Of a DNA stretch of 64,000 nt, positions 1 through 64,000 are shown piece by piece. A program made the translations under genes and the position numbers. Where the stretch lies: contig JAUSJC010000007.1 in the NCBI GenBank assembly GCA_030647775.1, positions 50,038 through 114,037 on the forward strand, written 5' to 3'. Numbering within the stretch: position 1 is the stretch's first letter; each line of letters opens with the position of its first letter. Source of the DNA: Candidatus Curtissbacteria bacterium. GTDB lineage: Bacteria; Patescibacteriota; Microgenomatia; Curtissbacterales; GWA2-41-24. A model generated the notes under the pieces. That model was not told the origin of the DNA. It ran no database searches and worked only from the letters and a program-made list of their open reading frames with translations.

Positions 1-180
1 TTTGTTGCTTTATCCGTTTTAAATTGGTACAATAACCCCTGCTTAAGTTAGAAGTGTTTAAAAGTTTTTGATTCTCCGGAAGCTATGTTTAAGTTCCTAA
101 ACTTCTCGACTCGAATCTTATTTAAGAAAAATCTGTTTGATATTTTTAATTAATTAAAAGGAGGTGAATTTAAAAACAAT

Positions 181-477
181 ATGGCAAAAAGATTATTTGT
201 AGGAAACCTTGCATATAGCGTAACTAGCGCTCAATTGGAAGAACTGTTTTCCCAAGTTGGAAAGATTTCGAGTTTAAACCTAATCACGGATAAGTTTTCC
301 GGTCAAAGCAAAGGTTTTGCTTTTCTGGAAATGACAACCGACGATGAAGCAAACGAAGCTATCAAGAAATTTAACGGTCACGAAATAGACGGCCGCAAGA
401 TGGTAGTTAACGAAGCCCGTCCGCAGGAAAATAGAGATAACAGAGACAGAAATTACAACAAATCCAAAAGTTGGTAA
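181..477 (+). CDS. RNA-binding protein with a single RRM domain, followed by an Arg/Asp/Asn-rich tail
   Basis: RNP-2 'LFVGNL' and RNP-1 'KGFAFLEM' motifs; strong RBS 'AAAGGAGGTGA' about 10 nt upstream of the ATG. Confidence 0.85.
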   Translation: MAKRLFVGNLAYSVTSAQLEELFSQVGKISSLNLITDKFSGQSKGFAFLEMTTDDEANEAIKKFNGHEIDGRKMVVNEARPQENRDNRDRNYNKSKSW

Positions 478-493
478 GCGAGGTTTTTAGTTA

Positions 494-778
494 ATGCTTA
501 TACAAAACCAGGCAAACTCGACCTGTATCCGTTGCGGGAAGATCCGTATCTTTTCTAAGAAATGGAAGGATAAAGAAAACGGTAAGGGGTCTATGGTAAC
601 TCACGAGGAAACCATATGCCCGGATCATGAATGCCAAAAAATCGTTGATGAAAAATTCAAGGAGATCCGTGACCGCAGAGAGCTTGCCGAAGAGCGAAAA
701 AGATATATAGTTCTAGCAAGGAGTGCCAAATCGAAAACGGGTATTAAGTTTGAAGGGAAAAATTTGGCTTCGTCATAA
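494..778 (+). CDS. hypothetical small Cys-containing (zinc-ribbon-like) protein
   Basis: 94-aa ORF with a GAGG upstream; 'CIRCGK...CPDHEC' cysteine pairs; no recognised family. Confidence 0.35.
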   Translation: MLIQNQANSTCIRCGKIRIFSKKWKDKENGKGSMVTHEETICPDHECQKIVDEKFKEIRDRRELAEERKRYIVLARSAKSKTGIKFEGKNLASS

Positions 779-820
779 AATTCACCTTTTTAGATACAGG
801 GAAGAGAGCTTGTAAATCCC

Positions 821-1843
821 TCATTTGAGGTATTTAGCGAAAAAGTCGAGTGATCTTTGGATGGCTGTTTCAAATGACGAGCCGGAGATGTTGTGGCCGG
901 CGCCCGGATAAGTGTAAAGTTCGACAGTTTTACCGGCAGATTTTAGGGCCGTTTCGAGCCTTTGGGAAAAAGATAAAGGAACTTCTTCGTCAGCTTCGCC
1001 ATGGTGGAGCTGAATCGGGGCCGAAATGTATTTGAGGTTATGAAAAGGGTCAATAGCGCTCCAAAATACTGGATTATCTTTTGGAGTCCCATATTTTTGG
1101 GTAAGGTTTGCCCTGTTGGCATTCCTTAGTGCTAACTGTCTCGGTGACGGTTGAAAGGGAACACGTCTTTGCCAGTTATTCATCAGATCGTTGTAAGATC
1201 CGGTAACGCCGGCCCAAATCACGGCCGCTTTTATATCTGTGGACACTTCTATGTTGCGAAGTGTTATGTTTCCCCCTAATGAATGGCCCCACATGCCAAT
1301 TTTGTTTGGGTTTGCGTCTGCAAACTTTTTGATTGACGAGACGGCATTTAAAATATCGACAGTATAAGCCGGTGAATAATAAGCACCTTCGGGCTCCCCT
1401 TCTGATTTGTCATTTCCCCGGTAATCTGATTTGAAAACTATGTAGCCGCTTGTGGCAAATGTCTCGACATAGGCAATGTAGCGCTCGGTTGTTACATATT
1501 GTTCTGGTGGAATATATCCATGGTTAAAAATAATTACCGGCCAGCCGTCTTTCGGCTTGTCCCCCATCGGAACCGTGAGAAGGGCGTAGATTTTAAGGTC
1601 CTGGGATTTGTAAGAAACTATATATTGTTTGTAATTTACGCCGTCTGGTAGGCTTTGCTCAATTGTAATATTACTGCCGGGGTAAGTCTGGCTTCGCATG
1701 TAATCAATTGCCAAAGGGTTGGAGACTGTGGTTTTAGAAGCTGGCGTTTGGCCGCTATTTGCGGCCGGTGGAGTTTTTTTAGAGAAAATTGCCAAGATAA
1801 CAAATATGAAAAGGAGAAATATTGGTATCAGATATTTTTTCAT
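821..1843 (-). CDS. secreted or membrane-anchored alpha/beta hydrolase (S9 peptidase / dienelactone-hydrolase-like)
   Basis: N-terminal hydrophobic segment; nucleophile-elbow motif 'GHSLGG'; 'GAGH' near the C-terminus. Confidence 0.7.
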   Translation of the reverse strand: MKKYLIPIFLLFIFVILAIFSKKTPPAANSGQTPASKTTVSNPLAIDYMRSQTYPGSNITIEQSLPDGVNYKQYIVSYKSQDLKIYALLTVPMGDKPKDGWPVIIFNHGYIPPEQYVTTERYIAYVETFATSGYIVFKSDYRGNDKSEGEPEGAYYSPAYTVDILNAVSSIKKFADANPNKIGMWGHSLGGNITLRNIEVSTDIKAAVIWAGVTGSYNDLMNNWQRRVPFQPSPRQLALRNANRANLTQKYGTPKDNPVFWSAIDPFHNLKYISAPIQLHHGEADEEVPLSFSQRLETALKSAGKTVELYTYPGAGHNISGSSFETAIQRSLDFFAKYLK

Positions 1844-1958
1844 GGAACTTTGGATTTTCGTCCGATCAATCCATATCCGCTACATACTTAGCGGCGATAG
1901 ACTGACTTTTATCAAGTCGGTTTAGAACCTGCTTATTTTGTGTGGGGTAATTTTATAA

Positions 1959-2144
1959 TTACCACTTGTGCGTAGCACCTACATAAACTGCCGAAGCACC
2001 TACCAATATATAGGCGGTTTTTTCGAGTGTTGGCCACGAACCCAAAAGAAGGGTTACGAGATTAAGGTTTAAGAGTGCGACTAGGCCCCAATTAAGGGCG
2101 CCAACGACAACGAGCGCGAAAGCAACCGTGCTGAGAGCTTTCAT
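1959..2144 (-). CDS. small two-helix membrane protein (DUF378-like)
   Basis: 61 aa, two hydrophobic helices, 'ALNWGLVALL' motif typical of DUF378. Confidence 0.5.
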   Translation of the reverse strand: MKALSTVAFALVVVGALNWGLVALLNLNLVTLLLGSWPTLEKTAYILVGASAVYVGATHKW

Positions 2145-2424
2145 AATTTGTTAATCACCTCCTTCCATTTACCTAATTCCAGATTACAAGTAAATGGGGA
2201 TTTAGTCAAAAGCGAAGTTTTTTGAGATAAAAAATTGGGACTAGTTAATGGTTCCTTATTTTATTGCCGCTTGGCCAGGGACGGCGCAAATATTTGGTGG
2301 GGATTCCAGTTCTTGCTTTATTCACTTTTCTTCTGGCTATTTCCAGCCATTTTTTTCCTTTTTCCCAAGAAGCTTTTATCATTACTTAAATATAACACCA
2401 AATCGCTTTGAGGCCAAATTAGAG

Positions 2425-2495
2425 CTGGGAGACCAGGATTCGAACCTGAATAAACAGCTCCAAAGGCTGTTGTCCTACCATTAGACGATCTCCCA
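2425..2495 (-). tRNA. tRNA-Gln(TTG)
   Basis: Cloverleaf folded by eye on the minus strand: acceptor UGGGAGA/UCUCCCA, D-loop 'AAUGGUAGGAC', anticodon loop CUUUGGA (anticodon UUG), T-loop GGTTCGAATCC; CCA not encoded. Confidence 0.8.
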
Positions 2496-2669
2496 ATGTC
2501 CTTCGTATTTTAGCAAATTGGTGATTGAAAACGAAATGGTTTATGTAATAAGTTCCCACCCTCACCAGGATTTTCGACTTCGTCTCCACATAGTCAACTC
2601 CGCTGGGCGGAGCAAGCCAGTGCCAGCGAAGTTCTTGTTTTTTAAAGACTTGATGTTTATTATTGAAAA

Positions 2670-2954
2670 GTGACTGACGAAAATTTAAAAAAGATAACTA
2701 AGATTGTTAGGGTTGAGATTGGTGATGCACTTAAGCCTGTCAATAAGAAACTTGACGGACACGATAGCCAGTTTAAGTCTATTACAAAGAAACTTGATGA
2801 ACATTCCCAAAGGTTAGAATCTCTCTATTTGGATATGACAGATGTCCAGAAAAAAACGGATTTATTGCCAGATATATATGATATTGTTAAGGGCACTAAA
2901 GAAAAGGTCGATGACCACGAAGAAAGACTCCAAGTTTTGGAAAACGCCGCTTAA
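2670..2954 (+). CDS. coiled-coil repeat protein, paralog 1 (unknown function)
   Basis: GTG start; repeated 'KKLDxHxxxL' heptad-like units; C-terminal 60 aa about 85% identical at DNA level to the ORF at 4984..5289. Confidence 0.5.
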   Translation: MTDENLKKITKIVRVEIGDALKPVNKKLDGHDSQFKSITKKLDEHSQRLESLYLDMTDVQKKTDLLPDIYDIVKGTKEKVDDHEERLQVLENAA

Positions 2955-3110
2955 ATATTAATAGCTTCCATAATCCGCAAGGATTATTTATAATCCTGGT
3001 CTCCCAGCCCTTCTTCGTTCCACTCATCAGGGTCTCCGACAGAATAAAATCGAAGAAGGCACTGAGGAGTCATGACATTAGGAAGGACGACGAAGTGATA
3101 AAATTCATCC

Positions 3111-3356
3111 ATGTCTTTTTTTATTTATATTCTTGAATGTGCTGACAAGACTTACTATGTCGGTTGCACCAATGACCTAGAACGAAGGCTAAAACAACAC
3201 AACGAATCCAAGTGGGGCGCCCACTATACAAAAATTCGAAGACCTGCAACCTTAAAATATTCAGAAGAATTTAAAACTCTTTTAGAAGCGCGTAGAAGAG
3301 AAGCGGAAATCAAAGGCTGGCGTAGACAGAAAAAAGAATTACTTTGGAAGTCTTAA
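3111..3356 (+). CDS. stand-alone GIY-YIG nuclease-domain protein (UPF0213/YhbQ-like)
   Basis: 'FIYILEC...YYVGCTNDLERRLKQHN' GIY-YIG core; 81 aa. Confidence 0.7.
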   Translation: MSFFIYILECADKTYYVGCTNDLERRLKQHNESKWGAHYTKIRRPATLKYSEEFKTLLEARRREAEIKGWRRQKKELLWKS

Positions 3357-3452
3357 AATTTTAAGATCGCAAATCCTAATGGCATCCTAGTCCCGTAGCT
3401 TCTTGAGGTAGTCTCAGTGTACGATGTTAGAACTTCTTGATATACTTCTGAT

Positions 3453-4031
3453 GTGAAAGTGAAAGAATATACGTCATGTTTTATAGGAATCCCTCTCCCT
3501 GAAGAATATCAACAAGATTTTGAAAGCTTACTGGTAGATGTTTCACAAATAGAACCCTTATTAGAAACAACTTATCCAAAAACTCCGCATATTACTGGAT
3601 ATTATTTGGATAAACAGTCTCAGTTTAAAATTCTAAACATCGCCGAGAATGTTAAATCCAAAATCGGTTTACTAAAAGGTGTTAAGTTAACCGTAGGAGG
3701 TTTTGGTTACTTTGGAGGTGATGATCCGAAGGTTATATTTTTGAATGTCCGATATACTGAAGCCTTAAAAGAGTTTAATGATGCAATGACAGGAAGTTTG
3801 TCAGAATATTGTGCCCCTGATAATAACTTACCCTCTCATCCACATATGACAGTCGGAAGAATGAGGATACCCAAGGTCCAGCAGTCATTTAAAAAATCAG
3901 TGTCCATTCTTAAAAATAGACTAAATAAGTTGAGCTGGACGTTTCCAGTGACTGAAGTTGTATTATATGGAGTTGATTCTACTCAAAGTCCTCAGTATCA
4001 GGAAAAGTTAATCTCCATTTCAGTTAGATAA
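3453..4031 (+). CDS. 2H phosphoesterase superfamily protein (LigT-like 2'-5' RNA ligase / cyclic phosphodiesterase)
   Basis: Two H-x-T-x motifs ('HITG' and 'HMTV') at positions typical of the 2H fold. Confidence 0.6.
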   Translation: MKVKEYTSCFIGIPLPEEYQQDFESLLVDVSQIEPLLETTYPKTPHITGYYLDKQSQFKILNIAENVKSKIGLLKGVKLTVGGFGYFGGDDPKVIFLNVRYTEALKEFNDAMTGSLSEYCAPDNNLPSHPHMTVGRMRIPKVQQSFKKSVSILKNRLNKLSWTFPVTEVVLYGVDSTQSPQYQEKLISISVR

Positions 4032-4057
4032 TAAGTTTCGATATAGTCAACTCTTCG

Positions 4058-4172
4058 ACAAATTATAATAGTGAGCGTAGTCGAACTACTCAGTGCTATA
4101 GCCCTTCGATAAGCTCAGGGTCATGACGCTTCGGTGAACTCAGTACTATAGCCAGTGCCAGTTTTATTTAGA
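4058..4172. repeat. repeat family A copy 1 (about 110 nt, internally sub-repeated 'CTTCG...ACTCAGT(A/G)CTATAGCC' units)
   Basis: Shares 'TTATAATNGTGAGCGNAGTCGAACTACTCAG' with the inverted copy at 63860..63960 and 'ACTCAGTACTATAGCCAGTGCC' with 5360..5392. Confidence 0.6.
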
Positions 4173-4282
4173 CCTAGTTTGATATAATCTGCCCAGTAAG
4201 GCTGGTATTGTAAACGCAAGAAATTGTTGGAAGAAGAGAATTTCTAACTAAGTGCCTAAGGTGGGGTATTGGCATACCGGCC

Positions 4283-4861
4283 TTGGCGGCATTGCGTCCA
4301 CTTTCAACACTTGCTGAAGGCGTAACAAATCAGGAATATCAGTTTCCCTGGTCTAGAGATGAAATTCTTTTTGGGCCAAACGCCGGATTTATAGAAGCGA
4401 AAAAAGGAATTCCTCTTGGTGTTTATGCCGCCAGCGGCATACGACCGGACCTTGTTAATTTAAGTATGGCACCCTGGAATAATTTAGCAAACAGTATGGG
4501 GAGAACTGATCTTTTTTACTTCGAAGAAAATCCATCTAGGGCAAAAATAATTATTGGTCAAAGTACGAAAGACTATAGCTATACTGTAGCAAATCCTGAT
4601 TTTAAAAGTCCCTATTTAAGATGCGATATTTACTTGGTGAATCAATGGATAGGAGTTATAACACATGAACTGGGCCATACACTTGGATTTGTTGATTTTA
4701 TTTATAAGGATACTGATCCCCGGGATTATTTCAATCCTAAACGTTGTGATCTTCCGGACAAACCTATTCACAGTATAATGGCACAAAATTTTATTGTTAC
4801 ACCAACAGTGTTGATTGGACCAGACGATGGAATCATGCTTAGGCTCGCGGGGTACGTTTAA
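4283..4861 (+). CDS. putative zinc metallopeptidase (HExxH, metzincin-like)
   Basis: 'HELGHTLGF' HExxHxxG motif followed by 'SIM' (possible Met-turn); start codon uncertain (TTG at 4283). Confidence 0.5.
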   Translation: MAALRPLSTLAEGVTNQEYQFPWSRDEILFGPNAGFIEAKKGIPLGVYAASGIRPDLVNLSMAPWNNLANSMGRTDLFYFEENPSRAKIIIGQSTKDYSYTVANPDFKSPYLRCDIYLVNQWIGVITHELGHTLGFVDFIYKDTDPRDYFNPKRCDLPDKPIHSIMAQNFIVTPTVLIGPDDGIMLRLAGYV

Positions 4862-4983
4862 ACATCACTGAACACATAGCAGGTTAAACTATTCCGAACA
4901 TAATCTAGTGTGGCCAGCTAAAATTTAGCCTCAATTTCTTAGTTATTGACATTAATTAAAGATGTACCGATAATAAAATTCCG

Positions 4984-5289
4984 ATGGCTGACTTGACAAT
5001 AAAGGAAATAGAAGAAGTGTTGGATAAAAAGCTCGATCAAAAACTCGAGCCTATTAAGAAGACACTTGATGAACATTCTAAGAAGCTTAATGAACACGAT
5101 GGTCAGTTTAGATCAATAAAAAAAACTCTTGACGAACATTCCCAAAGGTTAGAATCCATTTTCCCGGATATGGTAGATGTTCAGAAAAAGACAGATATAC
5201 TACCAGACATATATGACATTGTTAAGGGCACTAAAGAAAAGGTCGATGACCATGAAGAAAGACTAGGAGTTCTAGAACACGCTGCTTAA
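4984..5289 (+). CDS. coiled-coil repeat protein, paralog 2
   Basis: Shares the 'LDEHSQRLES...DVQKKTD(I/L)LPDIYDIVKGTKEKVDDHEERL' C-terminus with the ORF at 2670..2954. Confidence 0.5.
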   Translation: MADLTIKEIEEVLDKKLDQKLEPIKKTLDEHSKKLNEHDGQFRSIKKTLDEHSQRLESIFPDMVDVQKKTDILPDIYDIVKGTKEKVDDHEERLGVLEHAA

Positions 5290-5339
5290 TCTATCCAATT
5301 TAAATAATACATTCACACACAATTGTCCTGAGCGGGATC

Positions 5340-5392
5340 GAAGGATAGTCAACCCTTCGAAGTACTCAGTACTATAGCCAGTGCCGGCTCTA
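5340..5392. repeat. repeat family A copy 2 (partial)
   Basis: 'CCCTTCGAAGTACTCAGTACTATAGCCAGTGCCGG' matches the 3' half of copy 1. Confidence 0.55.
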
Positions 5393-5427
5393 TTTGACAA
5401 AGACTTCAAGTTTGTTAAACTCACCTG

Positions 5428-5838
5428 ATGGTAAGTAAACAAAAACGGATCAGCATTATTGCAACCAGCTTTCACAAAAAACACGTGGAGGTGATGCTTG
5501 AGGAGGCAAGAAAAACGTGCGGAGAAGTAAGGCTTGCCGTCGCCAATGAAGTATGGGTTCCGGGATCACTTGAAACCCCCTTGGCATTGCAAAGGGAACT
5601 TATGTCAGAAAAAGTAGATGGGGCCGTAGTTCTGGGTATCATCGAACGCGGAGAAACAAAGCATGGGCTGGTGATGGGCATGGCGGTAATATCTGCTATT
5701 ATCGAAATTCAGCTTCAGGCGGGGAAACCGATTGGTGTCGGGATTCTCGGGCCGGAAATTACCCCTGACCAAATTAAGCCACGCCTGAAACCATACGCAA
5801 AAGATGCTGTTTTAGCCGCTTGGGCAATGTTAAAATAG
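5428..5838 (+). CDS. ribH: 6,7-dimethyl-8-ribityllumazine synthase
   Basis: 'ISIIATSFHKKHVEVMLEEA...VWVPGSLETPLA...VVLGIIERGETKH' aligns with the lumazine synthase family. Confidence 0.8.
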   Translation: MVSKQKRISIIATSFHKKHVEVMLEEARKTCGEVRLAVANEVWVPGSLETPLALQRELMSEKVDGAVVLGIIERGETKHGLVMGMAVISAIIEIQLQAGKPIGVGILGPEITPDQIKPRLKPYAKDAVLAAWAMLK

Positions 5839-6224
5839 TGAACTTAAAACATATAGGAATTTTTTGGGGGAAAGTTGTTAAAGGTAAAAAGAGAGGCAAG
5901 TCTCTCGGTTTCCCTACTGCCAATGTTAAGCTGCACAGGGATATTGCCGACGGGATTTATATATCACTGGCGACAATTGATAAACACCAGTACCCGGCAT
6001 TAACGTTTATCGGCGCGGCTAAAACTTTTCGGGAAAAGGATGTAAAAGCGGAAACGCATCTACTTTCTTTTAGAGAAAACATTTATGGTAAACGGATTTC
6101 AGTCAGGCTTTTGGTAAAAATCCGGGGAAACCAAAATTTCAAGTCAGCAAAGATGCTTGTTTTGCAAATGAAAAGAGATAAACAGATTGCGGAAGAATAC
6201 TTTAAAACCACCAAATATGTTTAG
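5820..6224 (+). CDS. riboflavin kinase domain protein
   Basis: 'GKVVKGKKRGKSLGFPTANV' matches the riboflavin kinase signature (GxVxxGxxxGRxLGFPTANL). Confidence 0.6.
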   Translation: MGNVKIVNLKHIGIFWGKVVKGKKRGKSLGFPTANVKLHRDIADGIYISLATIDKHQYPALTFIGAAKTFREKDVKAETHLLSFRENIYGKRISVRLLVKIRGNQNFKSAKMLVLQMKRDKQIAEEYFKTTKYV

Positions 6225-6795
6225 CGGGATTATCAAGGCCAAAGCAAGCGCCAATAAGACCGAAAAGACGGGAAACGCCATGAGAATAGAGTTTACGGCG
6301 CCAAAAGGGTTTAGGGTGAGCTTGGGAGAGAGTGTAAGTATTGACGGTATATGCTCAACCGTTGAGAAAAAAGCCGGGAACAAGTTCTCTTTTTACTACA
6401 TGGCCGAAACGCTTAAAAAAACTACGCTTGCCCAAATTTCGGGTTCCCATGAGTTTAACATTGAGCGGTGCCTGACACTGCAAAGCTTGATTGGCGGACA
6501 CTTGGTAAGCGGGCATATTGATACCGTTGCCCTGTTAAAATCTATCGCCACGCAAGATGATTCAAAACTTATGGAATTTGTAGTTGACCCGAAATTCACG
6601 AGATACATTATTTATAAAGGGTCCATTGCCGTTAACGGCGTTAGCCTGACTGTTGTTTCCGTTTCCAAAAATTCTTTTCGCGTCTCTCTTATCCCATACA
6701 CACTCGCCCATACAAATCTGGGCAAGTTGAAAGCCGGAGATAAGGTGAATATTGAACTCGACCTGATTGCTAAATATCTTGAGAAACTACGGTGA
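6217..6795 (+). CDS. ribE: riboflavin synthase alpha subunit
   Basis: Begins 'MFSGIIKAK' (canonical MFTGI[IV]); two lumazine-binding repeats; ORF-track start at 6187 is probably an N-terminal over-extension. Confidence 0.75.
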   Translation: MFSGIIKAKASANKTEKTGNAMRIEFTAPKGFRVSLGESVSIDGICSTVEKKAGNKFSFYYMAETLKKTTLAQISGSHEFNIERCLTLQSLIGGHLVSGHIDTVALLKSIATQDDSKLMEFVVDPKFTRYIIYKGSIAVNGVSLTVVSVSKNSFRVSLIPYTLAHTNLGKLKAGDKVNIELDLIAKYLEKLR

Positions 6796-6825
6796 AGAAA
6801 AAATTTGAAGCAGTTTTTGTGACGA

Positions 6826-7479
6826 TTAAATTGATTGAAGTTTTTCAAAGCTAATTTCTTTAAAATCCCTAATGATGATATCTGCTTTTTCTAGGTCTTG
6901 TTTGTTGTAAGGAAGTCCTGCAAAACCAATACATTTCATGCCGGCTGCTTTGGCAGCATTTATTCCATGAGTTGAATCTTCTATCACTAAACAGTGGACT
7001 GGGGCTGTATTTAATTTTTGGGCAGCTCTTAGGAATATGTCGGGGGCTGGTTTGCCATTTTTGACATCGTCGGAGGACACAATTATAGGAAAGTGCTTGT
7101 GAAGCTTAATTATCTTAATTAAAGTAGATACTCTTTTTTGGGAGGCTGATGAGGCGACTGCTAGTTTTAATTTTAGTCGTGATAGTTCTTTAACTAATTC
7201 GACGGCACCGGGTACAGCTTTAAGATCTTTGCTTGTTTTCAAAAAATTAATGTAGCTTTCCCTTCCATCTGTAATTAATTCCTCCAATGTCTTTTCTAAT
7301 TGGTATTCCTCCTTTAGCGTTTCCCAGATTACTTTACTGGATGAGCCTCTGAATCGCTCACCGATAGTCTCGGGAGCTTTAATTCCTAATCTTTCCAGGT
7401 ATTTGACTAAATGAATATCGTTTAGGGGTTCTGTATCGACAAGAACTCCATCCATGTCGAAGATTATGGCTTTAATCAT
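6826..7479 (-). CDS. HAD-IA family hydrolase (beta-phosphoglucomutase-like phosphatase)
   Basis: 'IIFDMDGVLVDTE' motif I, 'ASSA' motif II, and 'GIKAGKAAG...IE DS' motifs III/IV. Confidence 0.75.
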   Translation of the reverse strand: MIKAIIFDMDGVLVDTEPLNDIHLVKYLERLGIKAPETIGERFRGSSSKVIWETLKEEYQLEKTLEELITDGRESYINFLKTSKDLKAVPGAVELVKELSRLKLKLAVASSASQKRVSTLIKIIKLHKHFPIIVSSDDVKNGKPAPDIFLRAAQKLNTAPVHCLVIEDSTHGINAAKAAGMKCIGFAGLPYNKQDLEKADIIIRDFKEISFEKLQSI

Positions 7480-7593
7480 ATAGAGATTATATCAACTTCT
7501 TAAAAATACTACCGTTCTCACTCCAAGCCAAATCCTGATTATGGAATTGATGATATCTCCGAAGTGCTTCCTTTGATACTTAAATAACGCTTT

Positions 7594-8277
7594 CTACACC
7601 AGGGGTTTTTGGCCGCTTTCCTTGAAATCGTCAAGGAATTTTTTGAGGCCGATATCGGTTAGCGGATGCTTTACCAATTTCTCCAGTACATCGTAAGGGC
7701 AGGTGGCAATGTCGGCACTGGCAAGGGCCGCTTGTTTTACATGAAGCGGAGAGCGCACGGACGCAAAAAGGATTTTGGTTTTGAAGCCGTAATTATCGTA
7801 GATTTGGCGGATTTCATCTATCAGGTCAATTCCGGTTTGGCCGATATCATCAAGCCTGCCGATAAAGGGGCTGACAATATAGGCGCCAAGTTTGGCAACA
7901 AGAAGTGCCTGGTTGGCGCTAAACACAAGGGTCATGTTAACTCGGATGCCAGTCTTGGTCAAAACCTTTAGCGCTTTTAGGCCTTCTTCTGTTGTCGGTA
8001 ATTTGATGACTACGTTTTTACCCATTTTTGTCAAGGCTCTCCCCTCTCGGATCATGCCCGGGGCGTCGGTTGATAAAACTTCGAGGCTGATATTATCGGG
8101 AACAATTTTGAGGATTTTGGCGACAGCTTCTTTGTAGGTCATCCCGGCTTTTGCCGCTAAGGATGGGTTTGTAGTCACGCCGTCGATTATTCCAAGAGCC
8201 ATCATCTTTTCAACTTCTTGGGGTACGGCGCTATCAATGTAAAGCTGCATGAGAGGATTTATTGTATCAAGTATCAT
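7594..8277 (-). CDS. transaldolase / fructose-6-phosphate aldolase family
   Basis: 'IDGVTTNPSL' and 'IKLP' lysine region typical of the short TalC/FSA family; -35 TTGACA on the minus strand about 25 nt upstream of the ATG. Confidence 0.8.
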   Translation of the reverse strand: MILDTINPLMQLYIDSAVPQEVEKMMALGIIDGVTTNPSLAAKAGMTYKEAVAKILKIVPDNISLEVLSTDAPGMIREGRALTKMGKNVVIKLPTTEEGLKALKVLTKTGIRVNMTLVFSANQALLVAKLGAYIVSPFIGRLDDIGQTGIDLIDEIRQIYDNYGFKTKILFASVRSPLHVKQAALASADIATCPYDVLEKLVKHPLTDIGLKKFLDDFKESGQKPLV

Positions 8278-8433
8278 GTATCACTTGCTAAGTGTCAAGG
8301 AATTAAAGTTTCCAACTCTATATGTGATAAAATTATTCGAAACTAAAGCAGGGTATATCAGCAGGTCGCTTTGGCACAGCCCTTCGGGCTTCATGCCAAT
8401 AGCGCTCCTCTGATATTCCTCCTCACTACGTTC

Positions 8434-8505
8434 GGGGGTATAGCTCAATGGTAGAGCACTCGCCTCTTAAGCGAATGGTTCAGGGTTCAAATCCCTGTGC
8501 CCCCA
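8434..8505 (+). tRNA. tRNA-Lys(CTT)
   Basis: GGGGGTA acceptor, D-loop AATGGTA, anticodon loop CUCUUAA, T-loop TTCAAAT; CCA not encoded. Confidence 0.8.
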
Positions 8506-8506
8506 C

Positions 8507-9988
8507 TTATTCTCTGACAAGGAGCTGAAAATGGCCGATATTTACTTCGTAGCTTATTGGTTTTCTTAAATTGTCTTCCTCCGTGGTTTTTTGAATCCAA
8601 TGGGGCCACTGGCGGTCGAGACTTGGCTCGATAATTGTGAATTCTGTTTTCGTAATTTCACCGGATCTTGGGAAAACCTCGATTCCCGGGAATGTTGATG
8701 CCGTATTGCCGTGGAAATGAGGCAGGAGAAGGTTATTTTGCTTGGCATACAGCTGGTATAGGTACGCCCAAGTCGTCGGGATATAAAGCGGGTTGGTAAC
8801 AGCATTGATGCTGAACCTTTGGACTGGAGAAATCTCGTAGGTTTTTTTAACGAGCGCCATTTCGTCTTTAAAAATCATGCCGTCCTGAATTCTGAATAGG
8901 ACACTGCCTTTTTGGTTCTTCTCAAAAACGGTAAGGGAGTTAGTAAGAATAATAGCGCCGATTATCAGGACAAAAGCGTATTTTGAAAATAGGCTGACCC
9001 TATGTAAAAAATAGGCGGTCAATACCAAAAGAGGGATGAGACTGCCGAGAGTTATGTAATACGAGCTGAAAGAAGACACGATAAAGATTGGTATATTGGC
9101 AAATAGAAGTATGAGCAGGAAGAGTAATGGCTTCCTTATTTTTTTATCGGTTTTGGCAAGGTAGATAGCAAAGGAAATTATGGCTAGGCCAAGAATGACA
9201 GAGATTGGCCCTGATTGAGGAAATAAATTATTACTGAGCTGCTCTTGCCATTTTTTTAAATATTCCATTAGTTGAGTGTCCAGTGCCGTTTTGGCGCCGA
9301 TGTTGCCGGCGAAAAAATCTGCCGCGCCTTTTATCCCCTGGAACTTAAATTTAAGTTCGGCAACTGCGAAGCTTGAAATAAGAAAGAGGAACCCGGATGC
9401 CCCTAAAAGCATCTCTTTTCTTGGGAAGTACCTGACATTTGCGATTGCCAGTGTCACCAATGCTGATAATATGAGATAGACTAAGAAAATCTGCGTCTGG
9501 ATGGCCAGACCGAGGGCAAGAAAAGTCATGACCCAGCCCCCTTTTTGTTTATGGACGATTTGCCAAAGGCCAAGGTAGAAAAAAGCAATTGCCGGTACTG
9601 CCAGAGATGGGTTGGAAATCCATCTGGCATAAGAAACGGCCTCGAAGGAAACGGCGTAAAGGATGAGGGCGACGATTGAAATAGAAGTGTTTTTGAAGAG
9701 TTTTTGCGTCAATTGCCAAAGAGGAATGAGGACTAAAAGATTGATTAATATCATTTCGATTAAAACTACTTGGGGATCGCCACTGCCCAAAAAGTAAAAT
9801 GGGGAGATAACGTAATAGAAAAGCGGGCCGTGGAAAAACCCCGGGATATCGCTTGGCGGGCCGACAATTTTCAGGTGGCCTTTTGTAATGCTTTGGGCGA
9901 AAAAAGCGTCCCTTGCCTGGTCATAAGTGAAAAGTAAAGTGGAGAGACCCGGCGTAAGCCGCAGGATAAAAGCAAGGGTAACAATCAA
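8507..9988 (-). CDS. polytopic integral membrane protein, possibly a GT-C-type glycosyltransferase
   Basis: 493 aa with more than 10 predicted TM helices and large loops; family not identified with certainty. Confidence 0.4.
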   Translation of the reverse strand: MIVTLAFILRLTPGLSTLLFTYDQARDAFFAQSITKGHLKIVGPPSDIPGFFHGPLFYYVISPFYFLGSGDPQVVLIEMILINLLVLIPLWQLTQKLFKNTSISIVALILYAVSFEAVSYARWISNPSLAVPAIAFFYLGLWQIVHKQKGGWVMTFLALGLAIQTQIFLVYLILSALVTLAIANVRYFPRKEMLLGASGFLFLISSFAVAELKFKFQGIKGAADFFAGNIGAKTALDTQLMEYLKKWQEQLSNNLFPQSGPISVILGLAIISFAIYLAKTDKKIRKPLLFLLILLFANIPIFIVSSFSSYYITLGSLIPLLVLTAYFLHRVSLFSKYAFVLIIGAIILTNSLTVFEKNQKGSVLFRIQDGMIFKDEMALVKKTYEISPVQRFSINAVTNPLYIPTTWAYLYQLYAKQNNLLLPHFHGNTASTFPGIEVFPRSGEITKTEFTIIEPSLDRQWPHWIQKTTEEDNLRKPISYEVNIGHFQLLVRE

Positions 9989-10013
9989 AAGAATAATAAT
10001 GAGTTTTATGCCC

Positions 10014-10265
10014 CTACCCTACTTCTTCTTGCAGTTCTTCGTCAACGTTTAGGGGACCCGGACCATGGGCTTCGTCGCCGTGCAAACCGACCTTTTTGAG
10101 TTCTTCGTCAATGTCCGGGGACTCGGAAGTTGTGGCGTCGCCGGAAAAAACATCTTCCTCGCCGGTTACAGAAGGAGGCGCAACCGGGTCTTGAAATTGG
10201 TTTTCCTCTGTCCCGGTGTCATTGATATTCGGAGCGTTTGGAATTGTGTGGTCGTCCGGAGCCAT
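10014..10265 (-). CDS. hypothetical acidic low-complexity protein
   Basis: 83-aa ORF rich in D/E/P/T; may not be coding. Confidence 0.25.
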   Translation of the reverse strand: MAPDDHTIPNAPNINDTGTEENQFQDPVAPPSVTGEEDVFSGDATTSESPDIDEELKKVGLHGDEAHGPGPLNVDEELQEEVG

Positions 10266-10294
10266 AATTATATTTTAGCAGAAATTGTGCGGTG

Positions 10295-10377
10295 TGCCGA
10301 GAGAGGGGATCGAACCCTCACGCCATTGCTGGCACAAGATTTTAAGTCTTGCGTGTCTGCCATTCCACCACCTCGGC
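10295..10377 (-). tRNA. tRNA-Leu(TAA)
   Basis: Class II tRNA with long variable arm; anticodon loop CUUAAAA; acceptor GCCGAGG; T-loop GGTTCGATCC. Confidence 0.8.
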
Positions 10378-10488
10378 CCGTTAGAAGTACGGTGATCGAT
10401 TTTTATTTTAAATAGTATATCAAAAATTTAAGAACGAATTGTGCCTTATTATAATAACCAAACTTCTAACGGGCCTCGGCTGGGTTTG

Positions 10489-10562
10489 GGGAGGCCGAGG
10501 GGAATTGAACCCCCAACCCGCAGCTCCACAAGCTGCTGCTCTACCATTGAGCTACGACCTCC
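10489..10562 (-). tRNA. tRNA-His(GTG) with G-1 and genomically encoded CCA
   Basis: Anticodon loop UUGUGGA; extra 5' G opposite discriminator C73; the only tRNA in the window followed by an encoded CCA. Confidence 0.8.
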
Positions 10563-10609
10563 ACGAATGGCCATATTATATCAGTTTTACGAGTTACGAT
10601 CAGAGTAAA

Positions 10610-11305
10610 TTAACTGGCGAAGCGATATTTTAATAAGATATATATTGCCCTAAAGCCATCCTTGATGCCGATTTTTTTCCCTTCCTGATAACTGCGGCTT
10701 TTATATGCGATTGGGATTTCCACGATTTTTAAGCCTTTTTTAAGAAGCTTACAGGTAATTTCCGGCTCAAAACCAAACCTGTCTTCACGCAGCTTGATTC
10801 CCTTTAAAACTTCACTCTTAAAGCATTTATAACAGGTTTCCATGTCTGTAATCTGGGCCCGGTAGAGGATCTTTGTCAGAAACGAAAGGAAAAGGTTACC
10901 GGCATAAAAAAGCAAATATTTTGGTTTGTGGTTGGGGTTCAGGAATCTTGAGCCGTAAATGACGTCGGTGCCGCTATTTTTTATTTCTGAAATTAATTTC
11001 AAATGATCGTTTGGGTCATACTCCAAATCGGCGTCCTGGATAAGGATTATCTCCCCTTTTGCTTTTGAAAACCCCGAGCGGAGGCAGTACCCTTTTCCCC
11101 TATTTTTGTTATTCCAGATTTTGGTAATGCCGGCGATTTTATCTATTTTCTCCTGCGTGCTGTCCTTTGAGCAATCGTTAATAACGATAATTTCAAACGT
11201 GCCCGGGTATTTGACTTTTTTAACGGCCGCGACGATTTGCCCGATTGTTTTTTCTTCGTTATAGGCGGGTATGATAATAGAGAAATCGATTTTTCTGCTT
11301 TTCAT
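10610..11305 (-). CDS. family-2 glycosyltransferase (dolichol-phosphate mannosyltransferase-like)
   Basis: 'FSIIIPAYNEE' plus 'INDCSKD' plus 'IQDADLEYDP' (DxD) GT2 motifs. Confidence 0.8.
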   Translation of the reverse strand: MKSRKIDFSIIIPAYNEEKTIGQIVAAVKKVKYPGTFEIIVINDCSKDSTQEKIDKIAGITKIWNNKNRGKGYCLRSGFSKAKGEIILIQDADLEYDPNDHLKLISEIKNSGTDVIYGSRFLNPNHKPKYLLFYAGNLFLSFLTKILYRAQITDMETCYKCFKSEVLKGIKLREDRFGFEPEITCKLLKKGLKIVEIPIAYKSRSYQEGKKIGIKDGFRAIYILLKYRFAS

Positions 11306-11510
11306 GTTTTAGGTTTGTATTATATTCGAAGAATACAAATTTTTCTCATTAATTCCTTGAGAGAATTATAATCGCAACAGCGTGGCGTCGACAATTGTCT
11401 AATTCTCGGGTACAATTAGAATCTGCAAAAGGGTTTGCGCCCGTAGCTTTAGATAGTTATTACACGCGTAGCGTGGAACTATAGCAAGCTACACAGCAAA
11501 TTGAAAATTT

Positions 11511-11584
11511 GCGCCCGTAGCTTAATGGATAGAGCAGACGGCTTCGGACCGTAAGGTTGGGGGTTCGACTCCCTCCGGGCGCAC
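11511..11584 (+). tRNA. tRNA-Arg(TCG)
   Basis: Acceptor GCGCCCG/CGGGCGC, anticodon loop CUUCGGA, T-loop GGTTCGACTCC. Confidence 0.75.
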
Positions 11585-11607
11585 TTCTGCAGAGCAGAAT
11601 TGCTAGG

Positions 11608-11868
11608 ATGTATCAGGTGTACATTTTAAGAAGTTTAAGCAATGGATCTCGGTCATATGTCGGCTTGACCTTGAAGGGGATAAAAAATAGATTAAAAGAG
11701 CACAATGCCGGGGAATCTAGATACACGAAAACCTATATTCCATGGGAGCTAGTGTACTTTGAAAACTTTTATTGTAGGTTATGTGCAGAGAAAAGAGAAA
11801 AATTTCTAAAATCGGGTTTTGGGTATCGGTTTAGAAAGTTGATTTTAGAGAAGTTTAAAGCAGGATAA
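11608..11868 (+). CDS. stand-alone GIY-YIG nuclease-domain protein
   Basis: 'YQVYILRS...YVGLT...RLKEHN' motif; ORF-track start at 11557 lies inside the tRNA-Arg gene, so the Met at 11608 is the likely start. Confidence 0.65.
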   Translation: MYQVYILRSLSNGSRSYVGLTLKGIKNRLKEHNAGESRYTKTYIPWELVYFENFYCRLCAEKREKFLKSGFGYRFRKLILEKFKAG

Positions 11869-11890
11869 TTTTACGTTCTGCTTTGCAGAA

Positions 11891-11964
11891 CGGGGAGTAG
11901 CTCAGTTGGCTAGAGCGCTGCTTTTGGGAAGCAGAGGCCGGAGGTTCAAGTCCTCTCTCCCCGA
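11891..11964 (+). tRNA. tRNA-Pro(TGG)
   Basis: C1-G72 acceptor (CGGGGAG), anticodon loop UUUGGGA, T-loop GGTTCAAGTCC. Confidence 0.8.
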
Positions 11965-12279
11965 CACTATTGGCATTTTTTAAATTTAGCTTGTTTGTAC
12001 AATCCGAAAGGGGTTCGAAGATTAAATATCACAAAAAGGCATAGCTTCGAGACGGGTTCGAAGATAGGACTACAGTATAATTTGATCTAAGTTAACCTAA
12101 TTCTAACCAAAAGATAACCTAATTCAAGTCAACCAGATACGCACAAACTTGACGCAGTTTGATCTAAATGGATACAATACTTGACGTAGTTTGTGCTATT
12201 GCCATTTTTTGCCGGGGGCATTTAAGATATCTATAGATATCTGCACTTTAATTAATTACGGGTAGGGTAAAAGAAACAG

Positions 12280-12368
12280 TCCTGCCGACGAGATTCGAAC
12301 TCGCAAAAACCGTGTCACGGGTTAGTAGCTTGATAGGCCACCGCGTCTACCAGTTGCGCCACAGCAGG
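12280..12368 (-). tRNA. class II (long variable arm) tRNA of uncertain identity, embedded in a 13-bp leader/trailer inverted repeat
   Basis: Acceptor CCUGCUG/CGGCAGG, 3-bp D-stem with GG D-loop, variable stem-loop CCGU-GAC-ACGG, T-loop GAGTTCGAATCTC. The best fold gives anticodon loop CUAUCAA (formal anticodon AUC), which matches no Leu/Ser/Tyr/Sec isoacceptor. Confidence 0.5.
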
Positions 12369-12827
12369 GCAACGTCTTTTACCCTATCCTCAATTAATTT
12401 TTAAGGTTCTCCTACAAAAAGGCACCTTGCCTTCCGGCTTAGGTGCTCGATTCTTCTCTATTTAGTCTGCACCCACAACTTTTATTTTCAGGGCTATCTC
12501 GCACCTCCTCGATAGCTCACCGTTTACCTATTAATTTATACTGCCCTTATTATGAAAATGTGGCATTTGGCATGCAGACTGAATTTCACGAATATGCCAA
12601 AAGCACAATATATTGTGGTCTAATCTTAGTATATACACAACTGAAAATAATAATCAAGCGCTTTTATCATTTCCGGCCGCCACAGACCCGGTAGCGGGTC
12701 TAGTTTCGCTTTACCTTGCCAAAAAGCCTATTTAATTCTGCTCAGTTTAATTTTTGGAGTAAATCGTTAATATATTGGATTTCAATAGCTGTAAGGGTTC
12801 GAATATCGCTCCATAGACCCGACCAAG

Positions 12828-14075
12828 TTAGTTCATATGTTTTTGGAGTGCAGGTCGAAGAACTAGGCCGATTACCGTTAGTATTAACCCTAAAATTATA
12901 AATATTGTTGTAACATCTAGCCTTTCGGTAAGCAGGGCTACCAGCAAGACCGGTATAGGGGTTATGGCAGATGCGGAAATTGTAACCAGCGAAAAAACTC
13001 TCCCCATCATTGTTTCGGGTGTATTTTGCTGCAAGACGGTTCTGGCATGAACCGCTACAAATACTGCGGCCACGCCAATTATGGTCGCCGACGCCATTGT
13101 CACCAGTCGAAGTATTGTAACGCCTGTTGGTTGACCTGCTAGAAGTTGTGCGCTCAACCCTAAGCTGAGCAATACCAAACCAAAAGTAATGACCCCTAAG
13201 AAGATGGAGTGACCCCTTTTCCACCACTTTTCGATATAACCCATTATTGCTACGCCAAGTCCCAGGCCGGCAATAAGCGGAATCACCAAGAAATAACTAG
13301 TGGAAGTTGCCGGCAGGTCTAGATATTGTTTGACGTAACCAATAAACAGAATCGCCAGCATGCCAATGTTGAATTCCATAATTGTTAGCAAAATGATTGG
13401 GATGGAAATGCCATGATTTTTCTTGGTGACGGAAAGGACGTCGCGGGTTAGGATTAAAGTGCGCATAAATATCTGTTTCCTAATCACCCCGGGACGTGCC
13501 GACTCGATAGTGTGGAGACTAAGTCTCAGGAAAAAGCCGATAGCGGTTAGTATTCCCGCGATTATGAAAGCTGCTTTAAACCCTTCGTTTCCGCCGCCGA
13601 ACAATTGGATGACAGGCCCGGCCGCCGCGTAACCTAGCATGACAGAACCAAGTTGAGTAAAGAGAAATAAGGAATTGGCCTGTGCCAATTTTTCTCCTTT
13701 TACCAGTAGTGGAATCGTTGCGGCTTCGGCAGGTGTAAAAAATTGCGAAACCGAGGCGGTTACAAAGGCAATTGCCAGTAAGCCCCAAACGCTGTGAATG
13801 CTAAACGCGTAAAGAATGAATAGCAAACTTAAGGCAAGGTCTGTTACAAGCATAAGCTTCTTGCGATTTGTCATATCGACTATCGAGCCGGCAAAAAAGC
13901 CTACAAAGAATGCCGGGAGCGTCATTGCCGCATAAAACTGCGCCAGTGCAAAGCGGGAATTTGTCAGTTGGCTGATAAGCAGCAGCGCCGTGAAGTTACA
14001 CATGTTAAAGGCAATTTGGAGAAGAACCTGGTTACCCCAAAGTTTTAAAAATTGGCTGTTTTTAAGTATTTCCAT
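12828..14075 (-). CDS. MFS transporter
   Basis: 415 aa, 12 predicted TM helices, MFS-type 'G...R...R' motif between TM2 and TM3. Confidence 0.75.
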   Translation of the reverse strand: MEILKNSQFLKLWGNQVLLQIAFNMCNFTALLLISQLTNSRFALAQFYAAMTLPAFFVGFFAGSIVDMTNRKKLMLVTDLALSLLFILYAFSIHSVWGLLAIAFVTASVSQFFTPAEAATIPLLVKGEKLAQANSLFLFTQLGSVMLGYAAAGPVIQLFGGGNEGFKAAFIIAGILTAIGFFLRLSLHTIESARPGVIRKQIFMRTLILTRDVLSVTKKNHGISIPIILLTIMEFNIGMLAILFIGYVKQYLDLPATSTSYFLVIPLIAGLGLGVAIMGYIEKWWKRGHSIFLGVITFGLVLLSLGLSAQLLAGQPTGVTILRLVTMASATIIGVAAVFVAVHARTVLQQNTPETMMGRVFSLVTISASAITPIPVLLVALLTERLDVTTIFIILGLILTVIGLVLRPALQKHMN

Positions 14076-14107
14076 AAACTAAGAATAGAATAGCGTGAGT
14101 AAATTGT

Positions 14108-14314
14108 CTAGAATCGCGCCTGTTGGATTACGAACCTCAATTTTTGTTCGTAAAGATCAAGATAACTGCGGTACTCACAGATTTGTTTTAGCGCTTGGAT
14201 ATCGTCGGCAGTTGGAGTCTTTGCTGATTTGTATAAGCTAAAGATGGGGGACAAATTGTACATTGAGGATAACACAGGGACAACTACTACCTTCATAGTT
14301 CGTGAAAGTCGCAT
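14108..14314 (-). pseudogene. 3' fragment of a matrixin-like metalloprotease gene (partial duplicate of 17865..18785)
   Basis: 'TPTADDIQALKQICEYRSYLDLYEQKLRFVIQQ' matches the C-terminus 'IPTADDIQALETICQNRSYFDLYMQRLNFVISQ' of the full-length gene. Confidence 0.55.
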
Positions 14315-14420
14315 CTATGATCCTGGGCTTGCAGGTGATGTTTTCAGTCGCAGCGATGGGACTTATTTAAACCTTATTACTTGCGATGGAGTATGGGACG
14401 GAGTTAAAAAAAAGCTATAA
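14229..14420 (+). pseudogene. 3' fragment of a sortase gene (partial duplicate of 17222..17956)
   Basis: 'GDKLYIEDNTGTTTTFIVRESRIYDPG...DVFSRSDGTYLNLITCDGVWDG' matches the sortase C-terminus including the TLxTC catalytic Cys; no N-terminal half is present. Confidence 0.55.
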
Positions 14421-14469
14421 CAAACGTTTGGTGGTATTTGCTAGGACCCTTTAGGGGTATAATAAATAT

Positions 14470-14811
14470 ATGGCAACTCTAATTTTTACTGTTTTATTTG
14501 GACTCATTATTGCCTTTTTTGCTACTCAAAACACAGCTGTTATCTCACTTAAATTCTTAAACTACCAAATACCTGGTATTCCTACCTATATTGTAGTAGT
14601 TGGTGCGCTTCTTGTTGGACTGTTTCTTTCCTGGATTATTAGTTTTGTAAACGATATAGCAACTGGTTTTACTATGCGGGGGAAAGACAGCAAAATTAAA
14701 GACTACAAAAAAGAGAATGCCGAATTACTCAAGTTAAACCATCAATTAGAACTTGAAAATACCAGACTTAAGGCAGAAACAGATGCCCCTTCAGATGATA
14801 AATCCTTGTGA
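14470..14811 (+). CDS. LapA/DUF1049-like single-pass membrane protein with C-terminal coiled coil
   Basis: Two N-terminal TM helices followed by a 'KLNHQLELENTRLK' coiled-coil tail. Confidence 0.5.
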   Translation: MATLIFTVLFGLIIAFFATQNTAVISLKFLNYQIPGIPTYIVVVGALLVGLFLSWIISFVNDIATGFTMRGKDSKIKDYKKENAELLKLNHQLELENTRLKAETDAPSDDKSL

Positions 14812-15281
14812 AAACTATTCTTGCTAAAGCCTGGCGTGTTCTGTCTCTTACTAAAGGTATTCAGCTTTCGCTTATGCGTGTTTTTCAAGACCAATTTCTA
14901 ATTGGGGTAACAGGTATTATTTTTAACAAAAATCAGGAGGTTTTACTCTTTAAACATACCTACCGCCAAACTGCTTGGAGTTTACCTGGCGGATACATTA
15001 AGTCAAAAGAGCATCCTTTTGAGGCACTAGAGCGGGAGATAAAAGAGGAGTCAGGGCTTGTCGTGAGTGCGGAAGAACAACTCAAAATTAGAACTGATAG
15101 AGAAACTTCACGTTTGGATGTAACTGTAGTTGGTCAGTATATTGGAGGAGAATTTAAGAAGTCACATGAAGTTTTGGAATTTGGCTTTTTCTCTTTTGAA
15201 AACCTCCCTTTTATTTCAAAAAATCAACTATTATTGATTGAGTATACCTTGCACAATAAAACTCCGCAGGTTGCAACTTAA
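14808..15281 (+). CDS. NUDIX hydrolase
   Basis: Nudix box 'GGYIKSKEHPFEALEREIKEESGL' (Gx5Ex7REUxEExGU). Confidence 0.8.
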   Translation: MKTILAKAWRVLSLTKGIQLSLMRVFQDQFLIGVTGIIFNKNQEVLLFKHTYRQTAWSLPGGYIKSKEHPFEALEREIKEESGLVVSAEEQLKIRTDRETSRLDVTVVGQYIGGEFKKSHEVLEFGFFSFENLPFISKNQLLLIEYTLHNKTPQVAT

Positions 15282-15514
15282 GCTGTTTAGATAATTTATT
15301 GGTATAATCTCACCTAGTTTCTTTTCTTGCTCAGGATTTGGTTCTGGCGGTGGAGTTTGATCTGCTGGTTAGTTTGGATCGTCTGGCATGATTCCAGTCT
15401 AGCACAGAATCGGCCAGAATGATGGAAATTAGCCGACTGCCATCATCCTCTCTAAATTTTCTGTTGCGTACGGAATTGAGTTCGAATTTTTCGATAAAGG
15501 TCGACTGGTTATGT

Positions 15515-15841
15515 TTATTCTTTACGTGATGCTCCCTGAAAAATATAGAAAGCAAGGCTCAAAATAATGGCAATAATAAAAATATTTGAAAGCCCGGCAA
15601 TTTGAAGAATGCCAATTGTTGAAAGTATCCAAAATAGCAATAGTATCGACGCAATTTCTCGAAACGGTTTAGGTAATATACCAATTGCCCAACCAACGGC
15701 AAGAAGAATCAGCACATTCCAAAGTGTAATTTGATAATTGTTTATGGAGATCAATTCAATATTTGGAATATGGATTACACCGTTTGGGACGTAGCCTAAA
15801 AACCAAAGAATAATAATTATTGCTAAAATTGCGGATAACAT
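15515..15841 (-). CDS. hypothetical small membrane protein
   Basis: 108 aa, three hydrophobic helices. Confidence 0.4.
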   Translation of the reverse strand: MLSAILAIIIILWFLGYVPNGVIHIPNIELISINNYQITLWNVLILLAVGWAIGILPKPFREIASILLLFWILSTIGILQIAGLSNIFIIAIILSLAFYIFQGASRKE

Positions 15842-16028
15842 ATGTGTACTACTTTATGTGAGTTAGCGGTAATTATATAACTTAAATTTAATATACGTCA
15901 AAATAACCTCTGATTTCGTTTTTCTTGACAAAATTAAGCAGGTAGTGTACCCTATAACATCTACTGCCTCATTTCTGTTTTTCTGCCTCAAAGTTAGAAA
16001 TTTTGCAAAACTAAAAAATTTTAAAAGG

Positions 16029-17225
16029 ATGAAGCCTATTTTAGTATCGCTATTTATTATTTTAATGGGGTTTGTTTTTATGCCTTTGCCGAAAGCATAT
16101 GCATACTCAAATCCGGCTGCTGTTCCACTGGGAACTGTTTCTAATTTTGCCGCTCTGGCTAAGACCTCGATTACCTCCCCGACAGGCCCGACTGTACTCA
16201 ATAATGGAGATTTAGGCATAGACAGCCCCGGTACGTGTACCGATTTTGCAACTCCCTGTTCTGCGCCGAATGCTAACGGAACGATAAACAGCGGTGCGAT
16301 TCAATTCCAAAATGCGGTTGCACTGCAGGGCCAGACGGATGCAACTGCGGCTATTACCAATATTGGTTTAAGAGTAGCCGATGACACACTTCTAGCTCAA
16401 CTTGGCGGTTAAACCTTAAATCAAGGCGTTTACGATGTGCCGGCTGCTGCGACTAATTTGACCGGGGATCTCACTTTAAATGGTGATGCCAGTTCCGTCT
16501 TTATCTTCCATTTGACATCCACTCTTATTACAGATAACGGAAGTAGAGTACTTCTTACCGGAGGGGCGCAAGCTTGCAATGTATTCTGGAAAGTTGATTC
16601 ATCGGCTACATTTAATGGAACCACAACGATGGTCGGAACCGTTTTGGCTTTGGCGGATATTACTTTTCCTGGAGGCGGAGCAACTTTAGATGGAAGAGTA
16701 GTTGCCCAAACGGGAGCGATCACTTTTAACAACACGACTATAAATAACTCCTCATGTGCTTCTACCAGCTCCAGTACTAGTTCCAGTTCCGGCGGATCAT
16801 CTACTTCAGTTTTTACTCCACTCAATAGCGGAATAATTGCCCCAACTATAATAGAATCAAAAAGAATCAGCCCAACGAGTGTTTTTATCAGCTGGGGACC
16901 ATATTCGGGAATAGATACTTTTATCATTCAGTATGGTCTTGAAAACGGGAATTGGTTATACAGCACCAACGTCACGGGGTTCTCAACCACCATCAATGCT
17001 CTACCTTCGAATCAACCCATCTGGTTTAGGATCGCAGCTAGAAACAGTCAATCAATAGGAAAGTACGGTGAGGCAAAACTTGTCGGAGGGCCGAGTCTGC
17101 CAAGTGCAGGATTTGCTCCCCGCGAGAATAATATTCCATGGTATATTCCGGTTGGTGTCGGCACCGCGTTTTTGGCCTCTTTACTTGTAATTCAAAGAAA
17201 ACGCAAACTGTCATTGGGAAGTTGA
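16029..17225 (+). pseudogene. DUF3494 (ice-binding-like) surface protein with C-terminal FN3-like region and sorting-signal-like tail, interrupted by an in-frame TAA at 16410..16412
   Basis: Signal peptide 'MKPILVSLFIILMGFVFMPLPKAYA'; 'LGTVSNFAALA...TGPTVLNNGDLG' and 'GAQACNVFWKVDSSATF' IBP beta-helix motifs continue in the same frame on both sides of the TAA; the C-terminus is 'LPSAG', a hydrophobic stretch, then 'QRKRK'. Confidence 0.7.
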
Positions 17226-17956
17226 AGGATTACGTCCAGCGGCCACTTCTAATAATTACGTTTACCGTATTTTCTCTATTTCTTCTTTTTCATATTGCCC
17301 CTGGCAGTAGCACAAAATCGGTACCTCAAAGCAAAGTAGCAAATAGTGTTTTTTTTAGCAAGGATTCTGCGGGATTGCCGATGCGTCTTTTGATACCTGC
17401 AATTAATGTTAATGCCGCTATTTTGCATCTGGGTGTTACTTCCGGTGGACAGATGGAAGTTCCGGATAATGCTGTCGATGTCGGTTGGTTTAAGTTGGGA
17501 CCGCGACCTGGAGAGATAGGCAGTGCTGTTATTTCTGGGCACTTTGACGGGAAAAATGGTGAAGAGGGAGTGTTTACTAATTTGAATAAGTTGACAGAAG
17601 GTGACAAATTATATGTTGAAGACGGTAGAGGAACATATAAAGCTTTCGTAGTCAGTGGGAGCCGCGCTTATGACCCCGGATATGCTGACGATGTTTTTAG
17701 TCGAAATGATGGTGCTCACCTAAATTTTATTACCTGTGGCGGAGTTTGGGATAATAATAAAAAAAGCTATACGGAAAGATTAGTAATATTTACAGATGCA
17801 AGCATTTATGAAAGTTGGGGTTATAAGATGAAAAGTACCCTGCAAAATACACGGTTGACCGGTTCTACCTTATCCCAAGATTCTTTTGGAGCTGGCTTAT
17901 TACAAAGTTTAGCCTTTGCATATAAAGGTCAAAATAGCTTCTATTTTGGCAAATAG
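17222..17956 (+). CDS. sortase family transpeptidase
   Basis: N-terminal TM anchor, conserved His in 'ISGHFDG', 'LNFITCGG' (TLxTC) catalytic Cys, downstream Arg. Probable TTG start at 17222 overlapping the upstream stop; the ORF-track start at 17138 is likely an over-extension. Confidence 0.7.
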   Translation: MKDYVQRPLLIITFTVFSLFLLFHIAPGSSTKSVPQSKVANSVFFSKDSAGLPMRLLIPAINVNAAILHLGVTSGGQMEVPDNAVDVGWFKLGPRPGEIGSAVISGHFDGKNGEEGVFTNLNKLTEGDKLYVEDGRGTYKAFVVSGSRAYDPGYADDVFSRNDGAHLNFITCGGVWDNNKKSYTERLVIFTDASIYESWGYKMKSTLQNTRLTGSTLSQDSFGAGLLQSLAFAYKGQNSFYFGK

Positions 17957-18785
17957 TTTCGAGCGCTTGGATATCGTCGGCAGTTGGAATGATTTGCTGA
18001 TTGGTATTGGCGTGCATGATGGACTTTTTGTTTTGCAGGTGGCCGAGACCAATAGCATGGCCAAGTTCATGGGCGATGGTGTGCACCAGCTCCTTTTTGT
18101 TGACGTTGAAGTAAATTTCGATTTTACTAGTGTTTGGGTCGTAGATTCCCTCTTCCGGTTTGACGGCAAGTTCTTGGTTAAAAGTATTAATAGTCCGGTT
18201 TAATTGGTTAACATTGGTGTTAAAGAGCTGGGCTGATTGGTTTAGAGACTCCGCCATTTTATTTAAGCGGTCGGCATCAGCTTTTAGGTCTTCCTGCTGT
18301 TTTAATAATTTTTCGTATTCGTCTTTCGGCGCCCCGCCTTTAGAATTCCAATAGTCTATTTGATAATTCAGGTCGGCAAGTTTTACCTTAAAGTCGGCCG
18401 ATTCTTTTTCATACTGGGTAAGACTGGGTTTAAGAGTGCTTTCCTGGCTCTGGACTTGGCCTTGAAGGTTCGTTATTTGTTTATTTAAAGATTGCCTCTG
18501 GTCATAAACAAGGCTGATCGTCAGTTTACCCCGGGGGTCATAGGCAAAAAGGTCTTTACCCTGCACACTCTCCCAAATTTCTGCGGCTTCTTCAACATTC
18601 CGGGTGAATTCGTCACGGCTTAAATTAAACCTGTTATCTACGGCATCAATCCGGAATTGGATAGGTTTGTCGCAGGGCGAAAAATATAGGAATTTTGTCC
18701 TGTCGGAATACGGAAGGCTGACTACTCTTAAGAAAATGGCGGCAATGGCAACTAAAATTGTCAGCTGCAACAGGACTTTTTTCAT
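17865..18785 (-). CDS. matrixin-like (M10) zinc metalloprotease with N-terminal TM anchor and coiled-coil region
   Basis: 'HELGHAIGLGH' HExxHxxGxxH plus 'SIMH' Met-turn; convergent with the sortase gene and overlapping its 3' end by about 90 nt. Confidence 0.7.
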   Translation of the reverse strand: MKKVLLQLTILVAIAAIFLRVVSLPYSDRTKFLYFSPCDKPIQFRIDAVDNRFNLSRDEFTRNVEEAAEIWESVQGKDLFAYDPRGKLTISLVYDQRQSLNKQITNLQGQVQSQESTLKPSLTQYEKESADFKVKLADLNYQIDYWNSKGGAPKDEYEKLLKQQEDLKADADRLNKMAESLNQSAQLFNTNVNQLNRTINTFNQELAVKPEEGIYDPNTSKIEIYFNVNKKELVHTIAHELGHAIGLGHLQNKKSIMHANTNQQIIPTADDIQALETICQNRSYFDLYMQRLNFVISQLQKNLGIR

Positions 18786-18851
18786 CTGTAAGAATTTTAA
18801 AGGAATAGTTTGTACTTGGCAATTGGTTAGCCGCTCATTTAAACTTGAAGA

Positions 18852-19622
18852 ATGAGACTCAAGTTTCTGCAGGTCAATATTTTCAGGGGAAAGTTTTTAG
18901 GCTCGCTTTTAGATTTTATAGAAAAGGTAGACCCGGATATTATTACGATGCAGGAGGTTTCTTGCGGGGAGATAAATTTATATGAGGACAAAAAAGCTGA
19001 CCTTTTCGAACTTATAAAGGGAAAAACAGGATATGACGGAGTTTTCCATTCGGATACAAGCCTTTCAGGCAGTCCTTTTTCGCGATTTGGAAATGGGGTT
19101 TTTAGCAAATGGCCTATTAACAGTTCAGCAGTTGTACCTCTAGCAACTTATGGATCTTTGACTTTAGATGAGTTTAATAATAACAAGGGTGACGTTTGGG
19201 CAAGACTATCCCGCCATATGTTGGACGCGGAAATTGAAATAGAAGGGAAGGCTGTGCATGCAATTTCGATCCATGGTAGAAGAATTGCGCCGCCGCTAGA
19301 TGACCCGGAGAATATTCGTCAGGCGCATGTGATGGCAAACCATTTAAAATCCTTTGGTGATAAGCCGTTTATTGTCGGAGGGGATTTTAATATGCCTCCG
19401 GGAACTGAAGTTATAAAAATTGTTTCGTCTGTTGCTAGTAACTTAATGGCCGACTGCGGGGTAAAACAGACCTTAAACCCGCAGGAACATGAGCTCGGGG
19501 AAAAAGGTTACTTGGTTGATTTTATCTTTACCTCGAAGCATTTTAAGAAGATTTCTTTGGAGGTACCGCAAGTGACGGTTTCGGACCATTTGCCGGTTGT
19601 GGCAGAGTTGGAAATGCTTTGA
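18852..19622 (+). CDS. endonuclease/exonuclease/phosphatase (EEP) family protein
   Basis: 'LQVNIF...DPDIITMQEV' N-terminal motif and C-terminal 'SDHLPV' His. Confidence 0.75.
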   Translation: MRLKFLQVNIFRGKFLGSLLDFIEKVDPDIITMQEVSCGEINLYEDKKADLFELIKGKTGYDGVFHSDTSLSGSPFSRFGNGVFSKWPINSSAVVPLATYGSLTLDEFNNNKGDVWARLSRHMLDAEIEIEGKAVHAISIHGRRIAPPLDDPENIRQAHVMANHLKSFGDKPFIVGGDFNMPPGTEVIKIVSSVASNLMADCGVKQTLNPQEHELGEKGYLVDFIFTSKHFKKISLEVPQVTVSDHLPVVAELEML

Positions 19623-19778
19623 TAAAATACTCTCCTGATTTATAATTGTTTTGCGGGGTGTGGTTCAATATACAGTGCCATGCGGTTCTCGTTCTGCAAT
19701 GCAGAACTGTGGGCCTAGGTAGAATGCGGGATTAGTTGATCGGCTCAACATTCGCTTTCCCCGCCTGCCAGAGCCTAT

Positions 19779-19849
19779 GCGGGTGTAGTTCAATGGTAGA
19801 ACACCAGTTTTCCAAACTGGATACGGCAGTTCGATTCTGCTCACCCGCT
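19779..19849 (+). tRNA. tRNA-Gly(TCC)
   Basis: Acceptor GCGGGTG, anticodon loop UUUCCAA, T-loop GTTCGATTC. Confidence 0.8.
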
Positions 19850-19905
19850 CAGCATTGGCGGGCAGGCAAGCGAAAAAGAGGGGTTCGACTCCCCTATCCC
19901 GCTCC
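19850..19905 (+). other. tRNA-like 3' fragment (T-arm plus acceptor-like end) immediately after tRNA-Gly
   Basis: 'GAGGGGTTCGACTCCCCTATCCCGCTCC' resembles a T-arm and acceptor 3' strand with no D or anticodon arm; it carries the motif 'GGCAGGCAAGCG', also found at 22917 and 23588. Confidence 0.25.
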
Positions 19906-19958
19906 CGTCTTTCGCCGTCCGTCGCCTTTGGCTAAGGACGGCTACAGACGGTAGCTTA

Positions 19959-20201
19959 TTGATGTACTACGTTTATATACTTCAGAGTTCAAAATCTGGA
20001 ATTTTTTACTACGGTTATACGACCGATTTAAAGAAGAGATTTAAAGAACATAACGAAAGCAAGTCTAAATTCACGAGCGGTCATATACCCTGGAAGCTTG
20101 TTTTCTACTGTGCATTTATTGATAAGAAAAAGGCAAAAGATTTTGAACTTTATCTAAAATCAGGATCTGGCAAGGCGTTTGCCTATAAGAGATTAGTTTA
20201 A
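19959..20201 (+). CDS. stand-alone GIY-YIG nuclease-domain protein
   Basis: 'YYVYILQS...YYGYTTDLKKRFKEHN'; paralogous to the gene at 11608..11868. Confidence 0.65.
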   Translation: MMYYVYILQSSKSGIFYYGYTTDLKKRFKEHNESKSKFTSGHIPWKLVFYCAFIDKKKAKDFELYLKSGSGKAFAYKRLV

Positions 20202-20305
20202 GTAGCTTTAGTGAAAGACGTAAGTGGTGATGAAAAAGGTGTTCCGAAACTGTCCGACGCTTAAGCTATGGACAGTGAAGGACACCCTTCACCCGCTCCA
20301 AACGC

Positions 20306-21526
20306 TTATTTATTTCTAAGAGGTAGTTCAACAGTAAAACTTGCGCCCTTAACTGGGACGCTAGAGACTTTAATTCTCCCGCCGTGTATTTTAACTATTT
20401 GTGAGGTAATGAAAAGACCCACACCCAAACCCTTTTTATATTCACCTGGCCCCGATGCTCTTTTAAAAAGATCAAAAATTACCTTCTGTTCAGAAGTTGG
20501 AATTCCTATACCCTGATCTTTAATAATAAATTTGGCCTGATTTCCACTTTTGAAAATACTAATCTCAATTGGTTTACCGTTTCCATATTTTGTGGCATTG
20601 GAGACAAGATTGGTAATTGCTTGTTCTATTCTTACTTTATCCCATTTCCCAACAACAGGAGTACTAGCATTAATTTTTATTTTGTATTTTTTCCTCTTTA
20701 GCATCTCGGAAAAACTCTGGGTTACTTGGTTGGTAATAGTTACCAGGTCGGTATCTTCAGGCTGTAAATTCATCCTCCCTGTTGTAATAAGTGAAACATC
20801 AAGCAAATCGTTAATCATTGATTTCAGCCATTCTATTTGCTGCTCCGAATTTTTTAGAACTTTCATTAATTTGGAAACTGAAAAATTCGCCAAAGAGGCG
20901 CTTCGTATGTTATTTAACTCGCCGTGAAGCTTTAAAAGCATTACAGTAAGGGGCGTTTTTAACTCGTGTGAAACTATAGAAAGAAATTCGTCTCTTGCTT
21001 GAATGTTCTGGAGGGCTATTGTGTGTTCATCGTGTAACTTTATAAAAGTACGTGCATACATTTTTTCTCGCTCCTTCAATTTTTTTACTTCACCGTCTTC
21101 TTTAATCAGATATACCAAAATACTGATAATAATTGCTCCAGCAATAAAAGAAGCAAGTTGGATATACAACGTTATATCCAAGCTGGTATTGTAAAAACCT
21201 CTAAAAAGAAGGTAGGCTTCAAGCGAAATAATTCCTGTAGTAAAGAGAGCGGATTTTAAACCACCCAAAATTGCACTGAAGGCTACGATTATTAGGAAAA
21301 GAAGGTAAAAAGGTGTTTTGTCTGGATACGCCTTTAATAAATCAACTGAAAAAAATATAAGTATTCCAAAAAGTATGTTAAGCCCCAAGGCAGTAATGTA
21401 CTCTAAGAGTTTTTGTGGAGATAATGGAATCGCTACTTTACCCAGTAATTTGTATGAGCGGTGTTTTTTTGAGTAATTATAAACTCGTTTATATAGTTTC
21501 TTTTTAGAATACTGAGTATTTGCCAT
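20306..21526 (-). CDS. membrane sensor histidine kinase
   Basis: N-terminal TM helices, H-box 'SIVSHELKTPLT', N/G1/G2 boxes 'NATKYG', 'DQGIGIP', 'GLGVGL'. Confidence 0.8.
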   Translation of the reverse strand: MANTQYSKKKLYKRVYNYSKKHRSYKLLGKVAIPLSPQKLLEYITALGLNILFGILIFFSVDLLKAYPDKTPFYLLFLIIVAFSAILGGLKSALFTTGIISLEAYLLFRGFYNTSLDITLYIQLASFIAGAIIISILVYLIKEDGEVKKLKEREKMYARTFIKLHDEHTIALQNIQARDEFLSIVSHELKTPLTVMLLKLHGELNNIRSASLANFSVSKLMKVLKNSEQQIEWLKSMINDLLDVSLITTGRMNLQPEDTDLVTITNQVTQSFSEMLKRKKYKIKINASTPVVGKWDKVRIEQAITNLVSNATKYGNGKPIEISIFKSGNQAKFIIKDQGIGIPTSEQKVIFDLFKRASGPGEYKKGLGVGLFITSQIVKIHGGRIKVSSVPVKGASFTVELPLRNK

Positions 21527-21608
21527 TTATGTATGACGAATATATCATGCCTTGTTTTAATAATACAAAGTATTAAGACGCTTACTTCAAATAGGTAGTA
21601 TAATTTCG

Positions 21609-22559
21609 GTGGTGCAAAAAACTATCCTTATTGTTGAAGATGATGATGACATCCGCGACTTTCTAAAAAAAGTCCTGGTAGCTAATAACTACAAAGTAGC
21701 AGAGGCAGCTGATGGGGCTGAGGCCCTGGAGGCTGTAGAAAAATACTTTCCAGATTTAGTACTTCTTGATTTTGGGCTACCCAAAGTTTCAGGAGAAACG
21801 GTTTGTGTAAAAATCAAAAAGGACCACCCGGAGATTATTGTTATTGCTCTAACTGAAAAAGCCAAAAGCGCTGATGTTGTGCACGGCTTACAAATAGGTG
21901 CGGATGATTATATTAGTAAGCCTTTTGTTGCCGAGGAAGTGGTAGCAAGGATAGATGCGAGGTTTAAAGCAGTTGTAAATGGGCAGGCGATACCTAAGGA
22001 AAAACCTGACCGCAATGCTTCGACAAGCGTGCCGGGCGGGAAAGAGCCGAAGATAGGGAAAATAATAATTAGAGAAAGTATTGTCCTAGTTATTATCCGG
22101 CTAATTTTTACAGAGGCTGTTTTCGGATTGTCGCTTTTTCTTCTTAGCATTTTATATTCTTACCTGAGTACATATTTAAATACTACTTACCTCTCAGGCC
22201 TGTACTCTCTAGTTTTAGCAGTAGGGGTTTTAATAAATATTGCAATAGTAATCTTAATTACTTTAAAACGGAACTCGGAATATACTGAAGTCTCTAAAGA
22301 TGGAGTTACAAAGCATAGCGGAATCCTGCAGAGGAAAGAGCAAACATACGCCTGTAATTTTGTTGAGGGAGCTAAACTTAGACAGTCTTTTTTGGGTTTA
22401 CTTTTTAATTACGGGACAATTGAATTATATGATCCAGCGTTGAAAGAGCAAGTTTACTTATTAAGTATAGCAAACCCCAAAAAATATAGTAAAACTATAC
22501 AAAATATTCTTTCAAAAGAAAAAGATCAACCCATACCGTTTATAGCCCCGGCGGGGTAA
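21609..22559 (+). CDS. response-regulator receiver domain fused to a membrane bPH_2/DUF304-like C-terminal domain
   Basis: REC motifs 'ILIVEDDDD', 'VLLDFGLP', 'LTEKAKS'; the C-terminus has two TM helices then 'GILQRKEQTYACNFVEGAKLRQSFLGLLFNYGTIELYD'; no DNA-binding domain. Confidence 0.65.
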   Translation: MVQKTILIVEDDDDIRDFLKKVLVANNYKVAEAADGAEALEAVEKYFPDLVLLDFGLPKVSGETVCVKIKKDHPEIIVIALTEKAKSADVVHGLQIGADDYISKPFVAEEVVARIDARFKAVVNGQAIPKEKPDRNASTSVPGGKEPKIGKIIIRESIVLVIIRLIFTEAVFGLSLFLLSILYSYLSTYLNTTYLSGLYSLVLAVGVLINIAIVILITLKRNSEYTEVSKDGVTKHSGILQRKEQTYACNFVEGAKLRQSFLGLLFNYGTIELYDPALKEQVYLLSIANPKKYSKTIQNILSKEKDQPIPFIAPAG

Positions 22560-22731
22560 GGGGGAATGACAACATTGGCGGTGGCTATCGGACGGTTTAT
22601 TTTGCCTCTCCTGGGCTTGATAAGCCCCCATTAATTTTCTAAAATGGGCTATAATCTGCATGAAGAAGCGGGGTTCGGAATAAGCATATCTTGCGATTCT
22701 AAGAATCTAAATTTGCGTCTCCCGCTCCAGC

Positions 22732-22834
22732 GCCCGCGTAGCTCAACGGATAGAGCAGTCGCGTTCTAAGCGATTGTGGGGGTACGCTTTTTCGCGTAGC
22801 GAAAAACTCGAGAAGTCAGATCCCTCCGCGGGCA
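22732..22834 (+). tRNA. tRNA-Arg(TCT)-like gene carrying a roughly 35-nt hairpin insertion in the T-loop
   Basis: Collinear with the canonical tRNA-Arg(TCT) at 29913..29985 through the acceptor, D-arm and anticodon arm (loop GUUCUAA). The T-loop TTCGAAT is replaced by 'T-ACGCTTTTTCGCGTAGCGAAAAACTCGAGAAGTCAG-AT'; the T-stem (GGGGG/CCCTC) and acceptor are preserved. Confidence 0.5.
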
Positions 22835-22914
22835 CAGGAAATTATGGCGTGTAGCGGAAGGATTGGGCTCTGCCCGATGCCTACCCACCCCGACTTTTCG
22901 CGCGCTAAATTCCA

Positions 22915-23000
22915 AAAGTACCGGGTGCAGGCAAGCGGAGCTGTACCAAAAAAATCCGAAGTGCTATTGCCCTGAGTTTATCGAATGGGCTAAAATTAGC
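22915..23000. repeat. 87-bp direct repeat, copy 1 (promoter/5'UTR-like), upstream of the DUF4258 toxin gene
   Basis: Shares 'ATCCGAAGTGCTATTGCCCTGAGTTTATCGAATGGGCTAAAATTAGC' (47/47) with 23583..23667, and the upstream 40 nt at about 80% identity. Confidence 0.7.
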
Positions 23001-23011
23001 CAACTTAGACG

Positions 23012-23266
23012 ATGAAAATTATTTATACACAACATTCGGAAGAAAAACTTAAACGGAGAGATATTAAGAAGTTCAAAATTAATAAAAAACTAATTAAATC
23101 AATTTTAAAAGATCCTCAAATTAAATCCAAAACAAAGTATGGTGATAGCTGCGCCCTGTCAGCTATCAATGGTGACCACGACATAAGAATTATCTATGAT
23201 ATAATAAGTAAAGATAATTCTAAGGTTATAACCTTTCATATCTCTAAAAGAGGCAGGTACGGATGA
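23012..23266 (+). CDS. DUF4258-family toxin (toxin of a DUF4258/DUF2283 TA pair)
   Basis: 'IIYTQHSEEKLKRRDI...IRIIYD...KVITFHISK' matches the DUF4258 pattern; 4-nt overlap (ATGA) with the downstream partner. Confidence 0.55.
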   Translation: MKIIYTQHSEEKLKRRDIKKFKINKKLIKSILKDPQIKSKTKYGDSCALSAINGDHDIRIIYDIISKDNSKVITFHISKRGRYG

Positions 23267-23475
23267 AATTAAAATATTACAAAAAAGACGACATTTTGGT
23301 TATGAATTTTTCCTCAAAAGCTGTTGAGGATTCGTATGAAGTGGAAAGCGCGATTTTAGAAGTCGATAAAGAGAACAATCCTGTATCACTAGAAATTCTG
23401 CATGCTTCCAACTTTTTTAATACAGCCTCCAAAGAACTTCCAATCGGAATCAAGCAAAAATTTTTCTCAGCCTAA
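23263..23475 (+). CDS. DUF2283-family antitoxin
   Basis: 'MKLKYYKKDDILVMNF...VSLEILHASN' matches DUF2283 (consensus 'MKIEYDKEADALYI...GIEILNAS'). Confidence 0.55.
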   Translation: MKLKYYKKDDILVMNFSSKAVEDSYEVESAILEVDKENNPVSLEILHASNFFNTASKELPIGIKQKFFSA

Positions 23476-23582
23476 CTCCTTGCGCTTTCGCACATATCAT
23501 CACAAACTGTGATGATATGGATTAAATACAATCGTAAAAGGTCACCATATATTTTTGCGCTGAGGATTCCCAAAACGCGCCA

Positions 23583-23667
23583 AAGTACCGGGCGCAGGCA
23601 AGCGGCCCTATCCCCAAAAAATCCGAAGTGCTATTGCCCTGAGTTTATCGAATGGGCTAAAATTAGC
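23583..23667. repeat. 87-bp direct repeat, copy 2, upstream of the 732-aa ORF
   Basis: See copy 1. Confidence 0.7.
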
Positions 23668-23687
23668 TCGTTTAAATTTATATGTAA

Positions 23688-25886
23688 ATGGCACAACAAT
23701 ACCTTGAATTAAAAACAAGCGAAGGCTCTGTAAGAAAATATCCAAACGTCATGTGGTTTCCTCGTTCCAAGACTGACCCCCAAGAAATAAGAGAGGTGCT
23801 TAAACTTGCCTTAAAAATACAAGACGAAAATTCTGATAAATATTTCAATGATAAATTATTGGGTGAACACATGGCACGAATAGGATCAATTAATGTCCTG
23901 GGGATGAAAGGGGAAGATTATATAAAATCGTACCAAGGAAAAAGTATTGGAGACGTTTCTTATATAACCAATGCTCGCATGTTGATGCGACTTTTTAGAT
24001 TCCTTGGTCTTGCCACTAGACTTGAAAGGGGGAAATACGCAATTACTGTACTTGGTAGAACCTATGTAAAATTTAATGGGGACTTCCCTTCTCAGCTAAA
24101 TGGGGAAAATGAAGAACAGATACTGCTACAATTACTCGCAAACTTTGCATTTTACTGCGTTAACGACGACAGCAAGTACAGAGATTCGTCTTTTCAAGTT
24201 AGGCCTTTCATTTGGCTACTCAACACATTAGCTATTGAGCCGCAATGCATTATTCAACTTATCGTAACCGCTTATGCTTCCAAAAGTGAAGGTTTTAATG
24301 AAATTAAAAGGATTAAAAATATTTTAAGTAATCTCAAATCAGGGAAAAGCACCCTTAAAGACGAGTTCACAAATCTAGGGCTGAATCCTAACGACTATAG
24401 CTGCGTTCATAATTTTTACGATAGTGCAAAGATATTAGTTTACTTGGGAATAAGCTTGGGGCTAGTAAAAAAAACCAAAAGCCCTACATATGGAAGAAAA
24501 ATTGCGGGAAACGCTAAGTATCTTAAAAACGCGTCTGCTTTTTACAATCTTACCGTAAAGGGCGAGAAGTATTTAGAAGAAAATATTCAGAAAAAACTCA
24601 TTTATTACTCCGACTTATACAAGGTACTAGGAAACAAAGACGTCCTTCAGTGCTCCTTTATATTAGCGGTGCTCAACACTTCAATCGGCGCTAAGAAAAT
24701 TGAGTCCATAAATATTAATTTTTTCAAAAAAATCTTGGGAAACAAATGGGAAAAATATACAAACTCTCTTAGAAAAAACCTGCAAATTGAAATAGAAATA
24801 AAAGATGGAAAAGTTGCTCTAAAAGATCGGATTTCATTCAACTTTTTCCAAAGCATGCCCCCCGAGTTTTTATACGATGAACCTATGAAAAATTGGTACA
24901 CTGTATTCATGGAGGAATTTAGTGACAAAAAATCTAAGTTATTAAATACAACCACATCAAAAATGGAAGAGCAATTTTCGGGAGAAATAACATCCAAATT
25001 TATACTAGACAAAGATAAAAATCTTGCATACGAAGTTCCTTCACTCACTCTCAAAGAAGCACAAGATTACATAAAGTACGAATACATGGACAATATTTTT
25101 GGGGGTCAAGATAGATATGCTAGTAGGATTTCTCCAACAAATTCAGTAATTCTAGTGGGTGATAAGGTTCATGTAGACAATGTCATTGACGCTCTTGACT
25201 TATTAATTCCGCTTAGACATCCAGACGAAAGGTTAAGAAAATTTATCGATGCCAACATTTCTCAGTTGCTAAAAACCTTTTTGTCCAGATCTGATACATG
25301 GGCAAAGGATCAACATTACGCATGGGTAAGAAACTGCTTTAGACTTTTTGGGGCTACGGCAATTTACTCCGGTTCTAGCGGCATGCTTTCTAGAGCAGAC
25401 ATTAGCATCATTGATCCATTTCTTGGTGGCGTTGAAGCAAAAAGCCCTAGTGAGAACAGGGGCAGTATAAACACAAAAGCAATTAGACAAGCACTCGATG
25501 CTAAAGTTCAGGTTGTAGATTTATATCCCGAAAAGAAAGGCATTCCAAAAATTGCGATAGCAATCGGAAGAAGAATTACTCCATTAGCAATTGCAGAAGA
25601 AAAGAAATGGCGATCAGGAGAAAATCAACCAGTACTTCTAATAACTGATGTAGTTCTTTACTATTTAACACTTAAGTCACTTGATATTCCCTTTGACGAC
25701 AAAGATTTAATTAGACTTTTTACCCAAAATGTAGGACTGCTCGATACGAAATCTTTGAGTGTATCCCTTGAAGAAATAATGAATAACAAAAAAATAGATA
25801 GTCAGGTTAAAGAGAAAATTAGAGAGGAGCTCAATAACTTAGGGGGATTGGTAAGTGGCTCGATTGAGGGAGCAATCGAGGAGTAA
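23688..25886 (+). CDS. large hypothetical protein (732 aa); candidate restriction endonuclease or defense effector partnered with two DNA methyltransferases
   Basis: No recognised family. A possible PD-(D/E)xK-like 'IIDPFLGGVEAK' lies near residue 570. Convergent with, and overlapping by 56 nt, the first MTase gene. Confidence 0.35.
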   Translation: MAQQYLELKTSEGSVRKYPNVMWFPRSKTDPQEIREVLKLALKIQDENSDKYFNDKLLGEHMARIGSINVLGMKGEDYIKSYQGKSIGDVSYITNARMLMRLFRFLGLATRLERGKYAITVLGRTYVKFNGDFPSQLNGENEEQILLQLLANFAFYCVNDDSKYRDSSFQVRPFIWLLNTLAIEPQCIIQLIVTAYASKSEGFNEIKRIKNILSNLKSGKSTLKDEFTNLGLNPNDYSCVHNFYDSAKILVYLGISLGLVKKTKSPTYGRKIAGNAKYLKNASAFYNLTVKGEKYLEENIQKKLIYYSDLYKVLGNKDVLQCSFILAVLNTSIGAKKIESININFFKKILGNKWEKYTNSLRKNLQIEIEIKDGKVALKDRISFNFFQSMPPEFLYDEPMKNWYTVFMEEFSDKKSKLLNTTTSKMEEQFSGEITSKFILDKDKNLAYEVPSLTLKEAQDYIKYEYMDNIFGGQDRYASRISPTNSVILVGDKVHVDNVIDALDLLIPLRHPDERLRKFIDANISQLLKTFLSRSDTWAKDQHYAWVRNCFRLFGATAIYSGSSGMLSRADISIIDPFLGGVEAKSPSENRGSINTKAIRQALDAKVQVVDLYPEKKGIPKIAIAIGRRITPLAIAEEKKWRSGENQPVLLITDVVLYYLTLKSLDIPFDDKDLIRLFTQNVGLLDTKSLSVSLEEIMNNKKIDSQVKEKIREELNNLGGLVSGSIEGAIEE

Positions 25887-26640
25887 TTTCATTTAATCTT
25901 TTCTCCGCCATTTCTACATATTTAGGATTTAATTCAAAACCAATATATTTTCGATCATTCATTCTTGCACTTACGCATTCACTCCCTGACCCCACGAATG
26001 GCATCAACAATGTGTCTCCCTGATTTGAAAAATGGTTGATGATTTTATGACATATGGCTAACGGTTTTTGCGTAGGATGATCAACTTTCTCGTTAGCAAA
26101 TCTTTTACCCGCTAACGTAGGAATTTCCCATATATCTCCACCATGCTTTCCTTCAGGATGTGGCGTCCAGACCTTACCATTTTTTATAATTTTATTCCTT
26201 AATCTCTCCGTACTTTTATAAGGTTCCCTAATCGTATGGTAAGTGTAATCTTTACCTTTATAAAACCATAATAGAGGTTCGTAAGCGGCTGCAGGCGCGC
26301 GTCTATACATTGAAAAGTTATTTTCATAATGCCAAATAAATAATCTCCCATAGAATAACCCTATATCGTATAAGTATGCCTGAATGTACCCAATATTATG
26401 ATGAATACCATATACAAAAAGAGAACCATTTGGCTTTAGGACTCGCTTTGATTCCTTTAGCCATTTTTTCATCCACTTAAACCATTCTTCATGATTCTTG
26501 AGATTCCATTTTTCACCATTTCCAAAATCTTTTTCTATTCCATATGGAGGATCTGCAATAATTAGGTTAATTGATTCATTGTCAATTTTTTTATATAAAT
26601 CAAGACAATCACCGGTATAAATTTTATTTAAATTAAACAT
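25831..26640 (-). CDS. DNA methyltransferase, beta-class N6A/N4C family (DPPY)
   Basis: Motif IV 'ADPPYG' near the N-terminus, motif I 'MPFVGSGSE' near the C-terminus (beta-class order). Confidence 0.8.
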   Translation of the reverse strand: MFNLNKIYTGDCLDLYKKIDNESINLIIADPPYGIEKDFGNGEKWNLKNHEEWFKWMKKWLKESKRVLKPNGSLFVYGIHHNIGYIQAYLYDIGLFYGRLFIWHYENNFSMYRRAPAAAYEPLLWFYKGKDYTYHTIREPYKSTERLRNKIIKNGKVWTPHPEGKHGGDIWEIPTLAGKRFANEKVDHPTQKPLAICHKIINHFSNQGDTLLMPFVGSGSECVSARMNDRKYIGFELNPKYVEMAEKRLNEITPRLLPQSSHLPIPLSY

Positions 26641-26641
26641 G

Positions 26642-27499
26642 CTACTTATTGTTCTGCAAGATTAGTATATATTGATTGTGAATATTGGGAACATAAGAAA
26701 AAGGATATCCATAGGGAAAGATTTTTTTGCGGCTTTGATAGAGTATAGTTATTCCTTTCAATTTATAATTCTTTTGTTCTAATTTGTTAGCAAGATCTGC
26801 ATGGAACATATAATATCTATCTTTGTGTCTAAAATCGCTAACTACTATACATAAATATTTCTTTGGTTTTAAAATCCGACTACAATCATTGAAAAAACCG
26901 GACAAAATTTCAAGAAACTGATCATAATCAGTAATATTTCCTAAATCTTCTTTAAGTTCACTATATTTTGTGTCTAGACCATTTGAAATCCGAGTGGAAA
27001 TGACTTTATGGTCAGCCTTTTTATTTAAAATACTCCAGTACGGAGGACTCGTTACAATAAAATCAAAATGGTCATCTTTAAAATCTTCGACCACTTTCAG
27101 CGCATCTCCTTGAATAACAGACTGGTCTTTATTGTCAAATAAACCATTGAGTTCAGTCTCAAGTCTCTTTTTCGTTAACTCCACATATTTAGGAACTAAC
27201 TCAATACCGACACCCCTTCGATTTAATATAGCGCAGGCCTTAAGAGTAGATCCTACTCCAACAAAAGGGTCTAATACTTTCTGCCCTGATTTCGTAAAGA
27301 ACCTGATTAGCCTTCCCACGTCTTGGAAAGAATATGGAGCGGGATGTTGTTTCTCAATTTGAGCTTCTTTATGGCCTGCCCCTAATCCTTTTTGAACATA
27401 CACCGAGATTGTTTCGGGAATCCATTCTGAGGCTGAAAGATCATTAAGATTATTTACAAGTTTCCTCTTCAACTGCCCATCGTTTATATTTAAACCCAT
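26642..27499 (-). CDS. DNA methyltransferase (SPPY motif, probable N4-cytosine type)
   Basis: Motif I 'DPFVGVGST' then motif IV 'TSPPYW'; SPPY/SPPF is characteristic of m4C methyltransferases. Confidence 0.7.
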   Translation of the reverse strand: MGLNINDGQLKRKLVNNLNDLSASEWIPETISVYVQKGLGAGHKEAQIEKQHPAPYSFQDVGRLIRFFTKSGQKVLDPFVGVGSTLKACAILNRRGVGIELVPKYVELTKKRLETELNGLFDNKDQSVIQGDALKVVEDFKDDHFDFIVTSPPYWSILNKKADHKVISTRISNGLDTKYSELKEDLGNITDYDQFLEILSGFFNDCSRILKPKKYLCIVVSDFRHKDRYYMFHADLANKLEQKNYKLKGITILYQSRKKIFPYGYPFSYVPNIHNQYILILQNNK

Positions 27500-27671
27500 T
27501 GTTATTATTAAATTTATTCTACACAGTATCTAACCACAATTAACACACAACATTAAATATACGAATAAAACCCGAAGATGTCAAGCGTGGACTTGACCCT
27601 AATTAAACCTAGTTGGGTTGTGTAACAACAAAAAACCAAGTAAGATCTATCACAAATCTTAAAATAATTAG

Positions 27672-27938
27672 ATGAACCCACTAGAACACATAGAAAAAAT
27701 TCAACAAGTAACAGACATCAACGAAAAAATAAGGTTGCGAACAGAATTTAAAGAAAAATATCCAAACGAATTTGAAGAATACATGAAGGCAATACCCAAA
27801 CAAAAACAGAGACCGCCACTTTGCTATGGTTGCAAGCATTTTATAAAAAGCGGTGATTGCGAATTAAATCTATTCCCGATTGGGAATGTTTTTAAGGATG
27901 TTATTAATTACACATGTCCCTCTTTTGAGAAAAAATAA
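27672..27938 (+). CDS. hypothetical small Cys-containing protein
   Basis: 88-aa ORF containing 'CYGCKHF...C...C'. Confidence 0.3.
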   Translation: MNPLEHIEKIQQVTDINEKIRLRTEFKEKYPNEFEEYMKAIPKQKQRPPLCYGCKHFIKSGDCELNLFPIGNVFKDVINYTCPSFEKK

Positions 27939-28051
27939 ACGGAAATTGACACCTTTCCTCCCAAATAATAATCTATACTTGTGTTAAAAACCCTGGAAAA
28001 AGAAAAAGCATATAAGGTTGGCCGGAAGAAATTGCAATTGTGGATGGGAAA

Positions 28052-28639
28052 TTAGGAATTATTCTTTAAGATTCCTTCCTTTTGCAGTCTTCTTAAAATA
28101 ACAGCGTCTGAAACTTGAAAAATTTCAGGTAGATCCTGCACAGCTGGAGCAATGATTTCCGGTAATTCCATGGATGGAATTTTTCCGAGCCGCTTTTTTA
28201 ATTCTTCAAGCAATTGCTCAGTTGGAACCAAAACCAATCCCGCAAAAGTATGTGCTTGTATTTCAGTAAACTTGTAAACTTGCTCATCTATTCGATCATG
28301 AGATGTAAGATATTCTTCAAAATTATTCGGTCCGTACTTTTCGTACCATTCCTTGTGCAATATTAAATGACCAACTTCATGGGCGATGGAAAATCTCGTT
28401 CTTTCGGGAAAACGCGTGAAATAATTTTCATCAACCGTTATTTGGGTAAAGTCCGAACTTATAAATGCATCTACTCCAATTAATGATCTAATGCCTGGTA
28501 CCGCGAACAGAGCAATTCCCATTTTGCTTTCAACTATATTTTCAATTGGAATTGGTAGGGTTAGCGAGGAATGATATGTCTGTAAAAATTTATCTGCTGC
28601 TCGTGCTACATCTACTAATCTTAAATTCGGTCCTTGCAT
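28052..28639 (-). CDS. ImmA/IrrE-family metallo-endopeptidase (DUF955)
   Basis: 'SIAHEVGHLILH' HExxH motif in the DUF955 context; immediately downstream of an XRE HTH gene. Confidence 0.7.
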   Translation of the reverse strand: MQGPNLRLVDVARAADKFLQTYHSSLTLPIPIENIVESKMGIALFAVPGIRSLIGVDAFISSDFTQITVDENYFTRFPERTRFSIAHEVGHLILHKEWYEKYGPNNFEEYLTSHDRIDEQVYKFTEIQAHTFAGLVLVPTEQLLEELKKRLGKIPSMELPEIIAPAVQDLPEIFQVSDAVILRRLQKEGILKNNS

Positions 28640-28642
28640 CCA

Positions 28643-29038
28643 TTATTCCTTCTTACCGACATCATTGAGAAGCTTGATTAATTGGATAATTTTCTTTTTA
28701 TCCAACTTTTCACCTCTAGCAGTTCTGTAAAAGGCAGGCAAAATAGAAAGAATGTGTGGACTTTTAAGCAAATCCTCTGGGAGTTTTCCTTTTGCTGCAT
28801 GAGCAAGATCAAAGAATATTGTCCATTCTTCGCTGTCGCGCGGAATTTTTAAGGCTAATGCGTATCCTTCAAGTTTTTGTTTATCTATGCTTGGAGGAAG
28901 AATATTTCTTTCAAGTCTGCTGATGTTACCCGGGTCGTAGCTATACCTTTCACAAAAAGATCTCAAGGTAAACCCTAAGGTTATTCTTTTTAATCTGAAA
29001 AATTCTCCGAAGGTTTGAGCAGTGTCTTGACTTTTCAC
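28643..29038 (-). CDS. XRE-family helix-turn-helix transcriptional regulator
   Basis: N-terminal 'FGEFFRLKRITLGFTLRSFCERYSYDPGNISRLERN' HTH_3-like segment; 4-nt gap before the ImmA partner. Confidence 0.6.
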   Translation of the reverse strand: MKSQDTAQTFGEFFRLKRITLGFTLRSFCERYSYDPGNISRLERNILPPSIDKQKLEGYALALKIPRDSEEWTIFFDLAHAAKGKLPEDLLKSPHILSILPAFYRTARGEKLDKKKIIQLIKLLNDVGKKE

Positions 29039-29129
29039 AGGAAGTGTTGTAAAAATATTACAACGTTATTTTAACGCAGCACTTGACTATTGTCAAGTCG
29101 ACAAAAAATTAGAAAGGCGGTGAATAAAA

Positions 29130-29339
29130 ATGGCAGTATTTAAGATCTACAAAGACGTTCAAGGCTATTACCGATGGCGATTCCGAGCAGCTAACAATAA
29201 AATCATCGCCGACAGCGGTGAAGGATACGTAAAGTGGCAAGATGCGAAAGCAGGAATAGATTTTATTAAGAAATATGCACCTGATGCCGAAGTTAAAGAC
29301 TTAACCGCACAAAAAACTGCTCGAGGACTCTTTAGTTAA
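29130..29339 (+). CDS. DUF1508 (YegP-like) protein
   Basis: 'FKIYKDVQGYYRWRFRAANNKIIADSGEGY' matches the DUF1508 repeat. Confidence 0.55.
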   Translation: MAVFKIYKDVQGYYRWRFRAANNKIIADSGEGYVKWQDAKAGIDFIKKYAPDAEVKDLTAQKTARGLFS

Positions 29340-29391
29340 AGGAGGTGAAGTCGATGAAATTTATACAAATTGCGGTTACCCGCGCAGGGGA

Positions 29392-29553
29392 AATGTATTT
29401 AGTATTTAGGATTGTGGTTTAGTCCCAGTACTAGATTCCGGGCTTGGAGTCGGCGAGGGAATTACTGTTGGATTAAATACGGGTTCGACAAGCTCACTGC
29501 TATAACTTGTACCTCCGCGATATCTGTCACCTTAAGCACGTTGGGATTTTAGC
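29392..29553. repeat. repeat family C copy 1 (about 160 nt)
   Basis: About 80% identical to 31528..31667. It contains the hairpin ACAAGCT-N9-AGCTTGT and the conserved 'CCGCGATATCTGTCACCTTA'. Confidence 0.65.
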
Positions 29554-29831
29554 TTCGTTTCTTGAGCAGCTAATTAATTTTGGCTTGGATGGTAAAAAAC
29601 TAAAACTGTCCGAACTTAAAAAACACTTTAGTAGGTTGCAGATAGATCCGGCGAAAAAAAGGTATTTGAAGTTTTTGCTCTCCTCGCCCCAATGAGCCAA
29701 ACACACATTCTAACTGAGAGGCAAAAGCTTCTTTGAATGAGCGCGATTGGCAGGATTTTTTTCTGATCTGGAATGTTATAATCCCCAAAGCAGCAGACCG
29801 GTTAGAATTTCGTCCAACCAGCCGCTCCCAT

Positions 29832-29877
29832 GCGCCTGTAGCTCAACGGATATCAGCAGCGCTTCGCGCTCTGATAT
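29832..29877 (+). other. tRNA 5' fragment (acceptor plus D-arm of the tRNA-Arg family) fused to an unrelated hairpin
   Basis: 'GCGCCTGTAGCTCAACGGATA' is identical to the 5' 21 nt of the tRNA-Arg-like genes, then 'TCAGCAGCGCTTCGCGCTCTGATA'. Confidence 0.4.
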
Positions 29878-29912
29878 TTTTAAGTTACACTTAAAAAGAG
29901 AGCAAATTTTAT

Positions 29913-29985
29913 GCGCCTGTAGCTCAATGGATAGAGCACTCGCGTTCTAAGCGATTGGTTGGGGGTTCGAATCCCTCCAGGCGCA
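29913..29985 (+). tRNA. tRNA-Arg(TCT), canonical copy
   Basis: Acceptor GCGCCTG/CAGGCGC, anticodon loop GUUCUAA, T-loop GGTTCGAATCC. Confidence 0.75.
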
Positions 29986-29995
29986 CATAAAATTA

Positions 29996-30075
29996 ATCGC
30001 GTTCTAAGCGAATGATTGGGGGTTCGCTTTTTTCGCGCAGCGAAAAACTCGAGAAGTCAGATCCCTCCAGGCGCA
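29996..30075 (+). other. tRNA-Arg(TCT) 3'-half fragment (anticodon stem to 3' end) carrying the T-loop hairpin insertion; att-like
   Basis: 'TCGCGTTCTAAGCGAATGATTGGGGGTTCG-CTTTTTTCGCGCAGCGAAAAACTCGAGAAGTCAG-ATCCCTCCAGGCGCA'; the same insertion as at 22732..22834 with compensatory changes in its stem. Confidence 0.5.
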
Positions 30076-30244
30076 CACACGTCTTGCTCCGACGTAAACG
30101 CTTCAGTTTCTCTCATGTATAATATTTTTAGTGAAGATTTCCGGCGGGCTTGTTGTTAATCTTATTGCAGGTTTAAAAGGACTTATGTCAAAAACATATA
30201 CCAAAAATTAAGAAAGATGTTTGTGGAGATGAATAAAAATTACT

Positions 30245-30772
30245 ATGGCTAAAAAACAGGCAATAAAAAAATTACCGGATAATCAAATCGCTTTCTATCA
30301 ATCACCTGATGGATCAGTGAATATTGAAGTGCTGTTTGCCGAAGAAAATATCTGGCTCACCCAAAAGAAAATGGCAGAGCTTTTTGATTGCTCAACAGAT
30401 AATATCTCGCTTCATCTAAAAAACATCTTTGGGGAAAAAGAATTGGATAAAGATTCAGTTACCGAGGAATACTCGACAACCATGACAAGCGGTTTAATGA
30501 GAGGGTCAAATATAGTTGCCTCGGTGCCAAAATATCTAGTGATGCCAGAAGAGAGAGAAGAGCAATTCAACAGAAAAATAAAGTCGCCTTTATTCGCAGA
30601 AAGATTCAAAGATGATAATTGGCAAATCCTTTATTTTGATTCAATCAGAAATAATTGGAAAAAACTTAAACAGAAAAATATAAAACTTGGCTCATTAGTG
30701 GGTAAAAAAGGCCCAGAAGCACTCCGCCCTAATTCTAATGAAAATGATAATGGACAAATAGGACTTTTATAA
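30245..30772 (+). CDS. RhuM-like (virulence protein RhuM family) DNA-binding protein
   Basis: 'IAFYQSPDGSVNIEVLFAEENIWLTQKKMAELFDCSTDNISLHLKNIF' matches the RhuM N-terminal signature. Confidence 0.55.
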   Translation: MAKKQAIKKLPDNQIAFYQSPDGSVNIEVLFAEENIWLTQKKMAELFDCSTDNISLHLKNIFGEKELDKDSVTEEYSTTMTSGLMRGSNIVASVPKYLVMPEEREEQFNRKIKSPLFAERFKDDNWQILYFDSIRNNWKKLKQKNIKLGSLVGKKGPEALRPNSNENDNGQIGLL

Positions 30773-30815
30773 TAAATGGGGCTTATTGATCACAAAAATC
30801 TAAAAATTATTAAGA

Positions 30816-31313
30816 TTATTTTAAATACCTATAAATTCCGAAAACATGAATAGCTTTTCTCTTTATCACGTTTATATGTGTTTCTAGCTTATAAATATTT
30901 GCCGGAAAGTCCTTGATATCTTTTGTCATAAGATAAATGTTTTTACCATATTTAACTAATGTTCCACCTAATAAAAGGTCTACGATTGAGATATCTTTAC
31001 CTTCTATTCCGTAAAGTTTTAATAACCCGATTGCATTGTCAAATACACCCTTTTCCAGAGGTATAATTGCATCAATGATTTCATCAAGGAATTTTTTCTT
31101 TTCTTCAAAAATCTTCAATTCAAAAGAACCTTTAGTAAACTCAATTAACACGGCATTGACGGTAACTAAAGTCACGCCATTTCCTTTCAATTCATTGAAG
31201 AATTTGCCATATTCACCCGGATTATGGAACGCGTCTATAAAGACATTTGTATCAAGAAGCAAATGAGAATTTTTAAGAGTTTGGAAAAATCCCTGAGGTG
31301 TTACTATTTGCAT
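30816..31313 (-). CDS. PIN-domain toxin (VapC-like)
   Basis: 'LLLDTNVFIDA' N-terminal acidic motif; further conserved acidic residues downstream. Confidence 0.65.
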   Translation of the reverse strand: MQIVTPQGFFQTLKNSHLLLDTNVFIDAFHNPGEYGKFFNELKGNGVTLVTVNAVLIEFTKGSFELKIFEEKKKFLDEIIDAIIPLEKGVFDNAIGLLKLYGIEGKDISIVDLLLGGTLVKYGKNIYLMTKDIKDFPANIYKLETHINVIKRKAIHVFGIYRYLK

Positions 31314-31449
31314 CGCTTCTAGTTTTTTCGAGATACCTTTCCTCTTCGTCGAAATATTTCTTTATTTTAGCTGCAAGTTTTTCAAACTTATTAATATCAA
31401 TCTTTTTGCCCTTTTTAGTTTTGGGAAGAGTTTCACTTTTTGTTTTCAT
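31273..31449 (-). CDS. putative antitoxin partner of the PIN toxin
   Basis: Small basic ORF 'MKTKSETLPKTKKGKKIDINKFEKLAAKIKKYF...' overlapping the PIN gene start. The ORF-track start at 31509 would run into repeat C2, so the internal Met is preferred. Confidence 0.4.
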   Translation of the reverse strand: MKTKSETLPKTKKGKKIDINKFEKLAAKIKKYFDEEERYLEKTRSDANSNTSGIFPNS

Positions 31450-31527
31450 TTTGATGACCTCTAAATATAGTATACCATTTGTCGTAAATACTCTAAGTAC
31501 CCAAAACAATTCCCGTCGCGCCTTGGA

Positions 31528-31667
31528 GATGTATTTAGTTTAGGGCCTGGAAGCGCCAGATGTTGACTCTACCGGGCTGGGAGTCGGTGAGGAGATTACG
31601 GTGGCGTTAAATACGGGTTCGACAAGCTCACTGCTATAGCTTGTACCTCCGCGATATCTGTCACCTT
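31528..31667. repeat. repeat family C copy 2
   Basis: See copy 1. Confidence 0.65.
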
Positions 31668-31904
31668 ATTTCAATAGACTTTCTTTGGAAGTTCAAAATA
31701 GAAATCTTATGAGGTGTGTTTATAGCTCTTGGAGCAAAGATTAAAACGACTCTTGTGGTGCTAATCTGTCGTATTCCGTAGATAATTTTTTTTGCAACTT
31801 ATTCGAACCACGTACCGCTTCTTTAATTATTCGTTTCTTTTCTTTAGCGGGTAATTCGAAGAAGTTTGTACCTTTGTCTTTTTTGATCAAGAAATTGAGT
31901 ACTT

Positions 31905-32633
31905 TCATTTAATTAATCTCTCCAGATCTTGTTCATTGTACCCTATTTTAAGGTGGTTATCAATCATATCGATATTAAACTTAGTATTCTCTTGCTCATT
32001 TGTATAATTCTTCTCAACTAAATGAAGCTCAATTTTATCACCAAGAATCTTTTTCACTTTATTCACGTTCGCTTTAGCTAAAAAGAACGAATTTATAAAC
32101 ATATCTTTTGAAACATGTCTTCCTTCAACCTTTTCTCTCTTCTTTGTAAAATCCCATGCAATAAGAGGATCCTGGTATAGGTAGAAAATACCAACCTTCC
32201 GACCTCTATTTAAGGCTCTCTTAACATCTTGAAACCCTTTACCAAAGTCAGAAAACGTTCCATCAACAATAACATTCTGACTTCTTTTTTGAACTTCATC
32301 GTAAAGTTTCTCAACGCCTAATGCGGCCGCCCCTTGAAACTTGTAAGCATTGCCGCCCGTGTAGCCTGGAATAATATCCCTAATTTCGTCAGCGTCTATC
32401 CTAATAATTTTTGTATTGGGATCGTAGTTTTTTATAAACGACTTAGAATATTCTGTTTTGCCTGCACCAGGGGAACCGGCCATAAAAATTGTGAAAGGGT
32501 TGGATACGCCAGGAAATTTAGTAGGGTCAGCAAATTTTTCAATAAGCAAATTCTTATTATCTCTAACCCATTTCTTTGCTTTTTCTTCTAGATCATTATT
32601 ATTCATCGACTGATTATAGCAATTAAGGATCAC
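31905..32633 (-). CDS. zeta-toxin family P-loop kinase
   Basis: Walker A 'GSPGAGKT' in a zeta-toxin-like context ('IFMAGSPGAGKTEYS...RIDADE'). Confidence 0.7.
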   Translation of the reverse strand: MILNCYNQSMNNNDLEEKAKKWVRDNKNLLIEKFADPTKFPGVSNPFTIFMAGSPGAGKTEYSKSFIKNYDPNTKIIRIDADEIRDIIPGYTGGNAYKFQGAAALGVEKLYDEVQKRSQNVIVDGTFSDFGKGFQDVKRALNRGRKVGIFYLYQDPLIAWDFTKKREKVEGRHVSKDMFINSFFLAKANVNKVKKILGDKIELHLVEKNYTNEQENTKFNIDMIDNHLKIGYNEQDLERLIK

Positions 32634-32659
32634 ACCTTACTGCGCCGAAGAAGTAGACT

Positions 32660-32742
32660 GAGGGACAGGAGAAGAAATCATTGTTGCATTGAATACTTGA
32701 ACCTCGGCGATATCTGTCACCTTAAGCACGTTGGTATTTTAC
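32660..32742. repeat. repeat family C copy 3 (internally deleted)
   Basis: 'ACCTCGGCGATATCTGTCACCTTAAGCACGTTGGTATTTTA' matches the 3' 45 nt of copy 1 (including the 'AAGCACGTTGG' tail); the central hairpin is missing. Confidence 0.55.
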
Positions 32743-32798
32743 CAAAATTGACCTAATTTAGTTTTGGTGAGTACGTTTGCGGTTGTCTAATATATAAT

Positions 32799-33344
32799 TT
32801 GCTTGTGGGACTGATTGTAAATGTCTTAATAAGACTCGGAATCTTTTATTTTCTGGGGGAGGTTTTGCTTTTTGCCGACGACCCGAGGTTTGCCGGCAAA
32901 GCCATCCCGATCAGGAACTTGGTGATTGTAATTTCGCTTAGCCTGCTTTTTCCGCTTCTCTATTTTTTAAAGAAGAAGTCAAGAAAATATCCTTTGTGGT
33001 TCGACAACCTTTACCTTTCAATTTTTCTTTTGGATATGGCCGGCAACTCCTTTAATTTATACGACCGCTATTTTTATTTTGATTTAATCCCCCATTTCCA
33101 CGGGACCGGCGCCATCAGCGCGGTTATGGCCGGGGCTTTTGGGCTTGGCGGTTTGGCGGCAGTCGGGCTTGCCAATATTATCCATATGGTTTTAGAGGCG
33201 CAGGAATATTACACGGATGTTTTCTTTAAAACCCATAACGTGCGGGGTATTGGCGATACGGTCAATGACCTTAGCGTCGGGCTGATCGGTTCGGCTGTCT
33301 ACATTGGGTTTTTGATTTTGGTGAAGAGACTGGCGAAAAAGTGA
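32799..33344 (+). CDS. hypothetical polytopic membrane protein
   Basis: 181 aa, about five TM helices. Confidence 0.4.
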   Translation: MLVGLIVNVLIRLGIFYFLGEVLLFADDPRFAGKAIPIRNLVIVISLSLLFPLLYFLKKKSRKYPLWFDNLYLSIFLLDMAGNSFNLYDRYFYFDLIPHFHGTGAISAVMAGAFGLGGLAAVGLANIIHMVLEAQEYYTDVFFKTHNVRGIGDTVNDLSVGLIGSAVYIGFLILVKRLAKK

Positions 33345-33355
33345 CGCTAATTTTT

Positions 33356-34732
33356 TTACTTTGGGAGTTTGGCAATGAGGGGTAGGATATTTTTGTAAGT
33401 GACCTGGTATTTATAAGGGTGATAGAGAAACGCGGCGGGAGCATCATCGACTAGAAACCTCTGGAAGTCGAAGTAGAGATTTTTTCTGTCATCTTCGTTT
33501 TCCGTACTTCTAGCATCCTCTAATAGTTTATCAATTTTGACATTTTTATAGTTGGTGATATTGGTTGTATTTATCTGGGAAGAATGCCAAAGGCCGTATT
33601 GGTCGGGGTCCGGTGAGAGTCTGTTTGTTGTAAGGAAAGCCTGAAAGTTTTTAGGCACTCCCTTTTCCTGTTTGAGGGCAACTTCGAAACCGACCGCTTC
33701 CCAATCCTTCTTAATGGATTTGGCCGTTTCTTCTAAAGATTGCATGTAACTTAAGGTGATTTTTAGGCTCGCTGAATTTACTTTGGATATCAGTTCTTTG
33801 GCGCGGGAGGTATTGTAATCGTACCTTTTGACCTGCTCACTGTAAGCCCAGTTTTTTGGTGATATCGGGCCGGTTGCTCCAACCCCATCAAATTCCGACT
33901 TGTTAACTGCAAAATTGAGGGCTTGGCGCAGGTCTTTTGAAGACAGCACCGGATCGTTATTATTGAAAAAGACGGTGACAACTTCATCCAGGGCAGCTTT
34001 TTTTTGGACTTCTAAATTGGGCCAGTTTTCAAATTCCTTAGCATTGGCAACAGAGGCCGTTTTAATTTCCCCAATTTTTACGGCTTCCAGCGCTTGGGTT
34101 TCGGTCTGATAAAATTTAATGTCGACATTTGGGAGGTTCTTATCCTTAGGAACAAGGCTAATTTTTTTAACAACGCTGGCGATCTGGTCTATACCAACGA
34201 TTCTAAACTCCCCTACACCATAAAAACTTTTGGCCTTAAAAACCGGTTTATTGAGAGCAAGGGGAAAGGAATAGATCGGATTCGGAAGTTTAAACTGGAT
34301 GGATTTGTTGTTGAGAGCTGTGATTTGGACGTTTTTAATGGCGATTGAAATATCGTTGGCATTCACCTGTGTGCCGTCATGCCACTTAAGATTATCCTTT
34401 AAAAATACCGTGTATGTTTTGCCGCCATCTGTGACTTGCCAATGCGAAGCAAGAGAAGGAACGGGTCTATCTTTCTCGTCAACCGTGGTTAGGGATTGGG
34501 TTGCCAAAAGGAGTGTTTGTGTCGAAATAGTTTCAAGGGTGTAAGAACCGACGTAGCCCATGCTTATGTAGTTTGTTTGGGAAAGCCGGGGAATAATTTT
34601 GTAAGCGCCAAAAACGACCGCTCCCAAAACCAGCATTGAAATTAGAATTCTTAATCTGTATCTAGATACGTAAGCGGAGCCAAGATGCCACCAAAAACGA
34701 ATGCGTCGGAGTTTAACTTTCAGAGACAGCAT
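33356..34732 (-). CDS. membrane-anchored extracellular solute-binding protein (family 5 / peptide-nickel-type SBP-like)
   Basis: N-terminal TM helix, 458 aa, overall resemblance to SBP_bac_5; weakly supported. Confidence 0.45.
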   Translation of the reverse strand: MLSLKVKLRRIRFWWHLGSAYVSRYRLRILISMLVLGAVVFGAYKIIPRLSQTNYISMGYVGSYTLETISTQTLLLATQSLTTVDEKDRPVPSLASHWQVTDGGKTYTVFLKDNLKWHDGTQVNANDISIAIKNVQITALNNKSIQFKLPNPIYSFPLALNKPVFKAKSFYGVGEFRIVGIDQIASVVKKISLVPKDKNLPNVDIKFYQTETQALEAVKIGEIKTASVANAKEFENWPNLEVQKKAALDEVVTVFFNNNDPVLSSKDLRQALNFAVNKSEFDGVGATGPISPKNWAYSEQVKRYDYNTSRAKELISKVNSASLKITLSYMQSLEETAKSIKKDWEAVGFEVALKQEKGVPKNFQAFLTTNRLSPDPDQYGLWHSSQINTTNITNYKNVKIDKLLEDARSTENEDDRKNLYFDFQRFLVDDAPAAFLYHPYKYQVTYKNILPLIAKLPK

Positions 34733-34948
34733 TTAGATAATTACCTGAACAATAGAAAGAACCAAAAATAAAAACGCGAGAATTACGGTGAAAGCGACAA
34801 AAAGTTTTTCGATTCCCCTTTTGGACCTGTAAAATCCCCCTTGGCCGCCGAATACTGTTGAGATACCCGAGCCTTTGGCCTGCATGAGAATGATGAGGAT
34901 GAGAAGAGCAGAAATTATTATTTGGACTATGAGTAAAATAGTTTTCAT
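34733..34948 (-). CDS. secG: preprotein translocase subunit SecG
   Basis: 71 aa, two TM helices, 'LMQAKGSGISTVFGG' signature. Confidence 0.7.
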   Translation of the reverse strand: MKTILLIVQIIISALLILIILMQAKGSGISTVFGGQGGFYRSKRGIEKLFVAFTVILAFLFLVLSIVQVII

Positions 34949-34984
34949 TTTTTAATACTTGTTTTAAAAAACAAGCTCTCTTAT

Positions 34985-35989
34985 TTATCGAGCCAGGTTC
35001 TCTATGACTGCGGCCATTTTTTGGCTGTTATGGTAAATGGCAAAACTTTCGTCGACATAATTACCTTCAATGATTTTACCGCTCAACTTATCCAGGTTTT
35101 TCGTGTCGACGTTAACGTATTTGTAATTAAAGCCTTGAGGTATTTTAGCATCTTGGTTTGAGTTAACCAAAATTTTATCAAAAGGGTTTGTGCCAAGATG
35201 GGCTTCGAGCGTATTTATGTGATCGGAGACTTTAAAACCTGCCGTTTCAAACGGTTTATTGGCGATATTAACGATAAAGATCTTTTTGGCTTTGGATGAT
35301 AGAAGCAGGTTTTTAATTTGGGGGACGATTATAACCGGCAGGATTGTGGAAAAAAGATCGCCGGGACCGACAATAATTATATCGGCTGTCTTTATGGCAT
35401 CGGCGGCCGCTTTGTAAGTTTTGACTTTGGGCGGATCAAGATGAACTTCTTTTAACGATTTGGCGCGGTTTTTATATTTTCCAAGGTCAATATTTTGTTC
35501 GCCGTAGACCTTTTTACCGTCCGCGGTTTTTGCCCAAATGTTGACGTCACCCAAAGTTGCCGGCAGGACTCTTCCCCTTGGGGAAATAATTCTGGAAAAT
35601 TCTTCGAGCGCTTTCCCGGTATCGCCTTTATAGATATCCACAAGGGCGACAAAAATTAAGTTGCCCAATTTTTGCCCGCCCAGATCCGTATCTTTTCCGT
35701 AGCGCTGGCCGGCGAAGCGGTAGAGGAAGAGTTCTTTGATAACAGACTCTTCGTCGGAAAGCGCTGCCAGGCAATTGACGAGATCACCAGGAGGCGGGAC
35801 TGAGAATGCGCGCCTAAGCCTGCCGGCGGAACCTCCATCGTCCGCCATCGAAACTATAGCAGTCAGGTTATAAGGCATATGCCTTAGGCCTTTAAGGATT
35901 TGGGCAGTGCCGACCCCACCACCAAGGCAGACAATGCTTTGAGCTTTTTCCGGCAGTTCGAAGTAATGCCGAAAGAACGTTTTGAACAT
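34985..35989 (-). CDS. YvcK/CofD-like gluconeogenesis-factor family protein (UPF0052)
   Basis: 'VCLGGGVGTAQILKGL' N-terminal Rossmann-like motif and 'IIVGPGDLFSTILP' segment. Confidence 0.75.
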   Translation of the reverse strand: MFKTFFRHYFELPEKAQSIVCLGGGVGTAQILKGLRHMPYNLTAIVSMADDGGSAGRLRRAFSVPPPGDLVNCLAALSDEESVIKELFLYRFAGQRYGKDTDLGGQKLGNLIFVALVDIYKGDTGKALEEFSRIISPRGRVLPATLGDVNIWAKTADGKKVYGEQNIDLGKYKNRAKSLKEVHLDPPKVKTYKAAADAIKTADIIIVGPGDLFSTILPVIIVPQIKNLLLSSKAKKIFIVNIANKPFETAGFKVSDHINTLEAHLGTNPFDKILVNSNQDAKIPQGFNYKYVNVDTKNLDKLSGKIIEGNYVDESFAIYHNSQKMAAVIENLAR

Positions 35990-36108
35990 TAAGGGTAATG
36001 ATAACGGTTAAGGCATTGAGGCGTCAATCAAATTGTCGATTGTTGATGGTTGATAGTTGATTGGGATTATTGTTCGAACGAAGTGAGAACTTTCCTTAAC
36101 AATTCCCG

Positions 36109-36540
36109 CTACTCGAAAATTATGTGAAGGACTTTTTGGATGAAAGTTATAATTAGCGCGACAAGAATAATGGTAGCCAGTTGATTAAAGTGGTACGCGG
36201 GAAGGATAAGCCCGCCCACGTCGGCACCTTTAAAGTCAAAAGCTTTAATGGTGAAACCAGGGAGATAGATAGTTAGGCCATAAACGAGAATTGCATTCAA
36301 AATAAACGAGACAGACCCGAGAGTTAAAAAGTTAATTGGAAGCAGAATCAGGGAGAAGATCGGCTTTATAAAAAGCGAGAAAGCAAGAAGGGCGCCGATA
36401 ATAACAGCGATGTTTTTAGGGTCATTGCCGATAACAATTGTAGGAATAAGCTTGTAAGCACCAAAGAAGGCTGTTGAGGAAATAATTAATGCTTTTAGGT
36501 AGTGGCGCATGGCAGGTGTATTTAGCGTATCAGGTAACAA
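36109..36540 (-). CDS. YvlD/DUF360-like membrane protein (phage-holin_4_2 family)
   Basis: 143 aa, four TM helices, pattern similar to pfam04020. Confidence 0.45.
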   Translation of the reverse strand: MLPDTLNTPAMRHYLKALIISSTAFFGAYKLIPTIVIGNDPKNIAVIIGALLAFSLFIKPIFSLILLPINFLTLGSVSFILNAILVYGLTIYLPGFTIKAFDFKGADVGGLILPAYHFNQLATIILVALIITFIQKVLHIIFE

Positions 36541-36564
36541 GTATCATGTGTCAAGTATTGAGTG

Positions 36565-37824
36565 TCAAGTCTTTATGAAAGCCTTTGAGCGGAGTTTGCG
36601 GTGATAGGTGATGGCAAAGCGGTGGGCTTCATCACGGATTTCCTGCGCCAGCTGACGCGCCGGGCTTTCTTTGGGGAGGGAGATAGGTCGGATTTTACCC
36701 GATGTATAAATTTCTTCTAAGCGCTTAGCAAGGGAAATGACGGTTGTTTGGTATTTATATTTGTTGAGGATTGATAATACGGCATTTAATTGTCCGCGGC
36801 CGCCGTCGATTATCATCACATCCGGTTTAGGCCAGTTATTTTTAATGCGGCGGGCTAAGACTTCGCGCATCATTTCGTAATCGTTTGGTGTGCTGGAGAA
36901 TTTAATTTTGAAGCGGCGGTACTCTCCTTTGTCGATTTTTCCATTGGTCATAACGACCATCGATCCCGTCGCGTCTGTACCGGAGATATTAGAAATGTCG
37001 TAGCACTCAATCCTTTTAGGAAGTTTCGGGAGATTGAGCGCTCTTTGAAAATCTTTAAGCCTGGTTAACGTGAGATCGTCAACCAGGGTTGGCTGTTCCA
37101 TGAATTCGCGGGGTGTATGGTAGGTTGTCATTAAATACTGCAGGTTTTCTATTTGTTTTTTGGCGGCGGCGGCATCTTCGTATTTTTGAAGCTTTGACAG
37201 GTCTTTCATTCCGTGAACCAGGTCACGAAGCAGAGATTTGGATTTGCCGGACAGGAGCTTTTTTATCTTGACGATTGTCGAAACGTATTCTTGTTTTGTT
37301 TGGCCGTCCCTGTAAGGATAAGGGCACAAACCAAGATGGACATAAAGGCAAGGCTTCCCGGGGTTTTTGTGGACACAGTAGGGGAAAATGCGTCTTGTCA
37401 TTTTTAGAATTTCCCTCGTAGTTTTCGTGTTTGGAAAAGGACCTTTGAGAAAAATCCCCCGTACTGGTTTTTCTTTTCTGGTCGTTTGGATAAGAGGAAT
37501 TTCGTCACTAGTGATTTTTATGTAGAGAGGGCTTTTATCATCTTTGGCAATTACGTTATAAAATGGTTTATTTTCGCGAATTAGCTCGGATTCCAGAAGC
37601 AACGCTTCGAATTCTGAAAAAACTTTGATGTAGTCGATGCTTGTGATGTTTTGTACCAGCTTATTGGTTTTGGGGCCAAGATCTTTGCCGACAAAGTACG
37701 ACTGGGCGCGTTTTTTGATAGAGACGGATTTGCCGACGTAAATTAATTTGCCGTTTTTGTCAAAGAATTTATAAACCCCCGGCTCCTCAGGGAGTTTGGC
37801 GATTTGCCGCTTGAGACTTCCCAC
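36565..37824 (-). CDS. uvrC: excinuclease ABC subunit C, short form lacking the C-terminal (HhH)2 domain
   Basis: N-terminal GIY-YIG 'EEPGVYKFFDKNGKLIYVGKS...KRAQSYF', UvrBC-interaction region, 'ECYDISNISGTDATGSMVV' RNase-H-like endonuclease core; ends at 419 aa. Confidence 0.75.
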   Translation of the reverse strand: MGSLKRQIAKLPEEPGVYKFFDKNGKLIYVGKSVSIKKRAQSYFVGKDLGPKTNKLVQNITSIDYIKVFSEFEALLLESELIRENKPFYNVIAKDDKSPLYIKITSDEIPLIQTTRKEKPVRGIFLKGPFPNTKTTREILKMTRRIFPYCVHKNPGKPCLYVHLGLCPYPYRDGQTKQEYVSTIVKIKKLLSGKSKSLLRDLVHGMKDLSKLQKYEDAAAAKKQIENLQYLMTTYHTPREFMEQPTLVDDLTLTRLKDFQRALNLPKLPKRIECYDISNISGTDATGSMVVMTNGKIDKGEYRRFKIKFSSTPNDYEMMREVLARRIKNNWPKPDVMIIDGGRGQLNAVLSILNKYKYQTTVISLAKRLEEIYTSGKIRPISLPKESPARQLAQEIRDEAHRFAITYHRKLRSKAFIKT

Positions 37825-37836
37825 GGGGGAATTTTA

Positions 37837-39753
37837 CTACAAGTGGTACTTTTTTCTGCTCCTCGCGGTTTTTTTGTAAAGAATAAGCCCGGCGGCGATG
37901 ATTAAAACCGTTATGAGCATGCTCACTAAAAAGCTTTTTAGGAAAATAAGGTTATAGATGGGAAAAGCAGAAACCGGAAGAGCAATTTGGGTACCAGCAT
38001 AGCTTAAAGTGAGCGTATCATTTGAGGAGCCAAAAATGGCCGGGTTTGTAAGTCTGAACTGGAAGCTTCTTTTGGCATAGGGCGGCAAAAGGGCTATTTC
38101 AACAGAATTATCTGTCGGTTGCGGTTTTGCAATATCGGTAATCCTGCGCAGAGTATATGACGTTAGCGTAAGGGATTTTCCAAAAATTGAGGTATTGCCG
38201 GCATTTTCCAGCCTGGCTATAACAGAAACGGGAATGCCGGAAATTATTTTTTGGGGAGCACTTAGGGAAAGCTCGGGTATGACACTTGGCGTCGGAAGGT
38301 CCTGGGCAAATTCGATGGCAATATCTTTGCCAAGATCACCGCTTCTTTTATAGCTTCCGGCAGGGTAAGGGGTTTGGGATGATACTCCCCTTTGAACGAA
38401 AGTAATATGGTTAAAATCCAGTTTTTTAAAATAATCGAGGCCGCCGGAGGTTGAACCCCACGTCGGGTCAACTTGAACCCAGCCCAGCTTATCGTCCCAA
38501 TATTCGGGCCAAGCGTGCAGAACGTCACCCGGAAAAAGAGCCAGCGAAAGAGGCCTTAGGCGCTCGTTTTGCGTATAGGCATAACCTTCAACTTCGCGGG
38601 CGGGAATACCTGCCGCCCTGGCGATAGCGATGAAAAGGTCCGTAAATTCTGTACAGATGGCATCATTAGGACTGGCGGCCGCCGCGGCAGCCCCTTTTCT
38701 TTCAACCCTTGTTTGCTTCAGGCGGTCCTCATTGTAGCTTAAGTATGTTGTGACGAAGTTATAAATTGCCTGCGGGTTTTTGAGCTCTTGAGCCTTTTTT
38801 TTAATGAATGCTGAATCTGTTTCCCAGTATTTTTGTTTTGTTGTATAAAGTTCCCTGTCGCTTTGGCCCAGAGGAGAGTAGATATTCCTGAAGGGCCTGC
38901 TAAAAACTTCTACGAAGCCCGTAGCCGTGACATCAATCTTTTGGTGCGATGAAAGTTTGTAAAGAGCCAGGAAGTTATTATCTTTGTCGACAATGACATC
39001 ACGCGGTGCGGGGTCCAGTTTCTGGATGACAATTTTTTGATAATTGTTATCCGGCGGCAGGGCGATTTCCCGCATTTGGCTTGTCAAATTATTATTTTCA
39101 AGGTGGTAGTTCAGGGTAAAGGAAAAAACCTGTTTTTCGCCGAAAGATATGGCAATGCCTGATTCAACCAGTTGATCTTTGCCAAAGGTGAAGGATTGAC
39201 GAATCCCAACCTTCTCGCTTGTAAGCGGTGACGGGACCGCAAAAGCAATTTGCCCAAAGGATATGGGGGTCGAAACCGCAGCGCTGTAATCGGTTATATC
39301 GGCCGAGCGGGCGAGGCGCGGAATTGAAACTTCCCAAATCTGGCCGGATTTGGAGGCAAGTTCACCCGAGGTATACGTAAGGGTCCAGGGGAGGGTTTTT
39401 TCGATACCAATGACCTTTTGGTTAAATTTAACGCTGATTGTGGTCAAGTTGTTTTCGAATTTCGCCTCTGTTTCCAATGGACCCGTTGCATCCTGGGCTT
39501 TGACGTTTTCTACTTTGGTCGAGCCGATTTTCAGTTCAAATTTATCGGCGTAATAATTGGAAGTTTTATTTTTTAAGACTATTTGTTGGGTAACTTGGGT
39601 TTTGCCCGTTTCGTCGACATCGTACTCGACCTTGTAAGTTGTTCCAAATTCGCCGGCGGCGTGAGTGACGGGAGTGAATAGTGCGTAGTGCACAGTGATT
39701 AGTGAGAGGAGGACGAAAGCGGCAAGACAAAAGCGAACAAGAAAACGCATCAA
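37837..39753 (-). CDS. transglutaminase-like domain protein, membrane anchored at both ends
   Basis: 'CTEFTDLFIAIARAAGIPAREVEGY' catalytic Cys region, 'HAWPEYW' His, N- and C-terminal TM segments. Confidence 0.7.
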   Translation of the reverse strand: MMRFLVRFCLAAFVLLSLITVHYALFTPVTHAAGEFGTTYKVEYDVDETGKTQVTQQIVLKNKTSNYYADKFELKIGSTKVENVKAQDATGPLETEAKFENNLTTISVKFNQKVIGIEKTLPWTLTYTSGELASKSGQIWEVSIPRLARSADITDYSAAVSTPISFGQIAFAVPSPLTSEKVGIRQSFTFGKDQLVESGIAISFGEKQVFSFTLNYHLENNNLTSQMREIALPPDNNYQKIVIQKLDPAPRDVIVDKDNNFLALYKLSSHQKIDVTATGFVEVFSRPFRNIYSPLGQSDRELYTTKQKYWETDSAFIKKKAQELKNPQAIYNFVTTYLSYNEDRLKQTRVERKGAAAAAASPNDAICTEFTDLFIAIARAAGIPAREVEGYAYTQNERLRPLSLALFPGDVLHAWPEYWDDKLGWVQVDPTWGSTSGGLDYFKKLDFNHITFVQRGVSSQTPYPAGSYKRSGDLGKDIAIEFAQDLPTPSVIPELSLSAPQKIISGIPVSVIARLENAGNTSIFGKSLTLTSYTLRRITDIAKPQPTDNSVEIALLPPYAKRSFQFRLTNPAIFGSSNDTLTLSYAGTQIALPVSAFPIYNLIFLKSFLVSMLITVLIIAAGLILYKKTARSRKKYHL

Positions 39754-39832
39754 GAACTAGTGTCAGGTATAAGAGAGCTTATTGTCAACTCCGTTGATAA
39801 GCACGTATCAGGTGTCAAGTCCGCCCACTATT

Positions 39833-39926
39833 GTCATCCTGAATTTATTTCAGGATCTTGGTGAAGATGCTGAAATATACAGTGCCATGCGCCCTCGCTT
39901 CGCTCGGGGCTAGAGTTCAGCATGAC
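39833..39926. repeat. repeat family B copy 1 (about 95-nt double-hairpin element with 11-bp terminal inverted repeats)
   Basis: 'GTCATCCTGAA-TTTAT-TTCAGGATC...GATGCTGAA-ATATACAGTGCCATGCGCCC...-TTCAGCATGAC'; about 85% identical to 42888..42985. Confidence 0.7.
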
Positions 39927-39936
39927 ATTTATGGTT

Positions 39937-42876
39937 TTATAATTCCCTTGCTAAAAATTGTCCGGTGTAGGAGGTTTTGATTTTACTAACTTCTTTAGGT
40001 GTACCGACAGCGATGACCTGACCGCCGCCATCGCCGCCTTCGGGGCCAAGGTCGATTATCCAATCGGTGTTTTTAATGACATCCAAGTTGTGCTCTATGA
40101 TTACCACCGTGTTCCCCTGCCCGACCAAACGTTTGAGGATTAAAAGTAAGCGTTCGATATCGGCAAAGTGCAAACCCGTTGTCGGTTCATCCAGAATATA
40201 CATTGTGCGGCCTGTGGCGCGTTTAGAAAGCTCTGTTGCCAGCTTTACCCTTTGGGCTTCACCGCCGGATAAAGTCGGGGCCGGCTGACCAAGGTGGATA
40301 TATCCCAGACCGACGTCATAAATTGTTTCCAGTTTTATTTTAATTTGTGGAATGTTTTCGAAAAAACGTAAGGATTCCTCGACGGTCATATCCAAAACTT
40401 CAGAAATATTCTTGTTTTTATAATGGATTTCTAATGCCTCTTCGTTGTACCTTTTACCGCTGCAAACTTCACAGTCGACATAGACGTCGGGGAGAAACTG
40501 CATTTCAATTTTAACCTGGCCTTCTCCCTCGCAGGCTTCACAGCGGCCGCCCTTAACGTTGAAAGAGAATCGGCCGGGTTTATAACCCCTAATTCTTGCG
40601 TCCGTTGTTTGGGCAAAAAGCTCGCGGATATGGGTAAAGGCGCCGGTATAAGTTGCCGGGTTAGAACGGGGTGTCCTGCCGATTGGAGACTGGTCGATTA
40701 AGATAACTTTGTCCAGGTTTTCGGCGCCCCTTATTAAATCGTGCTGTCCGGCTTTTTGGCGGGAGCGAAAGATTTCCGTGGCAAGGGCATTATAAAGGAT
40801 GTCGTGAATCAGGGTTGATTTGCCGGAGCCGGAGACACCGGTGATACAAATAAACTTGCCCAGCGGAAATTCGACGTCTATATTTTTCAAATTATGTTCG
40901 GTAGCACCAATGATTGTTAAGGTCTGATCAGCGCCTATATTGTTCGAGCGATAGCGAGAACTAAAAGTAGGTAGTTCTCGATTCGCTCCGCTCCCTCGAA
41001 CAATATCGGCAGATGTAACTTCTACTTTTTTCTTCCCCGAAAGGTATTTGCCGGTAATCGATGCCGGGTTTTTCATAATTTGTGCCGGAGTGCCCTGGGC
41101 AATAATTTTACCGCCGTGTTCCCCCGCCGCGGGTCCAAAATCCAGGATCTCATCCGACTCCATCATCATTTCCCTATCATGCTCAACAACTATAACGGTG
41201 TTCTGGAGGTCCCTTAAGCGTTTTAAAGTGTTAATAAGCCGGATATTGTCCCTTTGGTGGAGACCGATAGACGGCTCGTCCAGAACATAGAGAACGCCGG
41301 AAAGGCCCGAACCGATTTGGGAAGCAAGACGAATCCTCTGGGCTTCACCGCCGGCTAAGGTATTGGCAGTTCTGGAAATGGTTAGGTAATCTAAGCCGAC
41401 ATCAACCAGAAACTGCACCCTGGCGATTAATTCTTTAAAAATGGGTTTGGCGACAATTTTTTCCCTTTCGGATAATTTGTCTTCGCTAGTGGATAAGTCT
41501 TTTAGCCAGATGCTTAAATTGGTGATGGAAAGATCCGTAACTTGGGCAATGGAATTTTTGTCAATGCTGACGGAAAGCGCTTCCGGTTTAAGCCGCGCGC
41601 CGCGACAGGCATCGCAAATATCAATCCTCATAAACTTTTCCGATTCTTTGCGCACAAAATCGGATTCTGTTTCACCGTATTTTCGCTCGAGTTGCGGGAT
41701 TACACCTTCATACTGGGTATCCCAGGTAACGACTTTGCCAAAACGGTTGGGGCCTTTAACACGATAAACTTGATCTTTGTCCCCATAAAGAATTAACTTC
41801 CTTTCGTCATCTGAAAGTTCGCCGACAGATTTATTGATATCGATTGCGTTTTCGCGGCAGACAGTTTCCAGAACGCGCCACGACCACGAATCGCTTTGGA
41901 CCAGACGGGCCCATGGCAGGATGGCGCCTTCGGCGATTGTTAGGTTTTTGTTAAAGACAAGATCCGGATCAACTTTGCGCAGAGTTCCAAGACCACTACA
42001 AAGCTCACAGGCGCCGTGAGGAGAATTGAAAGAGAAAAATCGCGGTTCGATTTCAGGAAGAGATATGTTGTCAACCGGGCAAGCAAATTTTTCGGAAAAA
42101 AGGTGGTCTTTTAATTCCTTTGGATAAGCGGGTATATCAAAAGATTTATCCAGGATTTCGGAAATAATGAGGCTGCCTTCACCGAGCTTTAGGGCCTGTT
42201 CGACAGACTGGGAGAGACGGCTTTTGTCACTGGGTAAAACCAGTCTATCGATGACTGCTTCTATTGAATGCTTATTGGTTTTAATAAGAACAAAGTCCTC
42301 GTCGTTATCCTTAACCTGGCCATCGACTCTGCTATAGGTGTAACCTTTTTTCACCAGATCGCGGAAAAGATCTTTGAACTCCCCTTTCCTGTCTTTAACT
42401 ACCGGTGCCAGAATTAAAACACGGGTACCCGGGCCTTTTTTATCGGTAGCGAGTTTTTGGATTTCATCGACTATTTGTTCTTTAGATCTATGAGAAATTT
42501 CGCGGCCGCAGGTTGGACAATGCGGATGGCCGACTCTGGCAAAAAGTAAACGCAAGTAATCGTAAATTTCAGTAACCGTACCAACTGTGGAGCGCGGGTT
42601 GTGGGAAGCGGCTTTTTGGTCAATGGAAATGGCAGGTGATAAGCCTTCTATAGAATCGACGTCCGGTTTATCCATGACTCCGAGGAACTGGCGGGCGTAA
42701 GATGCCAGTGATTCGACATAACGGCGCTGGCCTTCGGCGTAAATTGTGTCAAACGCCAGAGATGATTTGCCTGAACCGGAAATACCGGTAAAAACCACTA
42801 ACTTATTCTTGGGAATCTCAACCGAGACGTTTTTTAAATTATGCTCGCGGGCACCTTTGATAATGAGTTTATCCAT
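39937..42876 (-). CDS. uvrA: excinuclease ABC subunit A
   Basis: Two ABC ATPase modules ('GISGSGKSS', 'GVSGSGKST'), zinc-finger CxxC pairs, signature 'LSGGE' motifs; 979 aa. Confidence 0.95.
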
Positions 42877-42887
42877 GATTGATTTGT

Positions 42888-42985
42888 GTCATCCTGAACT
42901 CGTTTCAGGATCTCTTTTGCGTTAGATGCCGAAATATACAGTGCCATGCGCCCTTGCTTCGCTCGGAGCTAAAGTTCGGCATGAC
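42888..42985. repeat. repeat family B copy 2
   Basis: See copy 1; located immediately upstream of the uvrA start. Confidence 0.7.
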
Positions 42986-43069
42986 GAAGTGCAAAGCGAA
43001 TCTACAATTCTAGCACCAAATACAATATTTGGGCAAGAGTTATTGCTGTGAATTTACTTTGACCGCTTG

Positions 43070-43899
43070 GATTTGGTCGCGGAGGATGGCTGCCTGGCTA
43101 ATGCAGTGGCTAATGCAGGTCCGACCTGTTTAGCTTTTGTTTGCTCTCCTTCTCTTCAAATTCCAAAGTTAATTCTGCCAGAACTTCTGCGGAATTAATC
43201 TGGTAATCTTCCACAAAACTCTTGTACGATGAATTGTTTTGCAAGAAGGCTGTTTTTGCAATATTGAAGAAAGCAAGTATTTCTTCCGGGTGGATCCATG
43301 TAGTGTTTCTGGATCCTAAATATTCACCATAGCTAGAATAAGGATATGACAACAGGTCGGACCTGTTTTGATCGTCTAATGTGGCAATACCAGCCGGGTT
43401 TAAATGAATATACCGAGTTAGGTGAAGTAAGTAGGAATCTTCGGTTACAAGAACTCCTTTATATTTTCCTTGAAAAAGTGGCCCTACTCTTTCGTGACGT
43501 TCGTTAAAGTACTTTGTGTAAGCATTACCAATTCTTCTCATAAAACCGACTATCCCGTACTTAGTATTCTGTTTAAGCAATAAATGAAAATGGTTCGGCA
43601 TTAAGGCATAGCAAATAAGTTGTACTTCTTCGAAGATCTTCGATTGTCTTACAGGTCGGACCTGTTTGGGCGTAGGTGGTAGTAAATAGCTTTTAAGGTA
43701 TGAGAGGAAAATTTTGTAATCCATTTCGTCGTCAAAAACTATTCGTTTATCTACTCCACGGTTGTACACGTGATAAAAACCACCCTCTAAGTATTGTTTG
43801 ACGGAGTTTTTCGAAGGCATGCAGAATATAATAATACACCAAAGCAGGTCGGACCTGTTATGGGGATTTGAGTGACATGATTTGGTCGCGGAGGATGGC
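43070..43899. mobile_element. IS200/IS605-family (RAYT-like Y1 transposase) element bounded by perfect 21-bp direct repeats and carrying four 17-bp palindromes
   Basis: Direct repeat 'GATTTGGTCGCGGAGGATGGC' at 43070..43090 and 43879..43899. Palindrome 'AACAGGTC(G/C)GACCTGTT' at 43115..43130, 43351..43367, 43651..43666 and 43844..43860. The insertion truncates the uvrB 3' end. Confidence 0.65.
43110..43820 (-). CDS. IS200-like Y1 (HuH) tyrosine transposase / RAYT
   Basis: HuH motif 'MPNHFHLLL' and catalytic Tyr region 'RYIHLNP'; likely start at the Met of 'MPSKNSVKQYLEGGF'. Two of the palindromes lie inside the reading frame, translated as 'NRSDL' and 'VRPV'. Confidence 0.65.
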   Translation of the reverse strand: MPSKNSVKQYLEGGFYHVYNRGVDKRIVFDDEMDYKIFLSYLKSYLLPPTPKQVRPVRQSKIFEEVQLICYALMPNHFHLLLKQNTKYGIVGFMRRIGNAYTKYFNERHERVGPLFQGKYKGVLVTEDSYLLHLTRYIHLNPAGIATLDDQNRSDLLSYPYSSYGEYLGSRNTTWIHPEEILAFFNIAKTAFLQNNSSYKSFVEDYQINSAEVLAELTLEFEEKESKQKLNRSDLH

Positions 43900-45855
43900 G
43901 GCGCGTTCAAAGTCGAGGACGCGGGCGGCATCTTTCATCTCGCGGGTGAGAACCCTGACCAATTTTTGTTTGTCGTCAGCAAGTAGTGAACCCTCTTTGG
44001 CACGGTCGAGAGCGGATTGGATAACCGCATCCTGGTAGGACTTTTTCTTTTCTTCGAACATCTGTTCGCGATTGACCAGTTTTTCGCGGATAGGTTTGGC
44101 GATAGATTCGGGGGTGATACCATGTTCTTTGTTGTAATCGGTCTGGATTTTGCGTCTGCGGTTGACCTCGTCAATGGCCCTTTGCATGGAACCGGTAATG
44201 TTGTCTGCATACAAAACGACCAAACCCTCGAGGTGGCGGGCGGCGCGGCCCATTGTTTGCACAAGGGACGTTTCGGAACGCAAAAATCCTTCTTTGTCGG
44301 CGTCTAAGATGGCGACAAGAGAGACTTCAGGCAGGTCTAGACCCTCTCTGAGTAAATTTATACCTACAAGAACATCATAATTACCCAACCGAAGGTCGTC
44401 GAGGATATCGCTTCTATCTAAAGTTAGGACTTCCGAATGTAAATACTGGACTTTTAAGCCTTTTTCTTCTAAATATTTGGACAGTTCCTCTGCCATACGT
44501 TTTGTAAGCGTAGTAACCAATGCCCTTTGTTTTTTGGCGGTGCGCTTCTTAATTTCGGCCATTAAATCTTCTATTTGGCCTTCGGATGGCCGGATTTCTA
44601 TCTGCGGATCGATTAAACCCGTTGGCCTAATCAATTGTTCGACGACTTGGCTGGAAATATTCAGCTCGTACTGTGCCGGTGTGGCGGATGTGTAAACAAC
44701 TTGCTTGATTTTGCGTGAAAATTCGTCAAATCTCAACGGCCGGTTGTCAAACGCGCTTGGCAGGCGAAACCCAAAATCAACAAGCATTTGTTTCCTAGCA
44801 CGGTCACCATTATACATGCCGTTTATTTGGGGTACAGTCATATGGGATTCGTCGAGTATTAATAGATAATCTTTAGGAAAATGGTCCAGTAAACTAAATG
44901 GGGGATCTCCGGGATTCCTGCCGTCAAAGTACCTCGAATAGTTTTCAATCCCCTTGCAGTATCCAAAAGTTTGAATCATTTCCAGGTCGTATAGTGTTCT
45001 TTGCTTTAGCCTGTGAGCTTCCAATTCTTTGCCGGCGGCTTTAAGTTCCTTTAGCCGAGCTTCTAGTTCCAGCCGGATTGATTGCATCGCCCCGAAGGCG
45101 CTTTCGTCCGAGGCTACATGATGTTTGGCGGGGTAAATAAAAGCGAAGTCGAGTTTTTCGATTGTTTGGCCCGTTATTGGAGAAATTGATTCAATTTTAG
45201 ATAATGTTTCGCCCGAGAAAGTAAGTTTGAGGGCATCGTTTTCGTACGAAGGAAGGATTTGGACTGATTCGCCGCGGATCCTGTAAGTTCCCCTGGCAAA
45301 ATCAACGTCGTTCCTTTCATATTGAAGCTTGGCAAATGCCGTCAAAAGGTCGTTCCTGGCCCAATCTTTTCCTATTTCCAGGGTAACTCTGGAGTTTTGG
45401 TATTCTGTGGGAGAACCCAAGTTGTAGATAGCGGAAACAGAAGCAATGACTATGACGTCTTTTCTAGTAGCCAGAGCGGTGGTAGCAGCCAGCCGCAGCC
45501 TGTCGATTTCTTCATTAATTTCGGTTTCTTTTTCGATGTAAGTGTCTGTAGCCGGCATATAGGCTTCCGGCTGGTAATAGTCGTAATAAGAAACAAAGTA
45601 GCAGACGGCGTTTTGGGGGAAAAATTCGCGGAATTCCTGGTAAAGCTGGGCGGCGAGTGTTTTGTTGTGGGAAATAACCAAAGTTGGTTTTTGGGTTTTT
45701 TGGATAACGTTGGCCATGGTAAAAGTTTTACCGGAGCCTGTTACGCCAAGCAGGGTTTGGTATTTAAATCCTTTTTCGATGCCCTTAACTAACTTATCAA
45801 TGGCTTGCGGCTGGTCACCGGTAGGTTTATAAGCTGATGTAAGTTCGAATTTCAT
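43858..45855 (-). CDS. uvrB: excinuclease ABC subunit B, with its C-terminal codons replaced by the insertion
   Basis: 'GVTGSGKTFTMA' Walker A, helicase motifs, beta-hairpin region, C-terminal UVR domain '...ERAAILRDQI'. The original terminus 'QAVKVNSQQ*' can be read beyond the downstream direct repeat at 43041..43069. Confidence 0.9.
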   Translation of the reverse strand: MKFELTSAYKPTGDQPQAIDKLVKGIEKGFKYQTLLGVTGSGKTFTMANVIQKTQKPTLVISHNKTLAAQLYQEFREFFPQNAVCYFVSYYDYYQPEAYMPATDTYIEKETEINEEIDRLRLAATTALATRKDVIVIASVSAIYNLGSPTEYQNSRVTLEIGKDWARNDLLTAFAKLQYERNDVDFARGTYRIRGESVQILPSYENDALKLTFSGETLSKIESISPITGQTIEKLDFAFIYPAKHHVASDESAFGAMQSIRLELEARLKELKAAGKELEAHRLKQRTLYDLEMIQTFGYCKGIENYSRYFDGRNPGDPPFSLLDHFPKDYLLILDESHMTVPQINGMYNGDRARKQMLVDFGFRLPSAFDNRPLRFDEFSRKIKQVVYTSATPAQYELNISSQVVEQLIRPTGLIDPQIEIRPSEGQIEDLMAEIKKRTAKKQRALVTTLTKRMAEELSKYLEEKGLKVQYLHSEVLTLDRSDILDDLRLGNYDVLVGINLLREGLDLPEVSLVAILDADKEGFLRSETSLVQTMGRAARHLEGLVVLYADNITGSMQRAIDEVNRRRKIQTDYNKEHGITPESIAKPIREKLVNREQMFEEKKKSYQDAVIQSALDRAKEGSLLADDKQKLVRVLTREMKDAARVLDFERAAILRDQIMSLKSP

Positions 45856-45900
45856 TGAACCTACATTATACCTTACATATCCAGTAGAGTGCGGAAGAAT

Positions 45901-46752
45901 TTAGTTTCCTATAACCAACGTGCTTGCTGCCGGTTCAGTTTTACTTATATCTCGATACACTCCCTGATATTCGTCCGGCAAGAGCTTTGCAATTTCGATC
46001 ATGACGTAGTCAACAAGTGTACCTCTTTTTTCTTCTCTGGGAATCAAGTGATTAAAATCAGCCTTAACAGCCGGAATATCAATAGGTTTGCCCACATTCA
46101 TTGCCACATAGCTTTTTTTTCTAGGAATCAGTGCACCAATGGGAAGCACTGTTTCTGTTCCGTATAGGCCAATAGGTACGACCCAGTTACCTTCAAGGTA
46201 GTGTGAGATGGCAGGATAACCTTCTATCAACTGACTCGTTCTACTTCTGCCTCCTTCTGGAAATAGCGCTATAATTCCGCCCTGCTTTATAACCGAGCGT
46301 GTTGCTCTTATAGATTTGTATGTAAAAGACATCGCCATCTTTTCTTGTTCGGCGTTTTTGGGTTTTAGATTTGGGGGCCAAACAGGTATGAAAGAATAAC
46401 CACCAACGAATTTTGATGTAAGCTTGTTGAGAAGCAGTTTGGCGCCTAGAATAAAGACCGTTCTTTGCGCTATATCCTGAAATCCATGCCTTCGTAAAGC
46501 AGAGATGATCGCGGGAGCATCGAAATTGCTAAGATGGTTAAAAGCAAAAACGACTTTTTCTCCTGCCGCTATCAACTGTCTAACTTCTTCTAGGTTTTCT
46601 TGGCCAGACAATAAGATATTCTCTATATATATGCGTGTTAGACACTCGTTGAGTAACAATTGCAGGGGATTTGCCTTTTTGACATCTTTGACAGCACCGT
46701 GATTATACCTTTCGGACATTTGGCGAATTATAATGAATTTTGATGGTTTCAT
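45901..46752 (-). CDS. 1-acyl-sn-glycerol-3-phosphate acyltransferase family (LPLAT/PlsC-like)
   Basis: 'FNHLSNFD' (HX4D) and 'FPEGGRS' motifs; the N-terminus of the ORF-track version (to 46800) is probably over-extended. Confidence 0.65.
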   Translation of the reverse strand: MKPSKFIIIRQMSERYNHGAVKDVKKANPLQLLLNECLTRIYIENILLSGQENLEEVRQLIAAGEKVVFAFNHLSNFDAPAIISALRRHGFQDIAQRTVFILGAKLLLNKLTSKFVGGYSFIPVWPPNLKPKNAEQEKMAMSFTYKSIRATRSVIKQGGIIALFPEGGRSRTSQLIEGYPAISHYLEGNWVVPIGLYGTETVLPIGALIPRKKSYVAMNVGKPIDIPAVKADFNHLIPREEKRGTLVDYVMIEIAKLLPDEYQGVYRDISKTEPAASTLVIGN

Positions 46753-46761
46753 CAAAGCCTC

Positions 46762-46790
46762 TTGACAACTTCGGGTTTTATTTGGTAGTA
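46762..46790 (+). promoter_or_regulatory. sigma70-like promoter of lexA (TTGACA-N17-TAGTAT)
   Basis: -35 TTGACA at 46762..46767 and -10 TAGTAT at 46785..46790; the -10 overlaps the first ATG, so the second Met (46802) is the likely start. Confidence 0.5.
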
Positions 46791-46801
46791 TGGTTTTCAA
46801 T

Positions 46802-47419
46802 ATGGCTACAGTAATTTACCGCAGACAGAAACAAATTTTGGATTTTCTCAACGATTACATTGAAGAGCATGGTCATGCGCCGACATTAGTAGAGATTGCT
46901 AAAAATTTAGGGGTTCGGTCTTTGGCGACAGTCCATGAACACCTAGCGACTCTTGAAAAGAAAGGCTTAATTAAAAAATCGGGAGGAATTGCCCGCGGGA
47001 TTGAGCTGATTGAGAAAAGGATAGGCAGAATTGTCAAAGGGATAGAACTGCCGGTAATGGGGTTTATTGCGGCCGGTGCCCCGATAGAACCATATACAGA
47101 CCCTAATGCTACATTTCCTGTTTCTCCAAATCTTGTAACACCGAACAAAAAATCATATGTTCTTCAGGTTAAAGGTGAATCAATGATTGATGACGGAATC
47201 TTAGATGGTGACTTTGTGGTTGTTGAAGAAACGAACCACGCTAATAATGGCGATATTGTGGTGGCGATGATCGAAAATGGTGTTGTAACTCTGAAGAGAT
47301 TTTTCAAAGAATCAGATAGGGTCAGACTCCAGCCGGCCAATTCCACCATGCAGCCGATTTATGCCAAAAACGTGACGATACAGGGTAAAGTTACTTCCGT
47401 AATCCGCAAGTACAACTGA
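46802..47419 (+). CDS. lexA: LexA repressor (S24 peptidase)
   Basis: N-terminal winged-helix 'LTKRQKQILDFL'-type segment, cleavage-site region, 'VKGESMIDDGI' Ser and 'VVAMIENGVVTLKR' Lys. Confidence 0.85.
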   Translation: MATVIYRRQKQILDFLNDYIEEHGHAPTLVEIAKNLGVRSLATVHEHLATLEKKGLIKKSGGIARGIELIEKRIGRIVKGIELPVMGFIAAGAPIEPYTDPNATFPVSPNLVTPNKKSYVLQVKGESMIDDGILDGDFVVVEETNHANNGDIVVAMIENGVVTLKRFFKESDRVRLQPANSTMQPIYAKNVTIQGKVTSVIRKYN

Positions 47420-47422
47420 TTA

Positions 47423-48691
47423 TCACTTACTAAAAAAGCTTAGGAGAAGGGCAAAGGCGGCGAAGGTCATCACAAGCGTGATTGCCCAACCGGCGATATT
47501 GGAGAAAGTGTTGCTTTTATATTTCCCCATGATTTTAGAATTATTTGATATTAAAAGAATTAAAACCATGAGTGGCGGGGCAACAATCCCATTTAAAACT
47601 GCCGTGTAGTAGAGGATTTTAAAAGGCGGGATACCGGTAAAGTTAACTAGGAGACCCAAGACAGTTGCTATCGTGATAATGCCGTAAAAACCGTGAGCTT
47701 GTTTGAACTTGCGGTATAAACCTTCTTTCCAGCCGAAAGCTTCGGAAATTGCATAAGAGGCGGAACCGGCAAGAACCGGTACAGCCAAAAGACCGGTGCC
47801 GATCACCCCCACCCCAAAAAGGAAAAAGGTAAAATTTCCGGCAATCGGCCTTAGAGCTTCAGCTGCGTCTGTAGCGGTGTTGATATTATTTATACCTTTT
47901 GCCGCTAAAGTTGAAGCTGTTGTGACAATAATAAAGAACATAACCAGTTGAGAGAAAAACATGCCTACTAGGGTATCGATTCTCATTTTCTTAATATCAA
48001 TCGCGGTTATTTTCGGGACTCCCCTGCCCATTGCCCGGATTTTATGAAATTCGACTTCTTCTTCGACTTCTTCATCTGATTGCCAGAAAAATAAATACGG
48101 GGATATAGTGGTTCCGAGAATAGCGACGATATTGAGAAAATAATCCCGGTTAAAGGATATCGCCGGAATAAAAGTAGCTGTAAGAATTCTTGACCAATCT
48201 TGCTTAACGACAAAGGCAACTATAATGTATGAAAACAGGGAAAACGTGAGATATTTTAGAATTTTTGAATAAACTTTATAGGAGACGAAAACTTCCAAAA
48301 TTAAAGACAGCGCGGTGATTATCAGAAGTAAAACGACGAATGGCAATGGAATAAGGAGCTCGGCAGATGATGCCATGGCTCCAAGATCCGCACCGATATT
48401 GATGGTATTGGCAATAAGCAGTAAAAGTATTGAGAAATAGAGAATTTTTTTGGAGTAATGAATACGGATTACGCCGGATAAACCTTTACCAGTAACCATG
48501 CCGATGCGGCCGCACATTTCCTGAATAACAGTCATAAAAGGAAAGGAAAAGAGGGCGGTCCACAGTTGCGTATAGCCAAACTGGGCACCGGCTTGGGAGT
48601 ATGTAGCGATGCCCGAAGGATCATCATCGGCGGCTCCGGTTATAAACCCGGGCCCAAGGCGGGAAAGGATTTTTTTAAGTTTTTTGAGCAC
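47423..48691 (-). CDS. mntH: NRAMP-family divalent metal transporter
   Basis: 'GPGFITGAADDDPSGIATYSQAGAQFGY' consensus Nramp motif; 11 TM helices. Confidence 0.8.
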   Translation of the reverse strand: MLKKLKKILSRLGPGFITGAADDDPSGIATYSQAGAQFGYTQLWTALFSFPFMTVIQEMCGRIGMVTGKGLSGVIRIHYSKKILYFSILLLLIANTINIGADLGAMASSAELLIPLPFVVLLLIITALSLILEVFVSYKVYSKILKYLTFSLFSYIIVAFVVKQDWSRILTATFIPAISFNRDYFLNIVAILGTTISPYLFFWQSDEEVEEEVEFHKIRAMGRGVPKITAIDIKKMRIDTLVGMFFSQLVMFFIIVTTASTLAAKGINNINTATDAAEALRPIAGNFTFFLFGVGVIGTGLLAVPVLAGSASYAISEAFGWKEGLYRKFKQAHGFYGIITIATVLGLLVNFTGIPPFKILYYTAVLNGIVAPPLMVLILLISNNSKIMGKYKSNTFSNIAGWAITLVMTFAAFALLLSFFSK

Positions 48692-49319
48692 TTAGTTTTC
48701 GCTTGTGAAGCTTATGATAGACGTAAGCCGCAACTGCGATTATTGCAAGAATAATAATCAAAACGTCAAACTTGCGAAATAGCGGCCTGATACTTTCCCA
48801 GTTTTCACCGAGTTTGACTCCGATTAATGTGAGAAAAGCAGACCAGATTAAAGATCCAAAAAATGTGAGCGCAGAAAATTTCCAAAAAGGTAATTTAGCC
48901 ATACCGGCCGGAAGGGAGATGACTGTCCTTATGGCTGGTAGTATCCTGGAAACTGCGGCCGCCCACTGTCCGTATTTGTTGAACAGCTTTATGGAGCTAT
49001 CGAATTCCTCTTCCGTCAAAAGGATAAATTTCCCGTACTTTATGACCAGCTTTCTGATAAGCCTTTTTTCGCCCCAATATCCAAGGGCATAAGCTATCCA
49101 AGACCCGGCAAGATTCCCTAGAGCACCGACTAAGATAACCGCCAGCAAGTTAAACTTTCCCTGTGAAACCAGAAAGCCGGAAAAGGGCATGATCACTTCG
49201 GAAGGAATCGGGATTAAGGCTGATTCTATGGCCATGAGAACAAAAATCCCCGGGTAGCCTAATGTATCTATAACCGATATAACCCATAAGACTATGGTTT
49301 CCAAGATAGACTGATCCAT
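48675..49319 (-). CDS. DedA-family membrane protein
   Basis: 'GYPGIFVLMAIESALIPIPSE' re-entrant loop motif. Confidence 0.7.
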   Translation of the reverse strand: MDQSILETIVLWVISVIDTLGYPGIFVLMAIESALIPIPSEVIMPFSGFLVSQGKFNLLAVILVGALGNLAGSWIAYALGYWGEKRLIRKLVIKYGKFILLTEEEFDSSIKLFNKYGQWAAAVSRILPAIRTVISLPAGMAKLPFWKFSALTFFGSLIWSAFLTLIGVKLGENWESIRPLFRKFDVLIIILAIIAVAAYVYHKLHKRKLSAQKT

Positions 49320-49361
49320 CGGTCTATTGTAAAGGCAGGCAGTTAAAATTTAAAGTAGTAT

Positions 49362-50960
49362 TTAAGCTAGGAGACTTCTGCCGGTCATCGTGGATGGCTT
49401 GGGAATATTTAAAAGCGCAAGAATTGTGGGGGCAACATCGGCAAGCAAGCCTTCAGACTGATCGGTGCTGCTCCCTCCGAGTTCTTTAATGACAAAAATA
49501 CATGGCGCGGGGCCGGCATTATGTGCGGTATCTATTTGGCCTGTCTTGGCATTAACCATTACCTCGGCGTTTCCATGATCGGCGGTAATAATAAGTCCCC
49601 CGCCGGCTCCAAGCGTGGTTTCGGATATTTTTTTAAGGCAAGTATCGATTTCATTTACCGCCTTAACTGTTGCTTCGAAGTTTCCCGTATGGCCAACCAT
49701 ATCTGCATTGGCAAGATTGAGGACTATAAAATCGTAAATGCCGCTTTTGATTTTTGAGATTAGTTTTTCTGTTATTTGGGGCGCGGACATTCCCGGCGCC
49801 AGATCGTAAGACGCAACTTTTTGGGAATTAACAAGAACCCGGTCTTCGCCGGGGAACGGTTCTTCTCTGCCGCCGTTGAAAAAATAGGTGACATGGGCAT
49901 ATTTTTCTGTTTCTGCTATATGAAGTTGTCTCATGTTCCTTTCGGAAATGATTTGGGCAAGCGGAATTTCGACTTCTTCAGGCGGGAAAGCGACGGCGGA
50001 AACAGGTAAGCCTTTTTCATACCGGGTCATGGAAGCAAAGAACAGGTTTTCAATTTTTGGTTCCCTTTCGAAAGTCTTTACCTCGTCGCCGGACGGAGCT
50101 TTTTGGTGATCGAGCGAAGGGAGAACAAAAGCTTTGGTCAGCTGGCGTGCCCGATCCGGCCGAAAGTTGAAAAAAATTATGGCATCATTTTGCCTGATAC
50201 GACCAATAGGATTGCCCTCTTGGTCGGTAATGGCAAACGGCTCTATAAACTCATCGGTTTTACCGTCGGCGTACGAATCTACAATTGCTTTTTCTAAGTC
50301 GGTTTTAAAATTAAGAGTTTGGCCAAGCATTGCAAAATAGGCCTTGGCAGTTCTTTCCCAGCGGTTATCGCGATCCATAGAATAGTATCTGCCGGAAATG
50401 GAGGCAATTTGGCCGAGATTTTCTTTCTCAAGTTTTTCCTGAAGCTGGGAAATAACTGCTTTTGCGGAGGTCGGGGGGCTATCGCGGCCGTCAGTAAAAA
50501 GGTGCAATTTTATTTTCTCTTTGGGGACCAATTTTTTTTGCAGCAGGCTAAGAAGCGCAAATAGGTGGCTACTGGCGCTATGGACGAAGCCCAAACCCAC
50601 AAGACCCATCAAATGAATGTTGCCGCCGTTTTTTTGGTAGTGGTTAATTGCGCCGGTAAAAGCCTCATTAGTAAAAAAAGAACCATCTGTGATTGCGCTG
50701 TTAATTCGCAAAAGATCTTGAAAAACAATTCTGCCGGCGCCAAGATTCAAGTGGCCGACTTCGCTGTTGCCGACACACCCGCGGGGAAGACCAACGCCGG
50801 GTCCGGAAGTAACCAGTGTTGTGTGGGGATAGTTTAACCAAAGACTTGTAAAGTTTAAAGGGTTAGCGCAAGTTATGGCATTTCCCGGTGACGGCGGTGC
50901 CTGCCCCCAGCCATCAAGGATACAAAGAACTAAAGGTTTGGGGATTCGGGATGGTTTCAT
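49362..50960 (-). CDS. gpmI: 2,3-bisphosphoglycerate-independent phosphoglycerate mutase
   Basis: 'LCILDGWG', 'GNSEVGHLN', 'ITADHGNAE' iPGM motifs. Confidence 0.9.
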   Translation of the reverse strand: MKPSRIPKPLVLCILDGWGQAPPSPGNAITCANPLNFTSLWLNYPHTTLVTSGPGVGLPRGCVGNSEVGHLNLGAGRIVFQDLLRINSAITDGSFFTNEAFTGAINHYQKNGGNIHLMGLVGLGFVHSASSHLFALLSLLQKKLVPKEKIKLHLFTDGRDSPPTSAKAVISQLQEKLEKENLGQIASISGRYYSMDRDNRWERTAKAYFAMLGQTLNFKTDLEKAIVDSYADGKTDEFIEPFAITDQEGNPIGRIRQNDAIIFFNFRPDRARQLTKAFVLPSLDHQKAPSGDEVKTFEREPKIENLFFASMTRYEKGLPVSAVAFPPEEVEIPLAQIISERNMRQLHIAETEKYAHVTYFFNGGREEPFPGEDRVLVNSQKVASYDLAPGMSAPQITEKLISKIKSGIYDFIVLNLANADMVGHTGNFEATVKAVNEIDTCLKKISETTLGAGGGLIITADHGNAEVMVNAKTGQIDTAHNAGPAPCIFVIKELGGSSTDQSEGLLADVAPTILALLNIPKPSTMTGRSLLA

Positions 50961-52210
50961 GAGAGTTCATGTTCAATTTCCAGGAGCCTGTTATATTTAG
51001 CCACCCGCTCACCCCTGGCCGGAGCCCCAAATTTGGTGTAGTCCGCCCCGACGCCGACAGCAAAGTCAACAATAAAGTCATCGTTGGTTTCACCCGAACG
51101 ATGAGAGACGATGACTTTGAATTTTGCCTCTTTTGCTTTTTTGACAAACGCCAGAGTCTCGGAAATAGTGCCTATCTGGTTTGGTTTGACAATAACGGCA
51201 TTTAGGGCGTGCCCTTCTATTGCTTTATCTAAAAGTTTGGTATTCGTGGAGGTAAGATCGTCGCCAACGATCAGAGTTTCTGTGCCAAGTTTTCCTAGAA
51301 GATCTGACCAGTCACCCCAGTCATCATCCGAAAAAGGGTCTTCCAAGGAAAGCAGGTGATACCGCTCATTTGCCGAAATGTAAAATTCGATAAGGTCGCT
51401 TCCTGTTTGGGGAACGGGTTTATCCTTGATTCTGTAAGTATTTCCCTCTTTAAGATTCGAGGCCGCGACGTCGAGAGAGAAAAAGGCATCAAGGCCGGTT
51501 TTGTAACCGGCAATGGTGACTGCTTCTTCGAAAATCTTAAAAACTTCCATGTTGGAATAAAGCATGGGGGCGTACCCGCCCTCATCGCCGATCAAGGTGG
51601 CATAGTTTTGGGATTTAAGAACCTCTTTGAGGGCAAAGTAGACTTCGGCGCCAAATTTCAGGTTTTGGGAAAAAGTATTAGCCTTAGGGGGAACAATTAA
51701 AAATTCCTGGAAGTCGAGATTGAAGCCGCCATGGAGACCCCCGTTTAGGATGTTAAACATCGGCGTGGGGATGGAAAACTCGCGAGTACTTATACCGGCA
51801 ATTTGGGCAATATATTGGTATAGCGGCACTTTCTGGCTCATGCTTTGGGCTCTCGCAACTGCCCCGGACAGGGCAAGGATACTGTTTGCCCCCAGTTTGC
51901 TTTTATCATCAGTACCGTCCAGGGTAATCATTGCTTCGTCTACTTGCGCTTGGTTTTTGGCATCCATACCAATTATCTGGGGGGCAAGAATAGTCGCGAT
52001 ATTGCCAAGCGCTTTCAAAACCCCCTTGCCGCCAAACCTTGTTTTATCACCGTCACGAAGCTCTATCGCTTCGTGCTTTCCGACAGATGCGCCCGAAGGG
52101 ACAGAGTAAATGCCGATTGCGCCGTCCTCCAGTTCCAGGATTGCTTCAACGGTCGGCTGGCCGCGGCTGTCTAAAATTTCCCTGGCAACTATTTTTTTAA
52201 TTTTCGACAT
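50957..52210 (-). CDS. eno: enolase
   Basis: 'IVAREILDSRGQPTVE' N-terminus and 'SHRSGETED'-type motif 'SHRSGETND'. Confidence 0.95.
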   Translation of the reverse strand: MSKIKKIVAREILDSRGQPTVEAILELEDGAIGIYSVPSGASVGKHEAIELRDGDKTRFGGKGVLKALGNIATILAPQIIGMDAKNQAQVDEAMITLDGTDDKSKLGANSILALSGAVARAQSMSQKVPLYQYIAQIAGISTREFSIPTPMFNILNGGLHGGFNLDFQEFLIVPPKANTFSQNLKFGAEVYFALKEVLKSQNYATLIGDEGGYAPMLYSNMEVFKIFEEAVTIAGYKTGLDAFFSLDVAASNLKEGNTYRIKDKPVPQTGSDLIEFYISANERYHLLSLEDPFSDDDWGDWSDLLGKLGTETLIVGDDLTSTNTKLLDKAIEGHALNAVIVKPNQIGTISETLAFVKKAKEAKFKVIVSHRSGETNDDFIVDFAVGVGADYTKFGAPARGERVAKYNRLLEIEHELS

Positions 52211-52234
52211 AATTTAAGTATAAAGTATCTCGTG

Positions 52235-54505
52235 TCAAGATTTTGATACAAGTTTGTGTTCCGCGCCCGCGATTATCCGGCGGGTTGATTCGATGGCGTC
52301 CGGGTTAACAGAAACGGAAGTTATGCCCCAGGAAACCAGTTTTTGGGTAAGTTCGGGGTAAATTGAAGGCGCTTGCCCGCAGATTGACGAGGTAATGCCT
52401 TCTTTGACGCAGGTTTTAATAAGGTGCTCGAGTGCCCACAAGACAGACGGGTCGAGTTCGTTAAATTCGCTTGCCACCTCTTCGTTATCGCGGTCGGTGC
52501 CCAGAATCAGCATCGTTAAATCGTTTGAGCCGATGGAAATGCCGTCAATACCTATTTTAATAAATTCCGAAAGGCTGATGACATTTGTAGGAATCTCGGC
52601 CATCATCCAGAATTTGAAGTGCTTGTCTTCGAAAAGGCCGGACGCGCTAACTAGCTCTTTGACGTTTTGAAGCTCTTGCGGGCTCCTGACAAAGGGAATC
52701 ATCAGGTGAAGATTTTTGTGGAGCCGGCGCACTTTTTTTATCGCGTCAAGTTCCAGCTTGAATGTTTCGGGATCTTTTATATAACGGAAAGCGCCCCGGT
52801 AACCAAGCATCGGGTTTGATTCATTGGGCTCAAACATATCACCTCCGGCGAGGTTTCTGTATTCGTTGGATTTAAGGTCGGAGGCTCTATAGATAACCGG
52901 CCGGCTTCCGAAGGCTTTAGCAAAAACGGTAAGCTCGCCCGCCATTCTATCGACAAAAATATCCTCTTTACCGTCTTTTATAAATTTTTTGGGGTGGGTG
53001 CCAATTTGTGCCAAAATAAACTCGGCACGCAAAAGCCCCACGCCATCAACATTTCTGGCGGCGACTTTTGGAGCAAGGTCTGGTTCAGCCAGATTAACGT
53101 AGAGCTTTGTGGCGGTTTTTCTTGGCGGTACTTTGGCGCTTGCCGAAGCACTATTTTGATTTTTTTTATCAGGGTTTAACGCCCCGTTATAGACTATACC
53201 CTTGGCCCCGTCGACAGTGACAACTTGTCCGTTTTTAAGTTTTTTTGTTGCATTGCCGGTACCTACCACGCAGGCGATGCCAAGCTCTCTTGAAACAATG
53301 GCGGCGTGGGAAGTTCGGCCGCCGCGGTCGGTAACGATTGCGCTCGCCCGTTTCATGGCGGGCACAAAATCCGGGTTTGTCATTTCAGTTACCAGAACCA
53401 TGCCTTTTTGGACTTTTGAAAGTTCAGCCGCGGATTTAATAATCACTACCGGGCCGGATGCCAACGCCGGTGAGGCCGGAGCACCCTGGAGAATTATAAC
53501 TTTGGCGGCTTTTTCCAAATCTGCCGATTCTTTCTTTTCCAGCCGAGGTTCTTTGTTTCCGGTTGTTGTTACCGGCCTTGTCTGGACGATATAGAGTTTG
53601 CTATCTTTATAGGCCCATTCAATGTCTTGCGGCCAGAAATAGTGTTTTTCGATAATTGAACCGATTTTTGCCAGTTCGATAATTTTTTGATCCGACAGCT
53701 TCTGGGATTTTTTGTAGGCCTTGGCAATCTTGATTTCTTTGTTGCCGCCTGCGCCCCTTACTAATTGTTTATCCTGGGAGACAATATTTCTGGCGATTAT
53801 TTCAAAAGTGTCTTTGGCGACTTCATAATGGTCCGGGGTCACCTGGCCTGAGACAATCAGCTCACCAAGCCCGAAGATTGCCTCTATAACAATCTTTTTG
53901 GCGTTGGTGACGGGGTCGATTGTAAACATGACACCGGAAACGTCCGATTCCACCATTAGCTGGACCGGGAGAGCGATACCGACTTTGAAGTGATCAAACC
54001 CTTTTTGGACACGGTAGTAGATTGCCCTGGCTTCGAAGAGGGATGCCCAGCCATCAAGGACTGCTTTCTGAAGTTTGCCGGTACCGGATATATTAAGGAA
54101 TGTTTTTTGCTGGCCGGCAAAGGATGCTTCCGGTAAGTCTTCGGCCGTAGCCGAGGAGCGAACGGCAACCAGTTTATTTTTACTTTGAGTCAGTTTGTTA
54201 TAGTAGGAGTTAACTTGCGATTCGAGCTTTGGGTCAAGCTTTATGCCGCTAATGACCTTTTGGCAAGCAAGTGCTTTATCTGCTAAAAGCGCCGGGTTCT
54301 CGACGTCTAGGTTAAAGAGGATTCCTTTGATTTTGTCTATGGCACCTGAATCTTCCAGAGTACGAAAGTACGCTTGGGCAGTGATAATAAAACCGTTGGG
54401 TACCGGTGCGCCAATTTTATAAAGCTCGCCAAGGTTTGCACCTTTACCACCAACCAGGGCCGTATCGTTTTTATCAATTTCGGAAAACCAAACAAGATCT
54501 TTCAC
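52235..54505 (-). CDS. ppsA: phosphoenolpyruvate synthase / pyruvate, water dikinase family
   Basis: N-terminal ATP-grasp PEP-utilising region, central phospho-His domain 'GGRTSHAAIVSRELGIACVVG', C-terminal PEP-utilising TIM barrel. Confidence 0.85.
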   Translation of the reverse strand: MKDLVWFSEIDKNDTALVGGKGANLGELYKIGAPVPNGFIITAQAYFRTLEDSGAIDKIKGILFNLDVENPALLADKALACQKVISGIKLDPKLESQVNSYYNKLTQSKNKLVAVRSSATAEDLPEASFAGQQKTFLNISGTGKLQKAVLDGWASLFEARAIYYRVQKGFDHFKVGIALPVQLMVESDVSGVMFTIDPVTNAKKIVIEAIFGLGELIVSGQVTPDHYEVAKDTFEIIARNIVSQDKQLVRGAGGNKEIKIAKAYKKSQKLSDQKIIELAKIGSIIEKHYFWPQDIEWAYKDSKLYIVQTRPVTTTGNKEPRLEKKESADLEKAAKVIILQGAPASPALASGPVVIIKSAAELSKVQKGMVLVTEMTNPDFVPAMKRASAIVTDRGGRTSHAAIVSRELGIACVVGTGNATKKLKNGQVVTVDGAKGIVYNGALNPDKKNQNSASASAKVPPRKTATKLYVNLAEPDLAPKVAARNVDGVGLLRAEFILAQIGTHPKKFIKDGKEDIFVDRMAGELTVFAKAFGSRPVIYRASDLKSNEYRNLAGGDMFEPNESNPMLGYRGAFRYIKDPETFKLELDAIKKVRRLHKNLHLMIPFVRSPQELQNVKELVSASGLFEDKHFKFWMMAEIPTNVISLSEFIKIGIDGISIGSNDLTMLILGTDRDNEEVASEFNELDPSVLWALEHLIKTCVKEGITSSICGQAPSIYPELTQKLVSWGITSVSVNPDAIESTRRIIAGAEHKLVSKS

Positions 54506-54568
54506 GCAGACATAAACTTACCTTCCGATTTAAAATCGGTGTGGGTGAAGATAGCTTTATTGTAGCAT

Positions 54569-55288
54569 TTAACTTCTCAAATATTTAAGCATGAGAAAGG
54601 CGGTAAGTTCCGGTTCTTCTAAACCGGTCTTGCCTGTTTTTATTGCCAAGTCTGCCTTAAGACTTCCGGTAAGGAAATTTTTCAGAGTTTTCAATTCGAA
54701 TAAGTTTGCCTGGTTTTTGATCTTGTCCCACTGCCACGGGGCAAGATTCCTGCCGCTGATTTGACCGGCCTGGGAGGCGCTTGCGCCGAGTTTTGCGAGA
54801 GTAAGAAGGATTAGTCTCGCCGAAATATGCCAAATTAGAGGGTAGCTATAGGCTGCGGGATCAGGGTCTTGTTGATATTCGAGATCACGAAGAATCGACA
54901 AGGATCTTTTGGCATCCGGGGAAAGTGTGTCGAGAAACTGGAAAATAAAAGCCCGGGGTTTGAATGTTTCGACTCTTGCTAAGAGTGCGATAGATTTTAT
55001 TTGAGCAGGTGCAATCTCTGCCTGCTCCCAAAAAACTATGGTCGTATCTTTGGGAGTGTTTTTGAAAATTTCATCTTTTACAGTTAACTTTTTGTCTTTT
55101 AGGAAATTATGCGCAACTAGGATATTTTCGTCCTCCAGAAGCGTGGTGCCAAAAATTGCCATATAGAGATCGTCTCTGGTGTTTTCCTTTGAAAAGTGCA
55201 GGCGCTTTGCCTTGGGGTATGTTTTGATAATTTGCTCGAGACGGATATAGGCGGCAGTTTTATCTTCTCCGTGCAGTAAGTAAATCAT
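54569..55288 (-). CDS. holA: DNA polymerase III delta subunit-like protein
   Basis: 'IYLLHGEDK...IRLEQII' N-terminal pattern, 239 aa; weak. Confidence 0.45.
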   Translation of the reverse strand: MIYLLHGEDKTAAYIRLEQIIKTYPKAKRLHFSKENTRDDLYMAIFGTTLLEDENILVAHNFLKDKKLTVKDEIFKNTPKDTTIVFWEQAEIAPAQIKSIALLARVETFKPRAFIFQFLDTLSPDAKRSLSILRDLEYQQDPDPAAYSYPLIWHISARLILLTLAKLGASASQAGQISGRNLAPWQWDKIKNQANLFELKTLKNFLTGSLKADLAIKTGKTGLEEPELTAFLMLKYLRS

Positions 55289-55289
55289 C

Positions 55290-55565
55290 TCAAACCTTTG
55301 TTATTGGCGAAGGAGTCTTAACGGGTTTTTGGACTTTTATGCCGAATTCGTCTCCTTTTTTGGCAATATCAATATTGGCGTGTTCTATTTGCATTGAGGT
55401 TACGTCTTCCGTAAATTCCTGGCCGTCTTTACCAGCTAATTTAACCTGATCGCCAATTTTTAGATCTCCGCCGGTAAGCTTAACAACGGCGACACCAATT
55501 TTGTCGTAATAATGGGTAACAGTACCCAATTTTTTATCTGCTATTTTTATCACCCCCTGACTCAA
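55290..55565 (-). CDS. hypothetical small beta-barrel protein
   Basis: 91-aa ORF, translationally coupled (1-nt spacing) to the upstream gene; no family assigned. Confidence 0.35.
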   Translation of the reverse strand: MSQGVIKIADKKLGTVTHYYDKIGVAVVKLTGGDLKIGDQVKLAGKDGQEFTEDVTSMQIEHANIDIAKKGDEFGIKVQKPVKTPSPITKV

Positions 55566-55569
55566 ATTA

Positions 55570-55794
55570 TTATATCTCCTCTACTTCCGAACTCTCATCT
55601 TTAAGAATAGCCGAGATTTTGGTGCTTGCCTCCGTTAATTTATTTTTGCAAAGCTTGTGAAGTTTTACCCCTTCTTCGAGAAGTTTGAGGCCTTCTTCCA
55701 AATCGAGATCCGGTTCTTCGAGTTTTTGGACAATTTCCTCAAGTCTTTTTAGGGACCGGGTAAAATTAATGTCGTCCGCTGTCTTTTTTGTCAT
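55570..55794 (-). CDS. xseB: exodeoxyribonuclease VII small subunit
   Basis: 74 aa, 'LKRLEEIVQKLEEPDLDLEEGLKLLEEGVKLHKLC' matches the XseB helical hairpin consensus; 4-nt overlap with xseA. Confidence 0.7.
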   Translation of the reverse strand: MTKKTADDINFTRSLKRLEEIVQKLEEPDLDLEEGLKLLEEGVKLHKLCKNKLTEASTKISAILKDESSEVEEI

Positions 55795-56987
55795 TTATTT
55801 TTAGATTGAACTTGTGATGTTAAACTTCCGCGAGCCAATTTTACACCAATGATGTCGCCAAGGACAACGCCCTCAATGCTTTTGACGATCCGGCCACGGC
55901 TATCGGTGGTAATAGAATAGCCGCGGGAAAGAGTATTTTCGGGCGAGAGAATTCGCAGTGATTTGGCAAGGTTTTCCAATTTAGTGGAAGCGTCGGTAAT
56001 TAAATATTTTTGCTGATGGGCAAAAGCCTGGGCAATGATTGTCAGACGATGGGGCAGATCCTTAAAATAAGATTTTACTTGCAGAAGCTGGCGGAAATTA
56101 TAGTCAAGCTTTTGAAAATTGGCAGAGAAAAAATAGTCGGCACGGATTTTAAGGCGCGTGCCAATGCTTTCCAGTTTATCTATGATCAGCAAATAGCCGT
56201 TTGTGACGATATTGGCGGCGTCCGTTGGGGTTGAAGCGCGGCGGTCGGCCACCCATTCGGCGAGCGATTCATTGGCTTCATGGCCAATGGCAACAACGGT
56301 TGGAGTTTTCATCTTAAAAATTGCTCGGGCAACCGCCTCATCGTTGAAAGCCGCCAAATCCTCCAGCGATCCGCCGCCGCGGGTAATGACGACTACGTCG
56401 AACCCCTCCCGATCGACCTTTGGAAGAATCGCAAGAAGCTGTGGGATTGATTTTATTCCCTGCACGCGGACATCGGCAGTTGCTAGATCGATAATCGGAA
56501 ATTTATCAGTCGTGTGGCGTTTAAAATCATTCCAGGCGTCGGATCCGGCAGACGTTACGACGCAAACTTTTTTAGGGTAAAGTGGGATTTCTTTTTTGTG
56601 TTGCTGATCAAATAGACCTTCGCCTTTTAATTTTTTGATTAATTCCTCAAGTTTTTTAGCTAAAACGCCTTCACCGATGGCTTCCACTTTCTTAATTTTG
56701 AACTGGTACTGACCGCGGGGCTCGTAGAGCGACAAGAATCCGAAGGCTAGGATTTTTTGGCCAACGAGTTCCGATCCGCCAAAATCTTTAAAGATTGACC
56801 CGTCGGCAACACAGGGGAGGAGGGCATTATCGTCTTTTAAATCCAAATAAAAGAAGCGCCAGTTGGGGTTTTCTTTAAAGGTCGTAACTTCTCCTTCGAC
56901 CCAGAGCTCCATTTGCTCCAGGGTCTCTTTGGCGAAATAATTGACTTCGGAGACGGAGTAGATTTTGCGGTCTTTGTCGGTTTTCAT
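55791..56987 (-). CDS. xseA: exodeoxyribonuclease VII large subunit
   Basis: N-terminal OB fold 'YSVSEVNYFAKETLE...WVEGEV', central catalytic region. Confidence 0.85.
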   Translation of the reverse strand: MKTDKDRKIYSVSEVNYFAKETLEQMELWVEGEVTTFKENPNWRFFYLDLKDDNALLPCVADGSIFKDFGGSELVGQKILAFGFLSLYEPRGQYQFKIKKVEAIGEGVLAKKLEELIKKLKGEGLFDQQHKKEIPLYPKKVCVVTSAGSDAWNDFKRHTTDKFPIIDLATADVRVQGIKSIPQLLAILPKVDREGFDVVVITRGGGSLEDLAAFNDEAVARAIFKMKTPTVVAIGHEANESLAEWVADRRASTPTDAANIVTNGYLLIIDKLESIGTRLKIRADYFFSANFQKLDYNFRQLLQVKSYFKDLPHRLTIIAQAFAHQQKYLITDASTKLENLAKSLRILSPENTLSRGYSITTDSRGRIVKSIEGVVLGDIIGVKLARGSLTSQVQSKNK

Positions 56988-57101
56988 TTAGGAAAGTATA
57001 TCAGTTCGGAGATTCCGGCGAAATATTAAATTTTAAAATTACTATCATTTTAGCCTCATTTTGCCCCGTTGACAATGTTTTTTTCTTGTTATATTATATC
57101 C

Positions 57102-57165
57102 AAGCTTATCGCAAGATAGGCAATCTGAAAGGGCCCCTCGCAAGAAGGGCCTTTTCTTTTGGGAA
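57102..57165 (+). ncRNA. candidate small RNA 1 (promoter TTGACA-N17-TATTAT at 57070..57100; GNRA hairpins; intrinsic terminator)
   Basis: 'TATC-GCAA-GATA' and 'CCTC-GCAA-GAAGG' hairpins followed by GGCCC/GGGCC stem plus 'TTTTCTTTTGG'. Confidence 0.25.
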
Positions 57166-57175
57166 AAAATAAGAT

Positions 57176-57236
57176 GTCATGCTGAACTCGTTTCAGCATC
57201 TTAAATAGAAGAGATCCCGAAACAGGTCCGGGATGA
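57176..57236. repeat. repeat family B variant copy
   Basis: 'GTCATGCTGAA-CTCGT-TTCAGCATC' plus 'ATCCCG-AAACAGGTC-CGGGAT-GAC'; the loop shares 'AACAGGTC' with the RAYT-element palindrome arm. Confidence 0.5.
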
Positions 57237-57439
57237 CAAGAGTAACCATTTTGCCCCGTTGACCCCGCCAATCTTACTTCTCGCCTTTCCCGCCTGCAAC
57301 CCGCCCAGAACTGTGTAGCTGTTGGCGGGTAGCATTGCGGGCAGGTCACTATTATTCATACACGGCTCGAAGAGCGATTTTGGAGGGGCAAGCAAATTTT
57401 GATGTATTGACAAGTATTTTTACACGCTATATATTGCCT

Positions 57440-57523
57440 TTTGTAATTACAGCAATGTAGTTACACGGTTGCCGCAAGGTGACCAAAACTGAAGGGGCCT
57501 TACCAAAAGTGAGGCCTTTTCTT
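57440..57523 (+). ncRNA. candidate small RNA 2 (promoter TTGACA-N17-TATATT at 57411..57439; terminator GGCCT/AGGCC plus TTTTCTTTTGG)
   Basis: The promoter region 'ATTTTGCCCCGTTGAC' is duplicated at 57049 and 57244; a 'GCCGCAAGG' GNRA loop is present; the terminator is near-identical to that of candidate 1. Confidence 0.25.
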
Positions 57524-57604
57524 TTGGTTTTTAAGTCGCAAAAACATACCAATCGTGGCGTTGGTAATTATTCCTTAATTTTTTTAAAGGAAAGCGTTTT
57601 TAGA

Positions 57605-57886
57605 TTAACCCTGCGAGTTTTTCTTTTGCATGTAACAATCTCGGCAGTATACCGGCCTATCTCCTGATGGCTGAAAAGGTACTTGCGTATCTTTACCACA
57701 ATTGCTGCACTTTACGTTGTAAAGCGTACGGCCTTGTTGGTCTGTCCCCTCTGACTGGGCTGCGGGCGCATCTTTTGCAACTTCTTCTGCTTTTGGTTCT
57801 ACATCTGCGGCTGGCTGGGCAGCTGCTTCATCTGCTGCATCAGCGGCCGGTTCATCTGTTGTTGTTGTTTTATCGTCATCTAACAT
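57605..57886 (-). CDS. CxxC-x17-CxxC zinc-ribbon protein with acidic Ala/Asp-rich N-terminus
   Basis: 'CSNCGKDTQVPFQPSGDRPVYCRDC' gives exactly CxxC-x17-CxxC. Confidence 0.55.
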   Translation of the reverse strand: MLDDDKTTTTDEPAADAADEAAAQPAADVEPKAEEVAKDAPAAQSEGTDQQGRTLYNVKCSNCGKDTQVPFQPSGDRPVYCRDCYMQKKNSQG

Positions 57887-58016
57887 TATTTATCACCTCC
57901 TTTTTGTTTATTATGAGCGAATATCAAAACACCACGGCCTTTAGACCGTGTGTAATTTATTTTACCAAAAATTAGCGGAGAAAACATTTATGCTACAGAT
58001 CGCTACTTTCATATAT

Positions 58017-58727
58017 CTAGAAATAGGTGAGACTACGGGCCATGTCTTCGAGAACTTTCCCGCTTGAATCCGCATCTTCTTTGGCATCCTGCTGCTGGTA
58101 AATGATCACAATCGGATTTTGGGCATCGGGAATTAAAAAGGTTATTTGGGAAAAGCCTTTTGTCGTTGAACCTCTACCCGTAGTTTGCGCCTTTACTTTT
58201 TGGACGGACTTTCCATTAACTTCAATATTCTGGCTAGTGACGATGATTTGGAGGTCATTGGGATTTTGGTAGTAACCTACGGTTCCCTGCCAATCTTCGG
58301 GTTTGATGACCTCAAGATATATGGGGGTGAATTGGATATCGGTATCGGCCGGGACCGTAAAAGAGTAAGGGGCGAAGTAATTACATTTCTGACTGTCGTC
58401 GTTATAGGTAGTAAACCAGTCTTTGGGATAAGAGACGCTAAAGCCGTAAGTAGCGTTGGAGCAAAGCTTAACGTAGGAAGCAATGATTGAGTTTGATTGG
58501 GTGTCGGCGGCGGGAATCGGGCTGTCGATCGGCGCGATTGGCCCGGCTTTTGTGGTTGCGCCGCGAACGTTAAGGAGCGAAGCGACGTTTTGCCGAATGG
58601 ATGTTGACCCCAAAAGAAAAAACCCCAATCCGTACAAGGCCATAAAAGTAACTGCGAGTGTGATTTTGGAATGTTTTTTAAAAGAAGATAGAGTCAACTT
58701 TGATTCCTTAGCTTGATAGCCTAACAC
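58017..58727 (-). CDS. hypothetical secreted / membrane-anchored protein
   Basis: N-terminal TM/signal segment, 236 aa, no family. Confidence 0.4.
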   Translation of the reverse strand: MLGYQAKESKLTLSSFKKHSKITLAVTFMALYGLGFFLLGSTSIRQNVASLLNVRGATTKAGPIAPIDSPIPAADTQSNSIIASYVKLCSNATYGFSVSYPKDWFTTYNDDSQKCNYFAPYSFTVPADTDIQFTPIYLEVIKPEDWQGTVGYYQNPNDLQIIVTSQNIEVNGKSVQKVKAQTTGRGSTTKGFSQITFLIPDAQNPIVIIYQQQDAKEDADSSGKVLEDMARSLTYF

Positions 58728-59086
58728 TCTCTAGCATAGGGAACCAAAGTTGACTCTGTCAACCCCGTTAGAAGTGTGGTCTTTGACATTATCGAGTCGA
58801 TAAATATCAAAAATTTTCCGGACTTCTAACGGGGTCAATACGTTTTAATTACTTTTTAGATAATTAGGCCGCTTGAGAATCGTCTGCCGGTACTTCTCCT
58901 GCAGTCGGTTCTTCTGCGGGTGGAGGCGGAGCAATCTCGCCTTCTTCTGCCGGAGCAGCCGGCGCACCACCCTGGTCGTCAGCCGGAGCAACAGGCGCTT
59001 GGCCGTCATCGGTTACCGGTTGACCCGTAGGGTTTTGATTTTGGTCATCGTTCGGATCCATAATATTTTCCCTCCTTTTTTCAATT

Positions 59087-60172
59087 TTACCAAATTGCGA
59101 GTGGGGTTTGTAAAGCCTGTAAAAATTTTGTCCCGGCGGGGAGGTTACTAATAACTTTGATAACGGTTTGAGGTATCTGGTAGGTTTTCGGCTGGGGCTG
59201 GTTCTGGTAGAGATCCGTCAGCTTTGCCTGAAGCGCGTTTTGGGTAATATTAACCTGGGCAAATTTTTCTAAATTCCTCTTTTTATCAAAGACTTTAAGC
59301 TTTTGGGAAAGCAGCTGTCCCGACAAGCCTTCATTCTTAATTTTGGCCTGCTGGAGTATTTGGTAGGCTTTTTCAATTTGGGGGACGCTGTCTTTTTCGG
59401 TTTCGTTTGCTCCGGACAGGGTTTTGGTGATATCGCTTGCGACATTGACCAAAAGCTCGAGGTAAGCAATCTGGGTGTCGTAATAAGTTTTAAAACCGTC
59501 CGGAACGGTGAGACGGGACAGATCGGAAAGGGTAATATTGGCCTGACGTTTTTTGGCTTCATAATAATCGATGATCGGCTGCGGCTTTTGGTTGGGCCAG
59601 AGGGTTTCGTCGGTTAGAACAGGCAGATAAAATCCGGTACCGGAGGCGATAAGAATTTCCCGCTGAAAATTCTGGTCGGCCAAAAAGCCGTCTAAAAGAA
59701 TTGCGCTTCCATTGTAGTAGGCGAACAAATCTTTTCTAATTGCCTGGAATTTATCCGGCACTTCCAGCTTGGAAAGCTGGTTTTTTTGCTCCAGTAAACT
59801 TTTTTGAGTCGATTCTACCTGGGAAATTGCCTTTTCGATGTCGTTGAGGCTGACATAGTAACCTTGAGGTGTCGGTGTTGCTTCTTTTAGGATATCGACG
59901 GCTTTGACCTTAGCCCCGGCGACCTGAAACGAACCAATAATCTCCGAGAGCGAGTTTTTGGAAGAGGTAAAACCGCTTATAGCTACTTCCAAATAATGGT
60001 TTTCGGTTCTAAGAGGCGCCTCTTTGTAATATTGCCAAAATGAAAAGGCGCTAGCGGCACCGCCGGTAATAAGAACAAGAGCCAAAAATAAAAAAAGTGT
60101 TTTTTGGATAAGAGAAGCTTTAGGCTTTTTCTCCAAAACCGAAACGTAATACTTATAAGAGTGGATATGCAT
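59087..60172 (-). CDS. hypothetical membrane-anchored protein
   Basis: N-terminal TM helix, 361 aa, coiled-coil segments. Confidence 0.4.
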   Translation of the reverse strand: MHIHSYKYYVSVLEKKPKASLIQKTLFLFLALVLITGGAASAFSFWQYYKEAPLRTENHYLEVAISGFTSSKNSLSEIIGSFQVAGAKVKAVDILKEATPTPQGYYVSLNDIEKAISQVESTQKSLLEQKNQLSKLEVPDKFQAIRKDLFAYYNGSAILLDGFLADQNFQREILIASGTGFYLPVLTDETLWPNQKPQPIIDYYEAKKRQANITLSDLSRLTVPDGFKTYYDTQIAYLELLVNVASDITKTLSGANETEKDSVPQIEKAYQILQQAKIKNEGLSGQLLSQKLKVFDKKRNLEKFAQVNITQNALQAKLTDLYQNQPQPKTYQIPQTVIKVISNLPAGTKFLQALQTPLAIW

Positions 60173-60263
60173 GAATTTCTTACTACTAGATTATCACGGT
60201 CGGCAAAACAAACCAATTTTGACCATTGATATTCGGGTTTTCTTTGGTATATTTAGAGTTAAG

Positions 60264-61715
60264 ATGGACAACAATCAACGAGTCATTATCCATGCGGACT
60301 TGAATAGTTTCTTTGCAACGGCCGAACAGCAAACAAACCCTGCCCTACGCGGTAAACCGGTAGGAGTTATCAAAGCCCCGGGCAGAACTTGCATTATCGC
60401 CGCTTCCGTTGAAGCTAAAAAGTTTGGCGTCGGTACTGGCAGCCGCGTTTACGATGCCAAGAAACTCTGTCCCGAGATTATTCTGGTGCCGGCTAACTTT
60501 AGCAAATACGAGAAAATGACTTACCGTTTTATTGATATTTGCAAAACTTATTCACCGGCTTGCGAGGTCTTTTCACTGGACGAGTGTTTTATCGATGTAA
60601 CGGAAACGGAATTTATCTGGCCGCGCCCGCCACGCAATGCCAGTCTTGAACAACTCGCTTGGCTGGAAATGGGGAAAGCATTGCGAGGCAATGCGGGCGG
60701 GAAGAATGTTTTTAACATTGCCTTTGAAATTAAGGACAGGTTAAGGCGAGAAGTCGGCGATTATATGACTTGCTCCGTCGGTGTTTCCCACAACAGGTTT
60801 TTGGCCAAGCTTGCTTCTTCCCAAATTAAACCCGATGGGCTTTTTTGGATAACGGACGATAATAAACTTGAAGTTTTGGATAGAAGCAAACTGACGGATG
60901 TCTGCGGCCTTGGGGACGGACTGTATCAGCATCTGACCCGCGTCGGGATTGATAGTTTTCCAATACTTAGGGCAAAATCCATAACATTTTTGCAAGAACA
61001 TTTCGGGCCGCACTGGTCTTTACATCTTTATAACTTAGCGCGGGGAATTGATGATTCAGGGGTAGGATCGATTCTCGAAATTCCCGACGCCAAAAGCGTT
61101 GGGCGCACTTATACAACCCACCGCAATTTATATAGAAAAGAAGAAGTTTGGCGCTTAACCCGTAATCTATGTGAGGAGACGGCGGCCAAAGCCCGCAAGA
61201 TGCATTTGGCGGGCCGGTACGTAGGGTTTTGTCTTCGCGGCGGGCCTGCCCGCATCGCTACCCGCCAACAGCTACACAGTTCTGGGCGGGTTGCTGGCGG
61301 GGAAGTGTCAGAGTGGGGACATTTGACTTTAAAAAATTATATTAACGACGGCAAAATTCTTTTTGATCTATGCTTGCAAATTTCTAAGAACTGGAACTTC
61401 TTCCAACAGCCCTTCGACTTCGCTCAGGTCTTCGACTCCGAGGTCGCTCAGACTCGAGGAGGTCTTCGACCTTATGTGCGTTTTTGCGGAGTAACACTGG
61501 GGATGCTTACCAAATCGGCGTATCTCCCCTCTCCCCTTTTCGTTTCTGATAGCCGGCGGGTAGATCTAATAAAAACAATTGACAAGGTTAACGGCAAGTA
61601 CGGAGACTACACCATTTACCCGGGCCAACTGCTTGGAACGAGCTTAATTCGGCCGGAGGTAAACGGTTTTTTCGGCGACCGCAAATACCGGTTAGACTTT
61701 GCAAGCAAAAATTAA
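60264..61715 (+). CDS. dinB: Y-family DNA polymerase (DinB/Pol IV-like)
   Basis: 'VIIHADLNSFFATAEQ' catalytic Asp motif, 'SLDECFIDVT', 'SVGVSHNRFLAKLAS'; probable start at 'MDNNQRVII'. Confidence 0.8.
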   Translation: MDNNQRVIIHADLNSFFATAEQQTNPALRGKPVGVIKAPGRTCIIAASVEAKKFGVGTGSRVYDAKKLCPEIILVPANFSKYEKMTYRFIDICKTYSPACEVFSLDECFIDVTETEFIWPRPPRNASLEQLAWLEMGKALRGNAGGKNVFNIAFEIKDRLRREVGDYMTCSVGVSHNRFLAKLASSQIKPDGLFWITDDNKLEVLDRSKLTDVCGLGDGLYQHLTRVGIDSFPILRAKSITFLQEHFGPHWSLHLYNLARGIDDSGVGSILEIPDAKSVGRTYTTHRNLYRKEEVWRLTRNLCEETAAKARKMHLAGRYVGFCLRGGPARIATRQQLHSSGRVAGGEVSEWGHLTLKNYINDGKILFDLCLQISKNWNFFQQPFDFAQVFDSEVAQTRGGLRPYVRFCGVTLGMLTKSAYLPSPLFVSDSRRVDLIKTIDKVNGKYGDYTIYPGQLLGTSLIRPEVNGFFGDRKYRLDFASKN

Positions 61716-61948
61716 AAGCGGGTTAAACTAACTAAAAAGTTTTTTGGGAGGGGGAATTATTAATATATAACTAGAGGGCGGGCCATAGAGCATTACAACC
61801 CGCCACTTGCTAATTACCAGCGGTGTGCTTACTTAGCAACTTCCTCTGTTTTAACTTCTTCAACTGCCGGTTTTTCTTCAGCAGCGTCTTCTACTTTTTC
61901 TTCTGTTTTTGTGTCGTCCATATATTTCACCCCCTCTCAAAAATGTTG

Positions 61949-62377
61949 TTAATTTATACAAAGCTTGTGGTTAATCAAGTGAAGCAACTGGTCGGGATTT
62001 TTCATAAGGTTTACTTCTATCCAGGAATCGTAATTGTCATGTTTTTTCAAGGTATTGACCTCGGACGCGAAAAGTTCGTCATCGAGCAGGAAAAATCTGC
62101 GGTTAAAATCGATGGCCTCGGTTTTATCCAGCCGAAAAGTAGTCGGCTTAATTTTCTCAAGCAGGGCAACGGTCGTCGGCAAAAGAAACTGGGATAAGTA
62201 TTTAATTAAGGCTTTGCTGTCACCGTTGCACTTGGAAGTCAGCCAGAAAACAGAATAATTTTTCAAAATATATCCGAGAAATTTATCGAGATGTTGCGCG
62301 GGCGCGACACCCCTTGTCAGGATAACCCCATCGACATCGATATAAATATTTTTGGGCAAAACTTTGATCTTTTTCAT
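61949..62377 (-). CDS. HAD-like hydrolase (small)
   Basis: 'IYIDVDGVI' motif I; 142 aa. Confidence 0.4.
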   Translation of the reverse strand: MKKIKVLPKNIYIDVDGVILTRGVAPAQHLDKFLGYILKNYSVFWLTSKCNGDSKALIKYLSQFLLPTTVALLEKIKPTTFRLDKTEAIDFNRRFFLLDDELFASEVNTLKKHDNYDSWIEVNLMKNPDQLLHLINHKLCIN

Positions 62378-62382
62378 ATAAC

Positions 62383-63567
62383 TCAGACAAATGTTAACGC
62401 GGTACCTTTCTTCTGCATCCGGCCGGTCCTGCCAATCCTGTGGATGTAATCATCATAGGAAGCGGGCATATCGTAGTTTATCACATGGCTTACGTCTTCG
62501 ATATCGAGCCCGCGTGAGGCAACGTCGGTAGCCAGAAGTATATGAATTTGATTGGTACGGAATTGATCAAGTGTTTTTTGCCGTTGGCTTTGGCTTTTGT
62601 TGCCGTGAATTGCCCCCGCCTTAAAACCGCGCCCGGCAAGTTCATCGGAAAGCCTTTGGACTCCCCATTTAGTCCGGCCAAAAATTAATACCTTATTAAA
62701 GCCTTCCTGGATTAATAAGTCGTGGAGTTTGTCTACTTTTTGTTTGCTGTTTTCAACCTTAATAATTTCCTGGCTGATATTTTCAACCGTATCCCTAACT
62801 TTAACCGAAATGGTTACGGGGTCGGTGACAAATGTTTGGATAATTTCTTTGACCTTTGAAGAAACGGTTGCCGAAAAGAAAAGCGACTGACGCCTCCCGG
62901 GAAGAAGCGAAATTAAGTACTTGATGTCTTTGATAAAGCCGATATCGACCATGCGGTCCGTTTCGTCCAGTACCACACTAGCAAAGCCGCCAAGGTGCAG
63001 GCAGTTCTGGCGGACAAGGTCGATTATTCTTCCCGGTGTACCAATGACAAAATTAGGCCGATAGGCAATTTCCGTTCTCTGCCTTCTCATACTGGTCCCG
63101 CCAATACAAAGGGCCGATTTTATACCAAACCCCCTGGCGAATAGGACCAGTTCGTCCTGAATTTGTAAAGCCAGTTCGCGGGTTGGAGTGATAATCAGAA
63201 CATTTTGAGTCCTGTCCTTTATAACTTTATCGATAAGCGGAATTAAAAACGCGGCGGTTTTACCCGTGCCGGTGTTGGCAATGCCGATAACGTCCTTGCC
63301 TTCCAGAATTGCCTCAATAGCCTGATCCTGGATCGGGGTTGTTTCAGTGTAATTTTTGGCGGCAATATTTCTTTTAATGCCCTCATCGATAGCGAAATCC
63401 GCAAATTTATGTTTGGGGACATAGGCCTCGCGGATGGGCACATCGCTGGGCATATTTTTGCTTTGGCCGGCCGTAATTGCCCATAAAAGGCCCTGGTCGG
63501 TTCTGGCACTCGGCCTTGGAGAAAATCTTCTCCTGAAACCTCCTCTTGGTCTAAATCTTTGCGGCAT
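62383..63567 (-). CDS. DEAD-box ATP-dependent RNA helicase with Arg-rich N-terminal extension
   Basis: Q-motif, 'ANTGTGKTAAF' (motif I), 'DETD' (motif II variant), 'SAT', 'HRIGRTGR'. Confidence 0.85.
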   Translation of the reverse strand: MPQRFRPRGGFRRRFSPRPSARTDQGLLWAITAGQSKNMPSDVPIREAYVPKHKFADFAIDEGIKRNIAAKNYTETTPIQDQAIEAILEGKDVIGIANTGTGKTAAFLIPLIDKVIKDRTQNVLIITPTRELALQIQDELVLFARGFGIKSALCIGGTSMRRQRTEIAYRPNFVIGTPGRIIDLVRQNCLHLGGFASVVLDETDRMVDIGFIKDIKYLISLLPGRRQSLFFSATVSSKVKEIIQTFVTDPVTISVKVRDTVENISQEIIKVENSKQKVDKLHDLLIQEGFNKVLIFGRTKWGVQRLSDELAGRGFKAGAIHGNKSQSQRQKTLDQFRTNQIHILLATDVASRGLDIEDVSHVINYDMPASYDDYIHRIGRTGRMQKKGTALTFV

Positions 63568-63859
63568 GTTATTTTTGTTTGTTTTTAGAAAAAAGTTGAA
63601 GAAGTAAACCTACTTTAGGCCCGCAGACCACGTAGTGGACGAGGACCGCAAGCTCTGCTTAATTAAGAGTTGTATTTGTGAATAGGGAGAAAGATACTTT
63701 AGTAAAAATAAAACAATAGACTATCTTTATCTTGTCTAATCAAAAATTATTCGAAGTTAAGCAGAGTTACTGCTTCAATCTGCAAATCTAAAATACAGTA
63801 TAGCAGAAAACGCGAATTAATTCAACTATAAGCCCACTTCGTGAGCTTGCGTCCTTGGG

Positions 63860-63960
63860 GACTAAGGTTCAGTGACCCAAGGGTCTTGGAAATGCTATAA
63901 CCCTGAGTAGTTCGACTTCGCTCACCATTATAATCTATCGAAGGGGAACCAAGTCTTCTC
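63860..63960. repeat. repeat family A copy 3 (inverted orientation)
   Basis: Its reverse complement, 'ATTATAATGGTGAGCGAAGTCGAACTACTCAGGGTTATAGC', matches 4061..4101. Confidence 0.55.
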
Positions 63961-64000
63961 GGAACTTGGGTTATTATACTCGAGCCTGTCTGTTGAGAGC

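Follow-up and report, generated by a model that had tools for sequence, protein, structure and literature searches.

Background

RAYT-type enzymes are widespread and their role is poorly understood. Among the TnpAY1 proteins, subclass 2.1 is reported to lack REP-like hairpins in its vicinity, some members having terminal inverted repeats, and REPs lying in frame within tnpA(REP) genes have been reported for subclass 2.4 (Quentin et al. 2018, PMC6006769). Intragenic REPs and RPEs are translated in frame and often supply stop codons; repair genes, uvrA and uvrB among them, are noted as frequent sites (Di Nocera et al. 2013, PMC3733652). Here we describe a segment in the 3' end of uvrB in a 64-kb window (i.e. 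the whole stretch of DNA that was analysed). The segment is a self-contained REPtron-like cassette consisting of one RAYT/TnpA(REP)-like Y1 HUH gene and four cognate hairpins (7-bp stem, 3-nt loop). This makes it a very compact system, with one gene and four putative substrate copies in 0.8 kb.

An 809-bp insert in the 3' end of uvrB

The features of the locus are listed in Table 1. The 21-mer GATTTGGTCGCGGAGGATGGC has exactly two matches in the 64 kb, even when up to three mismatches are allowed (expected 0.01, shuffle control), and when the alignment is extended 23 of 24 nt agree. The perfect duplication of the AILRDQI codons of uvrB, as proposed in the initial annotation, was confirmed. Shuffle controls excluded chance as the source both of this repeat and of the palindromes described below (expected 0.01 each). 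Because of the repeat, the insert could equally be placed at 43070-43878.

Table 1. Coordinates of uvrB, the insert and the features within and beside it (positions in the window)
Feature	Position	Strand	Remarks
uvrB	43858..45855	-	665 aa; last 7 codons insert-derived; NCBIfam UvrB equivalog, 1014 bits
Insert	43091..43899	.	809 bp missing from empty-site orthologues; basis: both window junctions aligned with L085, L087 and L088
Repeat copy A	43879..43899	.	AILRDQI codons within working uvrB
Putatively imported uvrB tail ATGTCACTCAAATCCCCATAA	43858..43878	-	MSLKSP(stop); stop codon abuts hairpin H1
Hairpin H1 (CAGGTCCGACCTG, coding strand)	43845..43857	.	24 nt upstream of Y1 start codon
Y1/HUH RAYT-like gene	43110..43820	-	236 aa; motifs NHFH, FQ (LFQG), YIHLNP, YSSY
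Hairpin H2	43651..43665	.	reads QVRPV, residues 53-57, family site 1
Hairpin H3	43351..43367	.	reads NRSDLL, residues 152-157, family site 2
Hairpin H4	43116..43130	.	coding-strand centre G; reads NRSDLH(stop), last codons of Y1 gene
12-nt tandem duplication (CTGCATTAGCCA x2, coding strand)	43095..43118	.	exact; begins within 3' arm of H4
Repeat copy B	43070..43090	.	displaced native uvrB end starts here
Displaced native uvrB tail	43040..43069	-	QAVKVNSQQ(stop); aligns with functional tails of empty-site orthologues (CAATCGGTAAAA...)

In the three closest uvrB orthologues (87-93% identity; loci L085, L087 and L088) uvrB adjoins uvrA and ends in IQSVKAQ(stop), which is similar to the displaced tail of the window. 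According to the gene maps the order at these empty sites is lexA-uvrB-uvrA, and the 21-mer is present in a single copy (21/21 in L088, 20/21 in L085 and L087). Because these orthologues lack the Y1 gene, have one 21-mer and carry a displaced-like tail, the 809-bp segment is a real insertion that is absent from the closest relatives, which upholds the insertion into the 3' end of uvrB put forward earlier. The alignment with the empty-site orthologues also showed that the displaced tail is followed by a conserved spacer, GTGCTAGAATTGTAGATTC. The insertion is young relative to the split from the closest relative, since the two copies of the 21-mer are identical and synonymous sites are saturated even in comparison with that relative (pS 0.65).

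The UvrB protein encoded at present has a Pfam UVR domain over residues 631-663, and its gene ends in ...AILRDQIMSLKSP and a stop codon. The displaced end, ...AILRDQIQAVKVNSQQ followed by a stop codon, is readable on the minus strand. Both ends were recognised in the initial annotation, which placed the end of the displaced stop codon at 43041; it lies at 43040. The same annotation took UvrB orthologues with a natural ...DQIMSLKSP end as an argument against an insertion. Ends of this kind do occur in distant Curtissbacteria (LFSLKSPNS in P0210, MELKSPN in P0133 and LVLKSPN in P0188), and not in the closest relatives, where the tails read QSVKAQ, QSVRIQ or QSVKTQ. Judged from these tail sequences the present uvrB tail is foreign but uvrB-like, with an origin in another lineage, and the native tail has been displaced. 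The insert shows that a repair gene can accept an insertion without being inactivated.

At the uvrB end third-position identity is 0.67-0.71 (mean 0.51, sd 0.09), and conservation is just as high elsewhere in the gene. Conservation at the DNA level was considered as evidence for an att site and set aside, as the elevation is only mild and is matched elsewhere in the gene; no conclusion was drawn from it.

The Y1/HUH gene

The identification of the open reading frame as a Y1/HUH gene stands: the protein matches Pfam PF01797 (Y1_Tnp) with 33.2 bits (cutoff 23; E=6.2e-8), the HuH histidines H77 and H79 together with Y137 are invariant in 26 homologues, and N76, H77, H79, Y137, N141 and P142 are invariant in the protein alignment. 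One correction concerns the start: the 273-aa frame that reaches 43931 is an upstream read-through, and the real start is the ATG at 43820 (MPSKN...), which is conserved in all homologues. With the NCBIfam model REP_Tyr_transpos (NF047646) the score is 36.1 bits, i.e. below the curated cutoff of 80. There are 7,722 database relatives, and the database clusters have one member on one contig. In comparison with L002, L089 and L090 the dN/dS values are 0.03-0.055, and the gene is under strong purifying selection. In its motifs the gene matches TnpAY1 subclass 2.1, to which it may belong.

The AF2 model is mediocre (pLDDT 59.7) with a low-confidence C-terminal part. A profile search of solved structures gave a weak match to the ISDra2 TnpA (2xm3, E=1e-3) and did not reach the E. 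coli TnpA(REP) structure 4ER8. Within the 809 bp the Y1 gene is the sole gene, with no tyrosine/serine integrase or other recombinase. No relative was found in IMG/VR, and carriage by phages was set aside.

Hairpins within and around the Y1 gene

The palindrome CAGGTCSGACCTG has four copies, at 43116, 43353, 43652 and 43845, and no others in the 64 kb (expected 0.01). On the plus strand the centre is C at 43116 and G in the other three, in agreement with the opposite centre base noted before for the copy near 43115. The initial annotation divided the copies into two subterminal ones and two inside the reading frame; in-frame translation was verified, and since the hairpin at 43116 is translated as well, three of the four are in the coding sequence. 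Folded as single-stranded DNA the hairpins have stems of 5-7 bp and a 3-nt loop, with energies between -4.1 and -6.9 kcal/mol. In the AF2 model the H2 site is predicted as coil, with helix 32-46 before it and strand 66-73 after it, and the H3 site is a coil (pLDDT <50) directly after the helix with the catalytic Tyr. The H4 loop is CGG in 6/6 clade members. At the place that matches the 12-nt tandem duplication, L002 has two exact copies of CCTGTTTTAGA and one more that lacks a base.

A GT[AG]G guide tetranucleotide was looked for at the 5' foot of the hairpins: neither GTAG nor GTGG is present there and the feet are A-rich (AAACAGGT...). No known RNA family was recognised (best Rfam match, E=0.52). 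Two other readings of the palindrome were rejected. A LexA box does not agree, on inspection, with the spacing CAG-N7-CTG and with outer bases that vary between elements. QVRPV and NRSDL are not protein motifs in their own right, being the same DNA palindrome read in other frames or orientations, with D, H or N as the loop-encoded residue; across the relatives it is read as QVRPV, QVGPV, NRSDL or RRSHLY (the last at site 1 of L008). The stem codons CAG, CCT, AGG and CTG are invariant in six genes in which synonymous sites are otherwise saturated.

Element-specific hairpins were found at four positions in 86 related Microgenomates loci, i.e. ~35 nt upstream of the ATG, in two coil loops of the protein and at the stop codon, and they co-vary within each element. 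The upstream hairpin (the H1 position) is present in 63 of the 86, and the internal ones cluster at residues 50-59 and 150-159. Hairpins are 3-fold enriched at the Y1 gene. In a stricter test 38/39 internal copies were at residues 40-69 or 140-159, internal copies were present in 28 of the 40 loci whose flank hairpins matched, and eight stem types were seen. In at least 40 related loci the two flanks have the same hairpin, with inverted doublets in some (L053, L049), and multi-copy metagenomic matches of the 17-mer were all at Y1 genes. Outside the cassettes there are nine copies in 191 kb of the relatives' flanks (vs ~0.01 expected). None is present outside the cassette in the 64-kb window, so that a RAYT-like REP-spreading role is hypothetical here.

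The hairpins are elements of the nucleic acid and characteristic of the family. The intragenic palindromes had been called atypical; instead they are the usual arrangement in a large Microgenomates family, and in-frame REPs are published for subclass 2.4. The design with four hairpins is common to this family, which is apparently undescribed: a literature search gave no description of the Y1 family in Patescibacteria, which does not in itself prove that there is none. By analogy with the IS200/IS605 TnpA and the E. coli TnpA(REP), the Y1 protein would bind and nick the hairpins in single-stranded DNA. The two internal hairpins would persist because of their permissive location in loops, and a copying or conversion process, rather than independent mutation, would keep them the same as those on the flanks. 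Hairpin and protein co-vary across thousands of natural variants, which makes their recognition and the process behind hairpin uniformity directly testable.

Displaced tails at related loci and the origin of the insert

All tail duplications were found by inspecting Y1 loci. Among the relatives the duplicated tails, which belong to uvrB, to a pfkB kinase gene and to a third target gene, range from 21 to ~130 nt, and the copies often differ mainly at synonymous sites. In L090 the displaced uvrB fragment, ~110 nt, starts directly after H4; the fragments in L089 and L002 are shorter. Over the 20 codons MKDAARNLDFEKAA(I/V)LRDQI one residue differs between the two L090 copies, and a wider comparison over 28 codons gave eight synonymous-only codon changes. 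From this synonymous-type divergence it follows that both copies evolved as working uvrB. The pattern recurs at other target genes: the pfkB kinase tail in L012 reads EKLKENTKIVAKEI(stop) vs EKIKENSKIMDKEI(stop) for the displaced one, and L038 has a 58-nt repeat, stop codon included, with two mismatches. In L031 and L032 the Y1 gene is antisense to uvrB. L031 has three displaced uvrB tails, and a HEPN/nucleotidyltransferase cassette there has a displaced tail of its own with no Y1-type hairpins alongside.

These data bear on whether the 21-bp repeat is a transposase-type duplication of fixed length. Classical transposition with a staggered cut would give a genuine 21-bp target site duplication, with MSLKSP(stop) as chance coding of the element terminus, and it accounts for two identical 21-mers that flank the insert exactly and for the one copy in the empty site. 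We hold it to be very improbable: the left copy is followed by a uvrB-like tail of another lineage, which matches natural UvrB tails found elsewhere in Curtissbacteria (e.g. SLKSP in P0210), the duplications of related elements differ in length and show synonymous-type divergence, the window has no extra copy of the element, the database clusters are single-member, and HUH Y1 elements make no target site duplication (Quentin 2018, PMC6006769). On the foreign uvrB-like tail and the variable lengths in relatives a fixed 21-bp duplication was rejected.

An ancient vertical insertion, lost precisely in the closest relatives by recombination between the repeats, deserves even less credence. It would fit the presence of the Y1 gene between uvrB and uvrA in eight loci including the window (L002, L003, L004, L031, L032, L057 and L089/L090), and a repeat-mediated deletion would restore the observed empty site exactly. 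It was rejected on two grounds: the present tail is like those of distant lineages and unlike the near ones, and a non-coding 21-mer would not stay 21/21 when 65-70% of synonymous sites differ.

We consider it moderately probable that a RAYT-like cassette was acquired horizontally and integrated by recombination within conserved uvrB codons. A horizontal origin is suggested because no Y1 homologue is closer than 82% identity, although there are UvrB orthologues at 87-93% that lack the gene, and because the Y1 identity to L002 (81%) exceeds that of UvrB (75%). Synonymous sites are saturated in every Y1/uvrB pair, and dating of the transfer by dS was dropped in favour of amino-acid identities. 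We infer the transfer, having found no donor that carries a near-identical element. It would have brought the cassette and, with it, the final codons of a donor uvrB, the cassette having already been directly behind the stop codon there. Integration would then have taken place by recombination within the conserved AILRDQI codons, most likely by a homology-driven route, either through one crossover that involved a circular form or through two with a donor that already had the duplication. The 21-bp repeat would represent shared junction homology and not a staggered-cut duplication. A point against this route is the short homology, since 21-24 nt is barely enough for RecA-type recombination. Moreover, the near-identical 58-nt repeat in L038 could equally be a fresh duplication at insertion, which counts against homology-driven spread. 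The Y1 enzyme itself may have a part in forming the circle or the joint.

The link between tail duplication and Y1 may be real, and would then speak for catalysis by the enzyme; the HEPN/nucleotidyltransferase cassette in L031 points away from such a link. It is possible, if clearly less probable than the homology-driven route, that the Y1 enzyme catalyses a site-specific, target-restoring integration in which the mobile unit includes a captured target-gene 3' end. A cut at a short site in a conserved gene end would keep a working end and displace the old one, as for integrases acting at tRNA genes; the junctions concerned are GAACGCGCC/GCCATCC and, at the right end, ...CAGGCA/ (the slash marks the joint). 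Tail duplication or replacement together with Y1 units at three or more target genes and in both orientations is in keeping with this, as are the serial displaced tails in L031, the 809 bp without any other recombinase gene, the L090 fragment that starts directly at the 3' side of H4, and the tandem duplications beside H4, which suggest local cleavage and rejoining. Against it, the distance between hairpin and junction varies among close relatives (25 nt here, 0-8 nt in L090 and ~70 nt in L038), the junctions have no visible short motif in common, the displaced tail of the L031 cassette has no adjoining Y1-type hairpins, and known Y1 transposases do not produce a duplication (Quentin 2018, PMC6006769).

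Somewhat more doubtful again is the broader idea that this Y1 HUH family represents a new integrase-like enzyme, which would insert its own cassette, and perhaps others in trans, into the conserved 3' ends of housekeeping genes in a target-restoring manner with long, variable duplications. The in-frame hairpins would then serve in recombination or regulation, and copying by the enzyme would keep them uniform. If so, the uvrB tail and similar gene ends would be serial integration hot spots, somewhat integron-like.

Long duplications of variable length, each of which extends to the end of its target gene, and the near-identical repeat in L038, would also be expected from a replicative process in which a HUH nick near the gene end primes synthesis and template switching, to the element and back again, leaves a variable partial duplication. 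There is a HUH-enzyme precedent in the nick-primed integration of AAV Rep at AAVS1, as attributed to Henckaerts 2009 in PMC2900306. We regard this as improbable here: it explains neither the mostly synonymous differences between copies (L090, L012) nor the foreign look of the new tail in the window. Taken as a whole, the recurrent duplication or replacement of target ends (uvrB, pfkB and others) suggests either a spread of small cassettes through recombination at short homologies among related candidate-phyla-radiation genomes or a new mode of HUH integration.

Comparison with known systems

With IS200/IS605 elements (the TnpA of IS608 and ISDra2) the cassette shares the HUH/Tyr core and subterminal hairpins that are presumed to be recognised as single-stranded DNA. 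The motif there is Y...Q and here Y...NP, and the present protein is ~90 aa longer; here there are no multi-copy identical elements, hairpins lie inside the reading frame and a duplicated target end flanks the element. The single copy in the window, Y---NP and the duplicated uvrB end thus place it outside IS200/IS605.

Integrative elements that target the 3' ends of tRNA/tmRNA genes likewise carry a 3' end that keeps the target intact while the original is displaced, and repeated use of a site gives tandem displaced ends (cf. L031). They differ from the present locus, which has no tyrosine/serine integrase, a unit of 0.8 kb and a duplication length that varies between lineages. Intragenic REPs and RPEs (including the Rickettsia palindromic elements) are similar in being palindromic repeats with in-frame translation that often provide stop codons. 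They are dispersed in high copy number, whereas the hairpins described here are almost confined to the enzyme gene.

The arrangement of the Y1 gene between its own cognate hairpins H1 and H4 is that of a REPtron, and the signature Y---NP of class 2 TnpA(REP) (PMC6006769) is present as YIHLNP. Subclass 2.4 (Bertels Group 4) has cognate REPs flanking and in frame within the gene, in a peripheral region of the protein, as is the case here. Its own features are WQ, YIxNNP and GT[AG]G-footed long or 'double-foot' REPs; here we find FQ and YIHLNP, sites that precede the HuH (53-57 vs 77-79) and follow Y137 (152-157), and short hairpins without a GTAG foot at positions that are fixed across the family.

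Subclass 2.1 (Bertels Group 1 RAYTs; 'TIRYT') shares NH[YF]H, FQ, Y[IV]HLNP and the SS tail, a length of ~238 aa (236 here), and low copy number with divergent paralogues within one genome. Its C-terminal HTH domain was not detected here by Pfam, in which neither Bac_DnaA_C, HTH_23 nor HTH_28 was found and Y1_Tnp was the only match at E<=0.01. A text search of PMC6006769 gave no mention of Microgenomates or Parcubacteria, and candidate-phyla-radiation bacteria were apparently outside that survey. Unlike subclass 2.1, the family represented in the window has cognate hairpins both flanking and inside the gene, and it would thus be a 2.1-like lineage with hairpins, even intragenic ones, though the subclass has been described as hairpin-less.

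Insertion of a Y1 gene into uvrB

The closest UvrB orthologues (P0122, P0124 and P0126; 93%, 90% and 87% identity) are encoded at lexA-uvrB-uvrA loci that lack the Y1 gene, a RAYT-like HUH ORF. Aligned to both junctions in the window, these loci (the empty sites) carry the 21-mer encoding AILRDQI of UvrB once, with 21/21 or 20/21 matches, and beyond it read CAATCGGTAAAA... (QSVKAQ-stop, QSVRIQ-stop and QSVKTQ-stop). Their tails are homologous to the displaced uvrB tail in the window and the same spacer follows; the window thus corresponds to an empty site with 809 bp added, and the initial annotation was right in proposing an insertion into uvrB that left the original gene end readable. Judged by sequence homology, the displaced tail is the native uvrB tail. 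Synonymous differences between the window and its closest relatives reach 65-70% of sites and despite this the two 21-mers are identical, so the insertion must postdate that split by far; an insertion already present in the ancestor and later lost is not credible for the same reason.

Features in and next to the insertion (positions in the window)
Feature	Position	Strand	Remarks
uvrB 3' end	stop codon 43860-43858	-	...FERA-AILRDQI-MSLKSP-stop
Hairpin H1	43857-43845	-	adjoins uvrB stop codon
Spacer between H1 and Y1 start			24 nt
Y1 ORF	43820-43110	-	236 aa; holds H2, H3 and H4
H2 in Y1 ORF			translated QVRPV
H3 in Y1 ORF			translated NRSDLL
H4 in Y1 ORF			final codons, translated NRSDLH-stop
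Exact 12-nt tandem duplication	43095-43118		CTGCATTAGCCA twice; first base within 3' arm of H4
GGCA			between 12-nt duplication and second 21-mer copy
Second 21-mer copy	43090-43070	-
Displaced uvrB tail	up to 43040	-	QAVKVNSQQ-stop; then spacer, then uvrA
Insert junctions (slash)			GAACGCGCC/GCCATCC and ...CAGGCA/GCCATCC
Promoter-like site	43007-43036	-	in spacer; TTGCCC-18 nt-TAGAAT, extended -10 TG
Hairpin, 8-bp stem	42891-42911		ATCCTGAA-CTCGT-TTCAGGAT; between putative uvrA promoter and uvrA start codon

uvrB, uvrA and the Y1 gene are all encoded on the - strand. The two 21-mers and four palindromes had been described accurately, apart from minor corrections: there is no third 21-mer in the 64-kb window with up to 3 mismatches allowed, and the palindrome CAGGTCSGACCTG is present in four copies with no fifth (≈0.01 expected by chance in each case). 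Folded as single-stranded DNA the palindromes (H1-H4) do form hairpins, of modest stability (-4.1 to -6.9 kcal/mol). The start of the Y1 gene was set at 43820 because the N-terminus MP(S/A)KN is conserved, and a mechanically predicted 273-aa ORF (43110-43931, - strand) overlapping the uvrB end was rejected as an upstream-extension artefact. The insertion did not damage the promoter-like site in the spacer, which is probably part of the uvrA promoter and whose -10 region, GTGCTAGAAT, is also conserved in the empty-site loci. At the related locus L002 (≈5727-5760) CCTGTTTTAGA appears as two exact copies and a third one base short, starting inside the 3' arm of H4; the tandem duplications in L002 and the window suggest recurrent slippage at H4, or else cleavage followed by rejoining there.

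The Y1 ORF scored above threshold with Pfam Y1_Tnp and matched the NCBIfam RAYT model below its cutoff, and 7,722 of the 8,000 candidates scored were relatives; the match at 100% identity is annotated as a Candidatus Curtissbacteria MAG sequence. Among the aligned homologues no substitution is seen at the HuH histidines, the tyrosine, or the NP of YIHLNP, which agrees with the HuH/Tyr assignment originally made. Relative to the three closest relatives dN/dS is 0.03-0.055, and the Y1 gene is therefore a working gene.

Displaced gene ends at related loci

The 21 nt beyond the left repeat encode MSLKSP-stop, the kind of tail typical of UvrB in more distant Curtissbacteria (LFSLKSPNS, MELKSPN, LVLKSPN), and the insert therefore carries the uvrB end of another lineage. 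That orthologues would not naturally end in this manner, as first assumed, holds for the closest ones (the QSV tails) but not for these distant ones. Related elements (Y1 81-82% identity) occupy the same place with duplicated segments of other extents: the displaced uvrB fragment is ≈110 nt in L090 (LSKLSTRKMKDAARNLDFEKAAVLRDQIMILRPKNL-stop, immediately 3' of H4), ≈70 nt in L089 and shorter, decayed and ≈55 nt in L002. Between the two L090 copies 8 of 28 codons are changed synonymously only, with one residue change in the 20 codons MKDAARNLDFEKAA(I/V)LRDQI; since the changes are mainly synonymous, both copies must have evolved as working uvrB genes in different lineages. The signature recurs at other target genes: L038 has a 58-nt repeat with 2 mismatches that takes in the upstream gene's stop codon, and L012 has a convergent pfkB-family kinase whose tail (EKLKENTKIVAKEI-stop) has a displaced match across the Y1 gene (EKIKENSKIMDKEI-stop). 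In all cases the duplicated segment extends to the target gene's stop codon, and its upstream boundary is variable. The cassette is foreign, the uvrB tail has been replaced, and the duplications are variable and often homeologous. With a foreign tail and variable repeats in relatives, the 21-bp target duplication of the initial annotation is more readily explained as homology used in an integration that replaced the tail.

At L031, L032 and L057 the uvrB-uvrA interval holds the Y1 gene in the orientation opposite to that in the window, with displaced RDQIKEL... tails in L032 and L031. The flanking palindromes at these three loci are inverted repeats of themselves, and inversion via recombination between them is conceivable. 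The uvrB-uvrA spacer of L031 (3055-3910) holds three serial displaced uvrB tails (VDFETAARLRDQIKELSN-stop, AARIRDQIKELKV-stop and EQAAQILDFEEVARIRDQIRELSF-stop); a HEPN and nucleotidyltransferase pair separates the second from the third, and a 287-aa C39-like peptidase ORF precedes uvrA; on this arrangement, the uvrB end appears to behave as a serial integration hot spot.

Proposed route of integration

We propose that the ancestral cassette would have been situated directly behind a uvrB stop codon; in L090 and the window, H1 still overlaps or abuts that codon. DNA with the last part of the donor uvrB and the cassette would have entered a relative and recombined within the conserved AILRDQI codons. 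A circular form with 21-24 nt of homology and the tail could have gone in by one crossover, or a donor in which the duplication was already present could have recombined by two; in both cases the result would be exactly the structure seen in the window. With the Y1 enzyme itself as the catalyst, cutting inside the gene end and attaching the unit at the cut, an identical product is expected, and such joining would fit the recurrence at several target genes; however, the hairpin-to-junction distance is variable, the junctions have no common motif and the hairpin-less L031 cassette has a displaced tail of its own, and we consider it rather unlikely. A nick-primed replicative route, as used by AAV Rep at AAVS1, is a further but improbable option, and a role for the Y1 enzyme as a target-restoring integrase is less likely than recombination.

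Hairpins beside and inside the Y1 gene

The family set comprised 86 loci with Y1 relatives of 43-82% identity, from Curtiss-, Woese-, Levy-, Davies-, Chisholm-, Shapiro- and Gottesmanbacteria; in GTDB representatives the Y1 loci of Microgenomates number at least 562. The density of perfect hairpins with a 3-nt loop is three times higher at the gene than in its flanks; of the 86 loci, 63 have repeated hairpins upstream of the ATG and 49 have them at the stop codon, and within the CDS they are found essentially only at two positions, window residues 50-59 and 150-159 (sites 1 and 2). Under a stricter test, limited to 40 loci with an identical perfect hairpin on both gene flanks, 28 also have it inside the gene (≈0.01 copies per gene expected by chance) and 38 of 39 internal copies are at site 1 or site 2. 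Both sites are predicted coils in an AlphaFold model of mediocre overall quality with an acceptable catalytic core.

The exact 17-mer was detected on 83 stretches in the metagenome collection, with a Y1 homologue on every multi-copy stretch and on two single-copy ones; the other matches are close to the chance level for so large a collection. Hairpins outside Y1 genes are rare, 9 copies in 191 kb, which is clearly above chance. Two host-genome copies in L003 are in frame within genes: ACAGGTGAGACCTGT (1232-1246) encodes TGLTC in an rsmI-like methylase gene, and ACAGGTGACACCTGT (10556-10570) encodes TGVTC in a Pol IV-like (IMS) gene. The methylase copy shows no indel relative to its L004 homologue and thus came from substitution or patch conversion, not insertion.

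Hairpin sequences are the same within and different between elements, covering eight stem types (AAGGT, AGGGT, CAGGT and others), e.g. four copies of TGACAGGGC-CWG-GCCCTGTCA in L067; L011 also has four copies, one of which, within the CDS, is lengthened to a 29-nt perfect palindrome. In the clade of the window synonymous sites are saturated (pS 0.7-0.8) but no variation occurs in the stem codons CAG, CCT, AGG and CTG, while the loop is variable and the encoded residue is D, H or N. The loops of H1-H3 change in concert (CCG; CTC/GAG/CTC; CGC/GCG/CGA) in these six genomes (L003, L004, the window, L002, L089 and L090), H2 often being the reverse complement of H1; the H4 loop is CGG in all six, and at site 1 of L008 the palindrome is read in another frame. 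Fixed stem codons, loop variation, concerted loops and the L008 frame therefore argue for constraint on DNA or RNA, not protein. Throughout the family, hairpin copies co-vary within an element, evolving in concert. We infer that they are the single-stranded-DNA substrates of the Y1 enzyme, and that protein loops tolerate the two internal copies, which conversion keeps uniform; as the likely transcript includes all four, they may additionally act in the mRNA.

Relation to known RAYT systems

One MAG, CAZBTH01, has at least four divergent paralogues (L041, L046, L073 and L084; 43-48% identity to the query), three with clear hairpins that differ in sequence from one paralogue to another, which echoes the one-RAYT-one-REP pairing known in Pseudomonas. 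The Y1 protein is like TnpAY1 subclass 2.1 (Bertels Group 1) in length and in the motifs NHFH, FQ, YIHLNP and SS. That subclass was reported to be without REP-like hairpins, and in-frame REPs within the tnpA(REP) gene to be unique to subclass 2.4 (Quentin et al. 2018, PMC6006769). Unlike subclass 2.1 as described, the Microgenomates lineage has cognate hairpins beside and inside the gene, and carrying these in frame is what it has in common with subclass 2.4; no prior description of this hairpin-bearing Y1 family was found in the literature searched. The architecture first noted as atypical is real but not peculiar to this copy: the hairpin-in-gene layout is general in, and defines, a large Microgenomates lineage that combines subclass 2.1 motifs with the in-frame habit of subclass 2.4.
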